Notes: a model not told the origin generated them from the letters alone. Shown: positions 1 to 64,000, numbered from the stretch's first letter. The stretch is DNA of 64,000 nucleotides from Planctomycetota bacterium (GCA_038213805.1 JBBQSO010000005.1:1-64000); one strand, 5' to 3'. Made by a program: numbers and translations.

Positions 1-5
1 GCTTC

Positions 6-66
6 CTATCAGCTATCAGCTATCAGCTATCAGCTATCAGCTATCAGCTATCAGCTATCAGCTATC
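6..66. repeat. Tandem heptamer array (CTATCAG)x8 plus partial copy
   Basis: Eight exact copies at 6-61 plus CTATC, directly downstream of the minus-strand stop at 72; probably the right arm of an inverted-array element whose left arm lies before the window. Confidence 0.95.
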
Positions 67-71
67 CGGCA

Positions 72-845
72 TCAGCCCGTATCCAGCATCGCATCCAATA
101 CATTCCCCATCAGCCGCTCCGCGACCGCTAGCTGCTGCGGCATCAGCCGTTCCGTATCGGCGATCAGCGCCACTCCATCCGCCTGTCCGGTCGCGCAGCG
201 CACGTAGTCCAGATCATCGCGCACCCATCCGGCGATGGTCGGGGCATCGACCTCGGGATGGAACTGCACGCCGAAGGCGCGCCTGCCGAGGCGGAAGGCC
301 TGGCACGGCGTGAGCACGCTGGAGGCGAGGTGGATGGCGCCGGGTGGCAGTGCGAACGCGTCGCCGTGCCAGTGCAGGAAGCTTTCCTGGTCGGGCAGAC
401 CACGCAGGGTGGGCTCGCCGCTGGCCGTGGCGAAGCGCACGGGGAACCAGCCCACCTCGTAGGCACGTATACCGTCCGCGCGCAGGTTGGGGCCAACCTG
501 CGCGCCGGCGGCGTGCGCCAGCAACTGCGCACCGAGGCAGATGCCGAGCACCGGGTGGTCGACCGCCAGGGCGTGGCGCAGCAGCGTGACCTCAGCGGCC
601 AGGAACGGCCAGCGCGCATCGCCAAGGTCGGACACGCCCATGGGCCCGCCCATGACGATCAGCGGGCTGCCGTCGTCCGGCAGGTCGGGGACCTCGGCGC
701 CGCGGGTGAGGTCGACGAGTTCGCATGCCAAACCGCGCGCCGCCAGCAGGCCGGCCAGGCGGATGGGGCCTTCGGACTCGGCATGGATGAGCACGAGGGC
801 GCGCCGCGTGGTTTCGGCACCGGGACCAGGACCGCCGCCGATCAT
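72..845 (-). CDS. Class I glutamine amidotransferase (GMP synthase GATase-like)
   Basis: IVMGGPM, LGICLGAQ nucleophile elbow, WHGD, GVQFHPE; ATGA overlap with the upstream SDR stop. Confidence 0.9.
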   Translation of the reverse strand: MIGGGPGPGAETTRRALVLIHAESEGPIRLAGLLAARGLACELVDLTRGAEVPDLPDDGSPLIVMGGPMGVSDLGDARWPFLAAEVTLLRHALAVDHPVLGICLGAQLLAHAAGAQVGPNLRADGIRAYEVGWFPVRFATASGEPTLRGLPDQESFLHWHGDAFALPPGAIHLASSVLTPCQAFRLGRRAFGVQFHPEVDAPTIAGWVRDDLDYVRCATGQADGVALIADTERLMPQQLAVAERLMGNVLDAMLDTG

Positions 846-1636
846 ATCGTCGACACCATCTGCGCCCCATCCACGTAGATGGTCGTGCCGCTGATGAAGC
901 TGGCGCGTGCGCTGGCGAGAAAGGCGACGGCCGCCGCGAATTCCTCGGGGCGGCCGAAGCGGCCGGCGGGGATGCGCGCGATCATCTCGGCGCGGATCTG
1001 CTCCTCGGTGCGACCTTGGCGGCCGGCGTTGCTGGCCACCAGTTCATCGATGCGTTCAGTACCGACGATGCCGGGCGCGACGCAGTTGACGGTGATGCGC
1101 TCTGGTCCGAGCTCCTTCGCCAGGGTTTTGGTCCAGCCGTGGATGGCCGGACGCAGCGCGTTGGAGAGCATCATGTTGGCCAGGGGCTCGCGAGCGCTGG
1201 CGGAAGTGATGGTGATGATGCGCCCGCCCTGGCCGTGCGCGCGCAACAGCGGCAGGAAGGCCTTGGTGGTGCGCACCGCGTTCAGCAGCACCAGCTCGGT
1301 GGCCTTGGCGAAGGCGGTGTCGTCGAGCTGGTCGAAGGTGCCAGGGGGCGGTCCGCCGCCATTGTTGACCAACACATCGACGCGGCCGAGTTCGCGACCG
1401 ACGCGCGCGGCGAAGGCGATGATCGCCTCCGGCCGGGTCACATCGAGCGCCTCATGGAGCACCCGTCGACCGGTCGCGGCCGCGATCTCCGCTGCGGCCG
1501 CAGCGACCTTGGCCGGGTCGCGGCTGCAAATAGCGAGGTCGGCGCCCTCCTCGGCGAGCAGGCGGGCGCTGGCCTTGCCTAGGCCACGGCTGCCGGCCAT
1601 GACCACCGCGACCTTGCCGGAGAGACCGAGATCCAT
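842..1636 (-). CDS. SDR family oxidoreductase (FabG-like)
   Basis: MDLGLSGKVAVVMAGSRGLG, VDVLVNNGGGP, RIPAGRFGRPEEFA; AGGAG upstream of ATG 1636. Confidence 0.9.
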   Translation of the reverse strand: MDLGLSGKVAVVMAGSRGLGKASARLLAEEGADLAICSRDPAKVAAAAAEIAAATGRRVLHEALDVTRPEAIIAFAARVGRELGRVDVLVNNGGGPPPGTFDQLDDTAFAKATELVLLNAVRTTKAFLPLLRAHGQGGRIITITSASAREPLANMMLSNALRPAIHGWTKTLAKELGPERITVNCVAPGIVGTERIDELVASNAGRQGRTEEQIRAEMIARIPAGRFGRPEEFAAAVAFLASARASFISGTTIYVDGAQMVSTI

Positions 1637-1740
1637 GCGCGTGCTCCTGGTTGGCGGAGATTCACTGCCGCGCGGGGCGCAGGTCAACCGCTGGGGCGGT
1701 AAAGGCGAGGCAAGGGTCCCTGGTTTGGACGTGTGGGCCT

Positions 1741-1808
1741 TTCCTGGGACCGCGCGCCGCTGGCGCGCAGGCCGTGGAGAGCGCGCCAGCGGCGCGCGGT
1801 CCCAGGAA
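1741..1808. repeat. Perfect 28-bp inverted repeat with 12-nt loop (REP-doublet-like)
   Basis: TTCCTGGGACCGCGCGCCGCTGGCGCGC at 1741-1768 and its exact reverse complement at 1781-1808; each arm has an internal hairpin GCGCGCC-N3-GGCGCGC. Confidence 0.9.
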
Positions 1809-1906
1809 TGGTCCTCACGGGATGGGTGGAACTCCGAGGTGGATCTCCGCCGCATGCTGCGACCTCAATCGGTGGCGGGCGGCAGGCGGTCGGGTACGGT
1901 TCCGGC

Positions 1907-2770
1907 ATGCCGTCCCCAGCCACTCCGCTGTTCACCACACACGACCGCCTGTGGCGGGACAACCGCTACGTCTATCCGGTCATCAGCCGCCGCGCCAAGG
2001 GCCTGTCGATCGGCGTCAACCTCAACCCGGACATGGCCTGCAACTTCGACTGCGTCTATTGCAGTGTCGACCGCAGCGTGCCGGCCACGGTGCGGAGCGT
2101 CGATCTGGCGGTGGTGCGCACGGAATTGGACGCGCTGCTTACCCTGGCCGTGGGCGGCGGCATCTGGACGGTGCCGCCCTTTGACCGCACCCCACCCGAG
2201 CTGCGCCGCCTGAACGACATCGCCTTCAGCGGGGACGGCGAACCCACCGCCGCGGTGGAATTCCCGGCCGCCTGCCGGTTAGCGGACGAGCTGCTGCGCT
2301 GGCACGGGGCGGCGGCGAAGATCGTGGTGATCACCAACGCCACGTTGCTGCAGCGGCCCGAGACAGCCGCGGCGCTGGCTTTCCTCGATGGCGTGCCGAG
2401 CGAGATCTGGGCGAAGCTGGACGCCGGCACCGAGGACTACTACCAGCTCGTCGACCGCAGCAAGGTGGCGTTGGCGCGCGTACTCGACAACCTGCTCGCC
2501 GCCGGGCGGCTGCGGCCGATCGTCATCCAGTCGCTGTTCATGCGCCTCGCTGGTCTCGGTCCCGCAGCGGCGGAGATCGACGCCTATTGCGCGCGATTGA
2601 GCGTGCTGATCGCCGGCGGCTGCCAACTCCGGCTCGTGCAGGTCTACACCACGGCGCGCGCCACGGCGGAAAGCTTCGTCACGGCGCTGCCAGCCGCAGA
2701 GGTGGACGCCATCGCTGCGCGGGTGCGCGCGCTGGGCATCGCCGCCGAGGCCTACTACGGCCCGGGCTGA
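1907..2770 (+). CDS. Radical SAM protein (TYW1-related COG0731-like Fe-S oxidoreductase)
   Basis: YVYPVISRRAKGLSIGVNLNP, CNFDCVYC cluster motif, FSGDGEPT, ITNATLL, AKLDAG. Confidence 0.85.
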   Translation: MPSPATPLFTTHDRLWRDNRYVYPVISRRAKGLSIGVNLNPDMACNFDCVYCSVDRSVPATVRSVDLAVVRTELDALLTLAVGGGIWTVPPFDRTPPELRRLNDIAFSGDGEPTAAVEFPAACRLADELLRWHGAAAKIVVITNATLLQRPETAAALAFLDGVPSEIWAKLDAGTEDYYQLVDRSKVALARVLDNLLAAGRLRPIVIQSLFMRLAGLGPAAAEIDAYCARLSVLIAGGCQLRLVQVYTTARATAESFVTALPAAEVDAIAARVRALGIAAEAYYGPG

Positions 2771-2928
2771 ACGCCTTGCGCCTTCGGCTTGGTCTTGATC
2801 GCGGGGCATTCCACGCAGCCGCAGCCGGTCTTGCGTCCGCGCATGATGCGCCAGCTGCGCAGGCCGATCCAGCCGACGGCGAACAAGACGATGGCGGCGG
2901 CGAGCAGGTTCTGCGCGAGTGGGCTCAT
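2755..2928 (-). CDS. FeoB-associated Cys-rich membrane protein (57 aa)
   Basis: One TM helix then GCGCVECP; GGAGG RBS; directly downstream of feoB; overlaps the convergent radical SAM gene end by 16 nt. Confidence 0.8.
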   Translation of the reverse strand: MSPLAQNLLAAAIVLFAVGWIGLRSWRIMRGRKTGCGCVECPAIKTKPKAQGVQPGP

Positions 2929-2954
2929 GGCGGATCCTCCGGCGGCTCTCTTGG

Positions 2955-5153
2955 CTAAGGGTACAGCCGCGTGCCGATCTGGTAGACGAGCAATGCCCCA
3001 GCATAGGCCAGGGCGTTCATGTACACCAGCTGGAACAGTGGCCACCCCCACCCGCCGGTCTCGCGGCGGACCACCGCCAGGGTGCTCATGCACTGCATGG
3101 CGAGCACGAACCACACCAGCAGGCTGATCGCGACCACGGGCGTCCACACCGGCTTGCCGTCGGCGCGGCGGTCGGCCTTCAGGGCCTCGTGCAGCGGCAG
3201 CGCATCCTCCTCGACCTCGCCGACGCTGTAGACGATGCCCAGGGTGCTGACGAAGACCTCGCGCGCGGCGAAGGCGCCGACCAGGCCGACGCCGATCTTC
3301 CAGTCGAAGCCGAGGGGCGCGATGGCAGGTTCCATGAGGTGGCCGACGCGGCCGGCGACGCTGTGCTCGAGCTGGGCGCTGGCGATGGCGTGCGCGCTGG
3401 CCGACTGCGCGTCAGCCTCGGCCCGTTGGCGCTGCTCCGGCGTGGCGTCGGACGGCACCACGGCGGCGGGCTGCGCCTGGCGGATCGCGACGATACGCTC
3501 GTCCGACAGGCGTGGGAAATAGGCCAGCGCCCACAGCAGGATGCTCAGGCAGAAGATGGTGGTGCCGGCCTTGGTCAGGAACTTGCTCGTGTTGGTCCAC
3601 ACCTGGCGCGCCACCTCGCCGGCCTGCGGGATCTTGTAGCTGGGCATCTCGAGGATGAAGGGCGTGACCTCGCCACGGCCGAGGAAGCGCTTGCCGATCC
3701 AGGCGGTGGCCGCAGCGGCGACGATGCCGAGCGCGTAGCAGCCGAGCAGGATGCCACCCTGCACCAATGGCCCCTGCGCGGCGAAGAAGGTACCGATGAC
3801 CAGCGCGTAGACCGGCAGGCGCGCGCTGCACGACATGAACGGCGCGATCAAAATGGTGGCGAGGCGCTCGCGCCGGCTGTCGATGGTGCGCGTCGCCAGG
3901 ATTCCGGGAATGGCGCAGGCGAAGGATGACAGCAGCGGGATGAAGCTCTTGCCGTGCAGCCCGATCTTGGAGAGCAGGCGGTCCATCAGGAAGGCGGCGC
4001 GCGCCAGATAGCCGCTGTCCTCGAGCGCGGAGAGGAACAGGAAAAGGAGCGCGATCTGCGGGACGAACACCACCACGGAACCGACGCCTTTGATCACGCC
4101 GTCCGCGAGCAGCGAGCGCAGTGGTCCCTCCGCCAGGCCGCCGATGAGCAGCGCGCCGAGCCGGGTGATGCCGTCCTGCAGCGCGTCCATGATCGGCTTG
4201 GCCGCCCAGAAGATGGTGACGAAGAGGCTGGCCATGATCGCGGTGAAGATCACCAGGCCGGCGACGCGGTGCACCAGTACCGCGTCGACGCGCTCGGTGA
4301 GGCTGCGGCGACCCGCTTCGGGCGTGGCGGCCACGGTCGCGGCGACGAGCGCGTCGATCCAGTGGTAGCGCGCCTCGATGTCGGTCTGCACCACGTCGCG
4401 CCCGGCGAGGCGCCCGCGCGCGGCCGCGAGCGCGGCGGAGACACCGTCCAAGCCGCGGGATGCGGCGAGGTCCGCGCCATCCTCACCGGCCAACAGGCGC
4501 AGCGCGGTCGCTGTGGCGTTGGTTTCCGGTGCCGCGTCCGCGACCACTGCGGCGAGCGCCGCGACCTCAGCGGCCAGCGGATCGGGCAGCCGCCAAGCGG
4601 GTGCGGCCGGGCGGGTGGCCGAGATGATTGCCGCCTTCAGCGCGTCGAAGCCGCGGCGGCGGTGGCCGATCAGCGGCACCACGGCGATCCCCAGGCGCGC
4701 CGCCAGCGCGGCGGCGTCGACCGCCACGCCACGGCGCGCGGCGATATCAGTCATGTTCAGCGCCACCACCATGGGGTGGTCGAGCTCGATGAGCTGGCTG
4801 ACCAGGTAGAGGTTGCGCGCCAGGTTGCTGGCGTCGACCACTGCCACGATCACGTCGGGCAGGGGGGTGTCGGCGCGCAGGCCGCGCAGCACCTGCATCG
4901 CGACCACCTCATCCGGCGAGTGTGGGACCAGGCTGTAGGTGCCGGGCAGGTCGACGATGTCGACGACCCGGCCATCGGGCATCGGACAGCGACCGGTCTT
5001 CTTCTCGACGGTGATGCCCGGGTAGTTGGCGACCTTCTGGCGCAGGCCGGTCAGGCCGTTGAAGACCGTGGTCTTGCCGCTGTTGGGATTGCCGGCGAGG
5101 GCGACGGTCAGCGTGCCGGTGTTCAGCGACACGGGGGCGGCGGCGGCTGGCAT
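2955..5153 (-). CDS. feoB: Ferrous iron transport protein B
   Basis: GNPNSGKT, VANYPGITVE, DLPGTYSL, NMTD GTPase motifs; PFMSCSARLPVY membrane motif. Confidence 0.97.
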   Translation of the reverse strand: MPAAAAPVSLNTGTLTVALAGNPNSGKTTVFNGLTGLRQKVANYPGITVEKKTGRCPMPDGRVVDIVDLPGTYSLVPHSPDEVVAMQVLRGLRADTPLPDVIVAVVDASNLARNLYLVSQLIELDHPMVVALNMTDIAARRGVAVDAAALAARLGIAVVPLIGHRRRGFDALKAAIISATRPAAPAWRLPDPLAAEVAALAAVVADAAPETNATATALRLLAGEDGADLAASRGLDGVSAALAAARGRLAGRDVVQTDIEARYHWIDALVAATVAATPEAGRRSLTERVDAVLVHRVAGLVIFTAIMASLFVTIFWAAKPIMDALQDGITRLGALLIGGLAEGPLRSLLADGVIKGVGSVVVFVPQIALLFLFLSALEDSGYLARAAFLMDRLLSKIGLHGKSFIPLLSSFACAIPGILATRTIDSRRERLATILIAPFMSCSARLPVYALVIGTFFAAQGPLVQGGILLGCYALGIVAAAATAWIGKRFLGRGEVTPFILEMPSYKIPQAGEVARQVWTNTSKFLTKAGTTIFCLSILLWALAYFPRLSDERIVAIRQAQPAAVVPSDATPEQRQRAEADAQSASAHAIASAQLEHSVAGRVGHLMEPAIAPLGFDWKIGVGLVGAFAAREVFVSTLGIVYSVGEVEEDALPLHEALKADRRADGKPVWTPVVAISLLVWFVLAMQCMSTLAVVRRETGGWGWPLFQLVYMNALAYAGALLVYQIGTRLYP

Positions 5154-5169
5154 AGGGGGGTCCGTGCGC

Positions 5170-5445
5170 TTAGGCGCTGGCGCGCAGCGCGTCGCCGCCC
5201 AGCACCGCCACCAGGATCAGCGCAGCCTGGTCCCGGCGCAGGCTGAGCAGGTAGCCGCGCAGGCGCAGCTCCACCGGATCGCCGAGCGGCGCGCGGCGCA
5301 GCACCGCGACTTCCACTCCGGTGCACAGACCCATCTCGAGCAGGCGCCGACGGATGCCGTCCTCGCCCGCAACCGCCATCACCCGGCAGAGGCTGCCCGG
5401 TGCGAGGGTGGCGAGGGGGACCAGGGAAGGCAGGGGGGCGTTCAT
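5170..5445 (-). CDS. feoA: Ferrous iron transport protein A
   Basis: RRRLLEMGL, RRAPLGDPVELRLRGYLLSLRRDQA; upstream of feoB. Confidence 0.93.
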   Translation of the reverse strand: MNAPLPSLVPLATLAPGSLCRVMAVAGEDGIRRRLLEMGLCTGVEVAVLRRAPLGDPVELRLRGYLLSLRRDQAALILVAVLGGDALRASA

Positions 5446-5467
5446 GGACTGGTTGGGGAGTTTCCCA

Positions 5468-5490
5468 TAAATGAGAATGAATTGCAATTA
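5468..5490. promoter_or_regulatory. Putative Fur-type iron box upstream of feoAB
   Basis: AT-rich AAATGAGAATGAATTGCAATTA; the core TGAGAAT-G-AATTGCA resembles the Fur 7-1-7 repeat TGATAAT-N-ATTATCA, about 25 bp upstream of feoA. Confidence 0.65.
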
Positions 5491-5645
5491 GAAAGGGAGG
5501 CAGGTTGGGAACCGCGCTGAGTGCCAGACCCGCGAGTCCAGGTGTAGAGATCGATGCGGGACGGGTTCCGTGCGGGGCAGACCAATACTGGAAATCAGGT
5601 CCTAACACTTTGCAGAAAAGCAGGATACATCGCTGATCTCCGCGC

Positions 5646-6470
5646 TCAGCCCGGGCGCGAACGCATGAGCTCCACCAGCTCTGCATGCGCTTGCGGACCA
5701 GCAACCAGGAAGGGGGTCTTGCCGCCGGAGTAGTTGGTCAGGTCGAAGGGGAAGAGCTGGGAGCCGTCAGGCCGGGTGACCATGCCGCCAGCCTCCAGGA
5801 CGATGGCGGCAGCGGCGGCGATGTCCCACAGCTTGCAGTGGATGGTGATCGCGCCGTGGGCGATGCCGGCGGCTACGGTCACCGCCTCGAGCGCGGCGGA
5901 ACCGATGACGCGCACCTTCAGCCGGGTCTGGCCGTGGAAGGCGGACGCCCACGTGGGCAGGTGGCCATCCGCGTCGAGCAGGTTGCTGGTGAGCATGAGC
6001 ACGGCGCGCTCGCTGAGGGGTGTCGCCGGGGCGTGGAGCGCGACGTCGTCGCGCCATGCGCCGTGGCCTTGTTCGGCCGCGTAGGCCTGGTCGCGCACGA
6101 TGTCGTAGACCACGCCCAGCACCGGCTCGCCCCCGTCGAGCAGGCCGATGCAGACTGCGAAGTGGCTGAAGCCACTGACGAAGTTGTTGGTCCCGTCGAT
6201 CGGATCGATGACCCAGGTGCGATTCCCGGCGCGCGGGCGCTCGTGGGTGATGGCCGAGCCGTCGTCGTTCTCCTCGCCGATCACGCCGTCGTCGGGGAAG
6301 CGCGCGCGCAGCGCGGCGACGATGTGGCGCTGCACCGCGCGGTCGGCGACCGTCACGGCCTCCTCCCCGCGCTTGGTGAGGCGTTCGACGCTGCCGAAAT
6401 GCGCGCGGGCGATGGCGCCGGCGGCGCGTGCGAGGGCTATGGTGGCGGTGAGGGTCGCGGAGTTGGGCAT
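5646..6470 (-). CDS. Inositol monophosphatase family protein (SuhB-like)
   Basis: VTVAD, IGEE, WVIDPIDGTNNF, GSAAL, WDIAAA. Confidence 0.92.
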   Translation of the reverse strand: MPNSATLTATIALARAAGAIARAHFGSVERLTKRGEEAVTVADRAVQRHIVAALRARFPDDGVIGEENDDGSAITHERPRAGNRTWVIDPIDGTNNFVSGFSHFAVCIGLLDGGEPVLGVVYDIVRDQAYAAEQGHGAWRDDVALHAPATPLSERAVLMLTSNLLDADGHLPTWASAFHGQTRLKVRVIGSAALEAVTVAAGIAHGAITIHCKLWDIAAAAAIVLEAGGMVTRPDGSQLFPFDLTNYSGGKTPFLVAGPQAHAELVELMRSRPG

Positions 6471-6587
6471 GGGGGCTGGGTCGAGCGGGGGATGGAGGGG
6501 CGATGTGCGCAGGGCGAGCGGATCAGGGGTGATGGGGGAATGCAAGGGTCGGGGTGAGCGCGGCGCGTGCCCGAGGCTGGCCCGCGT

Positions 6588-7427
6588 CTAGAACGTCACG
6601 CCCAAAGCCATGGTCAGACTCGCGGCCGGCGCAGTGCTGCCATCGGCCTGCACGGCATTGGTCATGGCGTCGGCCTGAGCCGACAGCAGCAGGTGGTCGC
6701 TGAAGCGCCACGTGGTTTCGAGCGTGACGGCGGCCCCGCCGATCGTGCGACCTGCGGTGGTAGTGGTCTGGTGATCGATGGCCAGGGCGAACGACCAGGG
6801 ATCCTCCTGGACGGTGCGGGCCAGTGGGCCACCCGGCCAGCGCAGGCACAGCCCGACGCGGGCGCTGTGCGCCGTCTCCTCGCCATCGTAAGACGCGTGG
6901 ACGATGAGCAGCATGCCCTCGAAGTGGGTGATGGTCCCACGTTCGCTGCTGTGGCCGAGCTCGCCCCAGACGCCGATCGGTCCGCCGGCGAGGCTGCCGA
7001 GGAGGTTGCCACCCACCGCCGCTACGGCGCGGCCGGCGCGTTCGGCGAGCGGATCGGTGCCCGCGCGCAGATAGACGCCGCGGCGGAAGCAGGAAGGACC
7101 GAACATGCCCGCGTCCCAGCCATGCTGGGTCTCGGCGTAACCGAGCACGGCTTCGCCGTCGACCAGGCTCTCGCGGCGGGTGCGCACCACGCCGCCGGCC
7201 AGGCGCCGCGCCGGCGCGCCGAGCACCCAGCCCTGGAGGTACGGCGCGATGCGGTTTTCGACCAGCGGCAGGTGCTCATCCGCCACCAGCTGCTCATGGT
7301 CGGCGGTGAGCGGAGACCACGCCGCCAATGCGGCGGCGGGATCTGCTGCGCTGGCAGGCACCATGCAGGTCGCGCCAAGTGCTGCGGCGCAGGCCAGGGC
7401 CAGTCGGGGAGAGGCGGCGCGGCTCAT
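6588..7427 (-). CDS. Hypothetical secreted protein, possible outer-membrane beta-barrel
   Basis: N-terminal signal peptide, alternating beta-strand-like C-terminal half, terminal LTMALGVTF (C-terminal Phe); ATGA coupling with the upstream gene. Confidence 0.55.
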   Translation of the reverse strand: MSRAASPRLALACAAALGATCMVPASAADPAAALAAWSPLTADHEQLVADEHLPLVENRIAPYLQGWVLGAPARRLAGGVVRTRRESLVDGEAVLGYAETQHGWDAGMFGPSCFRRGVYLRAGTDPLAERAGRAVAAVGGNLLGSLAGGPIGVWGELGHSSERGTITHFEGMLLIVHASYDGEETAHSARVGLCLRWPGGPLARTVQEDPWSFALAIDHQTTTTAGRTIGGAAVTLETTWRFSDHLLLSAQADAMTNAVQADGSTAPAASLTMALGVTF

Positions 7428-8491
7428 GGTGATCCGGCGAGACCAGCGAGCCAGGCACGGCCGCCGCCCGCGAGCCAGGCCCCGGCCTCGACCATTCCGC
7501 GCGCATCGGGAACGGTCGGCAGCGCCGCGGCCCCCGGCACCGCGCAGCTGCGCAGCAGTGCAGCGCTGGTGGCCGAAATAAGCACAGATCCGGATTCAGC
7601 CGTAGCGAGCGCGGCGAGTTCGCGGAGCGCCGACTCCTCGGCCAAGGCGCGGCGGTAGGCGCCGTCGAGAAGTTGCGGATCGGTGCCGAGACGCAGCAGG
7701 GGATCGACCAGGGTGTAGGGATCGGCATGGGTGGCCGAGGCCTGGATGAGGACGCGCGTGGCCACTGCCAGGAGCACCGGCTCCAGCAGTTTCGGAATGC
7801 AGCGTGCCAGCCCGGCGCGCAGCCGTCCGTCCAGACGCGCGCGGTCGAGCGGCGTGCGCGTCAGGTGTAGGAATAAGTGGATCGCGGCCGGTTCGTCGAC
7901 CTGCGCCGGCAATGAGTGGTGATTCCGGAAGAGTGGTGTGGCGGTTGCGGTCGGTTGCTCAGGCCCATGGCGGAGCAGCTCGCAGTACGCGCTCTCCGCC
8001 GCCTCGCCCTGCAGCTGCGCGGGCAGGGCCGATTCCGGCAGCACCTGCCAGCCGCGCGCCGGTCCGGCGTCCGGAGCGAGGAGGTGGAGCACGCGTAGCG
8101 CCTCCCAGGGATAGTCCCAGGTCGGCACCTGCTCGTGGGTGCGGAAATCGCTGTGCTGCTCGATGCGCACCCACCAGCCGTGCGCGGACCAGCGCACCAC
8201 GGCGAGGTTGTCGTGCAGGGAGCCGAGCAGTTCGTCGGGGCGCGTGCTCTCGGCCACCGTCCAACCGAGCACCTGCAGCGCCAGACGGGCACGCGCGGCC
8301 GGATGCTCGCCGGGTGCCATCTCCAGGCGCTGTCCGCCACCCGTCAGCCAGGGACCGGAGGCAGGTGACGGCGAAGGCGGACGTGGTGCGCGCGTGCCCG
8401 GTCCCAGGAAGCACGCGGGAAACACTGCGAAGCCGAGGACGGCGCAAACGCCAGTCAACACGGAGAGGAGCCGTGGACTGCTGGGTCTCAA
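7424..8491 (-). CDS. Hypothetical protein, probable lipoprotein
   Basis: TTG at 8491 overlaps the upstream stop (TTGA), giving MRPSSPRLLSVLTGVCAVLGFAVFPAC: basic N-region, hydrophobic core, lipobox-like PAC. Confidence 0.55.
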   Translation of the reverse strand: MRPSSPRLLSVLTGVCAVLGFAVFPACFLGPGTRAPRPPSPSPASGPWLTGGGQRLEMAPGEHPAARARLALQVLGWTVAESTRPDELLGSLHDNLAVVRWSAHGWWVRIEQHSDFRTHEQVPTWDYPWEALRVLHLLAPDAGPARGWQVLPESALPAQLQGEAAESAYCELLRHGPEQPTATATPLFRNHHSLPAQVDEPAAIHLFLHLTRTPLDRARLDGRLRAGLARCIPKLLEPVLLAVATRVLIQASATHADPYTLVDPLLRLGTDPQLLDGAYRRALAEESALRELAALATAESGSVLISATSAALLRSCAVPGAAALPTVPDARGMVEAGAWLAGGGRAWLAGLAGSP

Positions 8492-8688
8492 TGGAAGCCG
8501 CCGGAACCTGAGAACACCATCACGTAGCACGTGCCGATGCCGAAGGCGAGGAGTCCAAGCAGCACGATGACAATCCACAGGATCACCTTGCCCACCGTGG
8601 AGACCTTGCCGAGCTGCCCGGCCAGGGCGATGGCTCCGGCCAGGGCCGCGAGGGCGATGAGGCCAGGAATAAGCAGTGCGAAAATCAT
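8488..8688 (-). CDS. Small two-TM membrane protein (66 aa) with LLAFGIGTC motif
   Basis: Two hydrophobic helices separated by QLGKVSTVGK, single Cys after the second helix; follows an AT-rich promoter-like tract. Confidence 0.7.
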   Translation of the reverse strand: MIFALLIPGLIALAALAGAIALAGQLGKVSTVGKVILWIVIVLLGLLAFGIGTCYVMVFSGSGGFH

Positions 8689-8694
8689 GGAGCT

Positions 8695-8740
8695 GACATC
8701 ATACAATTAGTTATCAAATGTAAATATACACTTGCCACGC
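8695..8740. promoter_or_regulatory. AT-rich divergent promoter region
   Basis: ATACAATTAGTTATCAAATGTAAATATACACTTG between divergent genes in a very GC-rich background. Confidence 0.5.
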
Positions 8741-8765
8741 GTCCCCGCCGGACATGGTCGGGCGC

Positions 8766-10196
8766 ATGATCGACCGCATCCGACCCTACCTCTTCTATGG
8801 TGCAACCCAGGCGCTGTGCGCAACCTGCCTGCGCGTGGTGCAGGCCAAGGAGATCATCGAGGACGGTTGCGTGTATCTGCTCAAGCGCTGCCCCGAGCAT
8901 GGGCCGGAGCGCGTGCTCATTGCCGACGACGCCGCCTATTGGCGGCTGGGTCGCGAGCGTTTCCTGAAGCCACCCGAGCAGGTGGTGAAGCCCAACACCG
9001 CGCACAAATACGGGTGCCCCTACGATTGCGGCATCTGCCCCGAGCACGAGCAGCACGGCTGCCTGACCCTGCTCGAGATCACCGACCATTGCAACCTGCG
9101 CTGCCCGACCTGCTACGCGGGCAGCGGGCCCGAGCGGCAGACCCATCGCTCCCTTGCCCAGCTCGAGCGCATGCTCGACCGCATCGTCGCCAACGAGGTC
9201 GAGCCGGACATCGTGCAGATCTCCGGCGGCGAGCCCACCACCCACCCGGAATTCTTCGCCGTCCTCGACGCCTGCCGGCGCAGGCCGATCCGCCACCTGA
9301 TGTTGAACACCAACGGCATCCGCATCGCGAACGAGGCGGGCTTTGCGGAGCGCCTCGCCGCCTACATGCCGCGCTTCGAGATCTACCTGCAATTCGACAG
9401 CCTGCGCGAGACGCCGCTGCGCACCCTGCGCGGCGCCGACCTGCGCGGCATCCGCCAGGCGGCGCTGGCGAAGCTCAACGCCCTCAACCTCTCGACCACC
9501 TTGGTGGTGACGGTGCGGCGCGGGCTGAACGACGGCGAATTGGGGGAGATCCTGGAGTTCGCCCTGCAGCAGCGCTGCGTGCGCGGCGTGACCTTCCAGC
9601 CCGTGCAGGACGCCGGCCGCAACGACGGCTTCGATCCCGCCCAGCACCGCCTGACCTTAACCGAGGTGCGTCGACGCATCCTCGAGCAGTCGCAGGTGTT
9701 CCGCGCCGAGGACCTCATCCCGGTGCCATGCCATCCCGACTGCCTGGCGATGGCCTACGCGCTCAAGCGCGGCGGCACGGTGACCCCGCTCACCGGGATG
9801 ATCGATCCGCAGGTGCTGATCGATGGCGGTCGCAACACCATCGTCTACGAGGCCGATGCCGCCATCCGCCAGGAACTGTTCAAGGCCTTCAGCACCAATC
9901 ACAGCCCGCACTCGGCGGCCGGCGCGTTGCACCGTCTGCTGTGCTGCCTGCCGGGCGTGGGCGCCGCGCTGGGCGCGGCGCTGCCCAGCTACGACCAGGT
10001 GTTCCGCGTGATCATCATGCAGTTCCTCGATCGCCACAGCCTCGACCTGCGCAGCGTGCGCAAGACCTGCGTGCACATCGCGCATCCGGACGGCAAGCGC
10101 GTCATCCCCTTCGACACCTACAACCTGTTCTATCGCGACGATCTCGAGCAACGGGTACTGGCGCCGCTGCGTGCCGCTACGCTCGCGCCGGTTTGA
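8766..10196 (+). CDS. Radical SAM protein, MJ0619/Tes (tetraether lipid synthase, GDGT-MAS)-like family
   Basis: CATC...KRCPEHG, GCPYDCGICPEH, CNLRCPTC, SGGEPT, NTNG, IYLQFD, VRGVTFQPV..GR, CVHIAHPDG..IPFDTYN; start 8754 or 8766. Confidence 0.88.
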   Translation: MIDRIRPYLFYGATQALCATCLRVVQAKEIIEDGCVYLLKRCPEHGPERVLIADDAAYWRLGRERFLKPPEQVVKPNTAHKYGCPYDCGICPEHEQHGCLTLLEITDHCNLRCPTCYAGSGPERQTHRSLAQLERMLDRIVANEVEPDIVQISGGEPTTHPEFFAVLDACRRRPIRHLMLNTNGIRIANEAGFAERLAAYMPRFEIYLQFDSLRETPLRTLRGADLRGIRQAALAKLNALNLSTTLVVTVRRGLNDGELGEILEFALQQRCVRGVTFQPVQDAGRNDGFDPAQHRLTLTEVRRRILEQSQVFRAEDLIPVPCHPDCLAMAYALKRGGTVTPLTGMIDPQVLIDGGRNTIVYEADAAIRQELFKAFSTNHSPHSAAGALHRLLCCLPGVGAALGAALPSYDQVFRVIIMQFLDRHSLDLRSVRKTCVHIAHPDGKRVIPFDTYNLFYRDDLEQRVLAPLRAATLAPV

Positions 10197-10954
10197 GCTA
10201 CCAGGCGTGGGTTCTGATCGGCATGGCAGGTGCGGCGCTGGCCGCGCGCCTGCAGCGCGATGAGCGGCCCGAGCTGCGCCCGCAGCGCACCATGCTCACG
10301 CTCGTGGCGGTGCTCGGTGCGGTGGCGGGCGCCTTCCTCGGCGAACTGCCTGCGGATGCGTTCGGCTGGGCATGGCGGCCGCCATTGACCCCCGCCGACG
10401 CCTTGCCCCTTGGCGGGCGCACGGTGCTGGGCGGGCTGATCGGCGGCTGGCTGGCGGTCGAGGCGCTGAAGTGGCGCCTGGGCATCCGCGGATCGACCGG
10501 CGATGGCTTCGCCCTGCCGCTGGCGATCGCGCTCACCGCCGGACGGCTGGGCTGCGCCAGCGCCGGGTGCTGCGCGGGACAGATATGCGACGCGGGGGCG
10601 TGGTATCTGCCATTCTCCGCGCATGACGTCCTCGGTCAGCCGCGCATCCCGGTGCCGGCCATCGAAGTCGCTTTCCACGCCAGTGTGGCGGTTCTGCTGA
10701 TCGTGGCTGCGCGATGTGGCTGGTGGTGCGGACGGCGCCTCGCCGCCTACCTGACGGCGTATGCGGTGCTACGCTTCCTGCTCGAGTTCCTGCGCGACAA
10801 TCCGCCGTTGCCGGGGCTGACCATCACCTGGTACCAGGTGCTGGCGCTGGGGCTGCTCGCATTGGCGGGCAGCACGTGGTACCGGCGTGCACGCGCTGCG
10901 CGGCAGGCCGACGCAGCCGGCCCTGAGCCCATGCCGGCTGCGCGCGAACCGTAG
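10193..10954 (+). CDS. Prolipoprotein diacylglyceryl transferase (Lgt)-like membrane protein
   Basis: Multi-TM; GGRTVLGGLIGG, GDGFALP, GRLGCASAGCCAG, YAVLRFLLEFLR; TTGA coupling to the radical SAM stop. Confidence 0.8.
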   Translation: MSYQAWVLIGMAGAALAARLQRDERPELRPQRTMLTLVAVLGAVAGAFLGELPADAFGWAWRPPLTPADALPLGGRTVLGGLIGGWLAVEALKWRLGIRGSTGDGFALPLAIALTAGRLGCASAGCCAGQICDAGAWYLPFSAHDVLGQPRIPVPAIEVAFHASVAVLLIVAARCGWWCGRRLAAYLTAYAVLRFLLEFLRDNPPLPGLTITWYQVLALGLLALAGSTWYRRARAARQADAAGPEPMPAAREP

Positions 10955-10959
10955 CGGCG

Positions 10960-13941
10960 TCAGCGCCCCAGCATGCCCTTCAGGAACTGCCCCGTGTAGC
11001 TGGCCTTGACCTTGGCGACCTGCTCGGGCGTGCCGGTGGCGATCAGCTGGCCGCCGCGGTGGCCGCCCTCCGGACCCAGGTCGATGATCCAGTCGGCGGT
11101 CTTGATGATGTCCAGGTTGTGCTCGATCACGACCACGGTGTTGCCGGCATCGACCAGGCGTGCGAGCACGTCGAGGAGCTTGCGCACGTCCTCGAAGTGC
11201 AGGCCGGTCGACGGTTCGTCGAGGATATACAGGGTGTTGCCGGTGTCGCGTTTGGCGAGTTCGCGCGACAGCTTGATGCGCTGCGCCTCGCCGCCTGACA
11301 GCGTGGTCGCGGGCTGGCCGAGACGGATGTAGTCCAGGCCGACGTCGACCATGGTCTGCATCACGCGCACCACCGGCACGTGCACACCGAAGTGCTGGAT
11401 GGCCTCGCGTACCGAGAAGCCGAGCACGTCGGCGATGGTCTTGTGCTTGTAGGCGACGCGCAGGGTTTGCTCGTTGAAGCGCTTGCCGTGGCAGACCTCG
11501 CAGGGCACGTAGACATCGGCGAGAAAGTGCATCTCGACCTTCTTGACGCCGTCGCCCTCGCAGGCCTCGCAGCGTCCGCCCTTGACGTTGAAGCTGAAGC
11601 GCGAGGGGGTGTAGCCGTAGAGCTTCGACTCGCGGGTCTCGGCGAAGATGTTGCGGATGTGGTCCCACAGCTTGGTGTAGGTCGCCGGGTTGGAACGCGG
11701 CGTGCGGCCGATCGGCTGTTGGTCGATGGCGATGACCTTGTCGAGGTGCTGCAGGCCGCTGATCTTGTCGTGGTCGCCGACTTCTTCGACACCGTCGTTG
11801 AAGTGGTTGTTCAGCGCCGGGTACAAAATGTGGTTGAGAAACGACGACTTGCCCGCGCCGCTGACCCCGGTGATGCAGGTCAGGGTGCCGAGCGGGATCT
11901 CGATGGTGAGGTCCTTGAGGTTGTTGGCGCGCGCGCCTTGAACCGCAACCATCTTGCCGTTGCCGATGCGGCGCTTGGCGGGCACCGGGATGCTGCGCCG
12001 CCCCGACAGGTAGTCGCCGGTGATCGAGCCCTTGGCGTCGATCACACCCGCGACCGGGCCGCTGTAGACCACCGTGCCGCCCAGTTCGCCCGCGCCGGGC
12101 CCGAAGTCGACGACGTGGTCGCCGGCGCGGATGGTGTCTTCATCGTGTTCGACGACCAGCACGGTGTTGCCGATGTCGCGTAGGTGCTTGAGAGTCTCGA
12201 TCAGGCGGGTGTTGTCGCGCTGGTGCAGGCCGATGGAGGGTTCATCGAGCACGTAGAGCACGCCGGTCAGCTCTGAGCCGATCTGGCTGGCCAAGCGGAT
12301 GCGCTGCGCCTCGCCGCCCGACAGGGTCGGGCCGCTGCGGTCGAGGGTCAGATAGTCGAGCCCGACGTTGATCAGGAAGCGCAGGCGCGCCTGGACCTCC
12401 TTGAGCACGCCGCTGGCGACCTTGGCCGCGCTGGTGCCGAGCTTGAGTGCGGCGAAGAAGGCGCTGGCCTCGCCGATGGTCAGGGCGCAGACCTCGGGCA
12501 GCGAGCGTTCGCCGATGTGCACCGCGGTCGAGGTCGACTTGATGCGCTTGCCGCCGCAGTCTGTGCACTGCGTCGAGCTGAAGTACTGGCCGAGCTTGTC
12601 GCGCCGCCAATCGCTGTCCGACTCCTTCATGGTGCGTTCGAGCCACGGCACCACGCCGTCGAACTTGGTATTGAACGTCCCCTGGCTGTTGGTTGTCGCC
12701 CAGTTGACCGCGACGCGCTCGCTGGTGCCGAACAGCACCAGCTGCCGTTTGGCCTCGGGCAGCTTCTTCCACGGCACATCGAGGTCGATCTTGAGCTTGT
12801 CGAGCAGGTCGCGGCGGTATTCGATGTGCCAGGCCTGGCGGTCCCCATCGCCGAGTTCGCCCCATGCCGCGACCGCGCCATCGTTGATCGACAGTTCGGG
12901 GACGATGAGCTTGCCGAGGTCGACGGTGGTCTTATTGCCAAGACCGTTACAGCCGCCGCAGGCGCCGAGCGGCGAGTTGAACGAGAAGCTGTTCGGCTCA
13001 AGGTCGGGGAAGCTCAGGTCGCAGTGGTGGCAGTAGAGGTGCTCTGAGAAGAATAAGTCCGCACGACCGTCCGGAAGTCCGGAAGTCCGGAAGTCCGGAA
13101 GTTCTGCTGCACCGACGACCGGGCCCGGTGTCACCACCGTCACCGGTTTCCCGGCCGTCGACTTCCGGACTTCCGGACTTCCGGACTTCCGGACCTGCTC
13201 GGCGCCCTGAGCGTCAGCGAAGGCGACGAGCATCTTGCCCTCGCCCTCGCGTAGTGCGGTCTCGACGCTGTCGGCGAGGCGCGCGCGCACGCCGTCCTTG
13301 ACCACGATGCGGTCGACGACGATGTCGATGCGGTGCTTGACCTTCTTGTTCAGGTCGAGCTGATGCGGCTGGTCGAGCAGGATTTCCTTGCCGTCGACGC
13401 GCACGCGCGTGAAGCCGGCCTTTTTCGCGCGGTCGAGGACGTCCTGGTGCTCGCCCTTGCGGTCGCTGACCTTCGGCGCGAGCAGCAGCAGCCGGCTGTC
13501 TGCGGGCAGATTGAGGATGGCGTCGACGATCTCGTCTTGGCTGCGCTTGCCGACCTCGCGGCCGCAGCTGTGGCAATGCTGGATGCCGATGCGCGCCCAC
13601 AGCACGCGCAGATAGTCGAGGATCTCGGTGATGGTGCCGACGGTCGAGCGCGGATTTTTCGATGCGGACTTCTGCTCGATGGCGATGGTCGGCGACAGGC
13701 CGCGGATCGATTCGTACTTCGGTTTCTCGAGCTGGCCGAGGAACTGACGCGCGTAGGCGGACAGCGACTCGACGTAGCGGCGCTGGCCTTCGGCGTAGAT
13801 GGTGTCGAAGGCCATCGAGGACTTGCCGCTGCCGGATGGACCGGTGAACACCACCAGCGCGCGCTTGGGCAGGTCGAGATCGACGTTCTTGAGGTTGTGT
13901 TCCTGGGCGCCGCGCACGGAGATGGTCTGGAGTTCGCTCAT
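10960..13941 (-). CDS. uvrA: Excinuclease ABC subunit A, with a 42-aa repeat-derived insertion
   Basis: GAQEHNLKNV, GPSGSGKSS, two LSGGEAQRI signatures, zinc fingers, DLGPEGG. Confidence 0.98.
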   Translation of the reverse strand: MSELQTISVRGAQEHNLKNVDLDLPKRALVVFTGPSGSGKSSMAFDTIYAEGQRRYVESLSAYARQFLGQLEKPKYESIRGLSPTIAIEQKSASKNPRSTVGTITEILDYLRVLWARIGIQHCHSCGREVGKRSQDEIVDAILNLPADSRLLLLAPKVSDRKGEHQDVLDRAKKAGFTRVRVDGKEILLDQPHQLDLNKKVKHRIDIVVDRIVVKDGVRARLADSVETALREGEGKMLVAFADAQGAEQVRKSGSPEVRKSTAGKPVTVVTPGPVVGAAELPDFRTSGLPDGRADLFFSEHLYCHHCDLSFPDLEPNSFSFNSPLGACGGCNGLGNKTTVDLGKLIVPELSINDGAVAAWGELGDGDRQAWHIEYRRDLLDKLKIDLDVPWKKLPEAKRQLVLFGTSERVAVNWATTNSQGTFNTKFDGVVPWLERTMKESDSDWRRDKLGQYFSSTQCTDCGGKRIKSTSTAVHIGERSLPEVCALTIGEASAFFAALKLGTSAAKVASGVLKEVQARLRFLINVGLDYLTLDRSGPTLSGGEAQRIRLASQIGSELTGVLYVLDEPSIGLHQRDNTRLIETLKHLRDIGNTVLVVEHDEDTIRAGDHVVDFGPGAGELGGTVVYSGPVAGVIDAKGSITGDYLSGRRSIPVPAKRRIGNGKMVAVQGARANNLKDLTIEIPLGTLTCITGVSGAGKSSFLNHILYPALNNHFNDGVEEVGDHDKISGLQHLDKVIAIDQQPIGRTPRSNPATYTKLWDHIRNIFAETRESKLYGYTPSRFSFNVKGGRCEACEGDGVKKVEMHFLADVYVPCEVCHGKRFNEQTLRVAYKHKTIADVLGFSVREAIQHFGVHVPVVRVMQTMVDVGLDYIRLGQPATTLSGGEAQRIKLSRELAKRDTGNTLYILDEPSTGLHFEDVRKLLDVLARLVDAGNTVVVIEHNLDIIKTADWIIDLGPEGGHRGGQLIATGTPEQVAKVKASYTGQFLKGMLGR
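13069..13194. repeat. Inverted octamer-array element in frame within uvrA
   Basis: (GTCCGGAA)x4+GT at 13069-13102 and its exact reverse complement at 13161-13194; 58-bp spacer; 126 bp total, 42 codons. Confidence 0.95.
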
Positions 13942-14124
13942 GGGCGCGGATGATCGGGGCCATCTGGACCCATGAAACGGGAAAAGCGGACCGGCGCGCC
14001 GATATCCCGTAAAAAATGAGTTTTCCTTGGTAAAATCGCGGCATCCGTACGCCGAACCTTGGTTCTGCCGGGGCTCGCCCTGGCCTCGGATCGACATGGT
14101 TGCCGCGGTGCGTAGCCTCCCCCC

Positions 14125-15078
14125 GTGCCCAAGCCCCTCCTGGTCATCGGTTCGGTCCATGCCGAACTCGCCTTCGAGCTCGCCCGCCTGCCGCGGGGCG
14201 GGGAGACCGTCGCCGCCCTGGCCGGTGTAACGCGGCCGGGCGGGCGGGGGGCGCTGCAGGCGATGGCGGCGGTACGCCTCGGCCAACAGACGTGGTTCGC
14301 AGGCAACCTCGGCGACGACGCGCACGCTCCCGGTCTGCGAGAAGCCCTGACCGCGGCCGGGCTTGGGCTCGAGCTGCTCCATCAGGTCGAGGGTCCGAGC
14401 GGTCAGGCGGTGGTGCTGGTCCAGGCGGACGGCCTGAAGGCGTGCGTCGTCCACCCGGGGGCCAATCTGGAATGGTACGGGCCGCGCGGCGCCAACCGTG
14501 CGTGGAATGGCCTGAGCGAACCGCTCGCCAGTCGCATCGCTGAGGCGGGCGTGCTGCTCCTCGACCGCGAGATCCCAGACGAGGTCAATGGCGAGGCCAG
14601 CGGCCTAGCCCGCCATGCGGGCGTACCAGTGGTGCTCGATGCCGGTGGGACGGATCGCGCGCTGCCGGCGTCGTTGCTCGCGCGGATCGAGGTGCTCGTC
14701 ACCAGCCAGGGTGAGCTTGCGCGCCTCAGCGGCCAGCGCACCGAGAGCCATGAGCAGGTGTTGACCGCCGTCCAGGTCCTGCAGCGCCAAGGCGCGGTGG
14801 CGGTGCTGGTCAAGCTCGGCGCGCGCGGCGCCGTGCTGGTGGAACGCAATGGCGCGGTGCTGCGCCAAGCCGCCTTCCAGGTTCCGGTGATCGATGTCAC
14901 CGGCGCGGGCGACTGCTTCAGCGCGGCCTATGCGGTCGCGCTGCTCGAAGGCAGCACGGCGGCCCAGCGGCTGCGTTTTGCCTGCGCCGCCGGGGCGCTG
15001 TGCGTACAGACCAAGGGGACGCTGCCGAGCATGCCGGCGCGGCGCGCGCTGGAGAAGTTCCTGGCGAACGCGGGTTGA
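14125..15078 (+). CDS. PfkB family carbohydrate kinase, ribokinase-like
   Basis: RLPRGGETV, PGGRGA, LVKLGARGA, IDVTGAGDCF; GTG start. Confidence 0.88.
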   Translation: MPKPLLVIGSVHAELAFELARLPRGGETVAALAGVTRPGGRGALQAMAAVRLGQQTWFAGNLGDDAHAPGLREALTAAGLGLELLHQVEGPSGQAVVLVQADGLKACVVHPGANLEWYGPRGANRAWNGLSEPLASRIAEAGVLLLDREIPDEVNGEASGLARHAGVPVVLDAGGTDRALPASLLARIEVLVTSQGELARLSGQRTESHEQVLTAVQVLQRQGAVAVLVKLGARGAVLVERNGAVLRQAAFQVPVIDVTGAGDCFSAAYAVALLEGSTAAQRLRFACAAGALCVQTKGTLPSMPARRALEKFLANAG

Positions 15079-15179
15079 AGAAAGCGGGCGGTGCGTCGGC
15101 GAAACGATCCCGGCGGTGATCGGAATGGTGACCAGCCACGTGTATGCTATCCTGCGTCCGACCTGCGGGCGCGTGACGT

Positions 15180-16076
15180 TCAGCGCGCCGCGATGTCCAG
15201 CGACCACGTGCCGTCGGCAACCGCGAGCGTGGTCATGCGCCCCCACGGCAAGGTGAGGGGGTCATCGGCATGCCCGAAAGGCAATCCGACGATCGCCGGC
15301 ACGCCGAGGCGCCTGGCCCAACTGAAGAGCACCTGTCCGGCATCCGGCCCGCCGTATGCGGCTGGCGACTCGGCCGTGAACTGGCCGCCGACCAGGCCGA
15401 CGACGCCGTCGAGGCGACCGGCTGCATGCAGCTGCCAGAGGTCGCGATCGAGTCGATAGGGCCGTTCGTCGATGTCCTCGATGGCGAGGGTGCGGCCGCC
15501 GAGGTCGGGCATGGCCGGGGTGCCGACCAGGCCGGCGAGGACGCGCAGGCAGGCTGCGACCAGCGGGGCCTTCACCGTCCCGGTGGCGAGGGTACGGACC
15601 GTTGGGCAGGTGGAGCCCGACCAAGCCATCCCCTCACCGCGCAGCAACCGCGCCGTGCTGTCGAGGCTGCGTGGCCCCGCGCCGATGCCGGGCAGGAAGC
15701 CGTAGAGGCTCTCGCCCCACCCGTTTCGCTGCCAGCAGGCGTGCAGGACGGTGAGATCGGAATAGCCAACCAGCAGGGGAGCGCGCGCACGTCCTGCGGC
15801 GAGCAGACCCGGGATCAGGTCCAGGCAACCGTAGCCGCCGCGAGCCGCGATAAGCACCGCGTGGTCCAGCCCCCGGGCGAGGTCGTCCGCGCGTACCTCC
15901 GCCGCCAGCCAGGCGCCCGGTGGTGCGCGCCGGGTGAGTAGCGGTGACGCGACCAGCTCCAGCCCGGCCGCCGCGCACAACGCCTGAGCCCCGGCCCGGG
16001 CACGCGCCTCCTGAGCGTCGTCAGCGAGGGGGTACGCGGGGCAGAAGAGGTAGGCGGTAGGCGGCACGCTTGGCAC
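15180..16076 (-). CDS. LD-carboxypeptidase (peptidase S66)
   Basis: ARGGYG, VGYSDLT (Ser), IEDIDE (Glu), PFGH (His); start uncertain (GTG 16076 or 16067). Confidence 0.88.
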   Translation of the reverse strand: MPSVPPTAYLFCPAYPLADDAQEARARAGAQALCAAAGLELVASPLLTRRAPPGAWLAAEVRADDLARGLDHAVLIAARGGYGCLDLIPGLLAAGRARAPLLVGYSDLTVLHACWQRNGWGESLYGFLPGIGAGPRSLDSTARLLRGEGMAWSGSTCPTVRTLATGTVKAPLVAACLRVLAGLVGTPAMPDLGGRTLAIEDIDERPYRLDRDLWQLHAAGRLDGVVGLVGGQFTAESPAAYGGPDAGQVLFSWARRLGVPAIVGLPFGHADDPLTLPWGRMTTLAVADGTWSLDIAAR

Positions 16077-16214
16077 ATTAGCCGCAACCGCACCAACCCG
16101 CCAGCGTCGAGGCCGGTGCGAGCGCATCGCCAGGACTTGGGTTACACTGAACTGTTCTTCCCAGCCCGGGTTCCGCCCGCGGCCCTTCCACGCTCACGCC
16201 TGTCCCGGTGCTTC

Positions 16215-19200
16215 ATGGGCTTTGCCGGCAACCTCAGCACGCTGTCGCTGGTCGAGGTCTTCCAGACCATCAACCGCATCCGCGCCACGGGCGTGCTCCA
16301 CCTGGCGTCGGCCGAGGCCGGCCGCGAGGTGGCGTTCAGCGAGGGCGAGATCATCGGTGTCGCCTTTCGCAGCGGCGAGGAGCGCCAGGCGCTGCTGCGC
16401 CGCCTGATCCTGCAGGGCAAGATCGACGCGACCTCGGCGGCGGCGATCAGTACCTCGGGCAAGGACAGCCGGGTGGTCATCGACGCGCTCATCCAGCGCG
16501 GCATGGTCAAGGCCGAGGAGGTCGACGAGGCGGTGGCGCGTCAGAGCGAGGACGAGCTCTACAATCTCTGCACCTGGGAGTACGCCGACTTCATCTTCCA
16601 CGACGCCGCGCCCGAGAACGTCGAGGTGGTGGCGCTGGTCGACCACTTCAAGAAGCGTCCGCTGCAGCTTGGCGTCAACAAGATGCTGATGGAGGCGGCG
16701 CGCCGCCTCGACGAATGGGGACGGTTGCGCGCAACGATTGAACGCGAAGACGTCGTGCTGGGCGCGACCCCCGGGCGTGAGGCCGACTTGCTCGGCGCCA
16801 GCCGTGAGTACCCGGGATCGGCGGTCGTCCCGCTGATCGATGCGGTGCGCACCATTGAAGACATTGTGCGCGACAGCGTCGCCACCCGCCTCGATGTCTA
16901 CGGCGTGATCGCGGAGATCATCGAGGACGGTTTGGCCAGCGTGCTGTCGCGCGAAGACGTCCTGGCACACGCGGAGCACCTCGCCGCGTACGGCGACCAC
17001 ATCCGCGCCGCGCACCTCTACCGTCGCGCCCTCGCCGACCAGCCCAAGGACCGCGCCACCTTTGCGCGGCTCGCCGATTGCCTTGAGCAGCTCGGTGACA
17101 TCCCCGAGGCGGCGAGCAGCTACGCCCAGCTCGCACTCGGCTACCTTGAGGAGGAGGGCAACGGCGACGAGGCGGTCGCAGCCGGTCTGCGCGCCGTTTC
17201 GCTCGCGCCCGACGACCCGCGCCAGCGTCTAATCCTGGTACGCTGCCTGCTGGAGACCGGGGACCAGGCGGAGGCGATCAGCGAGCTGCGCACCGTGGTG
17301 GCGCGGTACCTCACGCTCGGTCAGCTCCAGGACGCGCGCGGCACCTGCCTCAAGATTCTCGAACTCGACCCCAAGGACGAGAATGCGCGCCGCGAGCTGG
17401 CGCGCATCTTCGCCAAGGCCGAGAAGGATCCCGACAGCGAGGATGTGGTGGTCTGCGTGCAGTGCGGGCAGGTCAACCACCGCGAGGCCGAGACCTGCAC
17501 CTCGTGCCAGGCGCCGCTGCGCCTGACCTGCCAGGGCTGCAAGCGCGCTGTCGCGGTTTCCGACCGGCTGTGCATCTTCTGCGGCGTGAACCCGCACGCC
17601 GGTGTGCTGCTGCAGCGCGCAGGCAGCCCGGCGACCTCGCGCATCATCGACCCGGCGCGGGTGCGCCAGGCGGTCGACGGCAAGCAGGGGTCCGCGTTCT
17701 GGCGCACACGCATGGACTCCTCGGTCAAGAGCGCGCGCGCCCTTGAGGAGCAGGGCGATTTCGTCGGCGCGCTCAAGGAGTGGCGCGAACTGGCCAAAAT
17801 CCAGATCGACAACGCCGACCTGCAGGCGCACATCCGCACCCTCGAGTCGCGCGCCAGCACGGCGCACACCGAGCAGACCATCGAGCGCGGCCACCAGCTG
17901 CGCCGTGGGCGGCGCTTCCGCGGCGCGATCAGCGCCTACCAGGTGGCGCTGCGCACCATGCCGGAACGTGATCCGCGCGCCGCGCGGCTACGCGAGATCC
18001 TGGCCGCCACCACGCGCACCTGGCGCAAGGTCTCGGCCGTCTATCTGGCTGCCGGCCTGATCCTGGTCGTGGTCGGTGGATTGGTGGCGCAGCCGTTCGT
18101 CCAGGTGCACCGCTTCCGCGGCGAAGTCGCGCTGGCCGCCCTCGAGGTGCCGAGCCTCGACGGCCTGCCCCCAGCCGCCGCCTTGCCGCCGATGCTGGCG
18201 CTGAGTGCACGCCTCGAGGATCTCGCGGCGCGCGGCCAGCTGCTCGGCCACAGCGCGGGTGCCGGCCAGGCGCGCATCGAGATCGCCGAACTCCAGGGCC
18301 AGCTCGAGTTGTCGCGCAGCCGCCTCGGCGAGCGCGCCTTCGCCGCCGCTCAGCAGGCGATGGAGGCCGGCGACCTGCCTGGCGCCAGTGCGCAGCTCGG
18401 CGCGATCCACGCCGCCTTCGGCTCATCCTTCGGCGCCAGCCGCTACCAGGCCCTGAGCGACCGCCTGACTGCACTGCGCACCCAGCGCGAAACCCAAGAC
18501 AAGGCGAGCCAGGAGGCCCCGGCACGGCTCGCGCTTGCCAAGCAGAAGGAGAAGGCCGGCGCGTCCGGCGAGGCGCTGGCCATCTATCAGGCGCTGAGCG
18601 GGGTCGGCGTGCCTGCAATCGCAACAGAGGCCAAGGCAGCCGTGGCGCGCCTTGCGCCCAGGCAGGCCGAGGTGCACGCCGCAATCGCCCAGGGGGCCGC
18701 GCTCGCCGCGAAGGATCTGATCAAGGCGGACAGCGCCCTCGCCGCGCTGGCGGCGCCCGCCGGAGTGTGGGCGCTCAGTGATGAGCTCGCCGGGGCGAGA
18801 GCGCCGGTCACCGCGCACCTCGCCGCGGCGGCGGCGGCCTTCAAGGCGCTCGGCGCCACCCCTGACCAGGCCGAGCTCGAGGGCTTCCTCTCCGCCCACG
18901 CAACCGCGCCCCAGGCCATCCAGGTGCGCCTGCGCCTCGATCAGCTCCACCAGTTCCAGCATTCCCGTGACGAGCAGATCGCCGCCTGGCGGCAGGCCAT
19001 CGCCACCAAGCACTATGACCAGGCATGGACGGTCACCAGCGCGCTGGTCGCCGATGGCGGCGCGCTGCCCGCCGAAGTCCAGCTGCCGCTGCTGGTCGAA
19101 AGCGAGCCGGCTGGCGCCGAGGTCGCACTCGACGGTCAGGTGCGCGGCCACACGCCGTGCCTGTTGCTGTTTCCCGCCGCCCTGCGCCGTGGCGGCGATG

Positions 19201-20291
19201 CCGGTAGGATCACCGTGGCCCTGCCCGGCTGGCAGCCCGTGCAGCGCCCGGCAGCGGAGCTGCTCGGAGACTGGCATTTCCACGCGCGTCTGGCGCGCGC
19301 CCCGCGCTGGCGCGCCGCGTTGGGCAAGCCGGTGACGCTGCTTGCAGCGCGTCCGGGCGGCGGCCTGCTCGCGCTCGCCGGCGACGCGCTGGTGGCGCTC
19401 GACGCCGCTGGCGCCCAGCGCTGGACCGGCAGCATCGCCAGCGCGGACGACCTCGCCGACGCCGCGCATTTCCGGCTTGCCCATGCACCGCTGGCGCTGC
19501 CCGATGGCAGCGTGGTGCTGGGCCTGCCAGAACGAGGCATGGTGCGACTCGACGACCAGGGCACGGTCGGCGCGCGCATCGCGACCGGCGCGCCGGTGCG
19601 CGGCCGCCCGGTGCTTTATGCCAACGACATCCTCGGCGGTCATCCCCGCCTGGCCTGGGCGGCGGAGGCGCTGGTGTGCGGTGACCTCGGCGGCGAGAGC
19701 GTGCGCATCCCGCTGCCCAGCCCGGCGCTGAGCGGTCCTCTGGCCATGCCCAAGGACCTCGACCGCATGCTGGTGGTGGCGACCAACCAGGGGCGCCTGC
19801 TCGCCTTCGAAGAGTCGACCCGGCGCAAGCTGTGGGACTTCGACCTCCAGATCGCCGAGGCCGGGCAGCTTGTCCCGGCCGGCGGCGACCTGGTGCTGGC
19901 GGTGCTCGACGGCAGCCGCCTGGCCTGCTATCAGGTCGCCCCGGCCGGCGCCGCGCTGCGCTGGACGGTGGCTCTGGGCGCTCCCGCCGTGGGCGAGCCG
20001 GTGGTCCTGGGTCGCGATATCTATGTCGCTGCGGGCGCTGCGATCCTGCGTTATGGTATGGATGGCGCCGCCGCCGCGCCCCTGGTCCTGCCGGCGCCGG
20101 CCACCACCGCCGTGGCGGCGGCGGGCGAACTGGTCGCCGTGGGCTGCCGCAACGGTGCCCTGGTGGTGTTCCGACGCCTCGCACCGGTGTGGAGCAGCAC
20201 CTGCGAGTCCGTGCCCGGCGCCGTTGCCATCGACGGCGCGGGCATCCTCTGTGGCCTGGCCGACGGGTCGCTCTTGGCATTCTCCCCCTGA
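16215..20291 (+). CDS. Large bitopic protein: DUF4388 - TPR - double zinc ribbon - TM - helical - PEGA - PQQ-type beta-propeller
   Basis: MGFAGNLSTLSLVEVFQ..RATGVL and LMEAARRLDEW (DUF4388); four CxxC pairs; TM VYLAAGLILVVVGGLV; VESEPAGAEVALDG (PEGA); Trp-docking propeller repeats. Confidence 0.8.
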   Translation: MGFAGNLSTLSLVEVFQTINRIRATGVLHLASAEAGREVAFSEGEIIGVAFRSGEERQALLRRLILQGKIDATSAAAISTSGKDSRVVIDALIQRGMVKAEEVDEAVARQSEDELYNLCTWEYADFIFHDAAPENVEVVALVDHFKKRPLQLGVNKMLMEAARRLDEWGRLRATIEREDVVLGATPGREADLLGASREYPGSAVVPLIDAVRTIEDIVRDSVATRLDVYGVIAEIIEDGLASVLSREDVLAHAEHLAAYGDHIRAAHLYRRALADQPKDRATFARLADCLEQLGDIPEAASSYAQLALGYLEEEGNGDEAVAAGLRAVSLAPDDPRQRLILVRCLLETGDQAEAISELRTVVARYLTLGQLQDARGTCLKILELDPKDENARRELARIFAKAEKDPDSEDVVVCVQCGQVNHREAETCTSCQAPLRLTCQGCKRAVAVSDRLCIFCGVNPHAGVLLQRAGSPATSRIIDPARVRQAVDGKQGSAFWRTRMDSSVKSARALEEQGDFVGALKEWRELAKIQIDNADLQAHIRTLESRASTAHTEQTIERGHQLRRGRRFRGAISAYQVALRTMPERDPRAARLREILAATTRTWRKVSAVYLAAGLILVVVGGLVAQPFVQVHRFRGEVALAALEVPSLDGLPPAAALPPMLALSARLEDLAARGQLLGHSAGAGQARIEIAELQGQLELSRSRLGERAFAAAQQAMEAGDLPGASAQLGAIHAAFGSSFGASRYQALSDRLTALRTQRETQDKASQEAPARLALAKQKEKAGASGEALAIYQALSGVGVPAIATEAKAAVARLAPRQAEVHAAIAQGAALAAKDLIKADSALAALAAPAGVWALSDELAGARAPVTAHLAAAAAAFKALGATPDQAELEGFLSAHATAPQAIQVRLRLDQLHQFQHSRDEQIAAWRQAIATKHYDQAWTVTSALVADGGALPAEVQLPLLVESEPAGAEVALDGQVRGHTPCLLLFPAALRRGGDAGRITVALPGWQPVQRPAAELLGDWHFHARLARAPRWRAALGKPVTLLAARPGGGLLALAGDALVALDAAGAQRWTGSIASADDLADAAHFRLAHAPLALPDGSVVLGLPERGMVRLDDQGTVGARIATGAPVRGRPVLYANDILGGHPRLAWAAEALVCGDLGGESVRIPLPSPALSGPLAMPKDLDRMLVVATNQGRLLAFEESTRRKLWDFDLQIAEAGQLVPAGGDLVLAVLDGSRLACYQVAPAGAALRWTVALGAPAVGEPVVLGRDIYVAAGAAILRYGMDGAAAAPLVLPAPATTAVAAAGELVAVGCRNGALVVFRRLAPVWSSTCESVPGAVAIDGAGILCGLADGSLLAFSP

Positions 20292-20313
20292 CTGCACGAC
20301 GAGGCCTCCTCCG

Positions 20314-23300
20314 ATGATCAATGCCATCCTGGTCGAGCAGTTCGCGGGCATCCTGCGTCAGCGCCAATCCGGCGTCCTGACCGTGATCGGACCGCAGTAC
20401 CGCCTGCGCTTCTGCCTTCAGGACGGCGATCCGGTCGCGCTCGATTTTGGCACCGACAAGCAGCTGCTCTTCGCCAACACCCTGCTCGAGTTCCACAAGC
20501 TCGGCCGGGACATGCATCAGGACCTGATCGAGGCGCGCCAGGCCGGCCAGGGCACGGTCACCGAGATGGTGCGCCGCCGCCAGGTGGTGACCGACGACGA
20601 AATCGGTCAGGTCACCCGCGCCATGGTCGAAGACGCGCTGGTGCGCTGCTTCGGCACCATGCATTACGAGGCTGGCCTTGACACCAACGACGGCATCGAG
20701 TCCTTTGACTTCGAGCAGAGCGCGGTGCGCCTGCGCATCGGCACGCAGATCCTGCTTGGAACGGTGCAGACGCGCGTCGCCGAGATCGAGCGCGTGATGG
20801 CGGCGGCCGGCGGCGGTCAGGCAGTGTTCGCGTTGACCGAGGGCGATTCCGGGTCAGAAAAACTCAGCGAATACGAGAAGCACGTCCTCGATTTCGTCGA
20901 CGGGCGCAAGACCGTCGAGGAGGTCGCCGTCGCCTTCCGAGAAAGCACGCTGAATATGGCGCGGCTGCTTACCGGCATGGTCGGCCGTGGCGTGCTCCAC
21001 CGTCAGACCCAGCTCACCTCCGTCGAGAGCGGAACCGGTTCGGCCAGCGGCGGCAGCCGCCGCCTGGCGCAGGTAGCGGGCGTCGGTGGGGGCAGCTCCG
21101 CGACCAGGCCCGGCCTGCCACCGCCCCAGCCGCGGCGCACCAACCTGCTCGTGCTCAGCCTGGTCCTGGCCGCCACCACCGGCGTCGGCGTGCTGGTGGT
21201 GCAGTGGCAGGCGCGCCAGCGCGCCATCGAGGCCACCGCGACGGCCTTCCACGATAACCTCGAGCAACGCCGCTGGAGCGATGCGCGCAAGCAGATCGAG
21301 ACCGGGCGCGGCCAGGCCGGCAACGACCTCGAGGCTCTCGACCGCGTCACCGCCATGGACGACGGCCTGACCCGGGCCCTGACGGCGGAGCGCGACACCA
21401 TCGGCCAGCTCATCGATGCCGGCGATTTCACCGGGCTCGCCAAGCGTGTCGCGGACCTGCCCGTGGATGCCGGACTGAGCGAGCTCAGCATCCACCTGCA
21501 GCAGGCCCAGGTGACCCACACCGAGCGCTCGGCTGCGCTCAAGGACCGCGTCGCGCGCCTGCTTGATGCCGGCAACGCGGCCGGCGCGCTCGCGCTGCTC
21601 GCCGGCGCGGCCCACCACGACGGCGACCAGGCCGCGGAATACCTCGCGCATTGGCGCGTCACCGCGCTCGAGAAGGCCTCCTCGGCGGCTACTCCGCTCA
21701 GCCAGCGCATCGCCCTGGTCGCGCAGCTGCGCACCGCCGAGCCGACCGCGTCGCAAACCGAACGCATCGCCGCCATCCAGGCCGGCTTCGCCGCGGTCGA
21801 GAAGCGCGTCGTCGGACAGCTGCACGCGCTTGATGCCCTGCTCGACCAGGGCGCCTACGACGAGGCCCAGGCCGAGTGGGACCGCGAACGCTTCGACGAC
21901 CAGGTGCGGGACACGCCCATGGCCCCGGCGGCCGTGATCGTGGGCAAGCGCATCGCTGCGCTGCGCAACGAACTCGCCGGCGCGGTCGACACCGCCCTCG
22001 CAGCAGCGCGGGACCGGGATGACCGCAGCGCCCTCGCCGCCGCCGCGGCCGCCGTGGATGCGCTGCTGGCGGTGCGCACCAAGGCATCGAACGCCGCCGC
22101 GCTGCACGCCGCGGCCGGCCTGGCCATGGAGCTCGGTGAGCTGCTCGCACCCCGCCCGGAGGAGAAGGGCCGTGAGCGCGGCGATGCGCGCCAGGCCGAA
22201 CTGATCGAGGCTTGGCTGGCCGAACACCCGCAGCCGGCGCCGCTCGCCAAGGTCGCCCGGGCGCGCGCCGCGCGCTACCGCCAGCACGAGACCGAGGCCG
22301 AGGAGATGTACGGCAACGGCCATACCCTGCGCACCCAGGGCGACTTCGCCGGCGCGCGCACGCGCCTCGAGGAGGTCGTCGCCCGTCCCGAGTGGAAGCG
22401 CACCGCCGCCCACGAGCTGGCGGTACGCGAACTCGACGAGCTCAGCGTCGCGGTATCGCGCCAGGAAACGTTGGCCCTCGAACTCGACCGCGCGATGGAC
22501 ACGGGCGACATCCCACGCAGCTACGCGCTGATCCGCGAACTGGGCATCAAGTATCCGCCGCTGCTGGTGCAGAGCGAGCCGCCGGGCGCCGAGGTCTGGC
22601 AGGATGGCAGGCGGCTCGGAACCGCGCCGCTCAAACTGCCGATCCCCGGTGGCGAGCGCGCGGCCGCGAGCTTCGAGCTGCGCCGCGACGGCTATATCAC
22701 GCGCACCATCAGCGGCAGCGCCGCCGAGAACGGCTGGCGCCTGGTCGCCCGTCTCGAACGCAGCGCTGTCCAGCGCCTCGAACTGGCCATGACAGTGACC
22801 TCGCGCCCGACCGTGCTCGACGGACGCGTCTGGGTCGCCAACCGCCAGCAGGCGGTGGCGTTGGCGATGGGGATGGCCAAGCCCGAACGCGTGCTCTTCG
22901 AATCGGCAGCAGCGTCGGCCGGGACACTGAGCCAGCCGCTCTACACGGCGCCGGTGCTTGCCGACGACGGCGTACTTTTCGCGACCCGCGACGGCATCGC
23001 TCTACGCGTCAACGGTAGCGGCGGCACGCGCAGCGTTGAACGCCTGCCGCTCGGTGGCCGCAGCGACCTGCCGCTGGTCTCCTACCGCAGCCAGAACATC
23101 GTCGGCCGGCGCTTCCTGATCATCGCCGGTCAGGACGGTGCGCTGCACGCCGTCGACGAGCACCATCCCGAGCAGGCCTGGAACGGCCCCGCCGGCGCGC
23201 CCTTCGCCGCCGCCCCGAGCCTGGTCGCTGAGCATGTCCTGACGCTGCGCCAGGACGGCCATCTGGAGAGCGTGCAGGCCGATGATGGCCAGCCCGCGCC

Positions 23301-23718
23301 GGGCGCCAATCTCGACGCCGCGGTGATCGCCGCGTGGGCGACTCCGAACGGCCTTGCCGGTTTCATCGCCGGGCGTTCCTGGACCTGGGACGGCACCAGC
23401 CTGAGCGGCGCCGATCTTCCCCAGCCCGCCGTCGCGGGCGGCATCGGCGTGTTCATAACCGCCGACAACCACGCCTGGATCCAAGGCGACGATGCCCAGC
23501 ACCCGTGGCGCGACCTCGGTCGCTTCGAAGGCAGGCTCGCCGCGGAGCCGCTCGCCTGGCAGGGCCACGCGGTACTACCGCTCGGCCACAGCCTGGTGGT
23601 GCTCGGGGCGAAGCCGTTCACCGTCACCGCCACCGTCGATATCCTTGCGCCTGCGCTGCTCGGCGCTCAGCTGGTGGTGACGACCATGGATGGGGTGGTG
23701 TCGATCTACGCGCCGTGA
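20314..23718 (+). CDS. Paralogous large bitopic protein: divergent DUF4388-like - TM - helical - PEGA - beta-propeller
   Basis: RQRQSGVLTV..LQDGDPV, LDFVDGRKTVEEV; TM LLVLSLVLAATTGVGVLVV; VQSEPPGAEVWQDG; propeller-like C-terminus. Confidence 0.75.
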   Translation: MINAILVEQFAGILRQRQSGVLTVIGPQYRLRFCLQDGDPVALDFGTDKQLLFANTLLEFHKLGRDMHQDLIEARQAGQGTVTEMVRRRQVVTDDEIGQVTRAMVEDALVRCFGTMHYEAGLDTNDGIESFDFEQSAVRLRIGTQILLGTVQTRVAEIERVMAAAGGGQAVFALTEGDSGSEKLSEYEKHVLDFVDGRKTVEEVAVAFRESTLNMARLLTGMVGRGVLHRQTQLTSVESGTGSASGGSRRLAQVAGVGGGSSATRPGLPPPQPRRTNLLVLSLVLAATTGVGVLVVQWQARQRAIEATATAFHDNLEQRRWSDARKQIETGRGQAGNDLEALDRVTAMDDGLTRALTAERDTIGQLIDAGDFTGLAKRVADLPVDAGLSELSIHLQQAQVTHTERSAALKDRVARLLDAGNAAGALALLAGAAHHDGDQAAEYLAHWRVTALEKASSAATPLSQRIALVAQLRTAEPTASQTERIAAIQAGFAAVEKRVVGQLHALDALLDQGAYDEAQAEWDRERFDDQVRDTPMAPAAVIVGKRIAALRNELAGAVDTALAAARDRDDRSALAAAAAAVDALLAVRTKASNAAALHAAAGLAMELGELLAPRPEEKGRERGDARQAELIEAWLAEHPQPAPLAKVARARAARYRQHETEAEEMYGNGHTLRTQGDFAGARTRLEEVVARPEWKRTAAHELAVRELDELSVAVSRQETLALELDRAMDTGDIPRSYALIRELGIKYPPLLVQSEPPGAEVWQDGRRLGTAPLKLPIPGGERAAASFELRRDGYITRTISGSAAENGWRLVARLERSAVQRLELAMTVTSRPTVLDGRVWVANRQQAVALAMGMAKPERVLFESAAASAGTLSQPLYTAPVLADDGVLFATRDGIALRVNGSGGTRSVERLPLGGRSDLPLVSYRSQNIVGRRFLIIAGQDGALHAVDEHHPEQAWNGPAGAPFAAAPSLVAEHVLTLRQDGHLESVQADDGQPAPGANLDAAVIAAWATPNGLAGFIAGRSWTWDGTSLSGADLPQPAVAGGIGVFITADNHAWIQGDDAQHPWRDLGRFEGRLAAEPLAWQGHAVLPLGHSLVVLGAKPFTVTATVDILAPALLGAQLVVTTMDGVVSIYAP

Positions 23719-23804
23719 GCGTGCGCCGGAATGCACTGTTCTCATGCGCCCAACGGTTCCGCGACGACCCGGGCTTGGCGTGATCGGACACGGGGGAGCG
23801 CAAC

Positions 23805-24068
23805 GTGCGTCGTCGAAACATCCTCATCTGGGCCGCACTGGCCACCGCCTGCGTCGGCGCCTACGTCGTGGCCTATGTGAGCTGGCGGAATGCGCATGGC
23901 CAGACATTCGAGGACTATCAGAGCTATGAGCCGGGAGTGCTGTCGGAAGAGCACGCGGGGGAATGGATCATGGGCGTGATGTCCTCGGAATCGCCCAGTG
24001 GCCGGTTTTTCGCGCCGTTGATCTGGGTGGATGAGAAATGGTTCAATCTCGTGATGGTGGCTGAATGA
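23805..24068 (+). CDS. Small hypothetical membrane-anchored protein (87 aa)
   Basis: GGGGAG upstream of GTG; basic N-terminus, one TM; FFAPLIWVD. Confidence 0.55.
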   Translation: MRRRNILIWAALATACVGAYVVAYVSWRNAHGQTFEDYQSYEPGVLSEEHAGEWIMGVMSSESPSGRFFAPLIWVDEKWFNLVMVAE

Positions 24069-24349
24069 TCGGACATGCGGGTCCGTGAGACCACTGGCGG
24101 AGCGACGACTGCTTCGACTGAGGTGATGGTCGGGCAGACACACCGAAGCTGCACGGTAAGCCCTTGATTGACGCACGGCTAGGACTACATGTCACGGCCA
24201 CTGCCGATGCCAACCACAGCTGCTCCTCTCGATTTTCATCAGGTGAGCGCCGAGTCGCATGCGCGCCACCGGGAATCCTACCGGAATGACGCCGCAGCGC
24301 GCGCAGCTCCACTTCATCGCTTGCCATCATTGCTGGCAGAAAGGCCTCT

Positions 24350-24685
24350 ATGACCGTCATGGTCCACTGCCGCGGTTGCGGCAAGGATATCCACGAGACC
24401 GCCGTCACCTGCCCCGCATGCGGCGCCCCCCAGAAACAGGTGATGGCCGGGGCTTCGCTCGAAAAGAAGATCCTGCCGGCGTTCCTGCTGTCGTTCTTCA
24501 TCGGCGTCTTCGGCATCCACCGCTTCTATGTCGGCAAGACCGGGACCGGCCTGATCATGCTGCTCGTCTCTTTGACGTTTTTCGGATTGATCATCACCAG
24601 CATCTGGAATCTCATTGATTGGATCATGATCATCAGTGGGAACTTCAAGGATGCGGATGGCAAGTACCTGAAGGAATGGACCTGA
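24350..24685 (+). CDS. Zinc-ribbon plus TM2 (NINE) domain protein
   Basis: CRGCG..CPACG followed by FFIGVFGIHRFYVGKTGTG and W.LID.I.I..G.FKDADG. Confidence 0.88.
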   Translation: MTVMVHCRGCGKDIHETAVTCPACGAPQKQVMAGASLEKKILPAFLLSFFIGVFGIHRFYVGKTGTGLIMLLVSLTFFGLIITSIWNLIDWIMIISGNFKDADGKYLKEWT

Positions 24686-24798
24686 TGGGGCCGGGCCTGC
24701 GCGCACTGGCACGCGTCTCTCTACTTTTTGGCTGACCCATTGGTCGGGCTTATCCCCCCGGCAGCTGCTTCAACCGCCGCTCTACAGAAAGATTGGCA

Positions 24799-25221
24799 AT
24801 GAGATTCGTCGTGGGCTGCCTCGCGGTGATCGGTTTCCTGGTCATCCTGGCGGTAAGCGGCTGCCTGGGATTGATCGGCTTCGGCCTGTTCCACGCAGCA
24901 CATAAACCTGCATACGCCGAAAAGCAGGCCATCGAAAAGGACTACCAGGAAGATCTGGCGAAGATCTCAGCGGAGTTGTCCAACGGCACGCCCAACTTCA
25001 GGAATGCGCGTCTGTCCAACGATATCCTGGCCATCTACGACGAGGACGTCGACCTGCTCGGCAGGTACAAAGGCGCAGCGAAGAATTACACCATCCTCAA
25101 TGGCTCAGGCACCGGCTCTCTTGAGCGGAGCGGCACCACGAACACGGCGATCATCTACGTGATCACCATCCAGGATAAGGCCTACAAGGTGTTCATCGCC
25201 GATCGGCATACCGATAGGTGA
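24799..25221 (+). CDS. Hypothetical membrane-anchored protein
   Basis: N-terminal GCLAVIGFLVILAVSGCLG hydrophobic anchor, soluble C-terminal domain. Confidence 0.65.
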   Translation: MRFVVGCLAVIGFLVILAVSGCLGLIGFGLFHAAHKPAYAEKQAIEKDYQEDLAKISAELSNGTPNFRNARLSNDILAIYDEDVDLLGRYKGAAKNYTILNGSGTGSLERSGTTNTAIIYVITIQDKAYKVFIADRHTDR

Positions 25222-25298
25222 CGGGGCGTGGCGGCGGGTGCCGCATGCTTCGCCATACGACGATTGCCGGTCCAGCGCCCGTCCGCTATGGTGGCTTC

Positions 25299-28250
25299 GT
25301 GGATCCTGCATCTCCCGCACGTACCCGCGCCCTTGGCCTCGACCTCTTCCGGGCCGCCCGCGCGGCGCAACCCTGGCCGCTGAGCCGGGCATGGTTGGAT
25401 GACCACGCCCTAGCGCTGACCATGGACGACGCGGCGCTGAAGGCGCAGCTCTTCCGCTTCGTCGACGCGCTGCCCGGCCTGCGCAGCGCCGGCGAGGTCG
25501 CGCGCCACCTGCGTGAGTACCTGCTGCCGGTCGCGGACCGCCTGCCGGGGTGGTCGGCACGACTGCTGGCGGCGCTGCCGGTGGACGGCCCGATCGCCGG
25601 ACTGGTCGCGGCCGGGGCGCGCTGGGGTGCCGGGCGGCTGGCGCAGCGCTTCATCGCCGGCTCGGACCTGGACAGCGTGCTGGCAACGATCGCGCGGTTA
25701 CGCGCGCAGCGGCTGACCTTCACGGTCGATGTGCTCGGCGAGGCGGTGATCTCCGATGCCGAATCCGATGCCTATCAAGCAGCCTACCGCGGTCTGATCG
25801 GCGGGCTCGCGGACGCCGCGGACACATGGCGCGAGGTGCCGCTCATCGACCGCGATGCGGCGGGTGCGCTGCCCCGGGTCAATGTCTCGCTCAAACTCTC
25901 CGCGCTGGCCAACCGTTTTGATCCGGCCGATCCGGATGGCACCGCGCGCGCGGTCGGCGCGCGCCTGCGCCCGCTGCTGCGTCTGGCGCGCTCGCGCGGC
26001 GTGTTCGTCAACCTCGACATGGAAAGCCACGCGCACAAGGACGCGACCCTGGCGATCTTCATGGCGGTGCTCGGCGAGGAGGAGTTCCGCTCCTGGAGCG
26101 ACGTCGGCATCGCCATCCAGGCCTACCTGCGCGACAGCGGCGGTGATCTCGAGCGGCTCGCCGCGTGGGTTGCGCGCCGTGGCGCGCCGGTGTGGGTGCG
26201 CCTGGTCAAGGGCGCTTATTGGGACCACGAGTGCGTGCTTGCCGCGCAGAACGGCTGGCCGGTACCGGTGTTCACCGACAAGGCCGCGACCGATGCCAAT
26301 TATGAGCGGCTCAGCGGGTACCTCATCGCCCACCACGAGCTGCTGCGCCCCGCACTCGCCAGCCACAACGTGCGCTCCATCGCCCATGCCCTGGCCACCG
26401 CCGAAGCCGCGCACCTGCCCGCGGGCCGCATCGAGTTCCAGATGCTCTACGGTATGGTCGACCCACTCAAGGCGGCGCTGGTCGCGGCCGGCCAGCGCGT
26501 GCGCATCTATACGCCCTTCGGGCGCCTGCTGCCAGGCATGGCCTACCTGGTTCGTCGGCTGCTCGAGAACACCTCCAACCAGTCGTTCGTACGCGCCGGC
26601 TTCCTCGAAGGTCGCGCCGCGGAGGAGTTGCTCATGCCGCCTGTGCCCGCTTCTGCATCACATCCCACTGCTGCGGCCGGTTTCGCCAACGAACCGCTCA
26701 GCGACTTCAGCCAGGAAGGTCCCCGCCGAGCGCTTGCCGCCGCGCTCGCCGTCGCCCCGGATGCGCGCCTGCGCCCGTTGCTGATCGCTGGCCAGCGCCT
26801 GCCGACCGCACGCACCATTCCCGTGCATAATCCCTCGCATCGTCGTGAGCTGCTCGGCAGCAGCGCCTGCGCCGGCGCGGGTGAGGCGGAGGCAGCAATC
26901 GCCGCCGCCCAGGCCGCCTTCCCCGCCTGGCGTGAGACTCCGGTCGCAGAACGCTGCGCCGTGCTCGAACGCGCTGGCGACCTGCTCGCCCGGCGCCGCT
27001 TCGCGCTCGCCGCGCTGATTGTGCGCGAGGCCGGCAAGTCCGGGCCCGAGGCCGACGCCGACGTCGCCGAAGCCATCGACTTCTGCCGCTTCTACGCCGC
27101 CGAGATGCGCGCCCTCGCTAGCCCACGCCGCCGCGACGTGCCCGGCGAGGAGAACCGCCTGGTCTATGATCCGCGCGGCGTCGCGGTGGTGATCGCGCCG
27201 TGGAACTTCCCGCTCGCCATCCTCGCCGGCATGGCGGTGGCCGCGCTGGTTGCGGGCAATCCGGTGATCCTCAAGCCGGCGGAGCAGACGCCCCTGATCG
27301 CCGCCGAACTGGTCGACATCCTGGTCGCCGCCGGCGCGCCGCCCGGCACGGTGGCCTACCTGCCCGGCTTTGGCGAGGAAATCGGCCCGCTGCTGGTCGG
27401 CCATCCACAGGTGCCGACCGTGGCCTTTACCGGCTCACTCGCGGTGGGCCTGGCCATCCACCGCCAAGCCGCGGCGCTGGCTGGCGGCCCCGGTGATGAG
27501 GTCAAACGCGTGATCTGCGAGATGGGTGGCAAGAACGCGATCATCGTCGACGCCGACGCCGACCTCGACGAGGCCGTGCTCGGCGTCATGCACAGCGCCT
27601 TCGGTTATCAGGGGCAGAAGTGCTCGGCCTGCTCGCGGGCCATCATCGTCGGCGGCATTTACGACCAGTTCCTGGAGCGCCTGGTCGCCGCCACGCGCAG
27701 CCTGACCCTGGGCCCGGCCGAAGACCCCGGATCGGCGCTCGGTCCGGTGATCGACGCGGATGCGCGCGACCGCATCCGGGCGCGCATCGCAGAGGGCGCC
27801 CAGCACGCCCGCCTCGCCTACGCGGGCAGCAGCGCGGCGCTGGACGATGAGGGTTGGTACGTCGCGCCGCACATCTTTGCCGACGTCGTGCCCGGCGACG
27901 CGCTCGCCCAGGAGGAGATCTTCGGCCCGGTGCTGGCCGTGCTGCGCGCCCGCGACCTCAACCACGCCATCGCCATCGCCAACGGTACGCGCTACGCGCT
28001 GACCGGCGGCATCTACACGCGCAGTCCGGTGGCGATCGCGCGCGCAGGGCGCGAACTGCGCGTCGGCAACCTTTACATCAACCGCCGCATCACCGGCGCG
28101 CTGGTCGACCGCCAGCCTTTCGGCGGCTTCCGCATGTCGGGCATCGGTTCGAAGGCAGGGGGGCCGGACTATCTCAAGCAGTTCTTGGTGCCGCGCTGCA
28201 TCACCGAGAACACGGTGCGGCATGGATTCACGCCGGATGGGTTGGAGTGA
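25299..28250 (+). CDS. putA: Bifunctional proline dehydrogenase / L-glutamate gamma-semialdehyde dehydrogenase
   Basis: QLFRFVD, DVLGE, RLVKGAYWD, YLVRRLLENTSN; PWNFPLAI, CEMGGKNA, GQKCSACSR, EEIFGPV; start uncertain (25245 or 25299). Confidence 0.95.
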   Translation: MDPASPARTRALGLDLFRAARAAQPWPLSRAWLDDHALALTMDDAALKAQLFRFVDALPGLRSAGEVARHLREYLLPVADRLPGWSARLLAALPVDGPIAGLVAAGARWGAGRLAQRFIAGSDLDSVLATIARLRAQRLTFTVDVLGEAVISDAESDAYQAAYRGLIGGLADAADTWREVPLIDRDAAGALPRVNVSLKLSALANRFDPADPDGTARAVGARLRPLLRLARSRGVFVNLDMESHAHKDATLAIFMAVLGEEEFRSWSDVGIAIQAYLRDSGGDLERLAAWVARRGAPVWVRLVKGAYWDHECVLAAQNGWPVPVFTDKAATDANYERLSGYLIAHHELLRPALASHNVRSIAHALATAEAAHLPAGRIEFQMLYGMVDPLKAALVAAGQRVRIYTPFGRLLPGMAYLVRRLLENTSNQSFVRAGFLEGRAAEELLMPPVPASASHPTAAAGFANEPLSDFSQEGPRRALAAALAVAPDARLRPLLIAGQRLPTARTIPVHNPSHRRELLGSSACAGAGEAEAAIAAAQAAFPAWRETPVAERCAVLERAGDLLARRRFALAALIVREAGKSGPEADADVAEAIDFCRFYAAEMRALASPRRRDVPGEENRLVYDPRGVAVVIAPWNFPLAILAGMAVAALVAGNPVILKPAEQTPLIAAELVDILVAAGAPPGTVAYLPGFGEEIGPLLVGHPQVPTVAFTGSLAVGLAIHRQAAALAGGPGDEVKRVICEMGGKNAIIVDADADLDEAVLGVMHSAFGYQGQKCSACSRAIIVGGIYDQFLERLVAATRSLTLGPAEDPGSALGPVIDADARDRIRARIAEGAQHARLAYAGSSAALDDEGWYVAPHIFADVVPGDALAQEEIFGPVLAVLRARDLNHAIAIANGTRYALTGGIYTRSPVAIARAGRELRVGNLYINRRITGALVDRQPFGGFRMSGIGSKAGGPDYLKQFLVPRCITENTVRHGFTPDGLE

Positions 28251-28661
28251 GCGCCCCAAGTCCCTAAGCGCGAGGCGCGAGGTGCGAACTCGTCGACCCC
28301 GGGGGCGGCAAGTGACGGCACATGGGCGTAATGGAACCGTCAACAAGGTCATGGAGCCGGTGAAACCATGCTTCTGTTGCCATAACCAGGCATGGAACAG
28401 GCGAGTTGTTCCAGGTGTTCCATCCATCGATGGAATCCTGCCTGATGCAGGCGTGCATTTCCCTGCCTGCTGCGTTAGCCGAGGTCATACGTGCGGCACC
28501 CACCGGCGTTCATCGGCAGGTCGAAAACGCGCCTCCATCGGCACTTCCGTCTGGGTTTGGGGGCCTTGATTTGCGCCGCGACAATAGCCGACATGATTCA
28601 CAGTGATCATGCATTGTTCACCATACGGCAGATCGTCCGCCCGCCTCCTCGGGAGCCTTCC

Positions 28662-30680
28662 ATGCGTATCGTCCAGCGTCTAACCCGCCACCTCGTCCTG
28701 ACCCTCGGTGCCTTGGCGATGCTGAGCAGCGCCGAAGCCGGCAAGGCCGCCATCGAGCGTACGGAACAGCCCAAGGCGCCCAAGGGCGCCAGCGAGCAGC
28801 CCGCTGCCGCCGGCGACTTCGACGAGGCCGCGATCAAAAAGGCAGCCGGTGAGATCGACGCGATCATCGACGCCGGCCTGGCCAAGGACAAGATCAAGCC
28901 AACCGCCAAGACCCGCGACGACCAGTTCCTGCGACGCATCTACCTCGATCTCGCCGGACGCATCCCCACGATCGGCGAGGCCGGCCCCTTCCTGGCGAGC
29001 AGCAAGAAGGACAAGCGCGAACTGCTGGTGAAGCAGCTGCTCGCCAGCGAAGGCTACGTCAGCAACACCTTCACCTGGTGGGCCGACATGCTGCGCGCGC
29101 GTTCGCGCCTGCAGGACCGCTTCGAGGGCCAGCCGTACATCGACTGGATCAAGACCTCGGTGCGCGAGAACAAGCCCTACGACAAGATGGTCTACGACCT
29201 GATCACCGCCCAGGGTGACGGCACCAAGCGCGGCAACGGCGCCACCGGCTACTACGCCGCCGACGCCGGCATGCCGCAGGACAACATGGCGAACACCGTG
29301 CGCCTGTTCCTGGGCACACGCCTGAGCTGCGCGCAGTGCCATAACCACCCCTTCGACAAGTGGACGCGCAAAGACTTCTTCCAGATGACTGCCTTCACCG
29401 AAGGCACCGACACCCACAGCAACGAGGGTGAGATTGAGCGCGCGGTCAAGGGCCTCAAGGGCGACGCGCCCTATTCCACCGGCAACATCGCGCGCCGTGT
29501 TGGCGAGACCCTGGGCATGAGCGTCAGCAACGGTGACAAGGGCGAGATCGGCCTGCCCGACAACTACCAGTACGACGACGCGCACCCGCGCGACCGCATC
29601 CGCGCGCGCACCATGTTCAACGAGGACATCCTCAGCGCCGGCGCGGTCAGCGTGCGCGACGCGTACGGCAAGTGGATGACCTCGCCCAACAACGCGCGCT
29701 TCACCCTGGTGGCCGCGAACCGCCTGTGGAAGCGCCTGATGCGCATCGGCTTCATCGAGCCGCTCGACAACCTCGAGGACGACACCAAACCCTTCAATCA
29801 GGAACTCGCCGACTACCTGGTGCAGATGCTGAAGGACGTCCGCTACGACACCCGCAAATTCCAGGAGGTTATTTGCCGCACCAGCGCCTACCAGCGCCAG
29901 TCGATCGCTGGTGACGCCGACCGCTTCAAGTTCCACCACGAGGGCCAGCCGCTGCGCCGACTGACGGCCGAGCAGATGTGGGACTCGCTGGTGACCCTGA
30001 CCGTGCCCGACGTCGACAGCATCAAAGACGACAGCGCCGAGACCCTGTACCGCTTCTACGACGCCAACCACGGGAAATCGACGCAGGAAGTCGCGCAGAT
30101 GGTGCTCAAGGCCGGTGAGGCCCAGGACCAGATCGACGACTACGAGAAGCAGATGCGCGAGATCCGCCTTGGACTCGAGAAGGGCGGCGACAAGGGCCAG
30201 GCCGAAGCCAAGATCAAGGACCTGCAGAACAAGCAGAACGCCCTGCGCCCCACCGCCGATATCTTTACGCCTTACTACGCCAAGGGTGGCAACAGCGTCG
30301 GGCCGATGCGCCGCGCCTCCGAGCTGCCCTCGCCGATGCCGCCAGGCCACTTCCTGCGCGTGTTCGGCCAGTCGAACCGCCAGCTGATCGACAACTCCAC
30401 CGACTCCCTGAACCTGACCCAGGCGCTGGAGCTGATGAACGGCATGGTCGAGACCACCATCTTCGGCGACGACAAGTCGGCGCTGTCGCTTGAGCTGGCC
30501 AAGGGCCGCAACCTGGACGACAAGGTGTTGATCCTCTACGCCTCGATCCTCTCGCGCCGCCCGGCGGGGTTCGAGATCGAGTACGGCCACAAGGTCATGG
30601 CCCTGGCTCCCAATCATCGCGGTGTGCAGTACCTGGGCTGGGCGCTGGTCAACAGCGCCGAGTTCGCCTTCAACGAATGA
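28662..30680 (+). CDS. DUF1549/DUF1553 domain protein (planctomycete-type)
   Basis: FLRRIYLDLAGRIPT, FLGTRLSCAQCHNHPFDKW, NRLWKRLM, RRLTAEQMWDSL, WALVNSAEF; signal peptide. Confidence 0.92.
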   Translation: MRIVQRLTRHLVLTLGALAMLSSAEAGKAAIERTEQPKAPKGASEQPAAAGDFDEAAIKKAAGEIDAIIDAGLAKDKIKPTAKTRDDQFLRRIYLDLAGRIPTIGEAGPFLASSKKDKRELLVKQLLASEGYVSNTFTWWADMLRARSRLQDRFEGQPYIDWIKTSVRENKPYDKMVYDLITAQGDGTKRGNGATGYYAADAGMPQDNMANTVRLFLGTRLSCAQCHNHPFDKWTRKDFFQMTAFTEGTDTHSNEGEIERAVKGLKGDAPYSTGNIARRVGETLGMSVSNGDKGEIGLPDNYQYDDAHPRDRIRARTMFNEDILSAGAVSVRDAYGKWMTSPNNARFTLVAANRLWKRLMRIGFIEPLDNLEDDTKPFNQELADYLVQMLKDVRYDTRKFQEVICRTSAYQRQSIAGDADRFKFHHEGQPLRRLTAEQMWDSLVTLTVPDVDSIKDDSAETLYRFYDANHGKSTQEVAQMVLKAGEAQDQIDDYEKQMREIRLGLEKGGDKGQAEAKIKDLQNKQNALRPTADIFTPYYAKGGNSVGPMRRASELPSPMPPGHFLRVFGQSNRQLIDNSTDSLNLTQALELMNGMVETTIFGDDKSALSLELAKGRNLDDKVLILYASILSRRPAGFEIEYGHKVMALAPNHRGVQYLGWALVNSAEFAFNE

Positions 30681-30696
30681 AGACCTGAGGAAAACC

Positions 30697-32010
30697 ATGA
30701 GCAACCCCGCCAACCGCCTCGACGAACCCACCCGCCGCGCGGTCCTCACCGGACTGGCCAAGGCCGCCTTCGGGCTGTCGATCCTGCCCCTGGCCGGATC
30801 GCTGGCCTGGTCGGACACCCCGGCGCCCGCGGCCGTGGCCCAGGTCCCGCCGCGCAAGAAGCCGGCCAGCCGTTGCATCTACCTCTACATGGGTGGTGGC
30901 ATGAGCCACATCGACACCCTCGATCCCAAGCCGGGTACGCGCTCGCAGGGTCCGCTCAAGGCGGTAAACTCAAAGGCTGATGGCATCCAGCTCGGCGAGT
31001 TGCTGACCATGACCGCCGCGCAGATGAAGCACTGCACGGTGCTGCGCGGCCTCAGCTCCAACCAGGGCGCGCACGAGCAGGCCGCCTACTTCATGCGCAC
31101 CAGCTACGCGCCGATCAACACTACGCGCCACCCGAGCATGAGCGCGTGGAGCAACTTCTTCCAGGCCAAGCCCGGCGAGACTCTGCCCGGCGGCATCATG
31201 ATCAATGGTGGCGGCGAGCATCCGGGCTCTGGCTACCTGGAATCGAAGTTCGCGCCCCTGCCGGTCGGCGATCCCGCGCGCGGCGTGACCAACATCCATC
31301 CGCCGCAGGGCGTCGACCTCAAGGAGATGCGCAACCGCCTGGACGTGCTCGAATCGCTCAACCACAAATTCTACAAGAGCTACGACCTCAAAGCCATGAA
31401 GGGCCATGGGGACATGTATGCCGACGCGGTCAAGCTGATGGCGGCGAAGGACATCGAAGCCTTCGACATCAGTAAGGAGCCGGGCAACGTCGCGGCGCGC
31501 TACGGTGACCACGCCTTCGGCAAGGCCTGCCTGCTGGCGCGCCGCCTGGTCGAGAAGAACGTGCGCTTCATCGACATCTCGCACGGCGGCTGGGACACCC
31601 ACGACGACAACTTCAACCGCCTCAAGGGCACCGCTGGCCAGCTCGACCAGGGCATGAGCGCGCTGATCGAGGATCTTGCCCAGCGCGGCCTGCTCGCCGA
31701 CACCCTGATCTGTCTGGTTTCGGAATTCGGTCGCAGCCCGCAGATCAACGTGACCAACGGCCGCGACCACTACCCCAAGGCGTTCTCGGCGATGCTCGCC
31801 GGCGGCGGCCTCAAGGGCGGCAGCGTCTACGGCGCCACCAACGCCGAAGGCACCGAGGTCGCCGAGGGCAAGCTCGAGATCCCCGACCTCAACGCCACCA
31901 TCGCCTACGGCCTCGGCCTGCCGATCGGCAAGACCATCATGTCGCCGGACGGCCGGCCGTTCACCATCGCCCACAAAGGCAAGCCGGTGGTGGATCTGTT
32001 CACGGCCTGA
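30697..32010 (+). CDS. DUF1501 domain protein with Tat-like signal
   Basis: TRRAVL, YMGGGMSHIDTLDPK, CLLARRLVE, GWDTH, EFGRSP, GRDH. Confidence 0.93.
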   Translation: MSNPANRLDEPTRRAVLTGLAKAAFGLSILPLAGSLAWSDTPAPAAVAQVPPRKKPASRCIYLYMGGGMSHIDTLDPKPGTRSQGPLKAVNSKADGIQLGELLTMTAAQMKHCTVLRGLSSNQGAHEQAAYFMRTSYAPINTTRHPSMSAWSNFFQAKPGETLPGGIMINGGGEHPGSGYLESKFAPLPVGDPARGVTNIHPPQGVDLKEMRNRLDVLESLNHKFYKSYDLKAMKGHGDMYADAVKLMAAKDIEAFDISKEPGNVAARYGDHAFGKACLLARRLVEKNVRFIDISHGGWDTHDDNFNRLKGTAGQLDQGMSALIEDLAQRGLLADTLICLVSEFGRSPQINVTNGRDHYPKAFSAMLAGGGLKGGSVYGATNAEGTEVAEGKLEIPDLNATIAYGLGLPIGKTIMSPDGRPFTIAHKGKPVVDLFTA

Positions 32011-32071
32011 TGAGTCTCCGTGAAGGTGTCGCCGACCGGACGCCCAGGCGCGACGGTCGGTGATCACGTGC

Positions 32072-32102
32072 AAGAGGACGGGTCAGGCCCGTCCTCTTTT
32101 TT
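32072..32102 (+). terminator. Rho-independent terminator
   Basis: AAGAGGACGGG-TCAGG-CCCGTCCTCTT followed by a T run, between convergent genes. Confidence 0.85.
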
Positions 32103-32156
32103 CATTTTGGGCTGCAATGTCCGCCAGTGTCGCGACGCACGTTCAGCAGCGGCGGT

Positions 32157-32903
32157 TCACCCTGTGGCGACGACGGTGTCCCGGTTCAGGTTGTCTCCCC
32201 GCACAGAATGACGGTAAAAATGGTGATCGGGATCCAGCAGCTCTGAGAGTTTCGCGAAATCCCGGATTTGCCGACCGACCTGCTGGGACTCCGGCCACTC
32301 GTGCTGCTCATCCTGCGGGGGGTGGGCGGCCTGCAGGAACAACCGGTGGTCGAAATGGGCCCGCTCGTGGACGACGCCGTCGTGGATGTGCACGGTCGGG
32401 AAGAACAGGGTCCGGACATCGGCGCGCGGGAAGGAGAAGGCCATGGGGTGCACCTCCACCTTGCCGGCCTTGAGCTTGAACACCACGAAACCGTGGGTGC
32501 GGTACTGGGGTAACCGGTCCCACGTGCCGGCGGGTAGGCGGAAGCGCGCGTCGAGACGCGCGAAGTCGGTGAGAGTTGGCACGAAGGAGGCTTCGAAGGC
32601 GCCGACCTGCTCCACCGGCAGGTCGATGGCGGCTTTCGTCGGGCCCCGCCCACCCGCAGCCGGAGTAGGTGCCGGCCAAGCATTTTCGAGCTGATCAAAG
32701 AAGTCCGCAGTGGCGGACAGATCGATGAACTTTACCGCATCCTGCGCCGCCCCACTGGCGACCGGGATCGGCAGCACCATGGCCACGTCTGCCGCGGCCT
32801 CCAGGCTCATGCTGTACACCAGGAATTGCCGGCCATCCGCGGTGCCGCGGGCGAAGATTCTGGTGTCGGAGACGGATGTGACGGGACCGGAAAAGCAGCA
32901 CAT
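32157..32903 (-). CDS. Conserved-looking hypothetical protein (starts MCCFS)
   Basis: DTRIFAR, AMVLPIP, VGAFEASFVP, RLDARFRLP, LFFPTVHIHDG, FDHRLF; globular composition, function unknown. Confidence 0.7.
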   Translation of the reverse strand: MCCFSGPVTSVSDTRIFARGTADGRQFLVYSMSLEAAADVAMVLPIPVASGAAQDAVKFIDLSATADFFDQLENAWPAPTPAAGGRGPTKAAIDLPVEQVGAFEASFVPTLTDFARLDARFRLPAGTWDRLPQYRTHGFVVFKLKAGKVEVHPMAFSFPRADVRTLFFPTVHIHDGVVHERAHFDHRLFLQAAHPPQDEQHEWPESQQVGRQIRDFAKLSELLDPDHHFYRHSVRGDNLNRDTVVATG

Positions 32904-33017
32904 GGAGGACCTCGCTCTCGGTGCTGATCGTACCAAGGTGCGAGCCCACGGGCAAGGTGCGGACGTGATGGTCACGAGATTGCGGAACCCAGTCCCGCGT
33001 TCACGGCGCGCTGAGGA

Positions 33018-34160
33018 TCACCGTGGCCAGATCGCCAACGCCTTGCGGCAGTCCTCAAGGCTCGGTACCAGCGCGAGCCGGAACCACCCCGCTCCGCCGT
33101 CGCCGAAGAATCCGCCCGGGCTGACCACGATGCCGGCGTCGAGGCACCGCGCCGCGTAGGCCTCTGCGGTGGCTCCGGCCGGGACCTCGGCCCAGATGTA
33201 GAGCCCGGCCGCGCTCGGCAGGATGGCGATGCCGAGCGCGGCGAGGCCGTCGGCAAGCAGGCGGTACTTGGCGGCGAAGATGCGGCGGCGATCGGCGGCG
33301 TGCGCGTCGTCGCTCCACGCGGCGGCCGCCGCGGCTTCGACGAAGGCGGGGCTGCCCACGCCCATCGCGGCGCGCCAGCCGCGGTAGGCCTTGATCAGCG
33401 CGGCATCGCCGGCGATGAAGCCACTTCGGTAGCCGGTCATGCCGCTACGCTTCGAGCAGCTGTGGAAGGCGAGCACGCCCTGCGCGCCACATTCCAGCGC
33501 GGAGGGGGGCGGCGTGGCGGCCTCGTCGAACCACAGATCCTGGTAGCACTCGTCGGACGCCAGGATGATGCCGTGCTCGCTCGCCACCGCGACCTGCGCC
33601 GCGTAATAGGCGCGGTCGACGCAGGCGCCGGTCGGATTGTGCGGGTAATTCAGCCACGCGATCGCGGTGCGCGCCAGGACCGCAGCGGGCAGGCGCTCGA
33701 GTTCCAGGCGGTAGCCGTGCGCGCGCTCCAGCACCACCGCGTGCTCGTGGCCGCCGGCGAAGAGCGTGCCTGCCTGGTAGACCGGATACCCGGGCGTACC
33801 GTGCACCACGGTGTCTTTTTGCGTGCCCGGATCCAGGAAGGCCAACGGCAGATGAAAAATCGCCTCCTTGCTGCCCGCCGCCGGCAGGATCTGAGCGTCT
33901 GCATCGAGGCGCACGGCGAAGCGTCGCTTGAGATAGTCGCCTGCGGCGCGGCGCAGCGCCGGCGTGCCCGCCACCGAGGGGTACTGGCTGACCTCGGGTA
34001 CCGCCGCGCGCAGCGCCGCTGGGATGAAGGCCGGTGTCGGCTCAATGGGATCGCCAGTGCCGAAATCGAAGATCGTCCTGCCCGCCTTGGCCAACGCCGC
34101 CTTGCGCGCCTGGAGCTCGGCCATCGGATAGGGTTGCAGGGCGCGCAGGGCTGGGTTCAT
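33018..34160 (-). CDS. PLP-dependent aminotransferase class I/II (succinyldiaminopimelate transaminase-like)
   Basis: GSKEAIF, NYPHNPTG, SDECY, SCSKRSGMTGYRSG. Confidence 0.88.
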   Translation of the reverse strand: MNPALRALQPYPMAELQARKAALAKAGRTIFDFGTGDPIEPTPAFIPAALRAAVPEVSQYPSVAGTPALRRAAGDYLKRRFAVRLDADAQILPAAGSKEAIFHLPLAFLDPGTQKDTVVHGTPGYPVYQAGTLFAGGHEHAVVLERAHGYRLELERLPAAVLARTAIAWLNYPHNPTGACVDRAYYAAQVAVASEHGIILASDECYQDLWFDEAATPPPSALECGAQGVLAFHSCSKRSGMTGYRSGFIAGDAALIKAYRGWRAAMGVGSPAFVEAAAAAAWSDDAHAADRRRIFAAKYRLLADGLAALGIAILPSAAGLYIWAEVPAGATAEAYAARCLDAGIVVSPGGFFGDGGAGWFRLALVPSLEDCRKALAIWPR

Positions 34161-34379
34161 TTTTTTGAGATGGAGTGGGGAAGGGGGACGACGGGGATGG
34201 ACGCAGGGAAGCAGGACAGAGGTGGTGCAGGAAACTGGCGAGACGCTCACAGCGTGACAGGAATCGCCGGATCAGAAAGCTGCGATACTCGATGAGAGCG
34301 CATGGGTGCGAGGAAACACTGGGGCTCTCGCGACTCGCCTTTCCACCTTCCTCCCTGGTCTCTTCCTGCCCGTCCTCTT

Positions 34380-34760
34380 CTACCCTTCCAGAATGCACAC
34401 CGCGATCGCCATCCCGTCGCTATGGCTCACCGAGCAATGCCAACGCGTCGCTCCGCGCCGTCCCGTCACGGCGAGCGCCTCGCCACTCAGTTCCAGGCGC
34501 GGCGCACCGCGGTCGGGCCCAGGCAGCAGGGCGATCTGGGTGAACGTCACGCCCAGCGCCCAGCCGGTGCCGAGCGCCTTCATGCAGGCCTCCTTGGCGG
34601 CCCAGCGCGCGGCCAGGCGCTCGCCCGGGGCGGTGGCGGCGAGGCAGTAGGCGATCTCTTCAGGCGTGTAGACGCGTTCGAGGAAGCGCGCGCCCTGGCG
34701 GGCGTGGACGCCTGCGATGCGCGCGACGGAGATCAGATCGATCCCCAGACCGATGATCAC
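34380..34760 (-). CDS. acpS: Holo-[acyl-carrier-protein] synthase
   Basis: IIGLGIDL, RWAAKEACMKALGTG, SVSHS; GTGA overlap with the upstream stop. Confidence 0.95.
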   Translation of the reverse strand: MIIGLGIDLISVARIAGVHARQGARFLERVYTPEEIAYCLAATAPGERLAARWAAKEACMKALGTGWALGVTFTQIALLPGPDRGAPRLELSGEALAVTGRRGATRWHCSVSHSDGMAIAVCILEG

Positions 34761-37700
34761 GGCGCTCCGGCGAGCGGGCGCCAGGTCTGGTGCAGCCACC
34801 ACGGGCCGTCGCCGCCGTCGGTGATGTCGCCGCACTGCGCGCGCACCAGCAGCGGCGTCAGCAGCGCGCGCGTAGGCGCCGGTTCGAGCCGCGCGACGCC
34901 CAGCCACTCGTGCTCGGCCCCGGCGAGCTTGACGCTTGCGGCCAAATGCCAGGCGCCGGTGCCGCCGAACTGCACACCCTTGCCGGAAATGCTGACCAGG
35001 TCGCCCGCCAGTTCGAGCGGACCGTCGCTGTCGTTCAGGCGCACCTCAAGGTGCTCGCCGTCCTCGGGCAGGCGCGCGAACACCAGCACCGCTCCCTTGA
35101 CGCGCGCCACCGCGTAGGCTGCCTTGCCGACCACTTGCCAGGCCAGCTTGGGTTGGACGGCCGTGGCGAGCGCGGTGAGGTCGGCGTTGTCGCCGACCGT
35201 CGGGCACGGCAGCGTGGCCGCGGACGCAGGCAGACTAGGCGCGGTCTGGCGCATGCCGGTTGGGCCGGCGATCAGCAGCGCGCCGCCGGGCAGGGCCTGG
35301 GCGTCTTCGGTTGCCGCGATCACTCGCGCCTGCAGCACGTCGCCGCTGGGCGCGCCGAGCAGCATGGCGCTGAGCTCCTGATTGGCGTCGCCGAGCACGC
35401 AGCACACGCCCTCGGCGCCGGCGCGCAGGTGGCGCAGCTCAAGCCCGCGCGGCAGGCGCCGTTCCCACGCGACCGCGCCGCCGGGCAGGGTCAGGCAGGC
35501 GACGCTCTGGCTGTGGTCGTCGCGGCGGACGTGCAGGTAGAGGCGCGAGCCCTGCAGGTCGAAGGTTTCGATCGCCGGCCAGTCGCCGAAGCGCCGCCGC
35601 ACCACGCCGCTGAAGCGGTCGAGGGTGACCAGCTGGTGGGCGTCGTCGAGCAGGTAGACCGCGTCGCCGACCGCGGTGATGATCGCGGTGGCGGGGCGCT
35701 CGCTGCGCCAACGCGCCTTGCCCAGGCCGAGGTCCCAGCAGGCGACCGCGTCCTTGGCGCCGATCGCATAGCACACCCCGTCGCTGAGCACCGGCGCGGC
35801 GGCCAGGTCCTCGTTGAGCGAGAACAGCACGTGTCCGGTGGCGAGCTCGATGAGATCGACCTGACCGTGCTCGTCCTGCGGCAGCCACAGCAGGCTGTCG
35901 CCAAGCAGGCGCGCGTGCTTGAAGCTGCCCGCGCCGATGGGGATGCGCCACACCACGCGGGGTGCGGGCTGGGCATCGGGCCCGGCCTTGGGATCGGCAC
36001 GCACGTCGCGCGCGGCCAGGCACACCAGGTCGCCGGCCTCCTTGGTGATGATCAGGTCGTCCGCGGTCAGCAGCGGACGGGTCGGCCCATCGCGGTCGGT
36101 GATGGCCTCGACCGCGTAGCGGAACAGGCGCTTGCCGCTGGCCAGATCGATGGCATCGAACCAGGTGCCCTCGGGCACGCCGCGCTGGCCGGTCTGGGTG
36201 TCGATGGTCGGCCACGCCAGCACGGTGGTGGCGCTGACCGCGAGGGGTTCAACGCGCTCGCCGCCGAGCAGGCCCTTGAGCTCGATGGTCTTGCCATCGC
36301 GCAGCACGCTTGCGGTGAACGGCGCGCGTACCCCCAGGCTGGCGACCACGGCGCGCAGATCGCGCTCAAAATTGGTGGTCTTGTTGCCGTTGAATGTGGT
36401 CAGCACGTCGCCCGTTTGCATGCCGGCGCCGGCGGCGCTGCAGCCTTCGAGGACCTCGCCGATGGGGATGCCACCCAGGTCGGCGGCGACATCGCCGGGT
36501 GAGTAGCGCACGCCGAGCATCGGCCGGCTGGGCTTCCGCCACCAGGCCTCCTTGCCGTCGGCCAGGCGCACGCCGGTGAGGAAGCCGCTGTCGCAGCCCA
36601 CCGCCACGCCACCGCCCACCACCACGGTGCCGGTGCGGTGCCCGGCCTGCAGCCAGGCGGAGATCGGACCGGCCGGAGCGGGCACGGCGCCAGGCAGCGC
36701 GGCCGGAGCGAGCCAGGCTGGCACCGGCCCCTGATGCAGGCGCACCAGGCCAGCCTGGGCAAGGGCATGCGCGTCGACCCCCAGGCGGTCGCGCAGCTGC
36801 ATCAGATGGGTGGGCTGGGCGAGCGCAGCGCGATATTCAGTGGCGGCGCGCGCGCCGTCGCCAAGCAGTTCGGCGTGACGCGCGCGCCAGAACGCCAGTT
36901 CACCCTTGAGGCGGTCCTCGTGCGGGATCAGGGTCTCGAGCTGGGCGAGCACCGGCGGGAAGGCCTTGGCGTCGCCGGCGTTCAGTTCGAGCTGCTGGCG
37001 CACCAGGCGCGCCGCCTTCTCGGCGTACTCCTCGGGCGCACCGCGACGCAGCGCGGCGACGTACTGGGCGAAGGCCTGGACACGGTCGCCGCGCGCCTCG
37101 TGCAGCGAGGCGAGGCGCACCAGCGGCTGGTAGTCGTCGGGATGCGCGGCGGCGGCGGCAGTCAGGCGCTCGAGGAACGAGGCGCCCTTGCCGAAACCCA
37201 CGATCTTGGTGGCGAGCGCCGCCATCAGCAGGTCGGGGGTCACCGAGATCGTCACCGGCTGTTCGAGCGAACCGCGCACCGACAGGCGCTTGCCGTCGGC
37301 GAGGTCGAACAGCGTCAAGGTCTCGCGGCTGGCGACCAGCGCGCGCTTCTCGCCCAGGCGTCCCTGCAGGCCGCCGCGCGTATCGGCGGCCTGCGGGCCG
37401 TGGGCGCGCCCACCGTCGACGGCTTGGCTCCAGCGCGGGGTGTTGGTCTTGAGGTCGAGCAGCGTCACCTGGCTGCCGGCGATGAGCGCGGCGCCCGCGC
37501 CGACGTCCATCACCTGGCCGTTGGCGCCGTCACCCTGGTAGAACAGCGGCTGCGGATCGTCCGCGCCCAGCACCAGCACCAGGCCCTGACTGTCGGCCGG
37601 CGTCGCCACCGCGTAGGTCCCATCGCTGATGATGGCGCCGGCGCGCGCCAGCGTACGCGGCGTCGACATGCCGTCGTCGAGCTCCTCGGTCAGGCTCGGA

Positions 37701-38953
37701 TAGGACCAGATGCGCTGCACGTTGCCGTCGACTCCGACGCGCGCGAGCACGCCGTTGTTGGACAGCACCAGCAGGTAGCCGGCGTGCACGCACAGCGTCG
37801 GTGCGACCAGGCCCTGGGTCTCGCCCGACGCGAACATCTGGCGCGGCGCCGGAATGCGCGCGACCGTGATGGGGTTATTTGGCCACGCCGGTTCCCCGGT
37901 GTCGGCGCGGTAGGCGAACAGCTTGAGTTCCGCGCCGTCCTGGCCGATGGCGAGCGCCGCATAGGCGACCAGGCCATCAACCATCACCGGCGCCGACGGC
38001 GCGGGCATCGGCCCGAGCGGCGGCGAGCGCACCGCCCAGCGGTGCTCGCCGAGGCGGTTCAGGCAGCGCAGCATGACCACGTCGTTCTGCAGGCCGATGG
38101 CGACGAAGCCCTCGCGCCCGGCCGCCGGCTTGCACTGGTTGAGGGTCAGCTGGACGTTGCCGAGCGGCTGCACGTCGCCCTGGATGTGCCCGACCAGGTG
38201 GTCGAAGACGAAGAACCGGCGGCCGTCGCTGGCTGCGGACAGTTCGTTGCCGGTGGTGGTGATGACGAAGCGGTCGGCGGCAAGCGGGCTGCGGCGGGTG
38301 CGCAGCGCCGCGGTCTTGGCGCCGTTGTCGGGCACGTCGAGGGTCCACATCTCCTCGATGCTATCGAGGCTGGACGGCAGCTCGGGCTCGCCCTCGGGGC
38401 TGAGCATCTGATAGGCCGCGGCGACCCGCTTGGCGAGCAGCTTGTCTCCTGATTCGCCGGCGTGGCGCGCGCATTCCAGGTACTGACCGATGTGCCCGGC
38501 GTCCCAGGCCTGGTTGGCCAGGCGCTTCCATGCGGCGGTCGCCGCGCTGGTGCCGGGATAGGCCTGGGCGAAGCGGCGCAGCGGGCCGGTCGCGGCATTG
38601 GTCGCGGCCAGTTCGCGGAATTTGCGTTCGGCGATGGCGCCGAAGGCCTGGGTGAACTCGCCCATCAGGCCGAGCGTCTCGAGCTTGGCGGCGAGGATCT
38701 CGGCGAGGGGGGCGCACAGGTCGCCCTTGGTGATCAGCTTTTCCCCGTGCGCCGCGAGCAGGGTCTGCACCCGCTCCATCAGCACCGGCATGTCGCCGCC
38801 CTTCTTGCCCAGGTCTTCGATCAGCTCGTCGGCGTCGTGGCGTACATCCCAGGGCGTGGAGACGACCGGCTCGACGCCCATGACGAGCGGCGTAGTCGCG
38901 GTGCTGCCGGCCACCAGGGCCGCAAGCAGGGGGATCAGGGCGTACCGGGGCAC
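34757..38953 (-). CDS. Large secreted protein: PQQ-type beta-propeller - TPR - PDZ - beta-propeller
   Basis: Signal peptide; Trp-docking propeller repeats; TPR-like helices; PDZ-like LGVRY..EVLEGCSAAGAGMQTGDVLTTFNG. Confidence 0.75.
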   Translation of the reverse strand: MPRYALIPLLAALVAGSTATTPLVMGVEPVVSTPWDVRHDADELIEDLGKKGGDMPVLMERVQTLLAAHGEKLITKGDLCAPLAEILAAKLETLGLMGEFTQAFGAIAERKFRELAATNAATGPLRRFAQAYPGTSAATAAWKRLANQAWDAGHIGQYLECARHAGESGDKLLAKRVAAAYQMLSPEGEPELPSSLDSIEEMWTLDVPDNGAKTAALRTRRSPLAADRFVITTTGNELSAASDGRRFFVFDHLVGHIQGDVQPLGNVQLTLNQCKPAAGREGFVAIGLQNDVVMLRCLNRLGEHRWAVRSPPLGPMPAPSAPVMVDGLVAYAALAIGQDGAELKLFAYRADTGEPAWPNNPITVARIPAPRQMFASGETQGLVAPTLCVHAGYLLVLSNNGVLARVGVDGNVQRIWSYPSLTEELDDGMSTPRTLARAGAIISDGTYAVATPADSQGLVLVLGADDPQPLFYQGDGANGQVMDVGAGAALIAGSQVTLLDLKTNTPRWSQAVDGGRAHGPQAADTRGGLQGRLGEKRALVASRETLTLFDLADGKRLSVRGSLEQPVTISVTPDLLMAALATKIVGFGKGASFLERLTAAAAAHPDDYQPLVRLASLHEARGDRVQAFAQYVAALRRGAPEEYAEKAARLVRQQLELNAGDAKAFPPVLAQLETLIPHEDRLKGELAFWRARHAELLGDGARAATEYRAALAQPTHLMQLRDRLGVDAHALAQAGLVRLHQGPVPAWLAPAALPGAVPAPAGPISAWLQAGHRTGTVVVGGGVAVGCDSGFLTGVRLADGKEAWWRKPSRPMLGVRYSPGDVAADLGGIPIGEVLEGCSAAGAGMQTGDVLTTFNGNKTTNFERDLRAVVASLGVRAPFTASVLRDGKTIELKGLLGGERVEPLAVSATTVLAWPTIDTQTGQRGVPEGTWFDAIDLASGKRLFRYAVEAITDRDGPTRPLLTADDLIITKEAGDLVCLAARDVRADPKAGPDAQPAPRVVWRIPIGAGSFKHARLLGDSLLWLPQDEHGQVDLIELATGHVLFSLNEDLAAAPVLSDGVCYAIGAKDAVACWDLGLGKARWRSERPATAIITAVGDAVYLLDDAHQLVTLDRFSGVVRRRFGDWPAIETFDLQGSRLYLHVRRDDHSQSVACLTLPGGAVAWERRLPRGLELRHLRAGAEGVCCVLGDANQELSAMLLGAPSGDVLQARVIAATEDAQALPGGALLIAGPTGMRQTAPSLPASAATLPCPTVGDNADLTALATAVQPKLAWQVVGKAAYAVARVKGAVLVFARLPEDGEHLEVRLNDSDGPLELAGDLVSISGKGVQFGGTGAWHLAASVKLAGAEHEWLGVARLEPAPTRALLTPLLVRAQCGDITDGGDGPWWLHQTWRPLAGAP

Positions 38954-39149
38954 GCAAGGACGTTAAGTCGCCGTGCCGACATGGCCAGCGCCCTTCAGCG
39001 CTGCCATCGACGGCCGGGACAGCGCTGCGGAGTACGGGGTACAGCCTCACGCGACCCTCCGCACCCCGTACCTCCGACCACCAGAGTCCGTGCAGACCCC
39101 GGCTCCGGTGCCCCCTTGCCAGCAGGAGAGGACGCCGATCATCCCCGCC

Positions 39150-39716
39150 ATGCCCCAGTTCGGCGGATCCACGATCATCACGGGCGGGATCCGGCTCATC
39201 CTGATCGACTGCTTCGAGACCCTGGTCGAGATGCGCGGGCGCGCCTACCAGCCGCGCCAGGGCGTGAAGGACTTCCTCACCCACTACGCGAGCAAGGTCG
39301 GCATCCCGGTGGCCGTGGTCAGCGATGCCAACCTCGCTGCGGTCGAAGATGCCCTGCAGCAAGCCGGGCTCGCCACCTACATCACCCGCATCTACCACGC
39401 CGACAACGCCGCCGAGCGCCTGCCCGACGGCCGCGTGCGTAAGCGCCTCGACGTACCCCTGAGCGAGTTCTCGCTGCGCCCGGACCAGGTGGTCTTCGTG
39501 GGCGACAGTCCGCTCGACGCCGAGGCCGCGCAGCACCACCAGGTGCAGTTCATCCGCGTGCCGCGCAGCGAGGATGCGGCGTTCTCCTTCGCATCGCTGA
39601 TCACCGGCCCGAGCCGCTACCGCAGCCAGGAATTCCAGGCCACCTTCCTGAACCACTACCTGGAGCGTAAGCCGGGCGCGCCCGACGCCAAACCCGGTGG
39701 CGGGGACGGGAAGTGA
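39150..39716 (+). CDS. HAD-like hydrolase
   Basis: LILIDCFETLV (motif I variant), AVVSD, VFVGDSPLDAEAA. Confidence 0.75.
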   Translation: MPQFGGSTIITGGIRLILIDCFETLVEMRGRAYQPRQGVKDFLTHYASKVGIPVAVVSDANLAAVEDALQQAGLATYITRIYHADNAAERLPDGRVRKRLDVPLSEFSLRPDQVVFVGDSPLDAEAAQHHQVQFIRVPRSEDAAFSFASLITGPSRYRSQEFQATFLNHYLERKPGAPDAKPGGGDGK

Positions 39717-40423
39717 GCGGCGAGGCCGCCACCAAGCAGCATCCCGGCGATCTCGCGCCGCGCATCATGCAGGTGCTCGGCATCCTGGTGCTGCGCGCGA
39801 CCGCGCGCTTCCTCTATCGCACACTGGTACGCCGCGCCGGGCCGCTGCCCACCGGACCGTGCGTCTACGCCGCCAACCACCGCAGCTTCTACGATCCGCT
39901 GCTGGTCGGCATGTGCCACCGCGTGCCGGCCAGCTATTTCGCGCGCGACAGCTTGTGGCGCAACCCGATCATCGGCACCGTGCTGAACATCATGTACGGC
40001 ATCCCCATCGACCGCGTCAACCCCGGCATGTCGAGCATGAGCGGCGCGATCGACAAGCTGCGCCGGGGCATCCCGGTGCTGATCTTTCCCGAGGGCACGC
40101 GCACGCGCACCGGACGCGTGACCCCGCTGCGCGACGGTCCGGCGCTGTTCGCGCGCCGCGCCGGCGTGCCGATCGTGCCGGTCTACGTGCACCGCAGCGA
40201 ATTGGCCTGGCCGCGCGGATCCATCCTGCCGCGCCTGGGCGTGGCCGGCCTGCAGGTGCGCTTTGGCAGCCCCATCCGCGCCCCAGCCAACCTGCCGCCG
40301 CGCCAACAGGACGCCTGGGTGACGCGGCGCCTGCAGGCCTGGATGGAACTGCAGGAGCGCCGCTTGCTCGGGCCGCGCCGCCCCGTGGAAACCCCGGTGC
40401 AAGTTCCGGTTGTGGCCCATTGA
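39713..40423 (+). CDS. plsC: 1-acyl-sn-glycerol-3-phosphate acyltransferase
   Basis: ANHRSFYDP, IPIDR, IFPEGTRT, VPIVPV. Confidence 0.85.
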   Translation: MSGEAATKQHPGDLAPRIMQVLGILVLRATARFLYRTLVRRAGPLPTGPCVYAANHRSFYDPLLVGMCHRVPASYFARDSLWRNPIIGTVLNIMYGIPIDRVNPGMSSMSGAIDKLRRGIPVLIFPEGTRTRTGRVTPLRDGPALFARRAGVPIVPVYVHRSELAWPRGSILPRLGVAGLQVRFGSPIRAPANLPPRQQDAWVTRRLQAWMELQERRLLGPRRPVETPVQVPVVAH

Positions 40424-40448
40424 GGTGGCCGGTACACCCTCCGCTCCC

Positions 40449-42092
40449 ATGACCGATCCCGCGCCCGCCGTCGCTGTCCCGCCCGCCCCACTCCACGAGA
40501 CCTGGGAAGCGCGCCTGCCGGAATGGCAGCAGTGGCTCAACCGCACCTGCGAGAACTGGATCTTCGCCTTCATCGTCGCCATGGCAATCCGCCACTTTGC
40601 GATCGAGGCCTTCCGCATCCCGACCGCCTCCATGGAGCCGATGCTCTACGGCGATCCGGCCTTTGCGAAGAGCGACCACGTGGTGGTCGACAAGTTCCTG
40701 TTCCGCTTCACCGGGCCCAAGCGCTGGGACGTCACCGTCTTCCAGTTCCCGCAGCCCGAAATCGAGGGCCACGGCGGCGCCGACGCGGTCACTGCGTGGA
40801 CGTGGGACGACAAGCGTCTCGACGTGCCGATGCTGCGCCCGTTGATGTACCGCAACTTCGTCAAGCGTGCGGTGATCCTGCCAGGCGACATCTTCTACAT
40901 CAGCAACGGTGACATCTACCTCAAGCAGCCGGATGGCGGCTGGAAGGTCTCGCGCAAGCCCGAGGCGGCGCAGGAGGTGATCTGGCAGGAGGTCTACCGC
41001 AGCGGCGCGCAGGCCGGCTACCTGCCGTGGAACGGGGAGGGTGGCGCCAGCGCGACCGCCACCGGTTCCACCGTATCGCTCGCACTCGCGGAGGGTGGCG
41101 TGGTGCGCTTCACCCAACCGCTCCGCAACCTCTACCTGAAACCCGGGCCCTTTCGCGCGCGACCGGTCAGGCAGGGCGACGACGACCGCGACGAAGCCGA
41201 CCGCGGCTTCTACGACGCCGAGGCGGAGCAGGTCGAATTGAGCATGACCACGCCGCTGTTCAAGTACCACGGCCGCACCGGCAATGCGTGGGAACTCGAT
41301 CGCTGGGCGATCAGCCGCCTGACCAGCGCCGATCTCGACAACGGCTCGCATGGCACGCTGCTGAACAAGAGCATGAATGAATTCATCGGCGATGTGCGCC
41401 TGCGCGGCACGCTCGCCGCGCTGGCCGGCAGCGTCACGTTCCACCTCGATCAGGGCGATGCGCACGCCTACGCGCTCACGATCACCCCCGCTGGCTGGAG
41501 TGTCAGCGGGGACGGCAAGGAGCTCAAAGCCGGGAAAGCTGCGATGAGCGGCGCGCATCTGATATTCGCGCACCTCGACAACCAGATCTTCGTCCGCATC
41601 AACGGCGACGAGGTGGTGCGCGTCGACGTGGAGCCCGTCGACTCCGCTAAACGCCTTGCGCTCTCTTGGAGCGGCGTGGGCAGCGCGACGTTCTCCGAGC
41701 TCGCGCTCGACCGCGACGTGCACTATACCTCGTCGGGCTTCCTGCGCGACGACACCCGGCTCTACAAGTCCCAGGTCAAGGTCCTTGAGAGTGAGAACCG
41801 GCAGACGGAAGAGCTCGACGCTGCCGCGACCATGAAGCGCAACATCCAGGGGGTGCGTGCGCAAATGCTTGGAAAGGCGGTCGACGAGCTGACCCCCGCC
41901 CAGTTGTCGGGGCCGCTCGGCACCAGCCCTGGCAACGCCATCACGGCGCCCCTGGGCGCCTACCTGATGATGGGCGACAACAGTCCATTGAGCTGGGACG
42001 GCCGCAGCTGGGGCTGGGTGCCCAAGGAGAACCTGCGCGGGCGCGTCCTGGCGGTGATCCTGCCGTTCAGCCGTTGGCGCCTGGTGCGCTGA
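40449..42092 (+). CDS. lepB: Signal peptidase I with large insertion domain
   Basis: FRIPTASMEPML (Ser), RNFVKRAV (Lys), MMGDNSPLSWDGRSWG. Confidence 0.9.
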   Translation: MTDPAPAVAVPPAPLHETWEARLPEWQQWLNRTCENWIFAFIVAMAIRHFAIEAFRIPTASMEPMLYGDPAFAKSDHVVVDKFLFRFTGPKRWDVTVFQFPQPEIEGHGGADAVTAWTWDDKRLDVPMLRPLMYRNFVKRAVILPGDIFYISNGDIYLKQPDGGWKVSRKPEAAQEVIWQEVYRSGAQAGYLPWNGEGGASATATGSTVSLALAEGGVVRFTQPLRNLYLKPGPFRARPVRQGDDDRDEADRGFYDAEAEQVELSMTTPLFKYHGRTGNAWELDRWAISRLTSADLDNGSHGTLLNKSMNEFIGDVRLRGTLAALAGSVTFHLDQGDAHAYALTITPAGWSVSGDGKELKAGKAAMSGAHLIFAHLDNQIFVRINGDEVVRVDVEPVDSAKRLALSWSGVGSATFSELALDRDVHYTSSGFLRDDTRLYKSQVKVLESENRQTEELDAAATMKRNIQGVRAQMLGKAVDELTPAQLSGPLGTSPGNAITAPLGAYLMMGDNSPLSWDGRSWGWVPKENLRGRVLAVILPFSRWRLVR

Positions 42093-42333
42093 ATGCAAGC
42101 CTCCAGCCGGCTGGCCAGAGAGCGGGTTTTGCACGCTTTCTCCACCGAGTTTTTTTCTTGCCAGGTGGGATCCGCTCTCGCGAATAAATCCTCAAGCGTC
42201 TGCCAAGATTGCGTGAACGGAGTTGCAAAGGTATTTAGCACATGGCTTTGAATGCACACCTCCGATTGATCCAGGTAGGCGGGGTGATGCGAACGTTGCA
42301 TGCAACGAATGGTCAGCCTTGGAGTTATCCACA

Positions 42334-43053
42334 ATGACTCTGCTGACCGTTTCCGGCCTTTCGAAGCGTTTCGGCAGGCGCCAGGTGGTTTCGGGCGTGA
42401 ATCTCAACGTCTCGCCCGGTGAAATCGTCGGACTGCTCGGCGCCAACGGGGCCGGCAAGAGCACCACCTTCCGCATGATCGTGGGTCTGCTGCGGCCGGA
42501 GTCCGGCTCCATCACCTTTCGCGGCCACGACATCACCGGTCTGCCCATGGACGCGCGCGCCCGCATGGGGTTGGGCTACCTCGCCCAGGAGCCCACCGTC
42601 TTCGCCCAGTTGACCGTCGCCGACAACGTGCTGATCGTGCTCGAGCAGCACTACCCCAAGGCCGAGCACAAGGAGCGCCTCGAGCGACTGCTCGGCGAGC
42701 TCAATCTCGGTCACCTGCGCAGCAGCCTGGCGCGCAGCCTGTCGGGCGGCGAGCGCCGCCGCCTCGAGATCACCCGCGCCCTGGTGGTCGAGCCGCGCCT
42801 GCTGTTCTTCGACGAGCCCTTCGCCGGCGTCGATCCGAAGAGCCGCGCCGACATCACCAACATCTCCAACGAGCTGCGCCGCCGCGGCGTGGCCGTGCTC
42901 ATCACCGACCACCATGCCGAGGCCATCCTCGGGATGGTCGATCGCCTCTACGTGATGGAGTCCGGCAACATCCTGGCCGAGGGCACGCCGGAGCAGATCG
43001 TTGCGAACCCGGCGGTGCGCCGTGCGTACCTGGGGGAGGACTTCGCGCTGTAG
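42334..43053 (+). CDS. lptB: LPS export ABC transporter ATP-binding protein
   Basis: GANGAGKSTTF, GYLAQEPTVF, LSGGERRRLEI, DEPFAGVDP, LITDH, VRRAYLGEDF. Confidence 0.93.
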   Translation: MTLLTVSGLSKRFGRRQVVSGVNLNVSPGEIVGLLGANGAGKSTTFRMIVGLLRPESGSITFRGHDITGLPMDARARMGLGYLAQEPTVFAQLTVADNVLIVLEQHYPKAEHKERLERLLGELNLGHLRSSLARSLSGGERRRLEITRALVVEPRLLFFDEPFAGVDPKSRADITNISNELRRRGVAVLITDHHAEAILGMVDRLYVMESGNILAEGTPEQIVANPAVRRAYLGEDFAL

Positions 43054-43054
43054 G

Positions 43055-43355
43055 GGCTGACGGCCTACGGCTGGCGGCTGACAGCCGACAGCCGTAGGCC
43101 GATAGAACAAGGCGCGGAGACGCGGAGGGTGGATGAGGGAGAGGGGGGTGTGTGGGCTTGGTACTCCATGATGGCCCACGCATTTACGGTCCGATGCGCG
43201 CGGGACCCGCCAGGTCCTTTGATCAGGCCTGGCCCACCAGATCCCCAACGGTCTCCAAAGCCCATCCGATCCCGCGTCTCCTCCGATCTCCGCGTCTCCA
43301 TCCCTCCTGTTCTATCCGCTGTCGGTTGTCAGTTGCCAGCCGCCAGCCGCCAGCC
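43055..43355. repeat. Nested inverted-array element: degenerate GGCTGAC heptamer arms enclosing a GAACA...TGTTC octamer element
   Basis: About 7 heptamer units at 43055-43105 and about 6 complementary units at 43312-43355; GATAGAACA/TGTTCTATC 9-bp inverted junction; inner CGCGGAGA / TCTCCGCG units. Confidence 0.8.
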
Positions 43356-43401
43356 CTCCCTTCCCCCTTGCCCCGCCCACTTCCCCGCGACATTCCCCAC
43401 C

Positions 43402-44370
43402 ATGCCCGACCTCGACTCTTCGCGGGTGCACGCAGTCATCGGTGACAGCCTGCGCCTGCGTGACGAGGCGCTGGCCGCGCTGCTCGCGCAGTGGCGCGGA
43501 CCGGTGAAGCGCGTGGTCGAACCCGACGACCTCGGGCGCATCGTCCTCGATCTCGACACGCCCTCGCTCTTCGAGGAACCCGCGCTGTGGGTGGTGCGCG
43601 CCGAGGCGCGCTCACTGCGCCGCCACGCCGAGCAGCTGCTGCGCCTGGCCACCCCGGGCGAGGGCGGGCGGCTGGTGCTGGTGATGGCCGCCCCCGATAA
43701 GCCGGGGAAGGGGGCGGATGCCCTCGGTGCCCTGCTCAAGGCCCTCGATAAGCTTGGTGCCCGGCACCTGGTCGGGGCTCCGGATGGGAAGGAACTGTTA
43801 TCCTGGCTCCTTGCCCGCCTCACCGCCCATCCGCAGGGGGTCGATCGACCGCGCCAGGTCGCTGAGGCGCTGATCGCCCACCTTGGAAACGACACCGACG
43901 CCCTGCTTGGGGCGATCGACGTCCTGGCCATCCACGCGGGTGCCGGCCAACTCACCACCGCCGGGGTCGAAGCCGTGGTCAGCGGCGTCGGCGAACAGCC
44001 GATCTGGGAATTCACCGGCGCCGTCCTGGACGGCAACGCCGGCAAGGCCATCGGCCTGCTGCACGCGGGGGGGGGCATGGATGCGCAGCCGACGCTCTCC
44101 GCCCTGGTTGCGGAACTGCGCAAACTGATCGCCTGCACCGAGACCGCCGACGACGGCGAGGCGTTGGCCTGGATCAACGCCCGTGGCCGGCCGAACCTGT
44201 ATTACGCCCGCAGCCGCGCCAAGGCTCTGGGCCGCACCTGCCTGCTGCGTCTGCTCACCGGCGCGATATTGGCCCAACGCCAGTTGCGCCAGGGAGGTGC
44301 GGATCTCGAGCTGATCATAGAGACGCTAGTGCTTCACGCACAGCGCATCGTCCGTCCGGCCCGCCGCTAG
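43402..44370 (+). CDS. holA: DNA polymerase III subunit delta
   Basis: LDTPSLF motif, clamp-loader-like layout (ALIAHLGND, IWEFTGAVL), about 320 aa. Confidence 0.75.
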   Translation: MPDLDSSRVHAVIGDSLRLRDEALAALLAQWRGPVKRVVEPDDLGRIVLDLDTPSLFEEPALWVVRAEARSLRRHAEQLLRLATPGEGGRLVLVMAAPDKPGKGADALGALLKALDKLGARHLVGAPDGKELLSWLLARLTAHPQGVDRPRQVAEALIAHLGNDTDALLGAIDVLAIHAGAGQLTTAGVEAVVSGVGEQPIWEFTGAVLDGNAGKAIGLLHAGGGMDAQPTLSALVAELRKLIACTETADDGEALAWINARGRPNLYYARSRAKALGRTCLLRLLTGAILAQRQLRQGGADLELIIETLVLHAQRIVRPARR

Positions 44371-44444
44371 ATAGCAGTGGCGGGTTGCAAACCGCTGGCT
44401 TAACTGCGCTCCCGACCATCACGGCGAGTCGAGGGTACCGGGCC

Positions 44445-45905
44445 ATGGACATCTATTTCTGCGATCTTTGCGGTGTACGCGTCACCGATGTCGATTTGCG
44501 TGGGGGTCATGGGATCCGCCGGGTCGATGACGTGATCTGCGCCACCTGCCTTGAGCTCGGTCATGGCAAGGAGTGGTTGGTCCAGCACAACCGTCCGCGA
44601 CAGCCGTCCTCGACCTCGACCCACGCGGTGGCTTCTGCCAAGGGTACCGACACCGCCATGCTGGCGGGCAGGCCGACGCCAGCCGCCGCTGCCCTCAAGG
44701 CCAAGGAATCGCCAACTCTCGATGCCGGCCGGGACCGTGCCCGCACCGTTGAAGAGGACGAGCCCGACGTCGAGCCGGTCGCACCGCGCATCCTCGGCGA
44801 CATCGAGGGCATCTCCACGGCCGCTACCGTGCCCGACAACGAGGCCGAGGCGGCCGCGGGTCTGGGTCTAGATGACGAGCCCGCGCCGCGTTCAGTCCCG
44901 TCGTCCAAGCGTTCCGACTTCGCCGCCGCGGCGAGCGGCTTCTCGGCGCTCGGCGCGCAACCGGCTCAGCAGCGGCATGATGGCGCCGAGGACCTGCGCG
45001 ACGATTCCGGTCACCACCGCGAACTCACCGCGGAGGAGATCGCCTATCACGACGCGGGTGGCGAAGACGCCGACGTCGAGGCCGGCCTGGAGACCGACGA
45101 TGGCAGCGAGGATTCGGACAAGGCCGCGGAGGGCGCCGAGACCGTCGATGGCGAATCGCGAAATGGCGTGGGCGATAACACCGCGACCGCCGAAAATCGG
45201 GCTGCCAGCCTTTCCCGGGAAGATCAGGAAGCCGCCACGGATGAGAACGACCCACCCGAGGTCCAGCCGATGAAGGCCGCCGTACCGCCGCGCAAACCCG
45301 CTGGGCGCCCCGGCGCGCCGCCCGCCTCGTCGGCGCGGACGCCCGCTGGCCGCCCATCGACCGGCCGCATTCCCACGACCAGCGTCCCGAGTCGTGCTGT
45401 CTCCCGCCCCGGCCCATCGAGCACCAAGAACCTCAAGGCCGGCAATTCCAGTAGCAAGAATGCCACCGCCAAGAGCGGCAAGGGCGCCAAGTCATCAGTG
45501 CGCGTCAAACGCAAGACCGACAACAAGAAGGTGTTCATCTTCTCGGCGATCTCGATCTCGATCCTGGTCATCATCATGATCGGGGTCACGGTGACCCGCT
45601 CCGGCCGCCATGCCGCGCCGAAGACCGAGTCGGTCAACATCAGCAAGGAGCTGCGCGAGCACATCGGCAGCGCCAGGAAGCAGGCTCAGGCCGCGATCGA
45701 GAGCAAGTCCATTGAACAGCTGAAGAGCGCCAGGATCGCAATCATGGACGTGGATAAGGAGGTCGAGACATTTGGCAAGTATGCCAAGGACCACGGTCGG
45801 TCGCAGGAAGAGATTGAGCGAGAGATCGAAATCTCCGGCCTGCAGGCGCTCGACCTCCTAAAGAAGAATATCGGCGACAAGATCGCCAGTCTGAGCGTGC
45901 ACTGA
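44445..45905 (+). CDS. Hypothetical membrane protein: N-terminal C4 zinc finger, long low-complexity region, single TM
   Basis: YFCDLCG...ICATC; D/E-rich then P/S/R/K-rich tracts; TM VFIFSAISISILVIIMIGV; helical C-terminus. Confidence 0.75.
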   Translation: MDIYFCDLCGVRVTDVDLRGGHGIRRVDDVICATCLELGHGKEWLVQHNRPRQPSSTSTHAVASAKGTDTAMLAGRPTPAAAALKAKESPTLDAGRDRARTVEEDEPDVEPVAPRILGDIEGISTAATVPDNEAEAAAGLGLDDEPAPRSVPSSKRSDFAAAASGFSALGAQPAQQRHDGAEDLRDDSGHHRELTAEEIAYHDAGGEDADVEAGLETDDGSEDSDKAAEGAETVDGESRNGVGDNTATAENRAASLSREDQEAATDENDPPEVQPMKAAVPPRKPAGRPGAPPASSARTPAGRPSTGRIPTTSVPSRAVSRPGPSSTKNLKAGNSSSKNATAKSGKGAKSSVRVKRKTDNKKVFIFSAISISILVIIMIGVTVTRSGRHAAPKTESVNISKELREHIGSARKQAQAAIESKSIEQLKSARIAIMDVDKEVETFGKYAKDHGRSQEEIEREIEISGLQALDLLKKNIGDKIASLSVH

Positions 45906-45978
45906 GCCGCCTCCCTGATCGCGGCACGGTCCAGGTCCGGGCGATTGCGCCCCGGGACTTTCGCCCACCATCCGGCCC

Positions 45979-47229
45979 ATGACCGGATCCCTCATCCAAC
46001 CCGCAGCCCTGCGCGATGCCCGCTCCGCAGCCTGGTGGGCGCTCGCCGAAGTCGCCTCCGGCCGCAGCGAGCGCCTCGGCGAGGCCATAGAATCATGCAC
46101 GGCACTGGACGGCCGCGACGCCGCCCTGGCGCGCGAGCTGGCACTGGGGGTGGCGCGCAATGAACGTCTTTATGACGCGCTTGCCGATCGCTGGCTGAAG
46201 CCGGGCCGCCAGCCAGAGGCGCTGCGTCTGGCGCTGCGCCTGGCTGCGCACCAGCTCTTCGGCCTTGACCGCATCCCGCCTCACGCGGCGACCAACGACA
46301 CCCTGCTGGTGTTGCGCCGCATGGGCGGGCAGCGGTTGGTCGGGGTCGCCAACGCGGTGATGCGCCGGCTCGCCGGGCTGCGCCAGGAGGAACGCAGCTC
46401 CCCGGGCCCGCTCGGCCGGCTGCCGGTCGAGGTGTGGCCGGAATCACCGGCGGTGCGTCACGGCCTGCCCGACCTGCTGGTCGCCGACCTGCGCAGCCAG
46501 CTCGATGAGGGAGCCGATAGCAAGCTCGCCGCGCTCGGTCGCGCGCCGATGCTGTGCACGCGCAGTCGGCCGGGCGCTCCGGCGGTGAACGGCGCGAGCA
46601 TCCTGCGCCGCGACGGGCCGTGGACGTGGTGGGATGATCCTGAAGAGGCGCTGCGCGGGCCAGTGGCGGTCGGGCACGCGGTGGTGCAGGACTTCGCCCA
46701 GGGGCACGTCATCGCTGCGGCCGCGCCCCGCCCCGGCGCGCTGGTCCTGGACGTCTGCGCCGCCCCCGGGGGCAAGGCCCTGGCGCTGGCCGACCACGGC
46801 TGCCGGGTCATCGCCGCAGACAATGCCGCGTCGCGTCTGGGGCGCCTGCTGCGCACACTGGACGGTGCCGCGCCGGTGGTGCTGCAGGACGGCCGCCACC
46901 CCGCGCTGGCAGCGGCGTTCGACGTGGTGTTCGTCGATGCCCCGTGCTCGAACACCGGCGTGCTCGGCCGCCGCGTCGAGGCGCGCTGGCGTTACGACCG
47001 CCGCCATCTGGGTCCCCTCGAGGTGCTGCAGCGCGACCTGCTCGCCGCCGCCGCGACGCTGGTCGCGGACGGTGGCAAACTGGTCTACAGCACCTGCAGC
47101 GTCAGCCCGCGCGAAAACCAGGCCATCGCCCAAGCCCTGCCCGGCTGGCGCCTGCTGGTCGAACAGCTGACCTGGCCCGACCAGTGGCAGGGGGGTGGGT
47201 ACGTGGCGGTGCTGGTGCGGATCGGGTGA
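45979..47229 (+). CDS. rsmB: RsmB/Sun family RNA m5C methyltransferase with NusB-like domain
   Basis: LDRIPPHAA, VQD, LDVCAAPGGK, DAPCSNTG, LVYSTCS. Confidence 0.85.
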   Translation: MTGSLIQPAALRDARSAAWWALAEVASGRSERLGEAIESCTALDGRDAALARELALGVARNERLYDALADRWLKPGRQPEALRLALRLAAHQLFGLDRIPPHAATNDTLLVLRRMGGQRLVGVANAVMRRLAGLRQEERSSPGPLGRLPVEVWPESPAVRHGLPDLLVADLRSQLDEGADSKLAALGRAPMLCTRSRPGAPAVNGASILRRDGPWTWWDDPEEALRGPVAVGHAVVQDFAQGHVIAAAAPRPGALVLDVCAAPGGKALALADHGCRVIAADNAASRLGRLLRTLDGAAPVVLQDGRHPALAAAFDVVFVDAPCSNTGVLGRRVEARWRYDRRHLGPLEVLQRDLLAAAATLVADGGKLVYSTCSVSPRENQAIAQALPGWRLLVEQLTWPDQWQGGGYVAVLVRIG

Positions 47230-47333
47230 CTTCCGTTACCGGGATCGGCGCGTTGCACTTGGCCTGAAACGCTTACCTGCCGAGTGCGCCTCAGCGATCC
47301 CAGGGGCAGCATCCGCTGGTGTGCGGCGAAATG

Positions 47334-48035
47334 TTACGGCAGCGTGGAAATCCGATAATTCCTGAAGAACACTGGCGCGTCGCCATGCTTCCCCTGCAGG
47401 CCGATCTTCCCTGTGGTCGCCATGTCTGCCATCGCCTTGGCCAGCCAGGGCGGAGTCTCGCTACCGTCGGGGTTCTTGCTGGCCGAGGTCCAGCGCTTCA
47501 TGTCGGCGTCGACGGTCAGGGTGTCGTTGAGCAGGACGGTCAGGTGCGGGCCTTTGCAGGCGACGGTCATGCGGTTCCACTCGCCCGTCTTCTTGACCAC
47601 CTGCTTGGCCGGGGCGAGGCGGCCGAAGATGCCAGCGCACTTCCAGGTCGGGGCGACGTCCTTCCACTTGTCCGCGTAGTCGTCGAGGATTTGCAGCTCG
47701 ATCGAGTTGGGGATCCAGTTGTGGATGTCGGTGCAGTAGATCACCACGCCGCTGTTGGTGCCGACCGAGTCCTTGAACTCGAGATCGACGACGAAGTTCT
47801 CGTGATCCTGCTTCGTCCAGATGGTCTCATCCTTCGAGGCGGTGAGCTCGCCCGCCACGATGGTCCACACGCCGGCGGGGAAATCCGCATCCGACAGGTC
47901 CGGGGCGAACAGCGCGGGCCACGCAGAAGAATCGGGGTGCTTGGTCACCAGCGGGCCCTCGGCGGCCATGGCCGGCCCGGCGAGGGCCACCAGGGCGATG
48001 GCGAAGATGGGGAGCAGGGCGGGAATCGGGTTCAT
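47334..48035 (-). CDS. DUF1080 (3-keto-disaccharide hydrolase family) protein, secreted
   Basis: NSGV, ELQILDD, GEWNRM, GKIGLQGKHG..VFFRN; signal peptide. Confidence 0.9.
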   Translation of the reverse strand: MNPIPALLPIFAIALVALAGPAMAAEGPLVTKHPDSSAWPALFAPDLSDADFPAGVWTIVAGELTASKDETIWTKQDHENFVVDLEFKDSVGTNSGVVIYCTDIHNWIPNSIELQILDDYADKWKDVAPTWKCAGIFGRLAPAKQVVKKTGEWNRMTVACKGPHLTVLLNDTLTVDADMKRWTSASKNPDGSETPPWLAKAMADMATTGKIGLQGKHGDAPVFFRNYRISTLP

Positions 48036-48129
48036 GCGGTCTTCTCGTTGGGCTGAAGGTGAGCTTAAGAAGTGAGCGACGGCGGAAGTCTGATACAGAT
48101 GCGTCCAGCCGCCGTGGACTGTACATGTG

Positions 48130-48360
48130 CTAGGGAACAATCCTACGCTGTACCTCCACCAACTCATCTGGCTTGAGTTCCCTGGAGAATTCCCGCAGGA
48201 ACTGGGCGTAGCTCTCTGCGACCTCGGCATCGTGCACGAAGATGAGGGCTTTGGCCGCGGACTCGATCATGGTGGCCTCGGGGCTGCCGGATGGCTGTGC
48301 GGCCGCCAGCTTCTCCAGCAGGGCCAGCGTCCTGATCAATTCGCCACCGCGCGCGTTCAT
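48130..48360 (-). CDS. Small helical hypothetical protein (76 aa)
   Basis: ATGA coupling with the upstream stop; amphipathic helical composition. Confidence 0.5.
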   Translation of the reverse strand: MNARGGELIRTLALLEKLAAAQPSGSPEATMIESAAKALIFVHDAEVAESYAQFLREFSRELKPDELVEVQRRIVP

Positions 48361-50264
48361 CGCTCCATCCGGTAGATCCCGGGCTTCACGCGCCCGAAAC
48401 CACCGTCTGCCGCGCGCGCGACGTTGCCACCGCTGAGCGTGTCCACCAGTCGCACGGTCGCATCATACGGCGCCGGCAATCGCACCGGCGTATCGTGGCC
48501 ATGCTCCGGGCACGACACGATGAGCAGGTCATCGATCACCGACAGGTCGCCGACCAGGTGGATGAAGGCGTCGCGGCCGCCGCGCTCACGGGCCAGGCGC
48601 GTGAGCGCGCGGTCGAAGTCGACAAGCTCGGGCCGGCCAGTGACGCGGATGAACCCGCTCGCGGGGTTGGCGAAGGGGCCCTGGTCGATGACCAGGCGCT
48701 TGGGCGCGTGCTGGTTCAGTTGCAGCAGGAAGTCGCGTGGGCCCATGCCATCCACCGAGCGCACCGGATTGGTGTTCACCGAGAAGATGTCGATCGGCGC
48801 CTCGAGCGTGCTGCCCTCGCCGAGCATGATCGCCTCGGGATCGCACTCCTTGATGCAGGCGTGGACCTCGCGCATGAAGCGCAGCGCCATCAGGTTGGTG
48901 TCGCCGGGCCAGCGCATGAAGCTGCGCGGACGGAAATCCGGCGGGAACGCCCAGCTCAGGCAGTCGAAGAAGATGCCCTTGGCACCGCACTCCGTGATGT
49001 AGAAGCGGATCCACTTCTTCGTGTATTCAAGGTAGCCCGGGTGGCCCGGGTTGATGTGCGTGAGCCCGCCCTGGTCCAGCGAGCCCCATGATGCGCAGAC
49101 CCGCCCGTCGCAGCCGCGGATGAACCAGTCGTCATCGATGTCTGCGCCGCCACGGTAAAGCAGTCCGGCGTGCGACATCCACACCAGCCATGGGATGCCG
49201 CGCGCCGCCAGGCTGCGGCCCATCGCCTTGAACTCTTCGATCGGGCCGTGGTTGGGGTCGGGCTCATAGCCGAGCGGCGCAGTGCCGCTGTGCACCGGGC
49301 GGTTGGTGACCAGCGAATACGCGAAGCCGCTGCACTCACCGCGTTCGACCTCGGCGATCCAGGCGGCGCCCTGCTCGCGCCAGGTCGGCTGGTTGTTCCA
49401 GGCCAGACCCAGCTTCCACGCGACCTTCGCCACCCACCCTGGCGGCTCCTGGTAGTAGTGGGTCACGTACGCGCCCAACCAGCGCATCATCTCGGCGCGG
49501 TCGCGACCGTAATACAGCTTCACTTCGGGGAGCTGGATGGACTCGCCAAGGCCGAGGAGGCCGTGCAGGGTGAAATCGTAGCCCACGCCGCGACCCGCGT
49601 GTTCGAGGCCGAGGATGTAGCCGACCTGCGCCTGGCGGCAGGTGATGGCCAGCCAGTGCCCGGTCTTCGCGTTGTAGTACAGGCCGCCGTGGATGAGCAT
49701 GCAGCCGGGGTAGATGCGCCGCCAGACGTTCTGCAGGAAACGCTTGCAGGCTTCGGGCGTGTCGTGCTCGTAGCCGACGTGGCCGGCCTCGTCGCTGGGG
49801 CCGCTGGAATGCGACGACGCGAACACCATGCGCGTGTCCTCGCCCCAGAATTTCCAGTTCCAGTTCATGATGCCGAGCTGATCGGCCCACAGGGGCGCCT
49901 CGACCACCGGCCCGCCTGGGCCGGGCACCGGGCAGGTCTGATCGGCGAACTCGCGCCGCACCAGGGTCTGGATTCCGAAGCAGTTGAACGGGGTCTTGGC
50001 GCGTCCGCCCATGACGCGCGCCAGGACCAGGCCCCAGCCGCAGAACTGGTCGACGAAGCGTTCACCCTTCAGGTGGGTGACCGGCGGCTCGATGCCTGGC
50101 CGGTTCGGGTCGGTGTGCGGGCGCAGCTTCAGGGGTAGGCCGTTCACCCACAGCTCGGAACGGCACGGTTCGACCTGGTCGAGCAGTTCAGCCCCGTAGA
50201 GGCGCACCGACGCCACCTGCCCGGTGCCGGGATCGGTGGCGACCTGAAGATCGGGGGTGGTCAT
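48357..50264 (-). CDS. Hypothetical protein, probable glycoside-hydrolase-like TIM barrel
   Basis: INPGHPGY..YTKKWI..GAKGIFFDC and IKECDPEAIMLGEG resemble GH (beta/alpha)8 catalytic segments; Trp-rich; AAGGAAGG RBS. Confidence 0.55.
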   Translation of the reverse strand: MTTPDLQVATDPGTGQVASVRLYGAELLDQVEPCRSELWVNGLPLKLRPHTDPNRPGIEPPVTHLKGERFVDQFCGWGLVLARVMGGRAKTPFNCFGIQTLVRREFADQTCPVPGPGGPVVEAPLWADQLGIMNWNWKFWGEDTRMVFASSHSSGPSDEAGHVGYEHDTPEACKRFLQNVWRRIYPGCMLIHGGLYYNAKTGHWLAITCRQAQVGYILGLEHAGRGVGYDFTLHGLLGLGESIQLPEVKLYYGRDRAEMMRWLGAYVTHYYQEPPGWVAKVAWKLGLAWNNQPTWREQGAAWIAEVERGECSGFAYSLVTNRPVHSGTAPLGYEPDPNHGPIEEFKAMGRSLAARGIPWLVWMSHAGLLYRGGADIDDDWFIRGCDGRVCASWGSLDQGGLTHINPGHPGYLEYTKKWIRFYITECGAKGIFFDCLSWAFPPDFRPRSFMRWPGDTNLMALRFMREVHACIKECDPEAIMLGEGSTLEAPIDIFSVNTNPVRSVDGMGPRDFLLQLNQHAPKRLVIDQGPFANPASGFIRVTGRPELVDFDRALTRLARERGGRDAFIHLVGDLSVIDDLLIVSCPEHGHDTPVRLPAPYDATVRLVDTLSGGNVARAADGGFGRVKPGIYRMER

Positions 50265-50630
50265 GGTCCCTTCCTTGGGCGCGGCATGGGCTTGGGCGAC
50301 GGCTCTTGGTGACCGGTATGGATACCGCCAGTCAAGCGCCTGGCGCAACTGCCGCTACCGGGAATTGGAGGAAAGGAGCTACCGTCGAAGCGCGGAGAAG
50401 GAGGCAGAGATACCGTAAAGGCGAGCTTTCCAGGGCTGGCAGGTCATTGCATCCAATTCAGCCACTCCCACGGCCGGCCTCTGCGACCTTTGCGCTGCCC
50501 TTATGCCCCACTGTGGTAAGTTCGTTTGGTTCCGGAGCCATTGTGTAGTTACACGGAAAATGCTTGAAAATAATATTAACATCATCGAATCAGCGTATCC
50601 CCCGGCGCTGCCGGACCACCCCGGATCCGC

Positions 50631-51602
50631 ATGCTCTACCGCCCCCTGGGCCGCACCGGCCTGAACGTCTCCATCCTTGGCTTTGGGGCGTCACCGCTCG
50701 GCGGCGTCTTCGGCCCAGTCGCCGATGCCGAGGCCACGCGCGCCGTGCGCACAGCCATCGATCTGGGCGTGAACCTCTTCGACACCTCGCCCTTCTATGG
50801 GCTGACGGCCTCTGAGCGCGTGCTCGGCCAATGCCTGGTGGGCGTGCCGCGCGAGCGTTATCTGCTCGCCAGCAAGGTCGGACGTTATGGCCAGGACGAG
50901 TTCGACTTCTCGGCAGCACGCGTCACGGCCAGCGTGGAAGCAAGTCTGGCGCGGCTACGCTGCGGGCACCTCGACCTCATCCAATGCCACGATATCGAAT
51001 TCACGAGCCTCGCGCAGATCGTCGAAGAGACCCTGCCGGCCCTGCGCCGGCTGCGCGACCAGGGCAAGGTGCGGTTCATCGGCATCACCGGTCTGCCGCT
51101 GTCCGCGCTGCGCGCGGTGGTCGAGCGCACTGCGATCGACAGCGTGCTCTCGTACTGTCGCTATGGCCTGCACGACACCGCGCTGGCCGCGCAGCTGCCG
51201 GCACTGCAGGCGCACGGCGTCGGCGTGCTCAGCGCTGCACCCCTTGCCATGGGCCTGCTGAACGCCGGCGGCGGGCCGGCGTGGCATCCCGCTGATCCGG
51301 AACTGAAGGCGGCCTGTCAGCGCGTCTGGCGACATTGCCAGGAACGCGGCGCCGATCTCGGCCGGCTCGCGGTGCAGTTCGCCCTCGCCCATCCCGGCAT
51401 CGCCTCGACTTTCGTCGGGATCGCCAGCACTGCCGAGGTCGAGCGCAATGCGGCCTGCGTCGGCACGGCGCCCGATGCGCAACTCCTGGGCGAGGTTCTG
51501 AACATCCTCGCGCCTGTGCACGGCCGCACCTGGCCGAGCGGCCTGCCCATGAATCAGGACCCCGGCGTCCGTGCGCCGGTCCTCACCCTCAGCACTCCCT
51601 GA
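50631..51602 (+). CDS. Aldo/keto reductase, L-galactose/L-fucose dehydrogenase-like
   Basis: MLYRPLGRTGLNVS, FDTSPFYG, SKVGRYG, DLIQCHDIEF, GKVRFIGITGLPL. Confidence 0.88.
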   Translation: MLYRPLGRTGLNVSILGFGASPLGGVFGPVADAEATRAVRTAIDLGVNLFDTSPFYGLTASERVLGQCLVGVPRERYLLASKVGRYGQDEFDFSAARVTASVEASLARLRCGHLDLIQCHDIEFTSLAQIVEETLPALRRLRDQGKVRFIGITGLPLSALRAVVERTAIDSVLSYCRYGLHDTALAAQLPALQAHGVGVLSAAPLAMGLLNAGGGPAWHPADPELKAACQRVWRHCQERGADLGRLAVQFALAHPGIASTFVGIASTAEVERNAACVGTAPDAQLLGEVLNILAPVHGRTWPSGLPMNQDPGVRAPVLTLSTP

Positions 51603-51618
51603 CTCCAGGACCACCTCC

Positions 51619-52635
51619 ATGAAGACCATCATCCTCGATCAGCCCGGCATCTTCCGTCTCACCGAAACGGCGGAGCCCAGCGCGCCCGGCGCCGGCGAGG
51701 TGGTGGTACGCGTGCGTTCGGTTGGGGTGTGCGGCACCGATTTGCACGCCTACCGCGGCAAGCAGCCGTTCTTCACCTATCCGCGCATCGTCGGACACGA
51801 ACTGGGCGTCGAGGTCGCGGCGGTCGGCGCGGGTGTCAGCAACGTGCGCGTCGGCGACCGCTGCGCGATCCAGCCCTACCTAGAATGCGGCACCTGCATC
51901 GCCTGCCGGCGCGGCAAGCCCAACTGCTGCGTGAGCCTCAAGGTGCTGGGCGTGCACATCGACGGTGGCATGCGCGAGCGTTTCACCGTGCCCGCGGCCA
52001 AGCTCTACCCATCGGCGACGCTCACTCTCGACCAGCTCGCCCTGGTCGAGACCCTGGGCATCGGTGCGCACGCGGTGGCGCGCGCCGAGGTCGGTGCGAC
52101 CGATACCGTGCTGGTCATCGGCGCCGGCCCGATCGGCCTGTCGGTGGTGCAGTTCGCCAGCGCTGCCGGCGCCACCGTGATCGTCATGGACCGCGACGAG
52201 CACCGTCTGGCCTTCTGCCGGCAGCAGTTCCAGGTCCCGCACACCCTGACCGGCATCGATGACCCAGTCGCGGCGCTGCAGGGCATTCTCGGCGGCGAGT
52301 TGCCGACCGTGGTCATCGACGCCACCGGCAACCCCGCCTCGATGATGGCCGCCTTCCAGTTCCCGTGCCACGGCGGCAAGCTGGTCTTTGTCGGCCTCTT
52401 CCAGGGCGACGTGACCTTCAACGATCCCAACTTCCACCGCCGCGAGCTGACCCTGTTCGGCAGCCGCAATGCCACCGGCGCCGATTTCGCGCACATCATC
52501 GCCCAAGTTGAGGCCGGGCGGATCAAGACGGATCCCTGGATCACCCACCGCGCCAAGGCCGACGACCTGGTCGCCGAGTTCGCACGCTGGACCGATCCCG
52601 CGCAGCGCGTGATCAAGGCGGTCGTCGAGTTCTGA
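51619..52635 (+). CDS. Zinc-binding dehydrogenase, L-galactonate 5-dehydrogenase-like
   Basis: VCGTD, QPFFTYPRIVGHE, CGTCIAC..NCC, VLGVHIDGGM, GAGPIG, FHRRELTLFGSRNA. Confidence 0.88.
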   Translation: MKTIILDQPGIFRLTETAEPSAPGAGEVVVRVRSVGVCGTDLHAYRGKQPFFTYPRIVGHELGVEVAAVGAGVSNVRVGDRCAIQPYLECGTCIACRRGKPNCCVSLKVLGVHIDGGMRERFTVPAAKLYPSATLTLDQLALVETLGIGAHAVARAEVGATDTVLVIGAGPIGLSVVQFASAAGATVIVMDRDEHRLAFCRQQFQVPHTLTGIDDPVAALQGILGGELPTVVIDATGNPASMMAAFQFPCHGGKLVFVGLFQGDVTFNDPNFHRRELTLFGSRNATGADFAHIIAQVEAGRIKTDPWITHRAKADDLVAEFARWTDPAQRVIKAVVEF

Positions 52636-52642
52636 GGGGAGA

Positions 52643-52792
52643 AAGTCCGGAAGTCTGGAAGTCGATAGCCTGGGTAACCGCTCGGCTGGAATCGTCATCG
52701 AGGCTGGAAATGAAGAACCCCGCACGGATCGTGCGGGGTTCTTCTCTCTCTATCTCAGGCTGTCGGACTTCCGGACTCCCGGACTTCCGGAC
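52643..52792. repeat. Second inverted GTCCGGAA octamer-array element (intergenic, slightly degenerate)
   Basis: AAGTCCGGAAGTCTGGAAGTCG at 52643-52664 and CGGACTTCCGGACTCCCGGACTTCCGGAC at 52764-52792. Confidence 0.85.
52712..52744. terminator. Probable bidirectional terminator hairpin
   Basis: GAAGAACCCCGCACG-GAT-CGTGCGGGGTTCTTC, 15-bp perfect stem between convergent genes. Confidence 0.75.
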
Positions 52793-52799
52793 CTTCCCC

Positions 52800-55544
52800 T
52801 CACTTCACATCGCCCGACTTCAGGTAGGCTACGATGTCGGCCACGGTCTGGGCCGAGAGGCCAAGCTGGTCGGCGCCCAGCATCAGCGAACGCTTCATGC
52901 CCTCGAGCGACTTGATGCGGCCACGTGGGATGGTCTGGACGATACCGCCCATCGACTTGACGATCACCGGGTCGCCGCTCGACAGTACGATGCCGTCGAT
53001 GACCTGGTCGTCCTTGGTGACGATGTGCGTGCCCTCGTAGCCGTGCGAGATCTCGGCTGACGGGTTGACGATGGCGTTGATGATGACCTCGCTCGGCTGG
53101 GTCAGGCCGAAGGAGGTCAGGTCGGGCCCGAACTCCGCGCCCTGGCCACCGATGTGGTGGCAGCCATAGCAGACCGCGACCGCGGTCTTGCCGCGCGCCG
53201 CGTCCCCAGCCAGCTTCTGAAGCTCGGGGATTGCCGGCAGCTTGGACGGGCCCGCGGGCGGCTCGGGGCTGATGATCGGGGTCAGGACGATGTGTTCAGG
53301 ATCGAAGATGCCGCGGCGCTTCATCTCGTCGGCGACGCCGAATTCCTTCCAGTCGTTGTCCTTGCGCTTGAACAGCCACCACGTGGCGAGGTCGGTGAAG
53401 GGGAAGTCCTTGGTCTGCGCGAGGTCGAGCATGGCGTCGGCCGCGGTCTTGTCGGCGATGAAGGCGAGGGCGTCCATCGCCTGCTTGCGCATGGCGCGCG
53501 GCACGGCCGGGGCCAGGGCGCGAGCGCGCAGGTCGGCAACCGCCGCCGGCGCGCTCAACCGCCAAGTAATCCAGGCGAAGGCCGGCGACCAGCTCTCGGG
53601 CGTGCTGCCGATGGTCTTGGCGACGGAGGCGTAGACTTCGCGTTCCTTGCCGCTGCTGCCGATACCGAAGGCCTCGAGGTAAGCACGATCCTTGCCGTCG
53701 AAGCTCTTCGCCAAGGCGGTGAGGATCTCGACGCTCTGCGCGGCGGGGACGTCGCGTAGGCTGGTGGCGACCTCGCGGCGCACCGCGGCGGAAGGGTCGG
53801 TGGCCAAGCGCGCGGCCATCGCCAGCACCGCGTGGTCGGCGCGGCGCAGGGCACGGTAGGCGACCACGCGCACTTCCTCGTCCTTGCTCGCGAGCAGCGG
53901 CTCGACCTTGGCGACGCCCGCTGGGCCGAGCTGGGCGAGCAGCCAGATGGCGCGCGCCGCGATGAAGTGGTTGGCATCGCTCAGCAGCGCCGCGACCGCC
54001 GGCACCGCCGCTTCGCCCTGGGCCTTGAGGTGGACGAAGCCGCTATTGCGGACGTTCACCGCGGGGCTCTTCAGCGCCTCGATCTGGCCGGCGGTGGTGG
54101 CGAGGTCGATCTTCGGCACGTGCGGTTTGAAGCCCTTGGGCGCGATGCGGTAGATGTTGCCCGAGAGGGTCTTGTCCAGCGACTGGTGGCCGCCGACGCG
54201 CGGGTCGAACCAGTCGGCGACGTAGATCGCGCCATCTGCACCGATCACCACGTCGGAGGGGCGGAAGCGCGTGATCAGCTCGTCATTGGCCTTGCCGCCC
54301 ATGAAATCGGAGCCGGCGAAGACCTTGGTGGTGTTCGACGTGAGGAAGTCGGTGCGCTCAAGCGTGAAGCCGGCGCCGTTCGGCTTGGGGAAGTAGCCGA
54401 AGATGACGTTGCGGCCGGCCTCGCAGGCGAGCAGCAGGCCGTTCCACTTGTCGCCCAGCGCGCCGTTTTCATAGAACGCGACGCCGGTCGGGGAGCCACC
54501 GCCGTACACGTCGCCCGACGGCATGGTGCCCGGGTCATCCTGGCGCCACTCCGCGATCGGGGTGGTCTGCCCGGGCCGGCGGTCGGCGTTCCACGAGCGC
54601 TTGCCGTCGCGCGAGTTGAAGCCGGCGCTGCCGTACTCCATCACCGCGGTGACGCGGCAGGCGGGCGGATCGTCGTTATCACTCTGGAAAACATCGCCGA
54701 GCGACGTGATGGTCTGCTCGTAGCTGTTGCGGTAGTTGTAGCCTACGATCGACGCGTTGGTGCCGTCCGGGTTCATGCGCACCGTGAAGCCGCCGGTGTA
54801 GATGTGCCCATCCGAGCTGGTCTTGCCCGCGATCTCCGGCGGGTTGATCGCCGTCTTGCTCATGTCGTACCAGCTGCCCGAATAGAAGGTCTTACCCGAC
54901 TTGTCGGTGAACTGGGCGCCGGTATTGCCCTGGTTGAAGTACCACTGGCCGTCCGGTCCGGCGGTCAGGGAATGCAGGCTGTGGTCGTGGTTGCGGCCGT
55001 TGAAGCCGGTCAGCAGCACGTCGCGCGTGTCGGTGCCCACGTCGAAGACGCCGTTGTGGTTGACGTCGGTGTAGACCAGCAGATCGGGCGGCTGGCTGAC
55101 CACGACCTGGTCGCCGATCACCGCCACGCCCAGCGGCGCGACCAGGTTGACGTCCTGCACGAACACCGTGCTCTTGTCGGCGGTGCCGTCGCCATCGGTG
55201 TCCTCGAGGACGACTATGCGGTCGCCCTCCTTGCGGCGGCCGGCGTGGCTGCGGTAGTTGACGCCTTCCGCGACCCAGATGCGGCCGGCGGCGTCGACGT
55301 CGATGTTGGTCGGTTTGGAAAGCAGCGGGCTCTTCGCCCACAGGGTGATCTCGAGGCCTTCCGGCAGGGCGAATTTCTCAGTCGGCACGAAGCGCGGCGC
55401 GTTGGGGTCGATGGCCTCCGGCGCCTGCTCGGCCGCGGTCGCGCCGAGCGCCGTGCAGGCGGCGAGTGCGCCGAGGCGCAGGCCGATGCGCGTGGGGTGG
55501 TTGACGAGAACGGCGAGCGAGGGCAGCAGGCTGGTGAGGCGCAT
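52800..55544 (-). CDS. PVC-type heme-binding CxxCH protein (putative membrane-bound dehydrogenase propeller + HEAT repeats + cytochrome c)
   Basis: GDRIVVLEDTDGDGTAD, HDHSLHS, RPSDVVIGADGAIYVADW, CYGCH, GPDLT, PSAEISHGYE, SLM. Confidence 0.92.
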   Translation of the reverse strand: MRLTSLLPSLAVLVNHPTRIGLRLGALAACTALGATAAEQAPEAIDPNAPRFVPTEKFALPEGLEITLWAKSPLLSKPTNIDVDAAGRIWVAEGVNYRSHAGRRKEGDRIVVLEDTDGDGTADKSTVFVQDVNLVAPLGVAVIGDQVVVSQPPDLLVYTDVNHNGVFDVGTDTRDVLLTGFNGRNHDHSLHSLTAGPDGQWYFNQGNTGAQFTDKSGKTFYSGSWYDMSKTAINPPEIAGKTSSDGHIYTGGFTVRMNPDGTNASIVGYNYRNSYEQTITSLGDVFQSDNDDPPACRVTAVMEYGSAGFNSRDGKRSWNADRRPGQTTPIAEWRQDDPGTMPSGDVYGGGSPTGVAFYENGALGDKWNGLLLACEAGRNVIFGYFPKPNGAGFTLERTDFLTSNTTKVFAGSDFMGGKANDELITRFRPSDVVIGADGAIYVADWFDPRVGGHQSLDKTLSGNIYRIAPKGFKPHVPKIDLATTAGQIEALKSPAVNVRNSGFVHLKAQGEAAVPAVAALLSDANHFIAARAIWLLAQLGPAGVAKVEPLLASKDEEVRVVAYRALRRADHAVLAMAARLATDPSAAVRREVATSLRDVPAAQSVEILTALAKSFDGKDRAYLEAFGIGSSGKEREVYASVAKTIGSTPESWSPAFAWITWRLSAPAAVADLRARALAPAVPRAMRKQAMDALAFIADKTAADAMLDLAQTKDFPFTDLATWWLFKRKDNDWKEFGVADEMKRRGIFDPEHIVLTPIISPEPPAGPSKLPAIPELQKLAGDAARGKTAVAVCYGCHHIGGQGAEFGPDLTSFGLTQPSEVIINAIVNPSAEISHGYEGTHIVTKDDQVIDGIVLSSGDPVIVKSMGGIVQTIPRGRIKSLEGMKRSLMLGADQLGLSAQTVADIVAYLKSGDVK

Positions 55545-55831
55545 CCGGGGACCCTTGGCTAAGGAAAGAGGAAGGAGCTTCCTACCGTTCCAAGGGTGGC
55601 CCCGTTGGCAAGGAACTCATGCCCTGACCGCAGCACGGTGTCCCTGCACCGGGGAGCTCATTCTTGTCGGGTTGGGGATTGGGCTCTTCGTCTCTGAGAA
55701 TGCTATCGCACCGTGGTGCGGCTGGAGGTCAGCTTTATTTTGACGGGCAGCGGCCACTGAAAAGAGCCGCTGCCCGCCGCCTAAAGCTCCGCTTGCCACG
55801 CCCGGAGCCGCGGATTGCTGACCTGCGCCCC

Positions 55832-57160
55832 TTACGGCAGGACGCGCGCATCAACCTCGGGCTTGGGCATGCGCAGCACCACCAGGTGCAGCCACGCGAA
55901 GCTGACGATCACCAGCACCAGCAGCACCGCGAACGGCGTCGAGACCAGCCCGGTCCACTGCTTCACGTAGCCGAAGATCAAGGGCAGGAAGAAGCCGCCG
56001 AGCGCGCCGAGCGCGCCGACCAGGCCGCCGACCGCGCCGACATCCTTGGGGAAGTATTCAGGGATGTACTTGTAGACCGCGGCCTTGCCGATGCCCATGC
56101 CGACGCCGACCAGGAACACCATGATGGTGAACGACGTGACGTCGAGGGTGATGCCGAACGCTCCCGGTGGCAGAGCCAGCACGCCGCACGTCAGCACCAG
56201 GCTGGTGAACACGCAGTACATCACCACGCGCGGACCGTAGAGGTCGGAGAGGTAGCCGCCAAGGGGACGCAGCAGGCTGGCGGGGAAGACGAACAGCGCG
56301 GCGAGCAGTGCGGCGATCTTGAGGTCGAGGTGGTAGTTCGCGACGTAGTATTTAGGCAGGGCCAAGGACAGCGCCACGTAGGCGCCGAAGACCACCACGT
56401 AGTACAGGCTGAAACGCCAGACGCGCATCTGGTTGAGCGGGCGCAGCGAGGCGCCGAGCGGCTTGCCCTTGCCGGGCACGCGGTCGACCGGCGACAGGAA
56501 CCACACCGCGGCGGCCATCAGCACGAGCAGCACGGTGTAGGCGAACGGCACGAAGCGCCAGCCGCCGGGCACCACGCCGCCGATTAGGCCGACGGCCGGC
56601 ACCAGGGCGATCAGCGCGGGGCCAAACATCTTGGTCAGCGACGGTCCGACGTTGCCTGCTCCAAAGGTGCCGAGCGCCAGGCCCTGGCGGTTCTTCGGGA
56701 ACCACACCGAGTTCCAGGCGATGCCCGCAGTGAAGGAGTTGCCGGCGATGCCGACCAGGAAGGCGCACACCATGAGCATCGGGAAGGAGGTGGCGATGCT
56801 GACCAGGAAAGAGGCGACGGCCGACGCCAGAAGCAGGCCGGTGAACACCTTCCGGCCGCCGACGCGGTCGGCGAGAATACCGAATGGCAGGCGCCAGATG
56901 GCCCCGTTGAGCACGGCGATCGCGCCCAGCCAGTAGAACTGCACGTCGCTGAGCGCGAACTCCTTCTGGATGGGAATGCCGATGACCGCGAACATCAGCC
57001 ACACCGCGAACATCAGCGTGAAGGCGATGGTCGACAGGGTGAGCACGCGCGTGCGCGCGCCGACGTCGGCCTGATCGATGACCGCGGCGGCCGGGTGGGT
57101 GAAGGCCGCTGCGTCGAGGGCGCTGAGCGGTGCTGAGGCTGACGAAGTGGGGGGTGCCAT
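55832..57160 (-). CDS. narK: Nitrate/nitrite MFS transporter (NNP family)
   Basis: FTLMFAVW, G.AGNSF, WFPKNRQGLALGTFGAGNVG, YYVVVFGAYVAL, LRPLGGYLSD, GIGKAAVYK. Confidence 0.9.
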   Translation of the reverse strand: MAPPTSSASAPLSALDAAAFTHPAAAVIDQADVGARTRVLTLSTIAFTLMFAVWLMFAVIGIPIQKEFALSDVQFYWLGAIAVLNGAIWRLPFGILADRVGGRKVFTGLLLASAVASFLVSIATSFPMLMVCAFLVGIAGNSFTAGIAWNSVWFPKNRQGLALGTFGAGNVGPSLTKMFGPALIALVPAVGLIGGVVPGGWRFVPFAYTVLLVLMAAAVWFLSPVDRVPGKGKPLGASLRPLNQMRVWRFSLYYVVVFGAYVALSLALPKYYVANYHLDLKIAALLAALFVFPASLLRPLGGYLSDLYGPRVVMYCVFTSLVLTCGVLALPPGAFGITLDVTSFTIMVFLVGVGMGIGKAAVYKYIPEYFPKDVGAVGGLVGALGALGGFFLPLIFGYVKQWTGLVSTPFAVLLVLVIVSFAWLHLVVLRMPKPEVDARVLP

Positions 57161-57361
57161 GGGGGCTCCGCTGGTGGTGATTGACCCAGCCTAGCGGAGC
57201 GCGGCCTGCTCGGGAATGCGCGGTATCTGTTGAATGGGGTCACAGATCGGACTGCTCAAGAGAATCCTGGCGTACGGAGCTTCGCACCGTGTGCGCATCG
57301 CTGCAAACAAGTATTTGTCAGTTGCTTGCACCTCAGCTTCAGAGTTATTATCGCTGTGATA

Positions 57362-57377
57362 AGCAGCGGGCGTGCCA
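57362..57377 (-). promoter_or_regulatory. Putative sigma-54 (-24/-12) promoter for narK
   Basis: Minus strand TGGCACG-CCCG-CTGCT versus consensus TGGCACG-N4-TTGCW, correct GG-N10-GC spacing, about 200 bp upstream of the start. Confidence 0.7.
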
Positions 57378-57567
57378 GGCGAGAGAGCGTGAAATGGTTA
57401 CGAAAACAGCACTACGGTGAGCAAATTCCGATCACGACTGGCGACTGTTCCGCCATTATGACCCAGCGAAAATCGGAACAATGGGCCTGAGGAGAATTAT
57501 CACAATTCTTCCGACGATGATTCGTGCAAAATCCGCTCAGAATGGGCCCTGGCCGTGAGTTCGCGAC

Positions 57568-58431
57568 CTATCCGACCGCTCCGTGCTCTGCTGCGGTCGC
57601 GATCCAGCCGGCAGCCAGCGGCGCGGTCGCGCAACCCAGGCTGCGACCCAGGTGCAGGGCCAGGCCCAGCATCAGCGCGGCGGCCTCGCGCAGGGCGGCA
57701 GCCTCATGCAGGCCAGCGAAGTCCTGCTGCGCGCGCTCCTGGAGAAGCTCGCGATGGCGCTGTACGAAGGCCATGGGCGCGCCCGCGCGCAGCCCCGGCA
57801 CGGTCAACAGGTCCAACCACGCCGCGGGGATCGCCTCCGCCCGTTGTCCATCACCGGCCTTGGCGAGAGCCCGCCAGCGCGGCAGCACCAACGCGTCGCC
57901 GGCCGCTGCCAGTCCACCATCGATGACCAGCACCAGCGCGCCGTCGGCGAGATCCTGCATGACTTCCAGATACGCGTCCTGCACGGCCTCGCCGGGGGCG
58001 ACGTCCTGGCCGGCGAGGTAGTCGGCGACGCGGACGAGCGGTAGTGCGACGACCTGCGGACAGCCGGCAAGACAGGGGAAGCGTCGGCCCTCATGCAGAT
58101 AGGTCACGCGCGCACCGCGCCGCTCGCGGCCGAGCGGATAGAGCCTGCAGGCGAGGGGTCGACCGGTATGCACCACGCAGCCGCGCGCGGAATCGTACTG
58201 GCTGCACGCCGGCAGGCCGTTCCAGCCCGGTGCACCGCTGAAGCTCAGGCGGATGCCGCCGGCCTCAGTATGCTGGGTGCGGAAATCGTCAGCGGCCACG
58301 CCGCGCGCTGCCGCGAGGCAGGCCAGCTCCCAGGGGTTCAGCCATACCTCCTTACCGTGGCAGCAGGTGCCGGCACGGGTGCAGGTGAGCGGCAAAGCAT
58401 CGTCCGCTGTCAAGCGCGTGGGCGCGCTCAT
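57568..58431 (-). CDS. YkgJ family cysteine-cluster (CxxCxxCC-like) protein
   Basis: CTRAGTCCHG, ACSQY..GCVVHTGRPLACRLYP, C..GCP. Confidence 0.85.
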   Translation of the reverse strand: MSAPTRLTADDALPLTCTRAGTCCHGKEVWLNPWELACLAAARGVAADDFRTQHTEAGGIRLSFSGAPGWNGLPACSQYDSARGCVVHTGRPLACRLYPLGRERRGARVTYLHEGRRFPCLAGCPQVVALPLVRVADYLAGQDVAPGEAVQDAYLEVMQDLADGALVLVIDGGLAAAGDALVLPRWRALAKAGDGQRAEAIPAAWLDLLTVPGLRAGAPMAFVQRHRELLQERAQQDFAGLHEAAALREAAALMLGLALHLGRSLGCATAPLAAGWIATAAEHGAVG

Positions 58432-58462
58432 CGCGACCCGCACCACCGCGCGCGTACCACCC

Positions 58463-59518
58463 TCACGGCACGGGCGCGGCCACAGCCTTGGCCGGAGTGG
58501 GGGCCGGCGCGCCACCGCCTGCGGCCGCGCGCTCGTGGAGGGCCTTCAGATCGCGGTAGTACGCGACGTCTCCGGCAAGCGCGGTGTCTCCGGGCGCGAG
58601 CGCGACGCCCTTCTGCGCAAGCGCGAGCGCCTCGTCGATCAGTCCGAGCGTCGCGAACAGCCGGGCGCGCGTGGCGAAGACCGCGGCATTCGCCGGCTCG
58701 ACCTGCAGGGCATGGTCGCTGAAGGCGAGGGCGAGGTCGAGGTTGCGCTGCACCAGATTGTCGTCGCCCAGGCGCTCGGCGATCAGATCGTCGGCAGTCG
58801 CGGCGTCGAGTTTGTCGAGCGGGATCTTCATCAGGGTATCGCGCACCATCGCCGGATTCTTGGTGTAGTTGGCGATGGCGAGGCGCATGTGCAGGGCTTG
58901 GCCGTTGATCGCGTCAAGGGCGAGGATCTGGTCGATGACCCCGACCGCTTTGTCGATCTGCGGCTGACGGCCGCCGAGCAGTTTCTTGAGTTCCTCTTCG
59001 AGCGCGGCGACCTTGCCCTGCTTGCCGGCGTCGAAGGTGCCGGCGACGACCTGCGCCAGCACCGGTCCCATCGTCATCGGATGGCCTGCCCACACCACCT
59101 TGCCGTCGGCACCGATCAGGAAGGCCTGCGGGATGCCGTCGCGACCGGCCATGTAGGCATCGTGGGTGGCTTTGTCGGAGAGGCCGACGCGGTAAGCCAT
59201 CTTGTCGCCCATCTCGGCGACGAAGGGCTTGACAGTCGGCTCGTCCTCGTCGCTCAGGCCGATGATGCGCACCTGCTCACCGTACTGCTTCTGCAGCTCT
59301 GTAAGGTGCGGGATGGACTGCTTGCACGGCCCGCACCAGGTCGCCCAGAACTCGACCACGGTGATCTTGCCGGTTACCGTCACCGCCGCGCCCTTGACCC
59401 AGGTGACCGAGGTCAGCGGCGGTGCGTCCTGGCCGACGTCGAGCGCCTGCAACGCGCCGCCACCGCCCAGGCAGAGCGCGCAGAACAGGGCGAAGGCGGT
59501 GGGGATGGCTGGGCGCAT
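58463..59518 (-). CDS. TlpA-like redoxin with C-terminal TPR-like helices, secreted
   Basis: VVEFWATWCGPC, GIPQAFLIGADGKVVWAGHP; signal peptide. Confidence 0.9.
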   Translation of the reverse strand: MRPAIPTAFALFCALCLGGGGALQALDVGQDAPPLTSVTWVKGAAVTVTGKITVVEFWATWCGPCKQSIPHLTELQKQYGEQVRIIGLSDEDEPTVKPFVAEMGDKMAYRVGLSDKATHDAYMAGRDGIPQAFLIGADGKVVWAGHPMTMGPVLAQVVAGTFDAGKQGKVAALEEELKKLLGGRQPQIDKAVGVIDQILALDAINGQALHMRLAIANYTKNPAMVRDTLMKIPLDKLDAATADDLIAERLGDDNLVQRNLDLALAFSDHALQVEPANAAVFATRARLFATLGLIDEALALAQKGVALAPGDTALAGDVAYYRDLKALHERAAAGGGAPAPTPAKAVAAPVP

Positions 59519-59679
59519 AACGGGCTCCTGGAAGGTCATGGGGGATAGCCGCACGGCGTGAGGGGGACAAGCCAAAACGGGCAGGTCCTGGGCGCGTGGG
59601 ATCCGCACGCCGACGCGGAGATACGCACCGCGACCGGCGCACGTTTGGCTTTGCCGGGCGGGGCGTCAGCATGCGCGCC

Positions 59680-60366
59680 ATGCGCATCATCCTCGGCATC
59701 GGCAACCCCGGGCGCGAATACGCTGGTACGCGCCACAATTGCGGCTTCCTGGTGGTCGATGCCCTGGCGCAGCGCCACGGCCTGACCACGTGGCGCAAGG
59801 ACTGGAACGCGGACGTCTGCGAATGGGCCGTGCCGCCGGCCCTTGGCGGTGGCAAGGCGCTGCTGCTGAAGCCGCGCTGCTACGTGAATCTCAGCGGCGA
59901 CGTGGCGCAGGCAGCGCTCGCATTCTACAAGCTGCCGATCAGCGATCTGCTGGTGGTGGTCGACGATCTCAATCTCGCATTCGGCCACCTGCGCCTGCGC
60001 CCCGACGGCAGCGCCGGGGGCCACAACGGCCTGCGCGACATCGAAGCCAAGCTCGGGCCGCTCTATCCGCGCCTGAGGATGGGGATCGGCCGTCCGCGGC
60101 CTGGCCAGGACCAGGTCGGCTTCGTGCTTGGTGGCTTCGCCCCCGATGAGCAGGCCGACGCCCAGGCGATGGTGGCGAAGGCCGTCGACTGCGTGGAGGC
60201 CTGGTTGCGCGATGGGCTGGCCGTGTCCTGCCGCTTCAACGGGCCGCTGCGGCCGGAGCCGCCAGTTCCGCCGGCAGCCAAGACCGCGGAGCCGCCAGCG
60301 GTGGATGGCAAAGGTCCTGCACCGGAGAGATGGAACAGGAGACGCGGAGACGCGGAGACCGGATGA
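59680..60366 (+). CDS. pth: Peptidyl-tRNA hydrolase with C-terminal extension
   Basis: GIGNPGREYAGTRHNCGF, YVNLSG, DDL, GSAGGHNGL, RLRMGIGRP. Confidence 0.95.
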   Translation: MRIILGIGNPGREYAGTRHNCGFLVVDALAQRHGLTTWRKDWNADVCEWAVPPALGGGKALLLKPRCYVNLSGDVAQAALAFYKLPISDLLVVVDDLNLAFGHLRLRPDGSAGGHNGLRDIEAKLGPLYPRLRMGIGRPRPGQDQVGFVLGGFAPDEQADAQAMVAKAVDCVEAWLRDGLAVSCRFNGPLRPEPPVPPAAKTAEPPAVDGKGPAPERWNRRRGDAETG

Positions 60367-60480
60367 GGCCTACGGAACGATGAGAAGACGCGGAGAAGGC
60401 GTCCACCGCGCGGGAGCGGGTAGCGCGGAGTCCATGCCGGCTCTCCACCTCCGATCTCCGCGTCTCCGCGCCTCATGTTC
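60333..60480. repeat. GAACA...TGTTC-bounded inverted octamer (GGAGACGC) element overlapping the pth 3' end
   Basis: GAACAGGAGACGCGGAGACGCGGAGACC left arm; CCTCCGATCTCCGCGTCTCC (60448-60467) identical to 43280-43299. Confidence 0.85.
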
Positions 60481-60515
60481 TCTCCCTCGCTGACCCCGGA
60501 CGCGGAAAGGTCCCC

Positions 60516-60552
60516 GGAAACGGAAGCACCCTCGCCTGGTGGGCGAGGGTGC
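60516..60552 (-). terminator. Probable terminator downstream of rpmH
   Basis: GCACCCTCGCC / GGCGAGGGTGC 11-bp stem (60526-60552) followed on the minus strand by TTCCGTTTCC. Confidence 0.6.
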
Positions 60553-60591
60553 GCAGCAAGGCGATCTCGCGGCCCGAAGGGCCGGTAGGAA

Positions 60592-60729
60592 TCAGCGCTT
60601 CTTGCCTTTGCCCGACGCGCGACGGCGCTGGCGGTTGACGATCTGACGGCCGGCCTTCGTCTTCATCTTGCGACGGAAGCCGTTCATCTTGCGCTGCTTG
60701 GTGGAACTTCTGCGAATCTTGAGGTGCAT
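60592..60729 (-). CDS. rpmH: 50S ribosomal protein L34 (45 aa, absent from the ORF track)
   Basis: Manual translation MHLKIRRSSTKQRKMNGFRRKMKTKAGRQIVNRQRRRASGKGKKR; GFR.RM.T..GR.....RR motif; GGAG upstream. Confidence 0.9.
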   Translation of the reverse strand: MHLKIRRSSTKQRKMNGFRRKMKTKAGRQIVNRQRRRASGKGKKR

Positions 60730-60817
60730 GACCTGCTCCAGGTGCGGGTGCGGGATCTTCCGCCCAAAGTCCCGCTGTCAAGCGGGTAGCAGAGAAAGGT
60801 GGGGGGGCAGGTGCGGG

Positions 60818-60973
60818 CGGCTGATGGCTGATGGCTGATGGCTGATGGCTCGGGGGCCAGCGTCGACAGGCGCGATCGGGGTGAAAACGTGACTGCAAAG
60901 GACATCAGAAACAGTGACCGGCTGCGCGTTTCGAGTCGTCGGCCATCAGCCATCAGCCATCAGCCATCAGCCG
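60818..60973. repeat. Inverted heptamer-array element (GGCTGAT)x4 ... (ATCAGCC)x4
   Basis: 32-bp perfectly complementary arms at 60818-60849 and 60942-60973, 92-bp spacer, 3 bp from the mutM stop. Confidence 0.95.
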
Positions 60974-60976
60974 TGA

Positions 60977-61798
60977 TCACTTCTGACATGCCCCGCACCA
61001 CGTCGTCCCCCGTCCCCCCACCACCCCCCCCGACAAGATCGTCGCGCACACCGCGCACGGCGCTCCGGCGCGTCCGTAGACCTGGAAGTTGTGCTGGAAA
61101 TAGCCGTCCTGGCCACTGGCGGCGCGGAAATCGCTGATCGTCGAGCCGCCGGCGGCAATGGCCTCGGTAAGGACGGTGCGGATGTGCCCGACCAGGCGCT
61201 CGAGGGCTGCACGTGACACCCGGCCGGCGGCACGGGAGGGGCGCAGCCCGCTCCGGAATAGCGCTTCCTGGGCGTAGATGTTGCCCACTCCAACGACCAC
61301 GCGCTGGTCCATGATCAGGGCCTTGAGCGCGACCTTCCGTCCGCGGCAGGCGGCGGCCAGATACGCGGGGGAGAAGGCCTCGGCATCGAGGGGCTCGGGG
61401 CCGAGTTCCACCAAGCGGGGGTGAGTGGACTCCGCCCCCGGAGCAATGTAGTCGAGCAGACCGAAGCGCCGCGGATCGCGGAACGCCAAGCGGCGGCCGT
61501 CGCCCAGGTGCAGGTAGCAATGGTCGTGGTCGCGCTCGTCGCCGGGCGGCGCCAGGCGCCAGGTGCCGGTCATGCCAAGGTGCGAGAGCATGGTGCCGGC
61601 AGGGGTGGCGAAGAGCAGGTACTTGGCGCGCCGGCGGATGGCGCTGAGCGCCTGGCCGGCGAGCCGGCGCGGCAGGTGGGCGGGAATGGGGGCGCGCAAA
61701 TCACGCCGGGTGAGCTGGATGCGTGCGATCACCGCGTCCGCGCCGATCAGGCGCTCCAGGCCGGCGCGCACGGTTTCGACCTCAGGCAGTTCGGGCAT
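60977..61798 (-). CDS. mutM: Formamidopyrimidine-DNA glycosylase
   Basis: MPELPEVETV, RRAKYL, HLGMTG, DPRRFG, GVGNIYAQE, C-terminal C4 zinc finger. Confidence 0.97.
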   Translation of the reverse strand: MPELPEVETVRAGLERLIGADAVIARIQLTRRDLRAPIPAHLPRRLAGQALSAIRRRAKYLLFATPAGTMLSHLGMTGTWRLAPPGDERDHDHCYLHLGDGRRLAFRDPRRFGLLDYIAPGAESTHPRLVELGPEPLDAEAFSPAYLAAACRGRKVALKALIMDQRVVVGVGNIYAQEALFRSGLRPSRAAGRVSRAALERLVGHIRTVLTEAIAAGGSTISDFRAASGQDGYFQHNFQVYGRAGAPCAVCATILSGGVVGGRGTTWCGACQK

Positions 61799-61894
61799 GG
61801 TCGGGGCAGCATCGCGGCCGCTCCGGCAATGCCAGCGTAGCCCCCAGCAGATGAGGCATTTGCGCCCACCCGGGGGGATCGGGTACACTCTTCC

Positions 61895-63550
61895 ATGACC
61901 CCGCTCAGCACGGCCGTCCAGCCGCTCACCGTCGCCGAGATCGCCGATGCCCTGATGGGCGTCGAAAGCAGCGCCGCCCTGCTCGCACGGCTCGAGGACC
62001 TGCTCGCCCGGCTGGGCGCCTTGCCAGCGCGGGTCTATCTCTTCGATGCTGACAGCGGCAGCTTCTATGCCGCTGCGGGTCTGGGCTGCGCCCGGGCCGC
62101 GCCAGAGATCCCGCTGCTGCGCCCCGACGCCGCGCCCACCCATCACCATCTGCTGCGCAGCTGCGGCGAGTGGGTCGGCCTGCTTGAGATCCTCACTACC
62201 GAGCCTCATGACCGGCAGCTGGTCGCGCTGCTCGCCGCGCTGCTCGGCCCGACCCTGATCGCCGTGCACCGGCAGGCCGGGCTGATCGACGAGGTCACCC
62301 AGCTCGGCCGTGAGGTGCGCGAACTGGTCACCGCCGGTGAACTGCTGCGCCACCTCGATGTCGAGGTGCTGCTGAGCCGCATCCTGGAGACCGCGATCTT
62401 CGCGGTGCGCGCCCAGGTCGGCGCGGTGCTGATCGCGGACGAGCAGGACCGGCTCACGGTCGGCGCCGCGCTGGGGCTGAGCGAGGAGCACATCGCCGCC
62501 ATCCAGGGGCGCGACGGGCGCAGCATCGCGGCCGTGGTGCAGGACGGTGGCGTGGCGATCTGCGTGGGCGCCGACAAGGTGCGCGAGCGCCTCGATCTGA
62601 CCGCGCTCGAGGCGCAGGGGGTCAGTCTCACCGGCCTGCTGGCGCTGCCGCTGACCATCCGCGGGCGCGGGCGCGGCGTGGTGCTGCTGGCCAATCCGGA
62701 GGGCGATTTCAACGCCGGCGAGCGGCGTATCGCCGAGACCGTCTGCAGCCTGGCCGCGATCGCCCTCGACAACGCCCTGCTGGTCAAGGGCACCCTCGAC
62801 CGCGAACGCCTGCAGCGCGAACTCGACCTCGCGCACTCGGTGCAGGAGCAGATGTATCCGGACGGCGGCCTGACCCTGGGCGGGCTCACCGTCGCGGGCA
62901 GCTCGCAGCCGTGCGACGAGACCGGCGGCGATTACTATACCTATTTGACGCGCAACGGGTGCATGCTGGCGATGATCGGCGACGTCAGCGGCCACGGTCT
63001 GGGCGCGGCGCTCTACACCACCATGGCGCACGCGATCATCCAGCAGCAGCTGCGCGCGGGCGCGGCGCTGGAGCCGGCCTTCGGCGTGCTCAATGAAGGC
63101 CTGTTCCACACCCAGAGTGGACGCTTCATGACCGCCGCGTTGGTCGAGATCGAGCCGCAGACGCTGGCCCTCACCTACGTTTCAGCAGGACACAACCCGT
63201 TGCTGTGGATCCACGCCGGCGCGGTGCGCTGGCTGGAAAGCTGCGGCATGCCACTGGGCATCGTCCCGGTCGGCGACTTCCCGCCACCACCCGGCGACCG
63301 CCTCGCCCCAGGCGACATGCTGATCCTCTACACGGACGGCTTCGTCGAGGCCGCCAACGGCGCCGGCGAGGTCTATGGCGACGCGCGCTTCGCCGCAGCC
63401 GCGCTGGTCGCCTGGCGCGAGGACATGGGCCCCGCCGAGACCGTCGCACTGATCACCACCGAGGTCGACGTGTGGTCGGCAGGGCGCAAGCACGAGGATG
63501 ATCTGACCATGGTGGTGGTGCGGGTGGCGGCGCCGGCTGCTGCCGGCTGA
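61895..63550 (+). CDS. GAF + PP2C (SpoIIE/RsbU-type) phosphatase
   Basis: GAF segment; TGGDYY, IGDVSGHG, SAGHNP, LYTDGFVEA, EDDLT. Confidence 0.92.
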   Translation: MTPLSTAVQPLTVAEIADALMGVESSAALLARLEDLLARLGALPARVYLFDADSGSFYAAAGLGCARAAPEIPLLRPDAAPTHHHLLRSCGEWVGLLEILTTEPHDRQLVALLAALLGPTLIAVHRQAGLIDEVTQLGREVRELVTAGELLRHLDVEVLLSRILETAIFAVRAQVGAVLIADEQDRLTVGAALGLSEEHIAAIQGRDGRSIAAVVQDGGVAICVGADKVRERLDLTALEAQGVSLTGLLALPLTIRGRGRGVVLLANPEGDFNAGERRIAETVCSLAAIALDNALLVKGTLDRERLQRELDLAHSVQEQMYPDGGLTLGGLTVAGSSQPCDETGGDYYTYLTRNGCMLAMIGDVSGHGLGAALYTTMAHAIIQQQLRAGAALEPAFGVLNEGLFHTQSGRFMTAALVEIEPQTLALTYVSAGHNPLLWIHAGAVRWLESCGMPLGIVPVGDFPPPPGDRLAPGDMLILYTDGFVEAANGAGEVYGDARFAAAALVAWREDMGPAETVALITTEVDVWSAGRKHEDDLTMVVVRVAAPAAAG

Positions 63551-63751
63551 GACCCTAGACCCTAGACCATAGACCTGTGATCACGAGGTGGTTCCGCTTC
63601 AGGAAAGGTGTTCGCTCCAGGTCGGTCTTCTGGTTTCGCCATGTCGGAAGATCCGGCACTGAGCCCGTGAACAAAACCCCGGGCTGCGTGTCTTCCCTAG
63701 GGTCTAGCGTCTAGGGTCTGGCCGCAGGGTCTGTCCGCAGGGTCTGCCCGA
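63550..63751. repeat. Inverted heptamer-array element (AGACCCT)n ... (AGGGTCT)n with trailing 13-mer repeats
   Basis: AGACCCT AGACCCT AGACCAT AGACC from the stop codon; CTAGGGT CTAGCGT CTAGGGT at 63697-63717; then AGGGTCTGNCCGM x3. Confidence 0.85.
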
Positions 63752-63854
63752 AGGACCACAGTCTGACTGTCGGGCATACACGGAAGGCAGCTGGTACTTG
63801 GCCGGCGACCGTGGTACGCATAGTTCCTGCATCCGTCAGCCGGAAAGGCATCCC

Positions 63855-64000
63855 TTGGCCATCTCCATCCTGCCCGTCGTCCTGCTCCACCGCGGCCTGG
63901 TTCCCAGCCTGGTCCTGCTCGCCGCCGTGGGGCTGGTCAGGGCCGAGGACGGCGAGGTCCTGCCGCGCCTGGCGCCGACCGTCGGCGAGTACCTCAAGAG
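63855..64000 (+). CDS. 5' part of a probable secreted protein (truncated by window end)
   Basis: GGAAAGG then TTG; open frame LAISILPVVLL..LVLLAAVGLVRA-EDGEV to the window end. Confidence 0.5.
   Translation, partial: MAISILPVVLLHRGLVPSLVLLAAVGLVRAEDGEVLPRLAPTVGEYLK

Follow-up and report, generated by a model that had tools for sequence, protein, structure and literature searches.

The question raised by this locus is what a radical SAM enzyme related to the archaeal lipid enzyme Tes (M. jannaschii MJ0619) might do in a bacterium in which its gene overlaps one for an Lgt-like membrane protein and stands back to back with one for a small membrane protein carrying a Cys. The locus was found in a stretch of 64,000 nucleotides from a Planctomycetota bacterium (GCA_038213805.1, JBBQSO010000005.1:1-64000), referred to here as the window. 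We find that it represents a widespread bacterial module, composed of a Tes relative, an altered extra Lgt and a one-Cys microprotein, for which no function has been described.

Two coupled gene units diverge from a short spacer

An earlier reading of this DNA from its sequence only (the sequence-only reading) had proposed five ORFs in two translationally coupled units diverging from an AT-rich tract, and all of these elements are present (Table 1). In the rightward unit, the radical SAM and Lgt-like genes are coupled by a TTGA overlap (10193-10196), the Lgt-like gene starting with TTG. In the leftward unit, a second TTGA overlap (8491-8488) couples the peptide gene to that of the lipobox protein, which again starts with TTG, and an ATGA overlap joins the latter to the gene for a 279-aa protein that starts at 7427 and ends in ...GVTF. 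The peptide may start at a TTG, giving 72 aa, or at the ATG at 8688, giving 66 aa. The 47-bp spacer is AT-rich in its first ~30 bases, in a genome of ~70% GC, and is nearly identical in the related locus L007 despite divergence of the adjoining peptide gene; a scan of the spacer for the sigma-70 consensus, which is little informative for a planctomycete, gave no match.

Table 1. Features of the locus, with positions counted from the first nucleotide of the window
Feature	Position	Strand	Basis
Tes/GDGT-MAS-fold radical SAM enzyme, Lgt-partnered bacterial subfamily, 480 aa	8754..10196	+	Pfam, NCBIfam and 7TOL matches, AF2 model
Lgt-family paralog, 253 aa, N146C/E151C-type, short head region	10193..10954	+	Pfam LGT, adjacency
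Small two-TM membrane protein, GIGxC near TM2 end, 66-72 aa	8488..8706	-	ORF, alignment of relatives
Putative lipoprotein, 355 aa: signal peptide ...GFAVFPAC, Pro-rich linker, C-terminal domain without family match	7424..8491	-	ORF
Predicted outer-membrane beta-barrel, 279 aa: signal peptide, C-terminal Phe	6588..7427	-	Model, Foldseek, language-model neighbours
Divergent intergenic spacer, AT-rich left end, presumed shared promoter region	8707..8753	.	Sequence

A bacterial relative of Tes with a different C-terminal domain

The radical SAM enzyme, with the Pfam domains Radical_SAM and Zn_ribbon_HMPTM, contains every motif by which it had been placed in the MJ0619/Tes family (CxxC, CPEHG, GCPYDCGxC, CxxxCxxC, IYLQFD, FQPV and PFDTYN), and this placement is borne out by its matches to the Tes structure 7TOL (E=2e-61 by sequence, 9.5e-84 by profile) and by Foldseek. 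An AF2 model (pLDDT 81.7, with low confidence at residues 359-409) has the same four-domain fold as 7TOL and aligned to 7TOM and 7TOL with a TM score of 0.76-0.77 over ~500 columns, while the next fold scored 0.36 and the peptide-acting SPASM maturases only 0.35-0.37. Against the NCBIfam model for Tes (NF045702) the enzyme scored 246.2 bits, below the cut-off of 450, as did two other bacterial members of its family (284 and 304 bits). Its best NCBIfam match, end to end, is TrsS (NF045646), at 302 bits, and two other family members scored 320-348 bits, the cut-off of 490 not being reached; the available part of PMC13188914 describes no function for TrsS. The enzyme is strongly constrained (dN/dS 0.05), with at least 60% identity across phyla, and its homologs, 60-98% identical, were found in 80 loci of many phyla.

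Three sites of Tes given in the available part of Lloyd 2022 have counterparts in all 30 family members aligned (alignment A3): the rubredoxin-like Fe site, C9-x2-C12...C33-x2-H36, as C22, C25, C46 and H49; [4Fe-4S]N, C73/C77/C80 with a His, as C88, C92 and C95 with H98/H101; and the radical SAM cluster CX3CX2C as C113, C117 and C120. The C-terminal domain differs. When the ligands of the C-terminal cluster are picked, as we assume, by proximity to the labile Met439, profile alignment to 7TOL replaces C438 by Ile, C455 by Ser or Thr and C470 by Asp; among the Cys positions of this domain only C456 stays Cys (30/30), and Met439 corresponds to Met in 22/30. Tyr459, conserved in 1000 archaeal homologs according to the same part of Lloyd 2022, is Ile in 30/30. 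The bacterial family has its own invariant set, which is not Tes-like: C326, H327, C330, M333, C397, C398 and C103. The enzyme thus retains all of the metal sites of Tes but one, the fourth, at the C-terminal cluster, appearing rewired in these alignments, and it is not an orthodox Tes. Tes-type tail coupling cannot be assumed, because the C-cluster ligand positions are mostly replaced and Tyr459 has become Ile.

The setting also differs, in that the bacterial enzyme has a constant Lgt-like partner and hosts with fatty-acid lipids, whereas the hosts of Tes have phytanyl lipids; according to the available text of Lloyd 2022, Tes binds whole phospholipids, bacterial ones included. Mss of Thermotoga and Thermoanaerobacter is likewise a radical SAM enzyme for which Tes-type lipid-tail coupling has been proposed; it is described as only remotely related to Tes, and no Lgt-like partner is mentioned for it, in the available part of Sahonero-Canavesi 2022.

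An additional, altered Lgt

Like E. coli Lgt (PDB 5AZB/5AZC), the Lgt-like protein matches Pfam LGT (PF01790) over nearly the whole profile (positions 14-234 of 240; 64.3 bits, gathering cut-off 24.9). It scored 29 bits against TIGR00544, below the equivalog cut-off of 118.9. The gene C66, elsewhere in the genome, encodes a housekeeping Lgt that scored 192.1 bits against the same model; a second paralog, C62, scored 105 bits and is 29% identical to the window protein, which is the third paralog in this genome. Since a separate housekeeping lgt exists, the Lgt-like protein is a dedicated extra paralog, as the sequence-only reading had supposed. Only ~23 residues separate its signature motif from the next TM segment, whereas the genome's own Lgt has ~52 there; its head domain is thus much reduced.

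The Lgt motif comprises 13 residues, Y26 H103 G104 G142 R143 G145 N146 E151 G154 Y235 R239 E243 R246 (10.1101/2025.03.27.645668). In a mapping made by eye from motif spacing and from the alignment to C62, eight of the 13 are kept (G142, R143, G145, G154, Y235, R239, E243 and R246, corresponding to G117, R118, G120, G129, Y190, R194, E198 and R201 of the window protein, and probably also G80), including both essential arginines; the essential N146 is replaced by C121, E151 by C126 and H103 by L79, and Y26 is not placeable. Across 29 sequences, G117 R118 G120 C121 ... R194 are invariant, as are the family-specific E90, K93 and G103-D104. C/C variants at N146/E151 occur in distant Lgts and in MSMEG_5408, the N146C-type second homolog of M. 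smegmatis, which is presumed to have low Lgt activity (10.1101/2025.03.27.645668).

The pair and a small Cys protein recur across phyla

The Lgt-like gene adjoins the radical SAM gene in 71 of the 80 related loci, which come from Planctomycetota, Myxococcota, Verrucomicrobiota, Acidobacteriota, Bacillota, Gemmatimonadota and Bacteroidota; this adjacency is far above chance. When all detection methods were combined, 67 of the 80 loci were found to encode a small membrane protein whose last TM helix contains a Cys; in the other 13, none of the methods detected one. A sequence-blind rule of architecture (a C-terminal TM segment with a Cys and a basic loop ahead of it) gave 62 matches in 106 kb beside the pair as compared with 18 in 550 kb of far flanks, a difference of ~18-fold. 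The neighbourhood survey thus upholds two expectations of the sequence-only reading, conserved linkage of the pair and a small Cys membrane peptide as a recurrent third partner. A third statement, that no function had been characterised for the pairing, agrees with the literature, in which we found none published. No protease or exporter conserved alongside the module was found.

In the tree of the radical SAM enzyme, the ten loci in which the Lgt-like gene lies downstream form one clade, to which the window locus belongs. The divergent GIGxC peptide was found in 8/10 of these loci and the other small-protein type in 0/10; among the remaining 70 loci the GIGxC peptide was found in none, and the other type in 52, these being the 52/80 loci matched by the profile of downstream small Cys proteins. 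We conclude that the window holds a rearranged variant of the module, in which the Lgt-like gene has a place downstream of the radical SAM gene and the Cys peptide is transcribed divergently.

The microprotein varies around its Cys

In an alignment of ten relatives of the peptide (A1), G58 and C60 are invariant and the Cys motif is the only one kept. A profile of the peptide, the rows of which came partly from 4 of the 8 positive genomes, found it in 8/61 relatives, each time on the contig of the radical SAM gene and within ~1.1 kb of that gene, and in 0/45 relatives without the radical SAM gene; the peptide is strictly linked to that gene. Overlooked by the profile was G017, which has two tandem two-TM Cys proteins at the equivalent place; L011 likewise has two copies. 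As compared with L007, the dN/dS of the peptide is 0.39, and the dS of its gene is 0.91 versus 0.24-0.27 for the radical SAM and barrel genes, making the peptide gene locally hypervariable. Strong constraint on the enzyme, together with a peptide that keeps only its Cys motif, is consistent with a carrier that varies and a lipid substrate that does not.

The peptide gave no Pfam, NCBIfam or PADLOC match. Its Cys, in the context I-G-T-C, closes an internal TM segment, the preceding residues being very variable in other members; in nearly all members a basic loop leads into a hydrophobic stretch, which is followed by the Cys and 4-15 further residues. The lipobox consensus is [LVI][ASTVI][GAS]C, which I-G-T-C does not appear to fit. 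Against a profile of 30 downstream small Cys proteins the window peptide scored -2.7 bits, so that no homology is shown, and hhalign aligned 17 columns around the Cys at a probability of 12.6%; the two types agree in architecture and complementary distribution only.

A putative lipoprotein and a predicted barrel in one planctomycete family

The sequence-only reading had also counted a lipoprotein and an outer-membrane protein as partners. This stands within one planctomycete family, in which they are linked to the module, and fails for other phyla: the 70 loci that do not belong to the Lgt-downstream clade yielded neither. Both genes evolve faster than the radical SAM/Lgt-like pair. The lipobox protein, for which no family match was found, combines a basic n-region with a hydrophobic h-region and the sequence ...V-F-P-A-C (...V-F-A-N-C in L008); neither Pro at position -2 nor Asn at position -1 is usual in a lipobox. 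Its N-terminal signal and lipobox region recurs behind the peptide gene in L007, L008, L009, G025 (L101) and G003 (L105), and its 295-aa C-terminal domain in L007 and G003 only.

The 279-aa protein is predicted to be an outer-membrane beta-barrel. It has an N-terminal hydrophobic leader, and its relatives end in Phe, or in one case Trp. Its model, of low confidence (pLDDT 52), shows 10-11 long strands and is all-beta from residue ~92 onwards; all 44 Foldseek matches listed are outer-membrane beta-barrels, at TM scores of at most 0.27, and the language-model neighbours are porins (0.93-0.94). Homologs stand beside the radical SAM gene in G010/L007, G003, G013/L024 and G014/L009, and G017/L097 has an OMP-like ORF of different sequence with a Phe end; none was found in the clade loci L008, L010 and L011.

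What the module may make

Our preferred reading, which we hold tentatively, is that the Lgt-like protein transfers lipid to the Cys of the microprotein and that the radical SAM enzyme modifies the lipid tail by radical chemistry. The core is a conserved three-part membrane module: the radical SAM enzyme, a dedicated Lgt-family membrane transferase and a small Cys membrane protein. In the last TM helix of this protein the Cys lies close to the outer end, after a basic loop, in an arrangement resembling a lipoprotein signal peptide with its n- and h-regions. The Lgt-like protein would move a diacylglyceryl-type lipid from phospholipid onto this Cys, and the radical SAM enzyme, acting before or after transfer, would abstract a hydrogen from the lipid tail and make a new C-C or C-S bond, yielding a microprotein with an unusual lipid that may be cross-linked, cyclised or membrane-spanning. 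The active site of Lgt faces the outer leaflet, whereas radical SAM enzymes are cytoplasmic, and shared access of the two to one lipid is therefore left unexplained by the model. Also counting against it are the non-canonical surroundings of the peptide Cys, the loss of N146, E151 and H103 from the Lgt-like protein, the altered C-terminal cluster positions of the enzyme, the lack of demonstrable homology between the two types of small Cys protein, the 13 loci in which no such protein was detected and the confinement of lipoprotein and barrel to one family.

It is also conceivable, though rather unlikely in our view, that the pathway concerns lipids only, the radical SAM enzyme modifying the tails of free phospholipids (for instance by branching them, cyclising them or coupling them tail to tail), the Lgt-like protein binding, presenting or re-esterifying the lipid, and the microprotein, its Cys unlipidated, having a structural or regulatory role. 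Free lipids are the substrates of Tes and Mss in the available parts of the sources, and Tes was crystallised with E. coli phospholipid; the enzyme is far more conserved than the microprotein, the 13 loci noted above lack a detectable microprotein, and the Lgt-like protein lacks N146, E151 and H103. Nevertheless, a mere scaffold would hardly account for a single invariant Cys at constant depth in the last TM helix, and Lgt-family enzymes are not known to act other than as Cys S-diacylglyceryl transferases. Moreover, the module occurs in relatives of Paenibacillus and Bacillus and in others not known for membrane-spanning lipids, and, according to the available part of Sahonero-Canavesi 2022, the distribution of Tes homologs does not match that of iso-diabolic acid producers. 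A very unlikely alternative, to our minds, is a RiPP-like lipopeptide, in which the last TM helix would serve as a lipoprotein signal peptide within the protein. Once the Cys was lipidated, signal peptidase II would cut ahead of it, and the short C-terminal peptide set free with its lipid, 13 residues long here, would be tailored further by the radical SAM enzyme. The order of basic loop, hydrophobic stretch and Cys followed by 4-15 residues, the hypervariability of the gene and its duplication in L011 and G017 are all in keeping with this; however, the tail behind the Cys is unconserved as well as short and hydrophobic, the enzyme resembles lipid-acting Tes (TM 0.77) and not the peptide-acting maturases, and the module has no conserved protease or exporter.

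Finally, the five genes may work as one envelope machine, in which the Lgt-like protein lipidates the adjacent lipoprotein at its ...FPAC box, besides or instead of the peptide, and the barrel receives or exports the product. The TTGA and ATGA coupling of the peptide, lipoprotein and barrel genes speaks for this, as do the Pro or Asn at unusual positions of the lipoprotein box and the presence of parts of the set, in differing orders, near the radical SAM gene in G010, G003, G013, G014, G025 and G017. We consider it distinctly improbable, given the absence of lipoprotein and barrel from the 70 loci outside the clade, the restriction of the large C-terminal domain to two relatives, the three clade loci in which no barrel was found and the faster evolution of both genes. 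On our preferred reading, with the microprotein as carrier of the lipid, its coupling to the lipoprotein and barrel genes suggests a product tied to the outer envelope in this planctomycete family.

A divergent five-gene locus

The sequence-only reading had described two translationally coupled gene units diverging from one point, and this arrangement of five genes was confirmed at the positions tabulated here; every radical SAM motif that it had named was likewise found in the translation of rSAM, the radical SAM gene. The point of divergence of both units is a 47-bp spacer, AT-rich at its left end, in a window of ∼70% G+C. A promoter and terminator scan of positions 6400–11200 returned 0 and 0 sites, the sigma-70 consensus used saying little for a planctomycete. 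The putative feoB, feoA and uvrA genes that flank the locus had no conserved link to it outside close relatives among the 80 loci described below.

Features of the locus and its borders in the window
Feature	Position	Strand	Remarks
feoB- and feoA-like large ORFs	2955–5487	−	resemblance by eye
Inositol-monophosphatase-family gene	5646–6545	−	left-hand border of the five genes
Predicted barrel, 279 aa	6588–7427	−	starts in ATGA overlap after lipoprotein gene; leader peptide, C-terminal Phe
Putative lipoprotein, 355 aa	7424–8491	−	starts in TTGA overlap after peptide gene; signal peptide ending ...GFAVFPAC
Peptide, 72-aa ORF (66 aa from ATG)	8488–8706	−	two hydrophobic helices, GIGTC near end
rSAM, 480 aa	8754–10196	+	radical SAM protein, rightward unit
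Lgt-like, 253 aa	10193–10954	+	Lgt family; starts at TTG in TTGA overlap (10193–10196) with rSAM stop
uvrA	10960–14454	−	read by eye; right-hand border of the five genes

A three-gene module conserved across bacterial phyla

A scan restricted to a single genome for each species yielded 560 relatives of rSAM, of which the best 80, 55–98% identical, were examined with 6-kb flanks. Their hosts belong to the Planctomycetota, Myxococcota, Verrucomicrobiota, Acidobacteriota, Gemmatimonadota and Bacteroidota (Aureispira), together with many Bacillota (Paenibacillus, Neobacillus, Brevibacillus). The rSAM gene was adjoined by an Lgt-like gene in 71 of the 80 loci as judged by tblastn, and several of the nine loci without a match end at contig borders. 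All-against-all clustering of the flanks revealed a single further recurrent gene; it lies directly downstream of rSAM and encodes a small membrane protein (microprotein) with two to three TM helices and a Cys ∼4–15 residues before the C-terminus. With 30 of them as its input, a profile matched in 52 of the 80 loci, an architecture-only rule gave 62 matches in the 106 kb beside the Lgt-like–rSAM pair as compared with 18 in 550 kb of far flanks, and by all methods combined a small Cys protein was present in 67 of the 80 loci. The linkage to an Lgt-like gene that had been proposed from the window alone thus extends over many phyla, and a small Cys membrane peptide recurs as a third partner. We conclude that the module is real and conserved.

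Fusions of the two enzymes were sought in two long ORFs spanning both genes (L056, L068), where an LGT domain was absent from the frame of rSAM, and among nine rSAM homologs of 841–2400 aa, of which seven carry intein domains (three of these labelled archaeal), one an AMP-binding domain and one no extra annotated domain. A fused protein, expected to measure about 740 aa, would belong to a shorter length class, where the best 120 of 8000 matches were viewed.

rSAM has a Tes scaffold with an altered auxiliary site

Pfam recognizes a Radical_SAM domain and an HMPTM zinc ribbon in rSAM. The nearest NCBIfam model, the uncharacterised TrsS, gives 302 bits against a cut-off of 490, and the Tes model 246 bits against 450; two further bacterial members of the family likewise score below both cut-offs. 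The sole solved relative by sequence is the Tes protein GDGT-MAS (7TOL/7TOM), with E-values of 2e-61 in a sequence search and 9.5e-84 in a profile search. Consistent with this, an AlphaFold model made from 30 homologs (pLDDT 81.7) matches 7TOM/7TOL over its whole length with a TM-score of 0.76–0.77, while the next fold, MoaA, reaches only 0.36.

Metal ligands were mapped by the numbering of Lloyd et al. (2022) and a profile alignment, and conservation was counted in 30 family members. The rubredoxin-like site of Tes (C22, C25, C46, H49), its N-terminal cluster (C88, C92, C95 with H98/H101) and the radical SAM cluster (C113, C117, C120) are retained in 30 of 30. The C-terminal domain differs: the position of the labile Met439 of Tes is Met in 22 of 30, but the Tes Cys positions near it have become Ile, Ser/Thr and Asp, with just one still Cys. 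All 30 have Ile in place of Tyr459, which Lloyd et al. (2022) report as conserved across 1000 archaeal homologs. In addition, the family has invariant residues of its own: C326, H327, C330 (29/30), M333, C397, C398 and C103. Because the presumed C-terminal ligands are mostly replaced, Tyr459 is changed and the family has its own invariant set, rSAM has a Tes scaffold with a rewired auxiliary site and should not be classed as Tes; given these changes and the score below the Tes cut-off, a label of true Tes or brGDGT synthase was rejected. A reading as a defence system was also dropped, the PADLOC matches being merely generic ones of viperin-core models to the radical SAM domain.

Lgt-like is a third, divergent Lgt paralog

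The window's genome carries three Lgt-family genes. An E. coli-type lgt lies on contig 66 (Pfam 187 bits; TIGR00544 192 bits, cut-off 118.9), a divergent paralog on contig 62 scores 172 bits with Pfam and 105 bits, just below the cut-off, with TIGR00544, and Lgt-like itself gives 64 bits with the Pfam family LGT and 29 bits with TIGR00544, which rules out a housekeeping-Lgt label. The sequence-only reading had allowed that Lgt-like might be the only lgt of the genome; this is excluded because of the canonical gene on contig 66.

As compared with the 13-residue Lgt motif described in a 2025 preprint (10.1101/2025.03.27.645668), and with positions matched by eye, Lgt-like keeps both essential arginines and six other positions, with N146 replaced by Cys, E151 by Cys and H103 by Leu. 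The same preprint reports that C/C variants at N146 and E151 occur among distant Lgts, and that MSMEG_5408, a second Lgt homolog of M. smegmatis, has N146C and is presumed to be of low activity. The GCxxxGCC pattern of Lgt-like recurs in the contig-62 paralog, so that these cysteines are not peculiar to the locus; a special site formed by extra cysteines (GCC, IC), which are moreover unconserved in the family, was rejected. That paralog (L002, positions 1327–2361, 344 aa) carries the motif GRLGCFFNGCCFG. The segment matching the periplasmic head of Lgt is ∼23 residues long in Lgt-like as compared with ∼52 in the genome's own Lgt. A phmmer search of PDB sequences with Lgt-like gave no match at E ≤ 0.01, and when a complex of Lgt-like with the peptide was predicted from alignments of 29 and 10 rows, respectively, the scores were 0.00 and 0.00, which is no answer either way.

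The window belongs to a rearranged clade with its own Cys peptide

In most loci the gene order is Lgt-like, rSAM, small Cys protein; the window shares with ten relatives a placement of the Lgt-like gene downstream of rSAM. A FastTree phylogeny, for which a 37%-identical homolog served as root, unites the Lgt-downstream loci in one clade, and a Sandaracinaceae/Polyangiales group with the usual order nests inside it. The downstream type of small protein was found in none of 10 Lgt-downstream loci; eight of the 10 encode instead, in divergent orientation, a two-TM peptide with the terminal motif ...GIG[STCA]C... or one close to it, and this peptide occurs in none of the other 70 loci.

Among 61 relatives of the window's genome, rSAM was found in 16. 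A profile of the peptide matched in eight of the 61, always on the same contig as rSAM and within about 1.1 kb, and in none of the 45 genomes that lack rSAM; four of the eight had supplied rows to the profile, and G003, G012 and G025 are independent of it. In G017, the ninth genome of the family with rSAM, the profile gave no match, and the position of the peptide is taken by a tandem pair of two-TM proteins that carry a C-terminal Cys. Some loci thus have the small Cys protein in two copies: L097, the locus of G017 (1559–1810 and 1860–2120), and L011 (5181–5291 and 5844–6041).

No sequence homology was detected between the window's peptide and the downstream small protein (HMM score −2.7; hhalign probability 12.6% over 17 columns around the Cys), and the equivalence of the two types rests on architecture, position and complementary distribution. 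Relative to the near-identical locus L007, the dN/dS ratios of rSAM, peptide, lipoprotein and barrel were 0.05, 0.39, 0.25 and 0.24, respectively. The small ORF of the peptide is a real gene, with constraint mostly at the Cys motif. In the same comparison it was locally hypervariable (L007 1969–2172; 53% amino acid identity, dS 0.91), while rSAM was 98% identical with a dS of 0.27; the spacer upstream of the peptide and its GIGTCYVMVF core were nearly unchanged. Recombination or diversifying turnover is a possible source of the variability in TM1 and the loop.

Envelope partners of the window's family

The 279-aa protein matched nothing in Pfam or NCBIfam. Its model is of low confidence (pLDDT 52) and has 10–11 long strands, all 44 Foldseek matches listed are outer-membrane barrels, at TM-scores of 0.27 or less, and its language-model neighbours are porins. 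Together with the leader and terminal Phe, several lines thus point to a predicted outer-membrane barrel. Homologs adjoin rSAM in G010 (L007), G003 and G013 (L024), with a weaker one in L009, and G017 has a barrel-like ORF of different sequence. A lipoprotein signal and lipobox region lies 3′ of the peptide gene in L007, L008, L009, G025 and G003, and the large C-terminal domain of the lipoprotein only in L007 and G003; an Atlas search with the lipoprotein gave nothing over 0.78. Across the 80 loci both proteins were absent from other phyla. Their proposed linkage to the enzyme pair is thus borne out within the window's family only: they are a family-level addition outside the universal core. 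The window is a rearranged variant of the module with clade-specific envelope partners.

Proposed mechanism and alternatives

The linkage of the three genes is shown, as are the catalytic arginines kept in Lgt-like and, on the Tes scaffold of rSAM, three intact metal sites; what follows on the function of the module is proposed. The last microprotein helix, which comes after a basic loop and has the Cys at its outer-leaflet end, looks like the signal peptide of a lipoprotein, and because of this resemblance Lgt-like is the natural candidate for lipidation: a dedicated Lgt paralog would attach a diacylglyceryl group to the microprotein Cys. On the model of Tes as described in the literature, rSAM would take a hydrogen from a carbon of the lipid tail, leading to a C–C or C–S bond. 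Since rSAM is at least 60% identical across phyla while the microprotein retains only its Cys, comparison of the families suggests that rSAM has an invariant lipid, and not the peptide, as its substrate. We tentatively favour a module in which Lgt-like lipidates the microprotein Cys and rSAM forms a bond on the tail, a reading that may well prove wrong. The residues around the microprotein Cys depart from the canonical lipobox, which is a difficulty for its lipidation, and the loss of N146, E151 and H103 is one for Lgt-like as a transferase. Furthermore, Lgt works at the outer leaflet and rSAM in the cytoplasm, a difficulty for their joint action.

A pathway acting on lipid alone, in which the microprotein would be a subunit, would also agree with an invariant lipid substrate; set beside the conserved Cys in the last TM helix of the microprotein, it seems to us rather doubtful. 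The five-gene envelope machine of the sequence-only reading, with the lipoprotein as substrate, would fit the window's own family and is decidedly unlikely for a module whose relatives in other phyla have neither lipoprotein nor barrel. A cleaved lipopeptide would draw on the same small Cys protein, and we consider it very improbable beside the suggestion that rSAM acts on lipid. The favoured combination of lipidation and bond formation can be taken further, to a version that we regard as unlikely in its entirety: the Lgt paralog would put phospholipid-derived diacylglycerol on the buried microprotein Cys, and the Tes-derived rSAM, with its rewired auxiliary cluster, would then weld the acyl tails together or join them with a lipid from the other leaflet. 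The resulting macrocyclic or membrane-spanning anchor would be a new protein–lipid conjugate and the long-sought role of bacterial Tes homologs, which are widespread, and it would be passed in this planctomycete family to the outer-envelope lipoprotein/barrel pair.

The module is apparently undescribed so far. A full-text literature search found no paper joining Lgt or diacylglyceryl transferase with a Tes-type radical SAM enzyme, in keeping with the sequence-only reading, which knew of no characterised function for the pairing; the search covered main texts, and supplements of the Tes papers, such as the similarity network of Lloyd et al. (2022), may show the subfamily. Lgt was also unmentioned in a term search of a 2026 review on lipid-modifying radical SAM enzymes. 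Both 2022 Tes papers (Zeng and Lloyd) point to bacterial homologs in the hundreds whose role is not known; Zeng et al. (2022) count 456 and propose brGDGT synthesis for them, and Lloyd et al. (2022) describe homologs in bacteria not known to produce biphytanyl chains. As reported by Sahonero-Canavesi et al. (2022), Tes homologs occur in only 3 of 14 acidobacteria producing iso-diabolic acid, and so do not track the producers of membrane-spanning lipids. For these homologs, a conserved association with an Lgt paralog and with a microprotein of one Cys provides a concrete, testable context, and it offers a possible role for the puzzling second Lgt homologs of the N146C type. Should the product be a new lipid anchor or cross-linked lipid, the known range of lipoprotein biogenesis and that of lipid chemistry by radical SAM enzymes would both be widened. 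The outer-envelope-tied variant in the window could hint at the product's site of action.

Divergent and degenerate loci

A more distant planctomycete rSAM (L106 in G039, contig 115; 37% identity) also has an Lgt-like gene directly downstream, and the product of positions 5543–6445 of that locus has five tandem copies of the 8-residue unit EEWKSGRV in its N-terminal part. Tandem pairs of Tes-fold rSAM paralogs, 28–32% identical and with no Lgt-like neighbour, were seen in L107 (G054, contig 30), where they are set among further large ORFs, and in L108 (G048, contig 229); they are probably a different subfamily. In a genome of the same genus as the window, the whole locus is apparently decayed or misassembled (L105; G003, contig 31, 1–9000): rSAM is broken into three pieces and contains 4 in-frame TGA codons, the barrel gene is interrupted, its pieces lying about 2.1 kb apart, and synteny with the inositol-monophosphatase-family gene is retained.
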